Shown: piece after piece, positions 1 to 21,998 of the stretch
Position numbering within the stretch: the first letter of the stretch is position 1
Layout: every line of letters starts with the position of its first letter
Position numbers and translations under genes: made by a program
The notes under the pieces: generated by a model
The model's input: the letters and a program-made list of their open reading frames with translations, nothing else
Told to the model about the DNA's origin: nothing
Database searches by the model: none
Assembly: GCA_016840035.1 (NCBI GenBank)
Contig: JAEOTC010000042.1
Coordinates: 1-21,998, forward strand
DNA from: Candidatus Hodarchaeota archaeon
GTDB lineage: Archaea > Asgardarchaeota > Heimdallarchaeia > Hodarchaeales > Hodarchaeaceae
DNA length: 21,998 nt
Direction: 5' to 3'

Positions 1-1116
1 CAGTTGGTCAAATTTGAAGATAAAATCGAAATGTATACCACTTCTGAAGTTACAGGGGTATCTGGTTATATTGGGAACTTCGTGGTACAGATAACAAATA
101 ATTCTTCTGGTCAAGTAGTGGATAAATCTGTAGGTATAATTATTGTTGCTACTGGATTTGAGTCTTATAAACCTAAAGATGGTGAATATGAGTATACTAC
201 AACTGAAAATATAATAACATTACCAGAATTTATGAATCACCTTAATAAAGCTGATAATAAGGAAAAACTTCTTTATAAAGGCCAAGAAATAAATAAAATC
301 GGATTCATTTATTGCGTTGGTTCCAGACAGAAAGATATGGGCGATGGCAAACCTGTTAATGAGTATTGCTCGCGATATTGCTGTAATGCTACAGTTTTTT
401 TAACCACACAACTACAAAAAAGCTTTCCAAAACTTTATACCTATCATTTTTATCAAGATATCCGAGCTTATGGTAAAAATGAAGCTTATTACCTAACAGC
501 ACGAGAAAATGGTGCTATTTTTCTGAAATATGATCCTTATACTCCAGTTGAAGTAAATTCCTCTAATGGGAGTATTAATGTCACAATTACTGATATTCTC
601 ACTGAAAGTGAGAAAATAACTGTCCCTGTAGATCTGTTGGTTCTTGTTACTGGAATGGAAGCAAGAGAAAATAAGAAAATGGAAGAATTAGTTAAAATCA
701 CTCCTGGACTTGATGGATTTTACAAAGAATCTCATCCTAAGTTAAAACCAGTGGAAACAGGAAGAATGGGGGTTCTTTTGGCGGGAACCGCTCAATCTCC
801 AAGAGATATATCAGAAACTACAGCTTCCGCCTCTGCAGCTGCAGCTAAAGCAGCAAGCTTTGTCTTGAGAGGTGAATTGATGTTAGAACCTGCAGTGGCA
901 ACTGTCGATCCCAATCTTTGTTCTAATCATCAGAAATGTATCCCTGAATGCCCTACCAATGCTATTGAGACTCAGAATGATAAATCTGTAGTTAATGAAG
1001 CGCTATGTATAGGTTGTGCAATTTGCACAGCAGTCTGCCCTACAGAAGCTATTCAGATAAAGACTCTAACAACATCACAGATTCGTGAAATGATCAAAGC
1101 AATGGCAAAAAGTTAA
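1..1116 (+). CDS. hdrA: HdrA/QmoB-like FAD/Fe-S flavoprotein, C-terminal part (5' truncated by the window edge)
   Basis: Motifs GYIGNF, VGIIIVATG, CVGSR, YCSRYCC, DIRAYGK, DLLVLVTG, HPKLKPVET and AGTAQSPRDI. C-terminal ferredoxin pair CSNHQKCIPECP / CIGCAICTAVCP. The frame is open to base 1. Confidence 0.9.
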   Translation, partial: QLVKFEDKIEMYTTSEVTGVSGYIGNFVVQITNNSSGQVVDKSVGIIIVATGFESYKPKDGEYEYTTTENIITLPEFMNHLNKADNKEKLLYKGQEINKIGFIYCVGSRQKDMGDGKPVNEYCSRYCCNATVFLTTQLQKSFPKLYTYHFYQDIRAYGKNEAYYLTARENGAIFLKYDPYTPVEVNSSNGSINVTITDILTESEKITVPVDLLVLVTGMEARENKKMEELVKITPGLDGFYKESHPKLKPVETGRMGVLLAGTAQSPRDISETTASASAAAAKAASFVLRGELMLEPAVATVDPNLCSNHQKCIPECPTNAIETQNDKSVVNEALCIGCAICTAVCPTEAIQIKTLTTSQIREMIKAMAKS

Positions 1117-1133
1117 CTGAAGGTGTAACTAAA

Positions 1134-1442
1134 ATGAGTCAAGAGAGTAATGAAACATCTGGAAAGAAAAAGAAAACACTTACAGCTAAACTATATAAAA
1201 AACAAACTGGAGCAGTAGTTAGTGAAAAACTAAAGGAAAGAAATAAACATAATAACAAGGTTAAAAGAGCGATATTTAAAGCCATGGAAGGCGAACCTAG
1301 GACTGTTCCTGAAATCTCATTAGAAACTGGAATTCCTTCTCATGAAGTTTTGTGGCATGTAGCAACTAGTTTAAGATATCGTTTAGTTGAAGCAGTAGAA
1401 AAAACGGATGAGGATTTTTGGAGATATAGGCTGATTAAGTAG
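1134..1442 (+). CDS. Small basic winged-helix-like protein inside the Hdr-like operon
   Basis: RBS AGGTG upstream. IFKAMEGEPRTVPEISLETGIPSHEVLWHV...RLVE fits an HTH-wing pattern. Lys-rich N-terminus. Confidence 0.7.
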   Translation: MSQESNETSGKKKKTLTAKLYKKQTGAVVSEKLKERNKHNNKVKRAIFKAMEGEPRTVPEISLETGIPSHEVLWHVATSLRYRLVEAVEKTDEDFWRYRLIK

Positions 1443-1453
1443 GTGAATATGGA

Positions 1454-2596
1454 ATGGTTGCAGTTAATCAGGGTGTTGTTGTTAATACCGAAGTTTTTGA
1501 AGATATTAAAAAAATGGGTGCTTTTGACGTTTCTGCATGTATGAACTGTGGTACGTGCACAGTTTCATGTCCATTATCAATCTCTGGTAATGAATTTCCA
1601 AGAAAATTGATCAGATATGCTGTTCTAGGATTAGATGAAAAATTAGTTTCACATCCTGAACCTTGGCTTTGCTATTACTGTGGAGATTGTTCAGATCAAT
1701 GTCCAAGTGAAGCTGAACCTGGAGAATTCATGATGGCTACACGTCGGTATCTTACATCAAGATATGATTGGACAGGGTTGTCAAAGAAATTTTATTTGTC
1801 AGAAAAATGGGAAATTGGTGCACTTCTTACCCTTGCCTTAGTTTTTCTTGGAATATTCGTTGTATCGAATCTTGTAGGTATAAGTAGTATGCAGGGGGAT
1901 AATGTTTCGATAGATAGCTTTGCTCCAATTGAGTGGATTCATATAGGTGATCTCATTTTAGGAGGAACCTTAGCGCTTCTTTTACTCTCAAATGCACTGA
2001 GAATGTATTATTATATAATCCTTAATGATAAAAGTGTTAAAGTACCAATTAAACTATATTTTACAGAGATTAAAGCATATATTCTTGCAGGCCTCAGTCT
2101 CGTAACTCAATATCGATGGCTTTCATGTGACAGTAAAACTAGATGGTTAAAACATCTTTTTCTTGTAACGGGTTATGTAACAATTTTCACCTTAGTTGTA
2201 GTCTTTATTGATATCTTTCAGGTGGATGACACAGGTTGGAATATAAGTTCGCTTCTAGGTTATTATGCGACAGCTGCACTGCTATTTGTTACGCTAGAGG
2301 CTATGTGGAGTCGATATAAGAAAAATGAACAAATGCATAAGCATTCACATTTATCTGATTGGTTGTTTTTGATACTGCTTTTCCTCACGGCAACTACTGG
2401 GATTTTTCTGCATTTATCTCGACTCATGAATTTCACTTATCCAAGTTACATAATCTATGTAATCCACATAATGATTGCAGGACCTATGTTAATAATAGAA
2501 GTACCTTTTGGTAAATGGTCACATATGCTTTATCGACCTCTTGCTGTATACTTAGCAATGGTAAAAGAAAAGGCCAAGTCAATAACAACTGAGTAG
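1454..2596 (+). CDS. QmoC-like protein: HdrC-type 2x[4Fe-4S] domain fused to an HdrE/NarI-like membrane (cytochrome b) domain
   Basis: CMNCGTCTVSCP and PWLCYYCGDCSDQCP, then about six hydrophobic helices with membrane His residues (WIH, LKH, FLH, VIH, PFGKWSH). RBS AGGTGA. Confidence 0.85.
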   Translation: MVAVNQGVVVNTEVFEDIKKMGAFDVSACMNCGTCTVSCPLSISGNEFPRKLIRYAVLGLDEKLVSHPEPWLCYYCGDCSDQCPSEAEPGEFMMATRRYLTSRYDWTGLSKKFYLSEKWEIGALLTLALVFLGIFVVSNLVGISSMQGDNVSIDSFAPIEWIHIGDLILGGTLALLLLSNALRMYYYIILNDKSVKVPIKLYFTEIKAYILAGLSLVTQYRWLSCDSKTRWLKHLFLVTGYVTIFTLVVVFIDIFQVDDTGWNISSLLGYYATAALLFVTLEAMWSRYKKNEQMHKHSHLSDWLFLILLFLTATTGIFLHLSRLMNFTYPSYIIYVIHIMIAGPMLIIEVPFGKWSHMLYRPLAVYLAMVKEKAKSITTE

Positions 2597-2769
2597 GTTT
2601 CGGTATTAGTGGGTTAAATATCCTCATTCAAATTGATGGCCAATCGATTTGTGACAGAAGACATCGTGGGAATAACCCAATTACTTTTTTCTTTCAGAGA
2701 TATTTCTGTAACAGAAGGAGTGATTATTGAACAACAATCCATTCCTTCGTAACTTTTGGAAATTTAAGG

Positions 2770-3228
2770 ATGAACTACCGTCGGCTTGTGGAAGAAGGGA
2801 AACTAAAAGAAATTGCAGGATTTTCTGATTTCTATAAGTGGTTAAAGAAGATTTTTACACCTTCTATTCCAATTGTTATAGCTTCAAACGGGCATTCTTC
2901 AAGTATTGAAACTTCCTTAAAAGCCATTGGATATTTTGATTCCATTAAGTACTATAGTACTGAACAAGGTTCTGTTAAAATCTCTAAAGAACATCTTTTA
3001 AGATCAGTGGTTAAAGATCTTCAGGTAAGACCACAAAATTGTTTAGTTCTAGAGGATTCTTCTCTTGGAGCAAATGCAGCTAAAAAAATTGGTATGATGG
3101 TTACTATTCTCAATACGAGTCAGCTTCCAGAAGAGAATTTTGATGCAGATCTAATCGTAAATAATTATCTGGATCCAGAGCTCTATTCCTTTGTAAAAGA
3201 AATATACGATGATAGAGAGGTCATCTGA
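2770..3228 (+). pseudogene. HAD-superfamily (beta-PGM/CbbY-like) hydrolase lacking its N-terminal catalytic motif I
   Basis: Motif II (IVIASNG) and motif IV (CLVLEDSSLGANAAKKIGM) are present. There is no DxD motif, and an in-frame TGA at 2728-2730 blocks extension upstream. Confidence 0.6.
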
Positions 3229-3257
3229 TGTCCTATCTGGAGGATGATAGAACGTAA

Positions 3258-3998
3258 CTAATGGAACTGTAGTAGAATAATAATTATTCCAGCACCTAAT
3301 ACCATCATGATTACTTCACGAAGTTCGTCCATTAGACCTACTCTAGAATGCAATTCAGGATAAATGTCAGTTAGAGCAATGTAGAGGAAACTTGATGCTG
3401 AAATAGCCATTACATATGGAATTACTGACTGTATAGTGTCCAGGGCAAAGAATGCTATTATAGCTGTTGGGATAGTACTTATGCTTGATAAGAGGTTTAA
3501 TATCAAAGCTTTTCTTCTCGAATAACCAGAATGCAGAAGCAGTGCAAAATCACCAATTTCCTGTGGAATTTCGTGAGCAATTACCGAAAGAGTTGCAGCT
3601 ATACCAATAGGAATTGAAATTAAGAAGCTTGTCGCAATAACAAGACCATCCACAGCATTATGGAAAGCATCTCCTATGATGATCATTGAACCTACAGTTC
3701 TATGAGCTGTACAATCCATATCATGACAATGCCGCCAGATTATCGTTTTCTCCAGAATAAAAAATAGGAAAATACCTACTAAAACAGTCGTTAGAGCTGT
3801 TTGTACATCTAAATGTTCAAGCGCATGAGGTATCAACCCTAATAAAGCTGCGGTCAGAAGTGTCCCACTCGCGAACGAAATTAAGGAGGGTATGAGAAAT
3901 TTCTGAATTGGTTCTCGAATTAGAAGAAAACCAGTTGCAGTAAGTACAGCGCCAATACTCCCTAGGGAACTAAAAACAATAATCCAAATCAATAGCAT
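3258..3998 (-). CDS. ZIP-family divalent metal transporter
   Basis: SFASGTLL, GDAFHNAVDG, HEIPQEIGDF and FLYIALTDIYPELH motifs. Cys/His loop HCHDMDCTAH. Multiple TM segments. Confidence 0.93.
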   Translation of the reverse strand: MLLIWIIVFSSLGSIGAVLTATGFLLIREPIQKFLIPSLISFASGTLLTAALLGLIPHALEHLDVQTALTTVLVGIFLFFILEKTIIWRHCHDMDCTAHRTVGSMIIIGDAFHNAVDGLVIATSFLISIPIGIAATLSVIAHEIPQEIGDFALLLHSGYSRRKALILNLLSSISTIPTAIIAFFALDTIQSVIPYVMAISASSFLYIALTDIYPELHSRVGLMDELREVIMMVLGAGIIIILLQFH

Positions 3999-4046
3999 CT
4001 TTTTAATCTCCAGATTTTTAGTTCTAGCAATATAAAACCATATCTC

Positions 4047-5279
4047 CTATGAAAAGGAGATGTTCTTCATTATTTCTCCAATGGTATTCCCTTGATATGG
4101 TTGAATTTGTATATTGTGATCCGATAAGAGTGCTTTAGGTCCAACACCAAAAGTCTCTGGGTCTTTGATCACTAAAATATCAATTTCCTCATTAATTAAC
4201 AATTCTGCACTTAATAGACCACGCTTCCGTTCAGCCAACCTATGTGGATTCTCGATCGTATATTGAGAAGTAATCCTTTTACTCAAGGTATCAAAACAGA
4301 CAATTAAGAACCCATGAGTTTGGCCGAAATGATCTTCAGGAATACCATTCATCCCTATTTCTAGAGATGGAATAGGAATCGCAACCTTCATCTGAATTTT
4401 TATTGAAGGTTCCACACTTATCATGACACTATCTAATTGAGGAATATCTTTTTTCAAAGAAGATTCTAAATTATGTGTTACCTGTGAAATAGCACTAATA
4501 GTTTTCTTTGCATCTACTCGAATCTGAATATCTACAAAATAATATGGACCCGAACGTCGGAGTCGAATATTTGAAATATCTTTTATATCTGTAAAATTCG
4601 AAATAATTAATTTTATGGTTTCAATTACTTCAGGATCATCGACGGCATCTAATAATGTCAAGATAGAACTTTTACCAAATTCAATTCCTGTTTTTACAAT
4701 TAAAAGGCTTATCAGTAAGCCCACAAGTCCTTCTAATTGAGGGAAAAGAATTATGTGCGAGAAAACTCCTATAAAAACTAATGAATTTGTGAGCATGTCG
4801 AGTTTAAATTCATTAGCTGTACTTATCAACGCATTTGACCTAATTTTTGAACCCACTCTTAAGTTATATCGATAAAGCCAATATGCACCTCCAATCGAGA
4901 CTAATGAAATTATCAGTCCCAAAGCTGGGTGATTTAATGAGCTTGGGGAAAAAAAACTTTGTGCACTTATGATCATTACATCTAGACCAAAGAAAAGGAT
5001 GAAAATCGCCACGACTAACGTAGCTAACGTCTCCATTCGGTAGTAACCGTAAGGAAATCGTTTGGAAGGATCTTTTTGAGAATAGCGTAAGCCAAAAAGG
5101 ACAGCTAAAGAACCAAATGCATCAGTGATTGCATCTAATGCTGAAGCAAATACTGCAACACTTCCGATAAATAACCCTATTATTAATTTAAGTATAATTA
5201 AGAAAATATTAGAGAAGAGAGTAACGAATGTGGCTTTCTCTCCTTCGGCTAACAGTTTAATTCTAGTATCAGAATCCAT
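4047..5279 (-). CDS. Cation diffusion facilitator (FieF/YiiP-like) with a C-terminal NifB/NifX-like domain
   Basis: FPYGYYRMETL, TM2 DxxxD, dimerisation domain RLRRSGPYYFVDIQI, then a NifX-like tail KVAIP...DHFGQ...IENPH...IDILV...G. Confidence 0.9.
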   Translation of the reverse strand: MDSDTRIKLLAEGEKATFVTLFSNIFLIILKLIIGLFIGSVAVFASALDAITDAFGSLAVLFGLRYSQKDPSKRFPYGYYRMETLATLVVAIFILFFGLDVMIISAQSFFSPSSLNHPALGLIISLVSIGGAYWLYRYNLRVGSKIRSNALISTANEFKLDMLTNSLVFIGVFSHIILFPQLEGLVGLLISLLIVKTGIEFGKSSILTLLDAVDDPEVIETIKLIISNFTDIKDISNIRLRRSGPYYFVDIQIRVDAKKTISAISQVTHNLESSLKKDIPQLDSVMISVEPSIKIQMKVAIPIPSLEIGMNGIPEDHFGQTHGFLIVCFDTLSKRITSQYTIENPHRLAERKRGLLSAELLINEEIDILVIKDPETFGVGPKALLSDHNIQIQPYQGNTIGEIMKNISFS

Positions 5280-5297
5280 TTGTGCCAGTTTCTCCTT

Positions 5298-6176
5298 CTA
5301 TTGTAATAACTCAGAAATATTTTTCCAGAGTTGATTTAAAGAACCTTCTAATTCTTGAATACCATACTCTAGAATAGTTTCTCCGTTAACCATTGCTTTA
5401 TAGATCGCTAAATTGTATGAAAGCTCTCCAACAATAGGAATACTTTCATTTTTGCAGAAATCGACTATACTTACTCGTTGTTCTTCATTGATTGTCGCTT
5501 TGTTGATAATTACTGCTGGTTGAATTTTAAAAAATTGTGTGAGCTCGATTACCCTTTTCATATCATGGATTGCAGTCATTGTTGGTTCAACCACAATAAT
5601 GACCAAATCTGCATTAGTTAAGGCTGCAATAACTGGACAACCTATTCCTGGACTCCCATCGACAATAATAACCTTTTTTTCCTCATGTTGTGCAAGTTCT
5701 TGACTTTTCTGAATAACTTCACTGACTAATTTACCAGAATTCTCTGCACCAACATCCAGTAATGCATGAACCATTGGACCAAATCTAGTTTTAGCTTCAT
5801 AGATAGTACCTGATGGTTGGATTTCCATTGTTATTGCGCTTTCAGGGCAAATCCATGCACATGCACCACACCCCTCACAATGCATGGAATCTATTTCGAA
5901 ATCCGTATTAATAGCATCAAAACGACACACTTTCAAACATTTTCCACACTTAGTACACAGTTCAGAATCCTTAATGGCTATTTTTCCACTTAAAAACCTC
6001 TCAGATGAAGAATCTGTTGGATCCATTAACAAATGTAGATTTGGTGCATCCACATCACAATCTGCCATAAGGGAAATCGGTGAAGATAATTGTGCTAGTA
6101 CTGCACTTATGGTTGTCTTTCCTGTTCCTCCTTTACCAGAGAGAACTGTGATTTGTTTTATTTTCTCCCTTGTCAT
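5298..6176 (-). CDS. MinD-superfamily P-loop ATPase with inserted 2x[4Fe-4S] ferredoxin domain (COG1149-like), paralogue 2
   Basis: SGKGGTGKTT, DCDVDAPNLHL, CTKCGKCLKVC, CEGCGACAWICP, NSGKLV, DGSPGIGCPV, EPT. Start moved from 6203 to the ATG at 6176, which forms an ATGA overlap with the upstream stop and follows a GGAGG RBS. Confidence 0.92.
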   Translation of the reverse strand: MTREKIKQITVLSGKGGTGKTTISAVLAQLSSPISLMADCDVDAPNLHLLMDPTDSSSERFLSGKIAIKDSELCTKCGKCLKVCRFDAINTDFEIDSMHCEGCGACAWICPESAITMEIQPSGTIYEAKTRFGPMVHALLDVGAENSGKLVSEVIQKSQELAQHEEKKVIIVDGSPGIGCPVIAALTNADLVIIVVEPTMTAIHDMKRVIELTQFFKIQPAVIINKATINEEQRVSIVDFCKNESIPIVGELSYNLAIYKAMVNGETILEYGIQELEGSLNQLWKNISELLQ

Positions 6177-7066
6177 TTGTTCCCCTCCTTGATATTTGTC
6201 CATAATCGTTTAAACAATTCATTAAATCTTTGCGTTGTACCAATAAGAGGCAAACCCCGTGAATATAAATGGAGAATTTCGGTATCATGGGGAATTTCCA
6301 GAAGAAGAGGATAATCGTTCTCTTTAACTAAACGTATTATTCGGTCATCCCCTACATCAGATCTATTACTTATGATCCCAAAGGGCAATTCAAGCTGTTT
6401 GACAAGTTCAATTGCGATACGGAGATCATGTTCTCCTGCTGGTGTTGGTTCGGTAACTAGGATGACAAAGTCTAAATCGGATAGACCCTCAACTACTGGA
6501 CAGGCTGATCCAGGAGGTAAATCCAAGATAACTTGCTCATCTTTCTTTCGATCAAATGCAATTTTCTTTAGTTCATGAATTATCGGAGTCGCTATTGCTT
6601 CTCCGACATTCAAAGTACCTTCATAGAAAGTTAAATTTTTTTCATAGATTGAAGATTCACTTGACAAAGAATTATCTGATCTGGTTACTTCTCCGAGCTT
6701 GTGAAAATTCTCTGTTATTGCATTCTCAGGACAAGCTAATGAGCATAAGCCACATCCATGGCATAATTCATCAAAGATCATTACTTGATTAGGAAGAACA
6801 GCGAGTGCGTTAAATTCACACAATTCTGCACAAAGGCCACAGTGTGTACAGGAATCTTCGTCCACTTCAGGTCTTAATAATCCTACATCTTGAAAATGTG
6901 CCATGGATCTATGTAAAAAGTGATTATCATTAGGTTCCTCAACATCCAAGTCAATAAGAGTGACTGGTTGTTGTTCAGCGAGGTGAAGAGATAAATTAAC
7001 TGCTACAGTAGTTTTACCAGTTCCTCCCTTACCGGATGCTACACCAATTATCGTTTCGTATTCCAC
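6173..7066 (-). CDS. MinD-superfamily P-loop ATPase with inserted 2x[4Fe-4S] ferredoxin domain (COG1149-like), paralogue 1
   Basis: ASGKGGTGKTT, DLDVEEPN, CTHCGLCAELC, CHGCGLCSLACP, DLPPGSACPV, VTEPTPAGEHDL, NRSD. GTG start directly after the upstream TAG. Confidence 0.92.
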   Translation of the reverse strand: MEYETIIGVASGKGGTGKTTVAVNLSLHLAEQQPVTLIDLDVEEPNDNHFLHRSMAHFQDVGLLRPEVDEDSCTHCGLCAELCEFNALAVLPNQVMIFDELCHGCGLCSLACPENAITENFHKLGEVTRSDNSLSSESSIYEKNLTFYEGTLNVGEAIATPIIHELKKIAFDRKKDEQVILDLPPGSACPVVEGLSDLDFVILVTEPTPAGEHDLRIAIELVKQLELPFGIISNRSDVGDDRIIRLVKENDYPLLLEIPHDTEILHLYSRGLPLIGTTQRFNELFKRLWTNIKEGNK

Positions 7067-7465
7067 CTAGTGCTTATGATCATGGTGATGTTCATGATCT
7101 TCATTTCGGTACTTATGCTGTTGACAGGCATCAGCATTAGTTGCCATCTTCAATTTATTATTTTTGAATTGCTGAATGGCATCTTTTACTATTCCTTGTG
7201 CTCCAATATAGATTTCTACTCCATATTGTTCAAATAGTTGAATAGCTCTTCTACCAATTCCACCACATATCATTATATCAACATCATAATCTCGAAGGAG
7301 TTCGGCAGGAAGTTTGGTTCCTCCACGATGAGAAGAGGTGTTTTCAATTACTTCTACCTCCTTAGTTTTGTCATCATATATTGTATAATTTATTACACGG
7401 CCAAAATGGTAACCTACTTGATCTTCTAATCCACCTGTTGTTTCTGAAGGGATGCAAATTCTCAT
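7067..7465 (-). CDS. NifB/NifX-family (dinitrogenase FeMo-co binding / ORP-like) protein with a His-rich tail
   Basis: MRICIP...HFGR...YTIYD...IEN...DIMICGGIGRRA. C-terminus CQQHKYRNEDHEHHHDHKH. Confidence 0.88.
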   Translation of the reverse strand: MRICIPSETTGGLEDQVGYHFGRVINYTIYDDKTKEVEVIENTSSHRGGTKLPAELLRDYDVDIMICGGIGRRAIQLFEQYGVEIYIGAQGIVKDAIQQFKNNKLKMATNADACQQHKYRNEDHEHHHDHKH

Positions 7466-7491
7466 TTTCTGACTCTCCTTATTTTGCTCTA

Positions 7492-7923
7492 TCAGTAATT
7501 ACCTCTTCCTCGACCTTGACCACGGCCCATTCCTCTTCCTTGACCGCGACCCATACCTCGGCCTCTACCAGGGCCCATTCCATGAGCACCAGCCATTTCA
7601 GTTAACTTTCCTGCCAATAATGCATCAATATTATCTTGAATTGATCCTGTAATACCAGAATAAACTTTTATATTCGCACCCTTCAAGACATTCCAAGCAT
7701 TTGGACCCATTTGAGGAGCAATGACAGCGTCTACTTCATTGTTGAGCATTGATTGAGCTGCTTGAATTCCAGCTCCTCCAGCTGCATTTTGAGCAGTATT
7801 TGGGTAAGCAGTGTCAATTTTCTTTGAGTTGGAATCATAAATTATGAAATATGAACACCTTCCAAAGTTTGACGCAAAAACATCTTTTATAGTACTTCCA
7901 TTTGAAGACAAACCGATTTTCAT
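7492..7923 (-). CDS. NifB/NifX-family (ORP-like) protein with a Gly/Arg-rich tail
   Basis: NFGRCSYFIIYD, GGAGIQAAQ, AVIAPQMGPNAWNVL. Tail GMGPGRGRGMGRGQGRGMGRGQGRGRG. Confidence 0.9.
   Translation of the reverse strand: MKIGLSSNGSTIKDVFASNFGRCSYFIIYDSNSKKIDTAYPNTAQNAAGGAGIQAAQSMLNNEVDAVIAPQMGPNAWNVLKGANIKVYSGITGSIQDNIDALLAGKLTEMAGAHGMGPGRGRGMGRGQGRGMGRGQGRGRGNY
7501..7580 (-). repeat. Protein-level G-x repeat, including (GRGMGRGQ)x2
   Basis: Seen directly in the translation. Synonymous codons differ between copies. Confidence 0.85.
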
Positions 7924-7928
7924 TAACT

Positions 7929-8378
7929 TTACCTCTTTTTAGATTTTAAATTTTTAATACATTGAATTTGGGTACTATCAAATCCTTGTGTATGAATGTG
8001 AAGATTTTCAGATCCACATTCTTTACAGTTTGAACCCTTATCAGTATTCTCTGTTAAACTCCAAGAATATCCACAATCGTCACAATGTAATACTTCTGTA
8101 GTATCTTCGATTCGGATAGCTAATCCATTTACTAACGCATTAGCAATCTTATACTGAACGTCATCTAAATGTCTAGAAATCGTGGACTGTGATACTTCCA
8201 TCAGTTTTCCTGCTTCACCCTGTGATAATCCTTCTAATGAGGTTAAACGAAGTGTCTCAAGTTCCTCGAGGGTAATAGTGACTTCCTCTGTAATTTCACT
8301 TAGTGGAATGCCGCGTGGTTTGAAGTAAGTATGTGTTGGATCACAACGAATCGTTCTAGGATGTCTACTTCTGGGCAT
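7929..8378 (-). CDS. DUF134 (UPF0251) HTH protein with a C-terminal Zn-ribbon
   Basis: MPR...YFKPRGIP...EELETLRL...GLSQGEAGKLMEVSQST...KIANALVNG, plus CDDC...CKECGS. RBS AAGGAG. Confidence 0.9.
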   Translation of the reverse strand: MPRSRHPRTIRCDPTHTYFKPRGIPLSEITEEVTITLEELETLRLTSLEGLSQGEAGKLMEVSQSTISRHLDDVQYKIANALVNGLAIRIEDTTEVLHCDDCGYSWSLTENTDKGSNCKECGSENLHIHTQGFDSTQIQCIKNLKSKKR

Positions 8379-8511
8379 TTTAAAAAACTCCTTATTTTAC
8401 GTAAAACTACTGTTCATGTGACGTTTTGACGAATTACATTCGTTCTACAGGTTTCGATCCTTAGGGTTGGTTTTTACAACGAGTTTTATGATAATACAAT
8501 CCAAATTGCTA

Positions 8512-8554
8512 TTTTGCATATATATTCATAAAGGTTTCGCATATATATGCAAAA
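8512..8554. promoter_or_regulatory. Twin 20-bp palindromic operators overlapping a minus-strand BRE/TATA
   Basis: TTTTGCATATATATTCATAA (8512-8531) and TTTCGCATATATATGCAAAA (8535-8554). On the minus strand 8540-8525 reads GCGAAACCTTTATGAA. Confidence 0.75.
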
Positions 8555-8601
8555 CACTTATCAATATCTATATAAATTTGTTATTTGCTTAAGGAGGCAA
8601 A

Positions 8602-8721
8602 TTATTCACGAATTATGTCTATGGGCTAGTACCCTCAAGAAGATTGGGGCAATCCTTAGATGTATCACCTATTCCATCTAAAACATGCAATGTTCTTTAC
8701 CAAATTATCAGAGACTCTTAG
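8602..8721 (+). pseudogene. Remnant of a COG0731/Tyw1-like radical SAM gene
   Basis: After the RBS AGGAGG (8592-8597) the frame reads [39 protein letters not shown]. This matches the family N-terminus YVFGPVPSRRLGxSLGxxPIPxKTCNxxC as I recall it, broken inside CxxxCxxC. Confidence 0.8.
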
Positions 8722-8838
8722 ATGTTGAATTAAAAAGTAAAATTGGTAAAACTTTCTGTTAATAGAAGGAAATCACTAAATCTAAACACTTGTTTCGTCT
8801 CTCAGAAAAAGAATTAGGAAAAAAGGGGCAATATTCAA

Positions 8839-9216
8839 ATGGTTGAAAAAATAAATGGTTTTTGTCCTTTTCGTGTTCAGACTCCTGACCATCAAGCAGG
8901 ATGCACACTCCTTTTTGGTCTAAATGCTAGGTGCTATACCCAAGAAAAGCGTCCATTAATTAGGAGAAATAATGATTTTATCTGTCCTATTATGAGTATT
9001 CATCTTAGTTTAAATGTCTACGATCAGCTAGAACACTTCCTTGAGCCTATCTTGCGAATTCAAGATGAATTTGAAATTGCGATTAACATTTGGCCGACAC
9101 TTAAGGGACTAGCTAGCTCCTTCTATAATGCAGAATCACATCATGGAGTTAATCTGGTAGAATTAGCAAAGATTATCCAAGACGCATTAGATGAAATCGT
9201 ACTTGAACAGAATTAA
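8839..9216 (+). CDS. Hypothetical protein with four Cys in the N-terminal half
   Basis: 125-aa ORF with a purine-rich RBS (AAGGGG). No family recognised. Confidence 0.6.
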   Translation: MVEKINGFCPFRVQTPDHQAGCTLLFGLNARCYTQEKRPLIRRNNDFICPIMSIHLSLNVYDQLEHFLEPILRIQDEFEIAINIWPTLKGLASSFYNAESHHGVNLVELAKIIQDALDEIVLEQN

Positions 9217-9254
9217 CAAGATAATCAATCGTTTAACATTTTTAGTATATGATG

Positions 9255-10137
9255 ATGGAAAATTCTTAAAAAAGTAATTATACAAATTTTAGTTGACAAT
9301 ATAGCAGGTCCACCAGGAACCCTTGGCGAAGGTGGTTTTTCTGCCATTATAGAAGCATTTTTCTCAGACTCATCCAATTTAAAAGTCTTGTTTGATACTG
9401 GTCCTTCATCGAAAGCATTGGTCAATAATTCTAAGAAATTAAAAACCGATTTTCAGACAATAGATGCTATTGTACTTAGTCATGGGCATTTTGATCATGT
9501 AGGGGGATTAAATGAGGTGATAGATTTAATAGGTAAAAGGGTACCGTTAATTTGCCATCCTCGTGCGCTTATGCCTAAGTTTCTCAAGAGTGAAGATCAA
9601 ATCATCGATGTTGGCATTCAAGGATTTATTGACTCTGATTCTTTGAGAAAAAGGGTTGATTTAATAGCGGTTAGAACTCCTCATGAGCTCAATAATTCAA
9701 TCCTGACTACTGGTGAGATCCCTCGTTTAAATAACTATGAAAAGTTAACAAGAAGATTGAAAGATGTAACGACAATAGATAACAATAAAAGGATACCAGA
9801 TACTCTACAAGACGACCTTTCTTCAATTTTTCATCTCGCAGATGATTCTGTGGTGATCCTATGTGGATGTTGTCACGCAGGGATTGTTAATACAATATCT
9901 TTGGCCACAGAGTTAACAAATTCTAAGAAAATAGTTGGAATCATTGGCGGTCTTCATTTATTCTCAGCATCAGAAGACCGTTTAAGAAATACTGTTGAAG
10001 AATTAAAGAGATATCCTATTGAAACTATGGCACCTTGCCACTGTTCAGGATTTCGGGGTTAGGTAGCTCTCTCCAAAGCCTTTGGTAAGAATTTTCGTGA
10101 AATAAATATCGCATCTAAGACAGAATTCACGATCTAA
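9255..10137 (+). pseudogene. MBL-fold metallo-hydrolase (COG1237-like) with a 5' frameshift and a premature TAG
   Basis: ILVDN...LGEGGFSAIIE...VLFDTG, LSHGHFDHVGGL, CGCCHAG, GGLHL, PCHCSG. The ATG at 9255 is out of frame by one A in AAAA (9259-9262). TAG at 10060-10062 is followed by a family-like C-terminus VALSKAFGKNFREINIASKTEFTI*. Confidence 0.8.
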
Positions 10138-10373
10138 TCCAGTACAAGCTTTCCTATCATCAATTTCATGGGATTATCGGCTTAAATAAGCGTTTAAAAT
10201 CAAGTGTTTGTGATTTATGATAACAACTGTTATTTTGTCCTTCTATTTTCCTCTCTACACTTTTTTGGACATGAGATAAAGACTAAGACATTAAAACAAA
10301 GGTAAATTGAAAATTTCTAATGTAAGTCTTCCAAGTATTTAATACACAGACTTTCTTCACCACTATTGAAGAA

Positions 10374-10709
10374 TTAATCAATAGTTTGGAGGATTACTCG
10401 TAAAGCTGCCACGTATTTTTTAAATATTGCAATCCCCTCTTCAGTAATCTCGACAATTGTCAGTGGTCTCCATGAAATGGCTTTACGTATTGAGACGTAA
10501 CCCATTTTTTTCAGTTTCTTAAGATGATGATCAAGATTCCCCGGAGTTAATTCAAGTACTCGTTGTAATTCAGTGAAACCAATACTCTTATGCAAATAGA
10601 GAAGGAACATAATACTGAAACGTGGTTGTCTAGCTATATCGTCATTTTTACGAAGAAGAGTATGATATGAAGTCAAGCTTATATCATTCGTATCTCTCTC
10701 GTCATCCAT
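10374..10709 (-). CDS. Winged-helix transcriptional regulator (ArsR/MarR-like)
   Basis: PRFSIMFLL...IGFTELQRVLELTPGNLDHHLKKLKKMGYV...VEITEEG. Start overlaps the upstream stop (TAATG). Confidence 0.88.
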   Translation of the reverse strand: MDDERDTNDISLTSYHTLLRKNDDIARQPRFSIMFLLYLHKSIGFTELQRVLELTPGNLDHHLKKLKKMGYVSIRKAISWRPLTIVEITEEGIAIFKKYVAALRVILQTID

Positions 10710-11362
10710 TAGACAGACCCATCGAGGATTTTACCAGCAATATACATCGAGTATAATCCCCCTGATAAAAAGCTATATGCAAAAACAATCGCTGTTGCTA
10801 TATTAGCCAAGGTTCTTAGATCTAAAAATAACATCAATAATAAGGGCCCAGATGATATTAGAAGTATTATTCCAGAGATAAATAGTTCCTTATATTTTCC
10901 ATGAACTTGCTGTAGGAATACATAAGAGGATATTAGTGCGATACTACTTACGATTATATATGAGACTATATTGAATGGTTCTATGACATAGTTCGGAATT
11001 TGAAATAGGATAAACCACATCAGGCCCATGACTACTCCGTGATAATGACTCAAGATGGAGGTTTCTTCCTCCTCCTTTTTGGTACCTAGTTTTACTTTTG
11101 GAACTGATAAAAATATATAAAGAGTAAAACCAGTACCAAGTAAAATTGTTAAAGTTGTAGTAATGAACTTCAGGAATGGCTCCTCTATATCTAGTGTGGA
11201 AGATATTTGAGCATTGAATGTGAACATTATTATTGCTAATGGTAATAGAATTCCCCAAATAGTTAAAACTTTTCCCCATGCTTTACGGTAAAGATAATCT
11301 GTATATCTGTCAACAATCAGGAAAGTTTCACTAATTTTATCTACAGCTTCCATAGTAATCAC
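10709..11362 (-). CDS. Polytopic membrane protein (~6 TM) translationally coupled to the wHTH regulator
   Basis: Repeated hydrophobic segments. 1-nt overlap with the regulator gene. Confidence 0.75.
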   Translation of the reverse strand: MITMEAVDKISETFLIVDRYTDYLYRKAWGKVLTIWGILLPLAIIMFTFNAQISSTLDIEEPFLKFITTTLTILLGTGFTLYIFLSVPKVKLGTKKEEEETSILSHYHGVVMGLMWFILFQIPNYVIEPFNIVSYIIVSSIALISSYVFLQQVHGKYKELFISGIILLISSGPLLLMLFLDLRTLANIATAIVFAYSFLSGGLYSMYIAGKILDGSV

Positions 11363-11625
11363 GAGAAGTCAATTAATCATCAGCTATATAACATAAAGTG
11401 CTTTTCTGTGTTACAAAATTAGCACTTGTGCACAGTTAACAGAGATTTTTGTTTCTATTAAAGAACCTTTAATTTTAAAAATATATCACAGAACGTTAAT
11501 TCTTCCCAAGTTCTATTTTAGGTTTTTTCTATCGTTCATATACAATATAAAGTATGTAAATTAGTAATTTATATCATATTTCTGATTTTTTTCCTTTTTT
11601 AGGTCAAATATTTGAATTTATCAAA

Positions 11626-11660
11626 TTCTGTATTCCAGAGTTTGTTTCTGCATTCCAGAA
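11626..11660. promoter_or_regulatory. Tandem TTCTG-N5-CAGAR palindromic sites upstream of the ABC exporter
   Basis: TTCTGTATTCCAGAG (11626-11640) and TTCTGCATTCCAGAA (11646-11660), starts 20 bp apart. Confidence 0.55.
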
Positions 11661-11727
11661 AATAATTCTATCTTAAAAACATCAGTGATAACATTATTTT
11701 AGATGAAAATTAAAGGTGAAATTGATA

Positions 11728-12678
11728 ATGAATGCAATAGTTGTTAAGAATTTAGTAAAAAATTATGGAACACAAAATATATTGAAAACAGTAAATTTAA
11801 CAATCGAAAAGGGTGAATTTTTTAGTTTGATGGGACCAAATGGGTCAGGAAAATCAACTCTAGTATCTATCATTACTGGAACAACACCTATAACTAAAGG
11901 AGTTGTTAATGTTTATGGTCATAATCTTTTTGAGGAATCTAAAAATGTAAAATCCTTAATTGGGTATGTTCCTCAAGAAAATTTCTCCAGTCCTCGTTTG
12001 ACTGGTAGAGAAAACCTTCTATACTTTGCTCAACTTTCTGGGCAAGATAAAATAACAGCTAAAAAGTGGGTGGATGATATATTGGAAAAAATGGGACTCA
12101 CAGAAGATGCAGATAAACTTGTTTCAAAATATAGCGGGGGTATGCGCAAACGACTTGAAGTAGCTACAGCACTTGTGCCTGGAGTAAAAATACTCATTCT
12201 AGACGAACCAACGACAGGTTTCGATCCTGCTGCTAGGAAGATGTTACTGGGTTCATTACTAGAGATTAACCGCGAGGGAATAACCATTTTTCTTGTTACA
12301 CACATAGGTGAAGACGCAGGTGTTGCTAAAAAGGTAGCTTTCATGAAGAATGGTAAAATAATTTTGCAAGATGACCCTAAAAACTTAAAAATAAGATTTA
12401 AAGAACGAACTACAGTAGACGTAAAACTGGCAATAAAAGATACCCATATTTATAACAAATTATTGAGTTTTAACAAAGGTAGAAAGGTAATTGAGACAGT
12501 AGATGGATATAAGGTCTACTGTGACCGTCCTGAAGAAATTCTTCCCCAAATAAATAATTACTTGAATGATATTGGTTCTCCATCAGCCAAGGTTGAACTG
12601 AATCCAGCTTCACTTGAAGATATTTTCTTCTTTCTTACTCAACAAGAATCTAGATATGATCTGGAGGAAGAAAAATGA
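11728..12678 (+). CDS. ABC-2-type (DrrA-like) exporter ATP-binding subunit
   Basis: Walker A GPNGSGKST, signature YSGGM, Walker B ILILDEP, H-loop VTH, C-terminal SLEDIF. ATG 11728 chosen because of the GGTGA RBS at 11715-11719. Confidence 0.92.
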   Translation: MNAIVVKNLVKNYGTQNILKTVNLTIEKGEFFSLMGPNGSGKSTLVSIITGTTPITKGVVNVYGHNLFEESKNVKSLIGYVPQENFSSPRLTGRENLLYFAQLSGQDKITAKKWVDDILEKMGLTEDADKLVSKYSGGMRKRLEVATALVPGVKILILDEPTTGFDPAARKMLLGSLLEINREGITIFLVTHIGEDAGVAKKVAFMKNGKIILQDDPKNLKIRFKERTTVDVKLAIKDTHIYNKLLSFNKGRKVIETVDGYKVYCDRPEEILPQINNYLNDIGSPSAKVELNPASLEDIFFFLTQQESRYDLEEEK

Positions 12679-13445
12679 ATCAATTTTATGCTTCATATAA
12701 TAGATCAATAAAAGAATATTTGAGGGATAAAGCGATTATAGGATCTACATTCGGTATGCCTTTATTATTCATATTTATTGTGCCTGTTGTGTTTTTTGGA
12801 GATGTTCCTAGAGATTTTTTGCCTACTCTTAAAGGCATGAATACTTTAGCTCAGATTGCTTTAACAGTTATGATCGTTGGACAATCCAATCTTTCAGGTT
12901 CGATTGTTGCTGATAGAGAACGTGGACTTTACAGAAAAATTTCCTCATTGCCTCTTAATCCAGTCAAAGAAGTACTTGGAAGAGTTTTTGCATCGTTGGT
13001 CTTCAGCCTTATAGGTTTAATCTTCCTTTCCCTTGTTGGCCTTATCTATGGTGCAGAATTTTCATTTAGTATTGTTGATCTAATTATCGCCATATTCTTT
13101 CTGCTATTAATTTTTATTGCATCTGTAGGGATTGGTTTAATTATTTCATCAATTATTAATGGAGAATCAGCCGCTACACATTTAGGGATAGGCTTGAGTA
13201 TGTTGATATTCTTCATTGGAATCGGATTTCCGTATACCCAATTACCATCTGAGTTACAAGTATTATCTAAGATTAATCCTTTAACTGCCGCTTATGCCCC
13301 CATTCTTTATTTACTCGAGGGATATGAAGTGCTTGGGTACAATCCACTGACTTTTGTTCAATTAACATCGACCATCGTATTATCAGCTATGTTATTTGGA
13401 ATTGGTCTATTCCTTTATAAGAATGTAGCTTGGAGAAAACGATAA
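12675..13445 (+). CDS. ABC-2-type exporter permease
   Basis: DRERGLYRKISSLP and LPSELQVLSKINPLT motifs, about 6 TM, ATGA overlap with the ATPase gene. Confidence 0.9.
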   Translation: MNQFYASYNRSIKEYLRDKAIIGSTFGMPLLFIFIVPVVFFGDVPRDFLPTLKGMNTLAQIALTVMIVGQSNLSGSIVADRERGLYRKISSLPLNPVKEVLGRVFASLVFSLIGLIFLSLVGLIYGAEFSFSIVDLIIAIFFLLLIFIASVGIGLIISSIINGESAATHLGIGLSMLIFFIGIGFPYTQLPSELQVLSKINPLTAAYAPILYLLEGYEVLGYNPLTFVQLTSTIVLSAMLFGIGLFLYKNVAWRKR

Positions 13446-13510
13446 GATCAAGTGCAAATTCCAGATTTCGCTCTCTCTGTAGGGGGAAGAATATTTTTTC
13501 AAGAATACTT

Positions 13511-15508
13511 CTACCAGATTACGAACAAAATTCTACTTACTATAGCTCCTAATACTAATGCAAGACTTAATTCCGATGCTAAAATTAATAAGGTTTTTCT
13601 CCATTTTAATTCCCGTTTTAGGGCTGCAATTGTTGCCAAACAAGGAAAATAGAAAGTAGTAACCAGAGCAAATACTATCATCTGTATAGGATTTAAAACT
13701 GTCGCTAAATCAGAAGTTCCGAAAAGAGATCCTAATAAGACTACAGCCAGCTCCTTACGTGTTATACCAACTATTAATGCTGTCCCAATCTCTTCTGGAA
13801 GATTCAATAGACCTACTGTAACTGGTAATAATAGCTTATTCAAAATCCCTAGTAGTTCTGTAAGCTCTAGTATTTTTAAAAGAATACTTCCTACTATAAT
13901 TAATGGTAATGCTATGACTAGAAATTCTTTTAGTCTAAACCAAGTTTGTAAAAGTACCACTTTCAAATTGGGCTTTCTTAACGTAACCATTTCCATGATA
14001 AGCCCCATTGGTTCACCTGGAAGTATTTTAGAGGTCAAATTTCCTAAAATCATAATTAAAAATAAAATGAAAACAAATAGAATAATAACCCAATGAAATC
14101 CAAGATAGTTCCCTATAAGTGCAAAAATGATGATTGATTGAGCGGTACAAGGAATCAAAGTAATTACAAAAATTGCTAGCGTACGATCTCGTTGTCTTTC
14201 CATTATGCGACAACCTAAACATCCAGGAACATTGCATCCAATTCCTAGCATACATGGAATGAAAGCTTTTCCGTGTAAGCCAATTATATGCATAAATCTG
14301 TCCATTAAGTATGCTACTCTTGTGATATAGCCAGAATCTTCCAGAACTCCTAAAATAAAATAAAATGGAAGAATATAAGGTAATGCAATTGTAATCCCTC
14401 CCATAAATCCTTCAAAACTGCTCCATAAGATTTCAGATAATTTACCTTTTCCAAAAATCTGATTAAAATCCGGTCTTAAGTTTTCACAACAATTAAGTAG
14501 ATAATTTGAGGTTAAATCACCAAAGAAGAATACACCATAAAGAAGACACAACACAATACCGATTAATAACAGATAACCAAGGACTGGATGGAGAAAGACC
14601 TTATCAAGAAGATCTCTCAAGGAGATTTTCTGTATGGCTTCAATCTGTTGAACATCTCTGCAAATTTGATTAATTTTTCCAAATTTCTCACTAGTGATTA
14701 ATTCTCCGCAAGAATGGCCATGAAACTCTTCTAACGTCTCAATTATAGATTTACTTAATGGGATTATCTCAGTTTCTTTATTGAGATTCTCTTTGTCCTT
14801 ATTGAATTTTCGAGAAGGTTTCTCTTTTTCCCTCTGTATCAGATCAAGAACTAGTTCATCCTCTTCTAGAATTTTGAATGCTACCCATCTTTTTGGATAA
14901 GAAGAAAGAATTCTAGAATTTTTAATAGCATCTTGGAGTCGTTCAAGTTGAAATTCGAGTTCTTGTCCATAAGATATTTTTTTATGTACAACCCCATCTT
15001 TTTTCAAAGCTATCTCAACTATCTTTTCCAAGAGTTTAGTAAAACCTATTCCTCTTGTTGCAATAGTTGGAATCACTGGAATTTCTAATTTCGATTCCAA
15101 TTTCGTAAAGTTAATTCTGATACCTTTTTCGTTTGCAATGTCAATTTGATTAATCAACATAATCATAGGTAATTCGAGTTCCATTAGTTGGAGAGTAAAT
15201 AATAGATTTCGTTCCAAAATTGAACCATCGACGACATTTATTATGATATCAGGCTCTTCAGTTAAAAGAAATTCCCTAGAGATAATTTCTTCAATAGAAT
15301 ATGTACTAAGGGAATAGATTCCAGGTAAATCAATGATCTCAATCTCAAATCCTTTAAAATAAACTGAACCTACTGCTTTTTCCACAGTTTTTCCTGGCCA
15401 ATTTCCAATATGTTGATGCAATCCCGTAAGATAGTTAAAAATAATACTTTTACCTACATTAGCATTTCCCGCCAATGCTACACGAATTTTTTTATAATTA
15501 GTTTTCAT
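13511..15508 (-). CDS. feoB: Ferrous iron transporter B
   Basis: GNANVGKS, GNWPGKTVEK, DLPGIYSL, LEDSGYITR, GLHGKAFIP, GCNVP, IMEM, YFPCLATI. Confidence 0.96.
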   Translation of the reverse strand: MKTNYKKIRVALAGNANVGKSIIFNYLTGLHQHIGNWPGKTVEKAVGSVYFKGFEIEIIDLPGIYSLSTYSIEEIISREFLLTEEPDIIINVVDGSILERNLLFTLQLMELELPMIMLINQIDIANEKGIRINFTKLESKLEIPVIPTIATRGIGFTKLLEKIVEIALKKDGVVHKKISYGQELEFQLERLQDAIKNSRILSSYPKRWVAFKILEEDELVLDLIQREKEKPSRKFNKDKENLNKETEIIPLSKSIIETLEEFHGHSCGELITSEKFGKINQICRDVQQIEAIQKISLRDLLDKVFLHPVLGYLLLIGIVLCLLYGVFFFGDLTSNYLLNCCENLRPDFNQIFGKGKLSEILWSSFEGFMGGITIALPYILPFYFILGVLEDSGYITRVAYLMDRFMHIIGLHGKAFIPCMLGIGCNVPGCLGCRIMERQRDRTLAIFVITLIPCTAQSIIIFALIGNYLGFHWVIILFVFILFLIMILGNLTSKILPGEPMGLIMEMVTLRKPNLKVVLLQTWFRLKEFLVIALPLIIVGSILLKILELTELLGILNKLLLPVTVGLLNLPEEIGTALIVGITRKELAVVLLGSLFGTSDLATVLNPIQMIVFALVTTFYFPCLATIAALKRELKWRKTLLILASELSLALVLGAIVSRILFVIW

Positions 15509-15575
15509 GTGTTACCATGACCATTCTAATAATAAATTTAGAAGAATGCAGTTACAGTTCGAAAGAAAATTTCCT

Positions 15576-15848
15576 CTAATATCGGATATATATTTTTCCA
15601 GCAATCCCACGACCTAAAACTAAAGACGAACCTCTTACTCGAAGAATTACTGGTCCAGTAAAAGGAGATTTATTCAAGATAGTTATTTCTGTCCCTATTG
15701 TTAATCCAAGATCACTAAGTCGCTGATTAACCCCTCTACCACCTTTAATTTCAACTATATTTCCAGATTGTCCAATATTCAAATCAAGTACCGTTTTAAT
15801 TGACCTATTAACAGTACTTTTCTCTTTCTTAATAGAATGGAAAGACAT
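15576..15848 (-). CDS. feoA: Ferrous iron transport protein A
   Basis: QRLSDLGLTIGTEI...GPVILRVRGSSLVLGRGIAGKI, directly upstream of feoB. Confidence 0.93.
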   Translation of the reverse strand: MSFHSIKKEKSTVNRSIKTVLDLNIGQSGNIVEIKGGRGVNQRLSDLGLTIGTEITILNKSPFTGPVILRVRGSSLVLGRGIAGKIYIRY

Positions 15849-15874
15849 GCCCTTCGTTTTACCTTAGGATATTC

Positions 15875-15884
15875 TTTTATAAAA
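15875..15884 (-). promoter_or_regulatory. Putative TATA box for feoAB
   Basis: TTTTATAAAA about 27-36 bp upstream of the feoA ATG. Confidence 0.45.
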
Positions 15885-16175
15885 ATGTTCACAAACGAAA
15901 ACTTATTACAATTGATCAAGAATTACTCGGGAATAAAGATTATCAGTTAGATCAAGAATTTTTGTTTCAATATTCCCTGTCAGAATACGTCGTTTCTTTC
16001 AAATGGAACAAATTTTACTACTTCTTCTAGGTAACATTGAATAAATGGAATTTATCTTCATAATCGAAGTTTTAGAAAGATTAGAAAGCCTTTTAGAATT
16101 ATTGAGATAATTCTATTAAAAGTGAGATGAAATTTGGGGGAGGTACGATAATCGGAAATAAATTCAAAATTGCAG

Positions 16176-16198
16176 CAAAAAAAAAGGGGAAAATAGGG
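16176..16198 (-). terminator. Archaeal pyrimidine/oligo-U terminator after the substrate-binding protein gene
   Basis: Minus strand CCCTATTTTCCCCTTTTTTTTTG shortly after the stop at 16207. Confidence 0.6.
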
Positions 16199-16206
16199 TA
16201 TTACAC

Positions 16207-18138
16207 CTATTTTCTTCGTCGTCTGGATAATACAGCAGCGGTTGTAATGACTGCAATAGCTGCGAAAAGACCAAATCCTGGGGCATCACCATCATCTGTG
16301 GTTTCATCGGTTGTAGTAGTAGGACCGGTACCAGGATCTGTGGTAGTTGTTGGGGGTTCAGGGACATCCCGGATATCCCATCTCCAGGGGTCGTAACGTA
16401 ACAAACTGATATATTCACCAGGTACATATTCGTTCCATTTGAAAGGACCAGTTCCAATCATTTGGGCATTTGTCGGAATGAAGGTTGTAAAGTCAGCTTC
16501 ATGTGGTTCCCAAATATGCTTGGGGACAATATATGTTCCCCCGTCTCCACCTCCAGATGCAGCAGCCCATTCGAAGTAGCCTGTTTTATTTACATATATT
16601 TCTACAGTATAGTCATCTGGTGTAGTCACATTATAGATATCATCTATTTCAGGAGCTCTTTGCGGACTTTGGGGCCATACAGTATCGAAGGAATACTTTA
16701 CATCCTCGGAAGTAAAGGGTGTTCCATCATGCCAGGTCACATTGTCATAAAGAGTGAACGAGAACTTTTGACCATCTTGAACCCAAGCACCACCGACACC
16801 TGCGCTTGTTGATTCTATATCCCAATCGTAGGCTAATCCAGGAATTGGATCCCATGTGTTTGGATCAAGATTCCAAAGAGTTTCATAGACATATTGCATA
16901 ACTGTGGCTTCATATCCAGTAGAGGTTAAGATACAGCTTGTTGTATCAAGAGTTTCTGATAGAATATATTTGAAAACACCACCCAAGTCGCCACCTATTT
17001 TGCGTACTTTGGTAGCAACATATGGATTTCCTCCATTGGTTACACCTAAGCCTGCGAATTCGAAGAATCCTTCATATTCATCAGTTCGGTAGGCATTAAT
17101 GTTAGCATCATTATAACAAACAATTAATGGTTGTTCATATGCTAGCATTTCTGTTGCTTGACGTGCGTATGTCTTGACATCTTCTTGTGTAGTAGCTGCA
17201 TTCATCTGATCTAGAACAGCATCGATAGTATCGTTACTAAATCTATAATAGAGTGCGTTATCAGGGGTATCAGTTCTGAAATAGTCGTATAGAACTTTTG
17301 GGGGATTCACAACTGGAAGGTTTTCTGTCCAACAGGCAACCCAGTGCTCTCCTGCTTCAATTGCATTCACTAAAGTATTCCAGTCTTTCTCCACAACTGA
17401 GGCATGTAGACCCATTTCGGTCATTCCTTCAGCGGTAACTGAAGTAGCAGCAATTGCAGGACCATACTCTAATGTAGGCCATAATTCTACTTGTAACAAT
17501 GCGTCATCGTCGTCTAGATCTCCAGCAGACCAATCGCCGCTCATATCAGCATCGTATTCACGCCAACCATCACCATCTAAATCTCTGAATCCTGATGCTT
17601 CAAGTGAAGCATTTCCAGAGATGATATCTTTCTCATAGAAGTGGGTTGGGAGTTGATCTTCAACTTGCCATTCGGTCGCAATAACTGGGACATAGCTGTC
17701 CAAGGGTACACCAGCGCCTCCAACTGCTTCTGTATTGACTCTATATTTGTCCATACCGAAAGCCATTGCACGGCGGAATCCTGTAATATTGATCGGGAAC
17801 TTTTGGCTGTTTAAAACGAGTACCCGGTAGGATGAACCTAAACTAACTCTTACTTCGATATCAGGATCTGCAACGAGTCCTGGAAGATAAGTACTCAGTA
17901 CTCGCTCATCGTAAGCATCCTGTTCACCTGCTTGCAAGGCTAACATTGCTTGAGGGATTTCTGATGTTGTGAACACCGTAAATACCAATTCATCAATGTA
18001 AGCTCCATGAGGCTTAAAGTCAGAAGCCCATAGAGATGCAGATGTGGAGCTCATTGGTGTAGCAACAGCAGTACTGAAGCACACAAGTGCCATTACAGTC
18101 AATGCGGTGCCGAGGGTCAAAATTTTTATTTTTCCCAT
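16207..18138 (-). CDS. Family-5 (OppA/DppA-like) ABC substrate-binding protein, circularly permuted, with signal peptide, Thr/Pro linker and PGF-CTERM-like anchor
   Basis: VYETLW...PGLAYDW...NVTWHDGTPFTSEDVKYSF...IGTGPFK lie in the C-terminal half. FRRAMAFGMDK lies in the N-terminal half. Tail PPTTTTDPGTGPTTTTDETT...APGFGLFAAIAVITTAAVLSRRRRK. Confidence 0.9.
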   Translation of the reverse strand: MGKIKILTLGTALTVMALVCFSTAVATPMSSTSASLWASDFKPHGAYIDELVFTVFTTSEIPQAMLALQAGEQDAYDERVLSTYLPGLVADPDIEVRVSLGSSYRVLVLNSQKFPINITGFRRAMAFGMDKYRVNTEAVGGAGVPLDSYVPVIATEWQVEDQLPTHFYEKDIISGNASLEASGFRDLDGDGWREYDADMSGDWSAGDLDDDDALLQVELWPTLEYGPAIAATSVTAEGMTEMGLHASVVEKDWNTLVNAIEAGEHWVACWTENLPVVNPPKVLYDYFRTDTPDNALYYRFSNDTIDAVLDQMNAATTQEDVKTYARQATEMLAYEQPLIVCYNDANINAYRTDEYEGFFEFAGLGVTNGGNPYVATKVRKIGGDLGGVFKYILSETLDTTSCILTSTGYEATVMQYVYETLWNLDPNTWDPIPGLAYDWDIESTSAGVGGAWVQDGQKFSFTLYDNVTWHDGTPFTSEDVKYSFDTVWPQSPQRAPEIDDIYNVTTPDDYTVEIYVNKTGYFEWAAASGGGDGGTYIVPKHIWEPHEADFTTFIPTNAQMIGTGPFKWNEYVPGEYISLLRYDPWRWDIRDVPEPPTTTTDPGTGPTTTTDETTDDGDAPGFGLFAAIAVITTAAVLSRRRRK

Positions 18139-18148
18139 ATTTAATCAT

Positions 18149-18178
18149 TCCAATTTTTGGTTATATCCAATTTTTGGT
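18149..18178. repeat. 13-bp direct repeat TCCAATTTTTGGT x2 just upstream of the SBP start
   Basis: Identical copies at 18149-18161 and 18166-18178. Each contains the palindrome CCAA-N3-TTGG. Confidence 0.7.
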
Positions 18179-18252
18179 AGTATCCTAGAAAATAAACCAG
18201 GATGGATAGCATAATTGTAGTTCAATGCTATGAGCATGAAATTTGTAAACAT

Positions 18253-18579
18253 CTTTTTAAACTCATTGATATGTGAAAATATCAGCAGAAAAAAAACAAA
18301 ACTTCCCATTGCCTTTATAAGATAGTTGAATGTGGCAATCTTTTGGGGAGGAAATCCCTCCGTCTAGGCACCCCTTTTTAAATACTTCTATAGGTGAAAT
18401 TTTTTTTTAAGAACATTGAATGATGCAATCTTTAAGCTGGAAAAACAGATGTTATTTGTCCCTGTATTAAAAGTTAACGAATGATGAAATTTGCTTTTAA
18501 AGTAATTGAATGATGCAATAACATTGAGAAAAATGAATTGTAGAGTATCAAATGATTTTTACACACTGACAGACGAAAT
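18253..18579. promoter_or_regulatory. Array of seven 15-bp quasi-palindromes (consensus ATTGAATGATGCAAT), each next to a TTTWWAA-like tract, phased on a 30-bp lattice
   Basis: Copies start at 18265, 18325, 18386, 18415, 18476, 18505 and 18565. The copies at 18415 and 18505 are identical. Confidence 0.7.
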
Positions 18580-18608
18580 TAACCCGAATCGTTCAAAGCA
18601 AAATTCTT

Positions 18609-18947
18609 TCATTCTTTGATTTCGTAAGATGTATTGCTCCCTTTCTTTTTACTGTCATTGTTTTTTTCTACTAATTGTTCGGAAAGTTCAATTTTTTCCC
18701 GGAAAGATGATTGTTTCTGAGATGATTTTGCGATTGTCTTTGCTGAAAGGTAAATGGCTAAAATTCCTACAAGAAGCGCTCCAAGAGTTAGGATTCCAAT
18801 CAGAATTAGTAAGTAGGCAAGTAAAGCTACCCCTGAATCTGAGGGATCCTGGAAGCTCAGTATTAGTATCCCGAATACGATCAGTAGTATTGGTACTAAT
18901 AGTACCGATCTTCGGTAATCAATGGTAAATTCTTGTGATTCTGATAT
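18609..18947 (-). CDS. Unannotated 112-aa two-TM membrane protein with a probable ATA start
   Basis: Open frame (I)SESQEFTIDYRRSVLLVPILLIVFGILILSFQDPSDSGVALLAYLLILIGILTLGALLVGILAIYLSAKTIAKSSQKQSSFREKIELSEQLVEKNNDSKKKGSNTSYEIKE*. RBS GAAGGT lies 7 nt upstream, and the start is about 20 nt after the previous stop. Confidence 0.7.
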   Translation of the reverse strand: MSESQEFTIDYRRSVLLVPILLIVFGILILSFQDPSDSGVALLAYLLILIGILTLGALLVGILAIYLSAKTIAKSSQKQSSFREKIELSEQLVEKNNDSKKKGSNTSYEIKE

Positions 18948-18966
18948 AATCGCTACCTTCTTTCTC

Positions 18967-19362
18967 TTAATTTATTGTGAATTCATGGATGAGATTTTCA
19001 ATAGAGTTCTGAATACTCTCAACTTGTAATATCAAATATTGTGCTCGTTCAGGAAGGTCAACAAGCTTTTCTGACATAGTGATTAAGTCGGTTGTGAGAA
19101 TTCTAGTAATCTGTGGTTTTACAGGATGGTTTCGCTCCTCAAGAACCTGTTCCATTTCCTTTAGTCTTGTATCAACCTTTAATAGATCTAGAGAAGTTTT
19201 TCTTGCCATTGATTTCTGCTGCATGAATTGTCCTGCGGGAAAGAACATTCGCCACATGACATTTCGCGTTTTCGAACTCAGAATATCATCCATTTGGTGT
19301 AAACAGACCTTAAGGAGTTGATTGATACTCTTCAATTCCTCTATGATGACCTTCTGAATCAT
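18967..19362 (-). CDS. Hypothetical soluble, probably helical protein
   Basis: 131-aa ORF co-oriented downstream of oppF. No motif recognised. Confidence 0.65.
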   Translation of the reverse strand: MIQKVIIEELKSINQLLKVCLHQMDDILSSKTRNVMWRMFFPAGQFMQQKSMARKTSLDLLKVDTRLKEMEQVLEERNHPVKPQITRILTTDLITMSEKLVDLPERAQYLILQVESIQNSIENLIHEFTIN

Positions 19363-19403
19363 ATTCTCACAATCCTTTTTGTTGATTAATCATCTCTCGG
19401 TAA

Positions 19404-20459
19404 TTATTCTATTTGAGAAGCTTCTATAAGCGTATCACGAGGATCAAAATCCAGTTTGAGGGGTTCTTGAGGGAACCAGCATGATGAAAAATGACCAGGT
19501 TCAACTTCCTCTAATGGAGGTTCCTCAGAAAAGCATTTTTGCTTTGCATACTTACACCTTGGAGAGAAAAGACATCCAGGTGGAGGATTAATTGGACTTC
19601 CAGGTTCTCCAGGAAGTATTTCTCGTTTACGCATTCGCGTTGGATTTGGTGAAGGTACTGCCGATATTAATGCTCTGCTGTATGGATGAATTGCTCCATG
19701 AATAACCTGCTTGATCGATCCTTTTTCCATGACTTTGCCCAGATACATGATCGCGATTTTATCTCCGATATAACTAGCAACGGATAGATCGTGCGTTACG
19801 TAAATATATGCTATTTGAAATTCGCTACGGATTTTTTGGAGGAGATTAAGAATCTCGGAACGGATTGAGACATCTAGCATTGAAACTGGTTCATCTGCTA
19901 CAATAAATCTTGGATTTACAACTATTGCTCTTGCGATGGCAACTCGTTGACGTTGTCCACCACTAAGCTCGTGTGGATAACGAAATGTGAATTCCTCTGC
20001 TGGTGTTAGTTGAACTGCTTCAAAAGCTTTAACTACCCGTTCTTCTTCTTCACTTGAGGATGAAACTAGTTTATTTAACCGTAGAGGTTCTGCGACTGTA
20101 TCATAAAGACTCAATCGTGGATTTAAAGACGAATACGGGTCTTGAAAAATCGTCTGAATCTTTGCTCGCAATTTTCTTAGATCTCTATGACTTAGATTAG
20201 AGAGATTTTTTCCTTCAATGTAAACTTCTCCATCAGAAGGTTCTATCAAGCCTATTAGTAATTTTCCGATTGTAGTCTTTCCACAACCAGATTCTCCTGC
20301 TAAACAGTACATGTCATTTTGGAAAATATCCAAATCTATTCCGTCAACCGCTTTTAACCACACTTCGTGTCCTCGGAGTTGGGAGAAAAAATCATTACGT
20401 ACTGGAAACCATTTCCTTAGTTTGCGACACGAAACTAGTGGATCACTACTATTAATCAT
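19404..20459 (-). CDS. oppF: Oligo/dipeptide ABC transporter ATPase (OppF/DppF-like)
   Basis: GESGCGKTT, IFQDPYSSLNPR, YPHELSGGQRQR, ADEPVSMLD, HPYSRALISAVP, PPPGCLFSPRC. Confidence 0.93.
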   Translation of the reverse strand: MINSSDPLVSCRKLRKWFPVRNDFFSQLRGHEVWLKAVDGIDLDIFQNDMYCLAGESGCGKTTIGKLLIGLIEPSDGEVYIEGKNLSNLSHRDLRKLRAKIQTIFQDPYSSLNPRLSLYDTVAEPLRLNKLVSSSSEEEERVVKAFEAVQLTPAEEFTFRYPHELSGGQRQRVAIARAIVVNPRFIVADEPVSMLDVSIRSEILNLLQKIRSEFQIAYIYVTHDLSVASYIGDKIAIMYLGKVMEKGSIKQVIHGAIHPYSRALISAVPSPNPTRMRKREILPGEPGSPINPPPGCLFSPRCKYAKQKCFSEEPPLEEVEPGHFSSCWFPQEPLKLDFDPRDTLIEASQIE

Positions 20460-21463
20460 AATTTTACCTTCTGAATGACTTGATTATACTTTTCTGAAGC
20501 TATACGTCCTGATGAAAGGTGACACGCAACAAAATGATCTTTTTTAAGTTCTTCTATTTGTGGATCCTCAGTCCTGCATACTTCTTGACTGTACTCACAT
20601 CTGGGGTGGAATCTACAGCCTGTTGGTGGTTTGAGTAAATTTGGCGGTGACCCCGGAATTGATGCTAGTGACTGATTGCTTGATTTCTCGATTGAAGGGA
20701 TAGACGCAATTAATCCTTGTGAATATGGGTGTAAAGGTTGGGCAAATATTTCTTTTACGGACCCTGATTCCACAATTTTCCCTGCATACATGATGATGAC
20801 TTTTTTACATGTTTCAGCCACCACGGAGAGGTCATGGGTAATTAGCATGAGTGTGATCCCTAAATCGTTCACAAGTTTTTTCAGGAGCTCCATAATCTGT
20901 GCTTGAACCGTTACATCTAAAGCTGTTGTAGGTTCATCTGCAATTAGAAATTTAGGATTACATGCTAAGGCCATTACAATCATGGCTCTTTGCTTCATTC
21001 CACCACTAAATTCAAATGGATAATTGTTTATTCTATTTGGATCCATTCCTACAAGTTTGAATAATTCTCTTGCAGATTTAAGTGCTTCACTTTTGGAAAT
21101 TGAGGGATTATGAGTCCTTATTGCTTCGGTGATTTGATCTTTGACTCGTATTATTGGATTCAGAGCATTCATTGCTCCTTGAAAAACCATTGAGATTTTA
21201 GTCCACCGATAACGTCGCATTTGTTCCTCGGATAATGTTACAAGATCCTCATTATCAAGGAGAATCTTCCCATCCATTATTTCTCCAGGGAATGGCAACA
21301 TTCGTAGGATACTGAATGCAACTGTACTCTTCCCACATCCTGATTCGCCAACAAGGCCTACAGAATCCCCTTTTTCAATATTGAAGGAAATATCTTCAAC
21401 AGCTTTGCATTCTCCACGTTTCATACAATAATAAATTTTCAGATCTTCAACTCGGAGTGACAT
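20456..21463 (-). CDS. oppD: Oligo/dipeptide ABC transporter ATPase (OppD/DppD-like)
   Basis: GESGCGKST, FSGGMKQR, ADEPTTALDVTVQAQI, GCRFHPRC. True start is probably MSLRVEDL at 21463, behind a GGTGA RBS, rather than 21604. Confidence 0.93.
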   Translation of the reverse strand: MSLRVEDLKIYYCMKRGECKAVEDISFNIEKGDSVGLVGESGCGKSTVAFSILRMLPFPGEIMDGKILLDNEDLVTLSEEQMRRYRWTKISMVFQGAMNALNPIIRVKDQITEAIRTHNPSISKSEALKSARELFKLVGMDPNRINNYPFEFSGGMKQRAMIVMALACNPKFLIADEPTTALDVTVQAQIMELLKKLVNDLGITLMLITHDLSVVAETCKKVIIMYAGKIVESGSVKEIFAQPLHPYSQGLIASIPSIEKSSNQSLASIPGSPPNLLKPPTGCRFHPRCEYSQEVCRTEDPQIEELKKDHFVACHLSSGRIASEKYNQVIQKVKL

Positions 21464-21492
21464 TTCGTTTTCACCATTTCCTAAATCATATG

Positions 21493-21998
21493 TTACAATT
21501 TTCGATGTCGAGGATTCATCGCGATATCGACGGCATATCCAATGAATACAAATCCCATTGAAAGAAGGACGATCATTACTCCTGGAGGGATAACAAACCA
21601 CCATGCACCATTCATTAAAGCACCTGTCGCGTAACTAGCTTGAAGCATGTGTCCCCAAGAAACCAGATTTTGAGGAGTTAAACCAAGGAAACTTAGTCCT
21701 GATTCAGAAAGTATTGCCCCTGAAACACCAGTAGCAAGTTGAACGAATACTAAAGTCAGAACATTTGGAAACACGTGTTTGAAAATGACATATACATCAC
21801 CAGCTCCAGCTGCTCGTGCAGCTTCGACGTATGCTTTTTCTTTCTCAACTAAGACCTGCGAGCGGATAATCCTTGAAGGTCCAGGCCATGCGAATATGGC
21901 GATTATCATCGTAGTTACTTCTATACTCGGACTTAGGACCGCTGCAAGCACCATCATAATTGGTAAAGTAGGGATTATCAAAAAGAAATCCACTATAC
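21493..21998 (-). CDS. oppC: Oligo/dipeptide ABC permease (OppC/DppC-like), 5' truncated by the window edge
   Basis: EAA motif YVEAARAAGA, KHVFPN, ESGLSFLGL, SWGHML, WWFVIPPG. Confidence 0.92.
   Translation of the reverse strand, partial: IVDFFLIIPTLPIMMVLAAVLSPSIEVTTMIIAIFAWPGPSRIIRSQVLVEKEKAYVEAARAAGAGDVYVIFKHVFPNVLTLVFVQLATGVSGAILSESGLSFLGLTPQNLVSWGHMLQASYATGALMNGAWWFVIPPGVMIVLLSMGFVFIGYAVDIAMNPRHRKL

Follow-up and report, generated by a model that had tools for sequence, protein, structure and literature searches.

Background

A gene set resembling the one described here encodes the ORP complex of Desulfovibrio vulgaris Hildenborough (Orp3, Orp4, Orp5, Orp8 and Orp9/MrpORP, together with OrpR), in which a NifX-fold protein is combined with two paralogous MinD-like ATPases. 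Orp3, Orp4 and Orp8 co-purify, clusters are received from MrpORP, and C-terminal amphipathic helices have been noted for Orp3 and Orp4 (PMC6345978).

For every characterised protein of the NifX fold, the ligand is a metal-sulfur cluster and not a single ion (PMC5524996; PMC6345978). In IssA of Pyrococcus furiosus (PF2025) and in the 'IssX' clade, an N-terminal IPR003731/PF02579 domain is followed by a disordered, cationic, glycine-rich tail; in IssA, a thioferrate store, this arrangement binds the thioferrate and is able to restore [4Fe-4S] ferredoxin (PMC5524996). In Methanococcus voltae, two clustered IssA homologs increase on pyrite (PMC8516115). In the NifB/NifX/NafY/NifH system, the NifX fold acts as carrier of anionic metal-sulfur clusters, alongside a SIMIBI-class ATPase with Fe-S clusters.

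Results and discussion

Organization of the locus

The window, i.e. the whole stretch of 21,998 nucleotides analysed, comes from an Asgard archaeon of marine sediment. Seven genes are read on the minus strand, from 8378 to 3258, and a divergent arm is read on the plus strand. The features are reported below, in transcription order for each arm.

7929..8378, minus strand: DUF134 HTH protein, first gene of the operon (PF02001, 63.8 bits)
7492..7923, minus strand: NifX-fold protein with a 33-aa cationic Gly/Arg tail, IssA/IssX-like (PF02579, 73.9 bits)
7067..7465, minus strand: NifX-fold protein with a conserved C-x2-H motif and a His-rich tail (PF02579, 69.4 bits)
6173..7066, minus strand: MinD/ParA-class P-loop ATPase, paralog 1, with an inserted 2x[4Fe-4S] ferredoxin domain, Orp3/Orp4-like (ParA/CbiA and 2x Fer4)
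5298..6176, minus strand: MinD-ferredoxin ATPase, paralog 2 (CbiA/ParA and 2x Fer4)
4047..5279, minus strand: CDF metal exporter with a C-terminal NifX domain, CDF::NifX (TIGR01297, 206.8 bits)
3258..3998, minus strand: ZIP-family divalent metal importer, last gene (PF02535, 121.5 bits)
8512..8554, no strand: twin palindromic sites of TGMATAwwTATKCA type, starting 23 bp apart, in the divergent promoter
8611..8712 (about), plus strand: COG0731-type radical SAM relic, limited to the N-terminal ~30 codons, with a ...KTC motif followed by a stop
8839..9216, plus strand: ORF for a 125-aa Cys-containing protein
9262..10137, plus strand: COG1237-type MBL-fold gene (PF00753, 39.6 bits)

A Pfam search found the expected domains in all seven minus-strand genes, which are separated, from DUF134 to ZIP, by 5, 26, 0, -4, 18 and 48 nt. 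The negative value corresponds to an ATGA overlap, preceded by GGAGGGG, at which the true start of the second ATPase (ATG at 6176) overlaps the upstream stop. The single, tightly coupled seven-gene operon proposed in an initial sequence-only reading is thus borne out, as are its three NifX-like domains, which are three of the four present in the genome, and a divergent arm with radical SAM remnant, Cys protein and MBL-fold gene.

The ORP-like architecture claimed in the same reading was also found, with NifX-fold proteins and a pair of MinD-like ATPases that bear two [4Fe-4S] motifs apiece. The likeness extends to the amphipathic helix at the C-terminus of each ATPase, to palindromic sites in a divergent promoter, to the partnership with an Mrp-type Fe-S carrier in relatives, and to confinement to anaerobes (PMC6345978, PMC8359166); it is one of gene-set architecture, drawn without direct orthology comparison to DVU2103/2104. 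MrpORP, Orp5 and sigma54 control are absent from the window: there is no MrpORP fusion, no Orp5-type gene was recognised, and the regulator is a DUF134 protein, whereas in Desulfovibrio it is the sigma54 activator OrpR. Conversely, the Gly-Arg-tailed NifX, the His-tailed NifX, CDF::NifX and ZIP are additions of the archaeal locus.

DUF134 and the divergent promoter

The DUF134 protein combines, according to Pfam, a sigma-70 region-4-like HTH with a C-terminal CxxC...CxxC, HypA-like Zn ribbon (30.1 bits). It leads the module in congeners too, and was found within ~9-10 kb on either side in 26 of 40 representative Asgard module loci. In six congeneric loci, DUF134 is likewise preceded by twin or triple palindromic sites of the same type, despite diverged flanks, while no second such twin occurs in the 4.3-Mb assembly. 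DUF134 is likely the local regulator of the operon, and the twin palindromes are its putative binding sites.

The core of DUF134, NifX and ATPase pair is, judged by gene content, the version of the Desulfovibrio ORP set that is widespread among archaea. The idea of a special archaeal variant, in which DUF134 had replaced OrpR, does not hold: it is the DUF134-led form that is widespread, and an archaeal origin is already suggested in the ORP literature (PMC8359166, citing Scholten 2007).

The ATPase pair

The ATPase pair was detected in 105 of 151 sampled Asgard genomes, nearly always as two matches, which are adjacent wherever both positions are listed. Comparison of 173 family members revealed eight invariant Cys residues, which for two [4Fe-4S] clusters per protein point to electron transfer, and a further invariant Cys in switch II, 7 residues past the Walker-B Asp. 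At the position of this single switch II Cys, a metal is bound between the subunits of the dimer in related NTPases. The spacing of the cysteines is NifH-like; NifH has a single bridging cluster, whereas the operon ATPases carry ferredoxin inserts. Both paralogs end in an amphipathic helix (muH 0.75 and 0.63, respectively).

Such helices, along with MinD/ParA family membership, would suit a role in positioning or cell division, as first proposed for the Desulfovibrio ORP, with the transporters as unrelated passengers; morphological defects are reported upon loss of orp expression (cited in PMC8359166). This role is nevertheless highly improbable here. Its authors called the cell-division role unclear (PMC8359166), the ferredoxin inserts and the Mrp and IssA-like partners point to metal-sulfur chemistry, and the fusion of NifX to CDF, together with linkage across phyla, ties the transporters to the module.

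Mrp, an Fe-S carrier, is a regular cluster member across the loci surveyed. In the source genome a plain Mrp/NBP35 is encoded on another contig, while in congeners the gene lies inside the cluster. Genomes carrying the module still contain SufB or IscS/IscU, so that general Fe-S assembly must rest on machinery other than the module.

NifX proteins and the resemblance to IssA

The tail of the first NifX protein contains 15 Gly and 7 Arg (pI 12) and resembles the N-terminal part of DUF5320. The closest homologs outside Hodarchaeales are NifX-DUF5320 fusions (PF02579+PF17253) with GMGRG repeats. The protein shares with IssA the N-terminal domain and the cationic glycine-rich tail, a resemblance not recorded in the sequence-only reading. 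The tail is about half as long (33 residues, against 70 in IssA), richer in Arg and Gly, DUF5320-related, and holds one aromatic residue and no Cys. IssA, moreover, has been studied as a lone protein, while the operon NifX is a member of an ATPase/transporter operon.

The second NifX protein matches PH0822 (4.5e-15) and the orange protein 2wfb (4.2e-7) among PDB sequences; its tail, with 7 His among 22 residues, is kept in congeners.

The Gly-Arg tail suggests that iron-sulfur is bound in the manner of IssA, and the resemblance makes iron-sulfur the likely chemistry, rather than Mo-Cu-S. The Mo-Cu-S 'orange' chemistry first considered found no support here. FeoB recurs nearby, a gene for it lying within ~10 kb in the window and at eight other loci (L028, L033, L035, L103, L120, L122, L125, L141).

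The CDF::NifX fusion and the ZIP importer

CDF::NifX consists of a YiiP-like membrane domain, a MamM/CzrB-like cytosolic domain and a NifX domain spanning about residues 296-410 (nt 4050-4394), which scored 25.2 bits in the Pfam search and 28.5 bits, above the cut-off, in a second search. The six-helix membrane domain and the metallochaperone-like cytosolic domain are those of YiiP/FieF and MamB/MamM, to which the Hodarchaeal protein adds the NifX domain. The AF2 model (pLDDT 85.9) has YiiP as its top Foldseek match. The cytosolic domain matches MamM/MamB/CzrB (Z 13-14). The predicted fold of the NifX tail superposes on the orange protein 2wfb with a Z of 15.6 and an rmsd of 1.7 A (105 residues), and MTH1175 (Z 12.5) and NafY (Z 12.4) match as well. 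Among CDF equivalogs, the iron transporters MamB, MamM and FieF score highest, but none of them reaches its cut-off.

The fusion occurs in Hodarchaeales, Methanobacteriaceae, Methanomicrobiales, Bathyarchaeia, Thorarchaeota and DPANN lineages. By this distribution it is old and widespread, and a domain fusion is in itself a functional link. In the 70 fusion loci collected outside Hodarchaeales, from many archaeal phyla, module genes lie within 10 kb in 60. Where at least 6 kb are available on both sides (n=29), module genes were found in 26, the ATPase pair in 18 and DUF134 in 20.

The ZIP translation carries HNxxD and HExPxE motifs. ZIP starts 48 nt past the CDF stop; with a TATA-like TTTATATT and a hairpin in this gap, it may be transcribed from a separate promoter. 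It lies downstream of the module in four other genomes (G004, G020, G021, G014), within 10 kb of the fusion gene in 7 of the distant fusion loci, and between module genes in several DPANN-type loci, as in the order CDF::NifX-ZIP-ATPase-ATPase (L093).

It is very doubtful that the two are ordinary housekeeping transporters whose place next to the module in this lineage is due to chance. The signals in the CDF-ZIP gap would fit such a neighbourhood, as would the lack of a nearby CDF at 34 of the 40 Asgard module loci and of CDF::NifX in one congener that retains ZIP (G014). The domain fusion and the linkage at distant loci oppose it, and for CDF::NifX largely refute it. For ZIP, its position between module genes in several DPANN lineages is contrary evidence, and both ZIP and FeoB exceed several-fold a rough chance expectation of about 1-2% per 20 kb, derived for ZIP from 3 ZIP genes in 4.3 Mb.

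That the transporters belong to the system is therefore upheld by the fusion, its distant linkage and the recurrence of ZIP, but they are accessories, CDF being present at 6/40 and ZIP at 3/40 Asgard module loci. On this distribution CDF::NifX is a real and dedicated accessory, neither universal nor core; its absences indicate that the core works without it. ZIP is similarly ranked as an accessory, rarer but recurrent.

The metal is not fixed by the sequence. The transport site is of the H-D/H-D type, usual for zinc transporters, in most CDF::NifX proteins, and D-D/E-D in the Hodarchaeal clade (D49/D53/E157/D161), and ZIP is broad in specificity. The system might serve homeostasis of a divalent metal (Zn, Mn, Ni or Co), with NifX and the His tail binding single ions, CDF and ZIP balancing the same ion, and the ATPases acting as metallochaperone NTPases like CooC, HypB or UreG. 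The zinc-type site, the His-rich tail and C-x2-H motif of NifX, the Zn ribbon of DUF134, the switch II Cys and the DUF364 'heavy-metal chelation' genes found in congener clusters all agree with such a role. It is considered unlikely, however, on account of the cluster-binding record of the NifX fold, the eight Cys of each ATPase, the regular presence of Mrp, and a Gly-Arg tail that fits an anionic polymer, not a cation.

The divergent arm

The radical SAM relic ends after the first Cys of CxxxCxxC and was also seen in a contig of another run; its ortholog in G004 runs on into a radical-SAM C-terminal ORF. No further copy was found in the assembly. The 125-aa protein yielded no Pfam or NCBIfam match and no usable Atlas match. 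A 77% ortholog ends the divergent arm in G004, and two tandem paralogs lie on contig C51.

The MBL gene contains an in-frame TAG at 10060-10062, where a contig of another run (X1) has AAG (Lys). A 71% ortholog, also with Lys at this position, adjoins DUF134 in G014. The gene is accordingly open in part of the population. It has no in-frame ATG, GTG or TTG start in the source genome or in G014. MBL genes adjoin CDF::NifX in many methanogen loci, and occur at 30 of the 70 fusion loci in all.

A radical SAM gene related to NifB, found in relatives, recalls nitrogenase cofactor assembly, and the locus could be read as an assembly line of this style, in which NifB-like radical SAM, NifX carriers and NifH-like ATPase build a special (hetero)metal cofactor for an unnamed enzyme, the transporters supplying the heterometal; the 'orange' Mo-Cu-S proposal belongs here. 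COG0731 radical SAM genes recur at 9/70 fusion loci and at several Asgard ones, structural matches of the NifX fold include NafY and the orange protein, and the ATPase cysteine spacing agrees. Such an assembly line is nonetheless improbable. Unlike NifB, the radical SAM gene is dead, in an otherwise intact operon; the 87%-complete genome yielded no nitrogenase-type (PF00148) or NifEN-type gene; and no conserved candidate client enzyme lies nearby. The window contains no molybdate/tungstate transporter, and CDF and ZIP carry divalent cations, not oxyanions.

A proposed role in iron-sulfur trafficking

The preferred reading, to which we assign a probability of about 0.5, is a self-regulated module for iron-sulfur/metal buffering and trafficking, docked to transporters. 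In a sulfide-exposed anaerobe, the operon products would capture, hold and pass on iron-sulfur species, or metal-sulfide species closely related to them, in direct coupling to metal flux over the membrane. Fe2+ would enter via ZIP and the nearby FeoB, and surplus iron and sulfide would be held as anionic Fe-S species on the Gly-Arg-tailed NifX, as in IssA. The ATPases, as a membrane-peripheral heterodimer, would employ ATP and their Fe-S clusters in loading or unloading (oxidising or reducing) this material and in its transfer from one NifX carrier to another, in the way NifH handles the precursors of the nitrogenase cofactor. Excess metal may be vented through the CDF, with its NifX tail as the docking or sensing point, DUF134 would set expression of the whole gene set, and Mrp/NBP35 would hand finished clusters to client proteins. 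The transporter linkage, recurring across archaeal phyla, offers a concrete handle on this protein set.

Structure of the operon

The window is a complete 22-kb contig from a metagenome-assembled genome (4.3 Mb, 87% complete) and is present in three DNA runs, all of one marine-sediment study; by the names that its close homologs bear, it belongs to Hodarchaeales (Heimdallarchaeia, Asgard archaea). Its minus strand carries a series of seven genes, listed below from the DUF134 gene onwards, separated by 5, 26, 0, -4, 18 and 48 nt, in this order.

Genes of the minus-strand operon, with coordinates, strand, description and supporting matches
7929-8378, minus: DUF134 protein, HTH and HypA-like CxxC...CxxC ribbon; PF02001, 63.8 bits against a cut-off of 27
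7492-7923, minus: NifX-fold protein with Gly/Arg tail; PF02579, 73.9 bits
7067-7465, minus: NifX-fold protein with C-x2-H motif and His-rich tail; PF02579, 69.4 bits
6173-7066, minus: ParA/MinD-class ATPase 1, two 4Fe-4S motifs; ParA/CbiA and two Fer4
5298-6176, minus: ParA/MinD-class ATPase 2, two 4Fe-4S motifs; ParA/CbiA and two Fer4
4047-5279, minus: CDF transporter with C-terminal NifX domain; TIGR01297, 206.8 bits against 82.35
3258-3998, minus: ZIP transporter; PF02535, 121.5 bits against 35.1; HNxxD and HExPxE motifs in the translation

The seven-gene operon proposed by the sequence-only reading is borne out, all genes carrying the domains assigned to them within gaps of -4 to 48 nt, and so are its three NifX-like domains, two in PF02579 genes and one, NifX by fold, in the CDF tail. 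Judged by gene content and spacing, the set is a real, tightly coupled operon, a variant of a known, uncharacterised kind. ATPase 2 has its start codon (ATG, 6176) within an ATGA overlap, with GGAGGGG in front. The 48-nt gap between the CDF and ZIP genes holds a TATA-like TTTATATT and a hairpin, so that a separate ZIP promoter is possible; a scan for sigma-70 promoters and hairpin terminators, ill-suited to archaea, gave counts at shuffle level.

Four NifX domains are found in the genome, three of them within the operon, while a profile search of the 87% complete genome found no nitrogenase-type gene (PF00148). The fourth NifX-fold gene (contig C40, 748-2193) adjoins genes for a 92-aa Cys/His protein and an ArsR-like HTH protein. 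The Mrp, DUF364 and DUF5320 genes of this genome sit on contigs other than the window. A second small island (contig C281, 19023-21077) combines a DUF134 plus Zn-ribbon paralog, 51% identical, with a methyltransferase-like gene, a divergent DUF5320 and a short DUF134-like protein whose N-terminal segment is rich in Arg and Gly.

The CDF::NifX fusion

By sequence, the NifX domain of the CDF tail is weak, with 25.2 and 28.5 bits in two profile searches. In the AlphaFold model of the fusion protein (CDF::NifX, pLDDT 85.9), residues 296-410 match the orange protein structure of Desulfovibrio gigas (2wfb) with a Z of 15.6 and an rmsd of 1.7 A over 105 residues, and also resemble PH0822, MJ0327, TM1290, MTH1175 and NafY (Z 12-15); by predicted fold, the identity of this third NifX domain is clear. 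Residues 1-295 of the model resemble YiiP/ZnT transporters and the cytosolic domains of MamM/MamB/CzrB, and the protein matches the membrane and cytosolic CDF domains of Pfam (PF01545, 143 bits; PF16916, 53 bits).

Transport site A, canonically an H/D-xxx-D motif on each of TM2 and TM5, is present as a variant, formed by D49 and D53 in TM2 and by E157 and D161 in TM5 (window 4797-5135). This D-D/E-D arrangement is that of the Hodarchaeal fusions, whereas those of methanogens and DPANN have H-D/H-D, a clade-wide shift in the likely metal preference. The variant leaves several metals possible and no single substrate follows from the site; the best-scoring CDF equivalogs are MamB, MamM and FieF, all scoring below their cut-offs.

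NifX tails and the ATPase pair

The protein encoded at 7492-7923 shares its N-terminal globular domain (PF02579/IPR003731) with IssA, the iron-sulfur store of Pyrococcus furiosus, which forms thioferrate nanoparticles and in which this domain precedes a disordered tail of cationic character with many Gly and aromatic residues (PMC5524996). The two tails compare as follows: that of IssA is aromatic-rich, 70 aa long and has a pI of 10.7 (PMC5524996), whereas that of the window protein has 33 aa, of which 15 are Gly and 7 Arg, a single aromatic residue, no Cys and a pI of 12. On these data and the published description, an IPR003731 domain joined to a cationic, Gly-rich tail gives the window protein an IssA-like chemical pattern. 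The same authors noted 'IssX', an uncharacterised clade whose tails are also rich in Gly (PMC5524996), and two IssA homologs of Methanococcus voltae, separated by four locus tags, go up on pyrite (PMC8516115). Outside Hodarchaeales, the closest homologs of the Gly/Arg-tailed protein are 190-200 aa long and combine PF02579 with PF17253 (DUF5320), their tails showing GMGRG repeats, a Pro-rich linker and a coiled coil.

The ATPases were aligned with family members taken from the retrieved loci, 173 in all. In both paralogs, conservation is 90% or higher at the eight ferredoxin Cys, the Walker-B Asp and a Cys seven residues past it; the last one (C189 of ATPase 1) reaches 98% over the 173 sequences, both paralogs included, and may be a ligand of a metal or cluster where the two subunits of the dimer meet. 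Its distance from the Walker-B Asp equals that between Asp125 and Cys132 in switch II of NifH, a lead only. The C-terminal helices of both ATPases are strongly amphipathic (computed muH 0.75 and 0.63), each within the top 0.5% of 14-residue windows of its own protein. Amphipathic C-terminal helices were also noted in Orp3 and Orp4, and linked to MinD membrane binding, by the authors who described the orange protein (ORP) system of Desulfovibrio (PMC6345978). A membrane-peripheral ATPase pair, as suggested by the helices, fits with action at transporters.

Comparison with the ORP system

Likeness to the ORP system involves both protein types. The small NifX-fold proteins (PF02579, 69-74 bits) include a sequence match to 2wfb with an E of 4.2e-7, as Orp8 homologs, and the two paralogous MinD-like ATPases with two [4Fe-4S] motifs resemble Orp3/Orp4 (DVU2103/DVU2104), which in Desulfovibrio form a physical complex with Orp8, at the level of architecture. 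The Mrp/NBP35-NifX fusion MrpORP (Orp9), in contrast, is absent from the window; the best genome match to its model NF041136, on contig C225, scores 281.8 bits against a cut-off of 450 and covers model positions 1-249 only. Similarly, the sigma54/OrpR control of two divergent operons is not seen at the window, where DUF134 leads instead, and the window has no gene for an enhancer-binding protein. The core module of DUF134, NifX-fold gene(s) and ATPase pair is, by architecture, a relative of the Desulfovibrio set that would work like it, lacking the MrpORP fusion and sigma54/OrpR.

An archaeal origin of ORP has already been suggested (PMC8359166), and the same neighbours appear in a gene list of ANME-2a, where the cluster is not commented on (PMC12622379). 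A literature search found no functional study on DUF134, UPF0251, COG1149, COG1342 or DUF5320, and no description of the CDF::NifX fusion.

Promoter region and divergent arm

The operon promoter is divergent, with DUF134 as the leading gene and twin palindromes. The DUF134 protein has a weak Sigma70_r4 match in Pfam and a predicted sigma-70 region-4-like HTH. Upstream of its gene (window 8512-8554), a palindrome of the TGMATAwwTATKCA type is repeated two or three times, at 23 bp from start to start, and these copies are kept in six congeneric loci although the flanking DNA differs. The twin palindrome occurs once in the whole assembly, and no DUF134 regulon was found outside the operon promoter. 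It may be the DUF134 operator, which would give the family a concrete candidate; the palindrome is so A/T-rich that it may instead be a promoter element. A single exact copy of the half-pattern is located at C40:5839, 4.7 kb from the fourth NifX-fold gene of the genome.

What remains of a COG0731-type radical SAM gene in the divergent arm (about 8611-8712) is a relic that begins with GLVPSRRLG...KTC and then meets a stop, retaining only the N-terminal 30 codons or so and ending past the first Cys of CxxxCxxC; the full barrel is absent. At the corresponding position the congeneric genome G004, the closest relative to share this layout, has the start of the gene followed by an ORF for the radical SAM C-terminus, a 243-aa gene, a CGGC-domain gene and the ortholog of a 125-aa Cys protein, from which a loss of about 2.4 kb from the window is deduced. 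A contig of run X1, a separate sequencing run of the same study, covers 7730-9667 with one substitution and no indel, so that the relic and the odd start of the metallo-beta-lactamase-fold (MBL) gene recur in contigs that were assembled separately, from another run. Protein Atlas yielded no usable match for the 125-aa Cys protein, of which two tandem paralogs (41% and 34% identical) occur on contig C51 (22489-23319 and 11342-12040), about 10 kb from a ZIP paralog.

A pseudogene was considered for MBL, which has an internal TAG at 10060 in the assembly and in run X2. This codon reads AAG (Lys) in the X1 contig, and Lys also stands at this position in the ortholog of the congener G014, for which reasons the pseudogene was rejected; the TAG is either an error of the consensus or a nonsense polymorphism among the cells of the sediment. 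No in-frame ATG, GTG or TTG is available for MBL in the window (9249-9280) or at the G014 locus, L141 (about 7100-7130, minus strand). In both species, which are 71% identical, the frame starts with TGA-TGG-...-ATT, with an out-of-frame ATG just upstream. The missing start codons suggest that a non-canonical start (ATT) is likely, or else a programmed shift in this lineage.

Conservation of the module and its transporters

About ten congeneric genomes share, in synteny, the order NifX-NifX-ATPase-ATPase-CDF::NifX, with CDF identities of 51-65%. ZIP is next in G004, G020 and G021; in G008 and G012 the CDF gene is followed by a Mrp/NBP35 ATPase, a DUF364 protein and DUF5320, together with a CGGC protein in G008. 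The G014 locus (L141, G014:C8:3000-21493) encodes core proteins 77-90% identical to those of the window and has ZIP directly after ATPase 2, without CDF::NifX; a radical SAM gene lies past ZIP, MBL is divergent from DUF134 and FeoB adjoins. L141 is a natural 'deletion' variant, handy for comparison. A block of HdrA-like, small wHTH and QmoC-like genes (window 1-2596) accompanies the module in synteny in G004 and G020 as well, with identities of 86-97% (L017, 10777-13360; L018, 1-2301).

For a wider survey, 80 loci in species-representative genomes were retrieved with an alignment of fusion proteins and searched with the window's proteins. They belong to Hodarchaeales, Methanobacteriaceae, Methanomicrobiales, Methanosarcinales, Bathyarchaeia, Thorarchaeota, Thermoplasmata and Woese-, Aenigmat-, Nano- and Iainarchaeota, plus two bins labelled Saccharibacteria. 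Outside Hodarchaeales (70 loci), 67 matches extend into the NifX domain and one or more module genes lie within 10 kb at 60 loci; ZIP is found within this distance at seven, in several amid module genes (e.g. L079, L081, L093). The 29 loci with at least 6 kb on each side are broken down below. Having been selected by the fusion, these loci tell its companions, not how frequent the fusion is in the module.

Genes within 10 kb of the fusion, at loci with at least 6 kb on each side
Any module gene: 26/29
ATPase pair: 18/29
DUF134: 20/29
MBL: 18/29
Mrp: 13/29

The usual order in methanogens is DUF134-NifX-Mrp-NifX-ATPase-ATPase-CDF::NifX-MBL. A full module is also carried by the complete 1.84-Mb chromosome of a Woesearchaeota genome (G174, L071), with CDF::NifX between the two ATPase genes.

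Seen from the module side, the ATPase pair is present in 105 of 151 sampled Asgard genomes (41 of 52 genera), a genome nearly always giving two matches, which are neighbours wherever both positions are listed. Among 40 representative Asgard loci, about one per genus, with flanks of up to about 9-10 kb, the module consists of DUF134 (26/40, with several of the contigs cut short), one or two NifX genes, the ATPase pair and often Mrp; the fetched flanks contain CDF at six loci, ZIP at three and FeoB at five. On these counts, CDF::NifX and ZIP are recurrent accessories rather than core. The transporters of the sequence-only reading are therefore retained as to the tie between CDF::NifX and the module (60/70 loci), but not as constant parts of it (CDF 6/40, ZIP 3/40).

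Proposed function

Cargo, transfer direction and the role of DUF134 are what we infer beyond the observed folds, fusion, linkage and motifs. The fusion, read as a 'Rosetta stone', implies that NifX carriers would work at a metal transporter, and the IssA-like tail that their cargo is probably an anionic iron-sulfur species. Most likely, the module would bind such species on NifX-fold carriers, the Fe-S-bearing, ATP-driven ATPase pair would move or redox-process them at the membrane, and the whole would be linked to the import (ZIP, FeoB) and export (CDF) of divalent metals, with the NifX domain fused to CDF as contact point or sensor. Iron is favoured as the metal because of the links to IssA and Mrp, the recurrence of FeoB nearby, and MamB, MamM and FieF as best CDF equivalogs. 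Of the earlier proposal, the ORP-like architecture is kept, while Mo-Cu-S chemistry gives way to iron-sulfur and the core transporters to recurrent accessories.

The module is not the general Fe-S machinery of the cell, because genomes carrying it also have SufB or IscS/IscU. In five genomes checked, SufB was not found in three and is present in Methanobacterium, and cysteine desulfurase homologs occur in all five; in G174 no SUFBD core gene was found and IscS/IscU are present. A role as sole Fe-S assembly system in small DPANN genomes was considered and rejected, all four DPANN genomes having NifU_N/IscU.

A bolder and rather unlikely extension would make the module a membrane-docked iron-sulfur 'mineral bank' of anaerobes, the anoxic counterpart of ferritin, a store handing metal directly to and from the transporter. 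The store would be an anionic Fe-S polymer on Gly-Arg-tailed NifX proteins of the IssA/DUF5320 type, the ATPase pair with its ferredoxin domains would spend ATP and electrons on deposit or withdrawal of the polymer, and the NifX domain on the CDF tail would pass metal directly between store and transporter. If so, a single machine would serve both storage and transport, and its conservation would extend from DPANN and methanogens to Asgard archaea, the relatives of eukaryotes.

Few uncharacterised gene clusters of anaerobes are as widespread as those of the ORP proteins and the COG1149/COG1433/DUF134 set, with a role unclear since 2011. The ORP set itself was already known; the CDF::NifX fusion and the function of DUF134 are apparently undescribed in literature. 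With the fusion and the tail, the vague label 'metallocluster' gives way to definite experiments on the buffering of iron and sulfide, which may be done in tractable methanogens with the same gene order.
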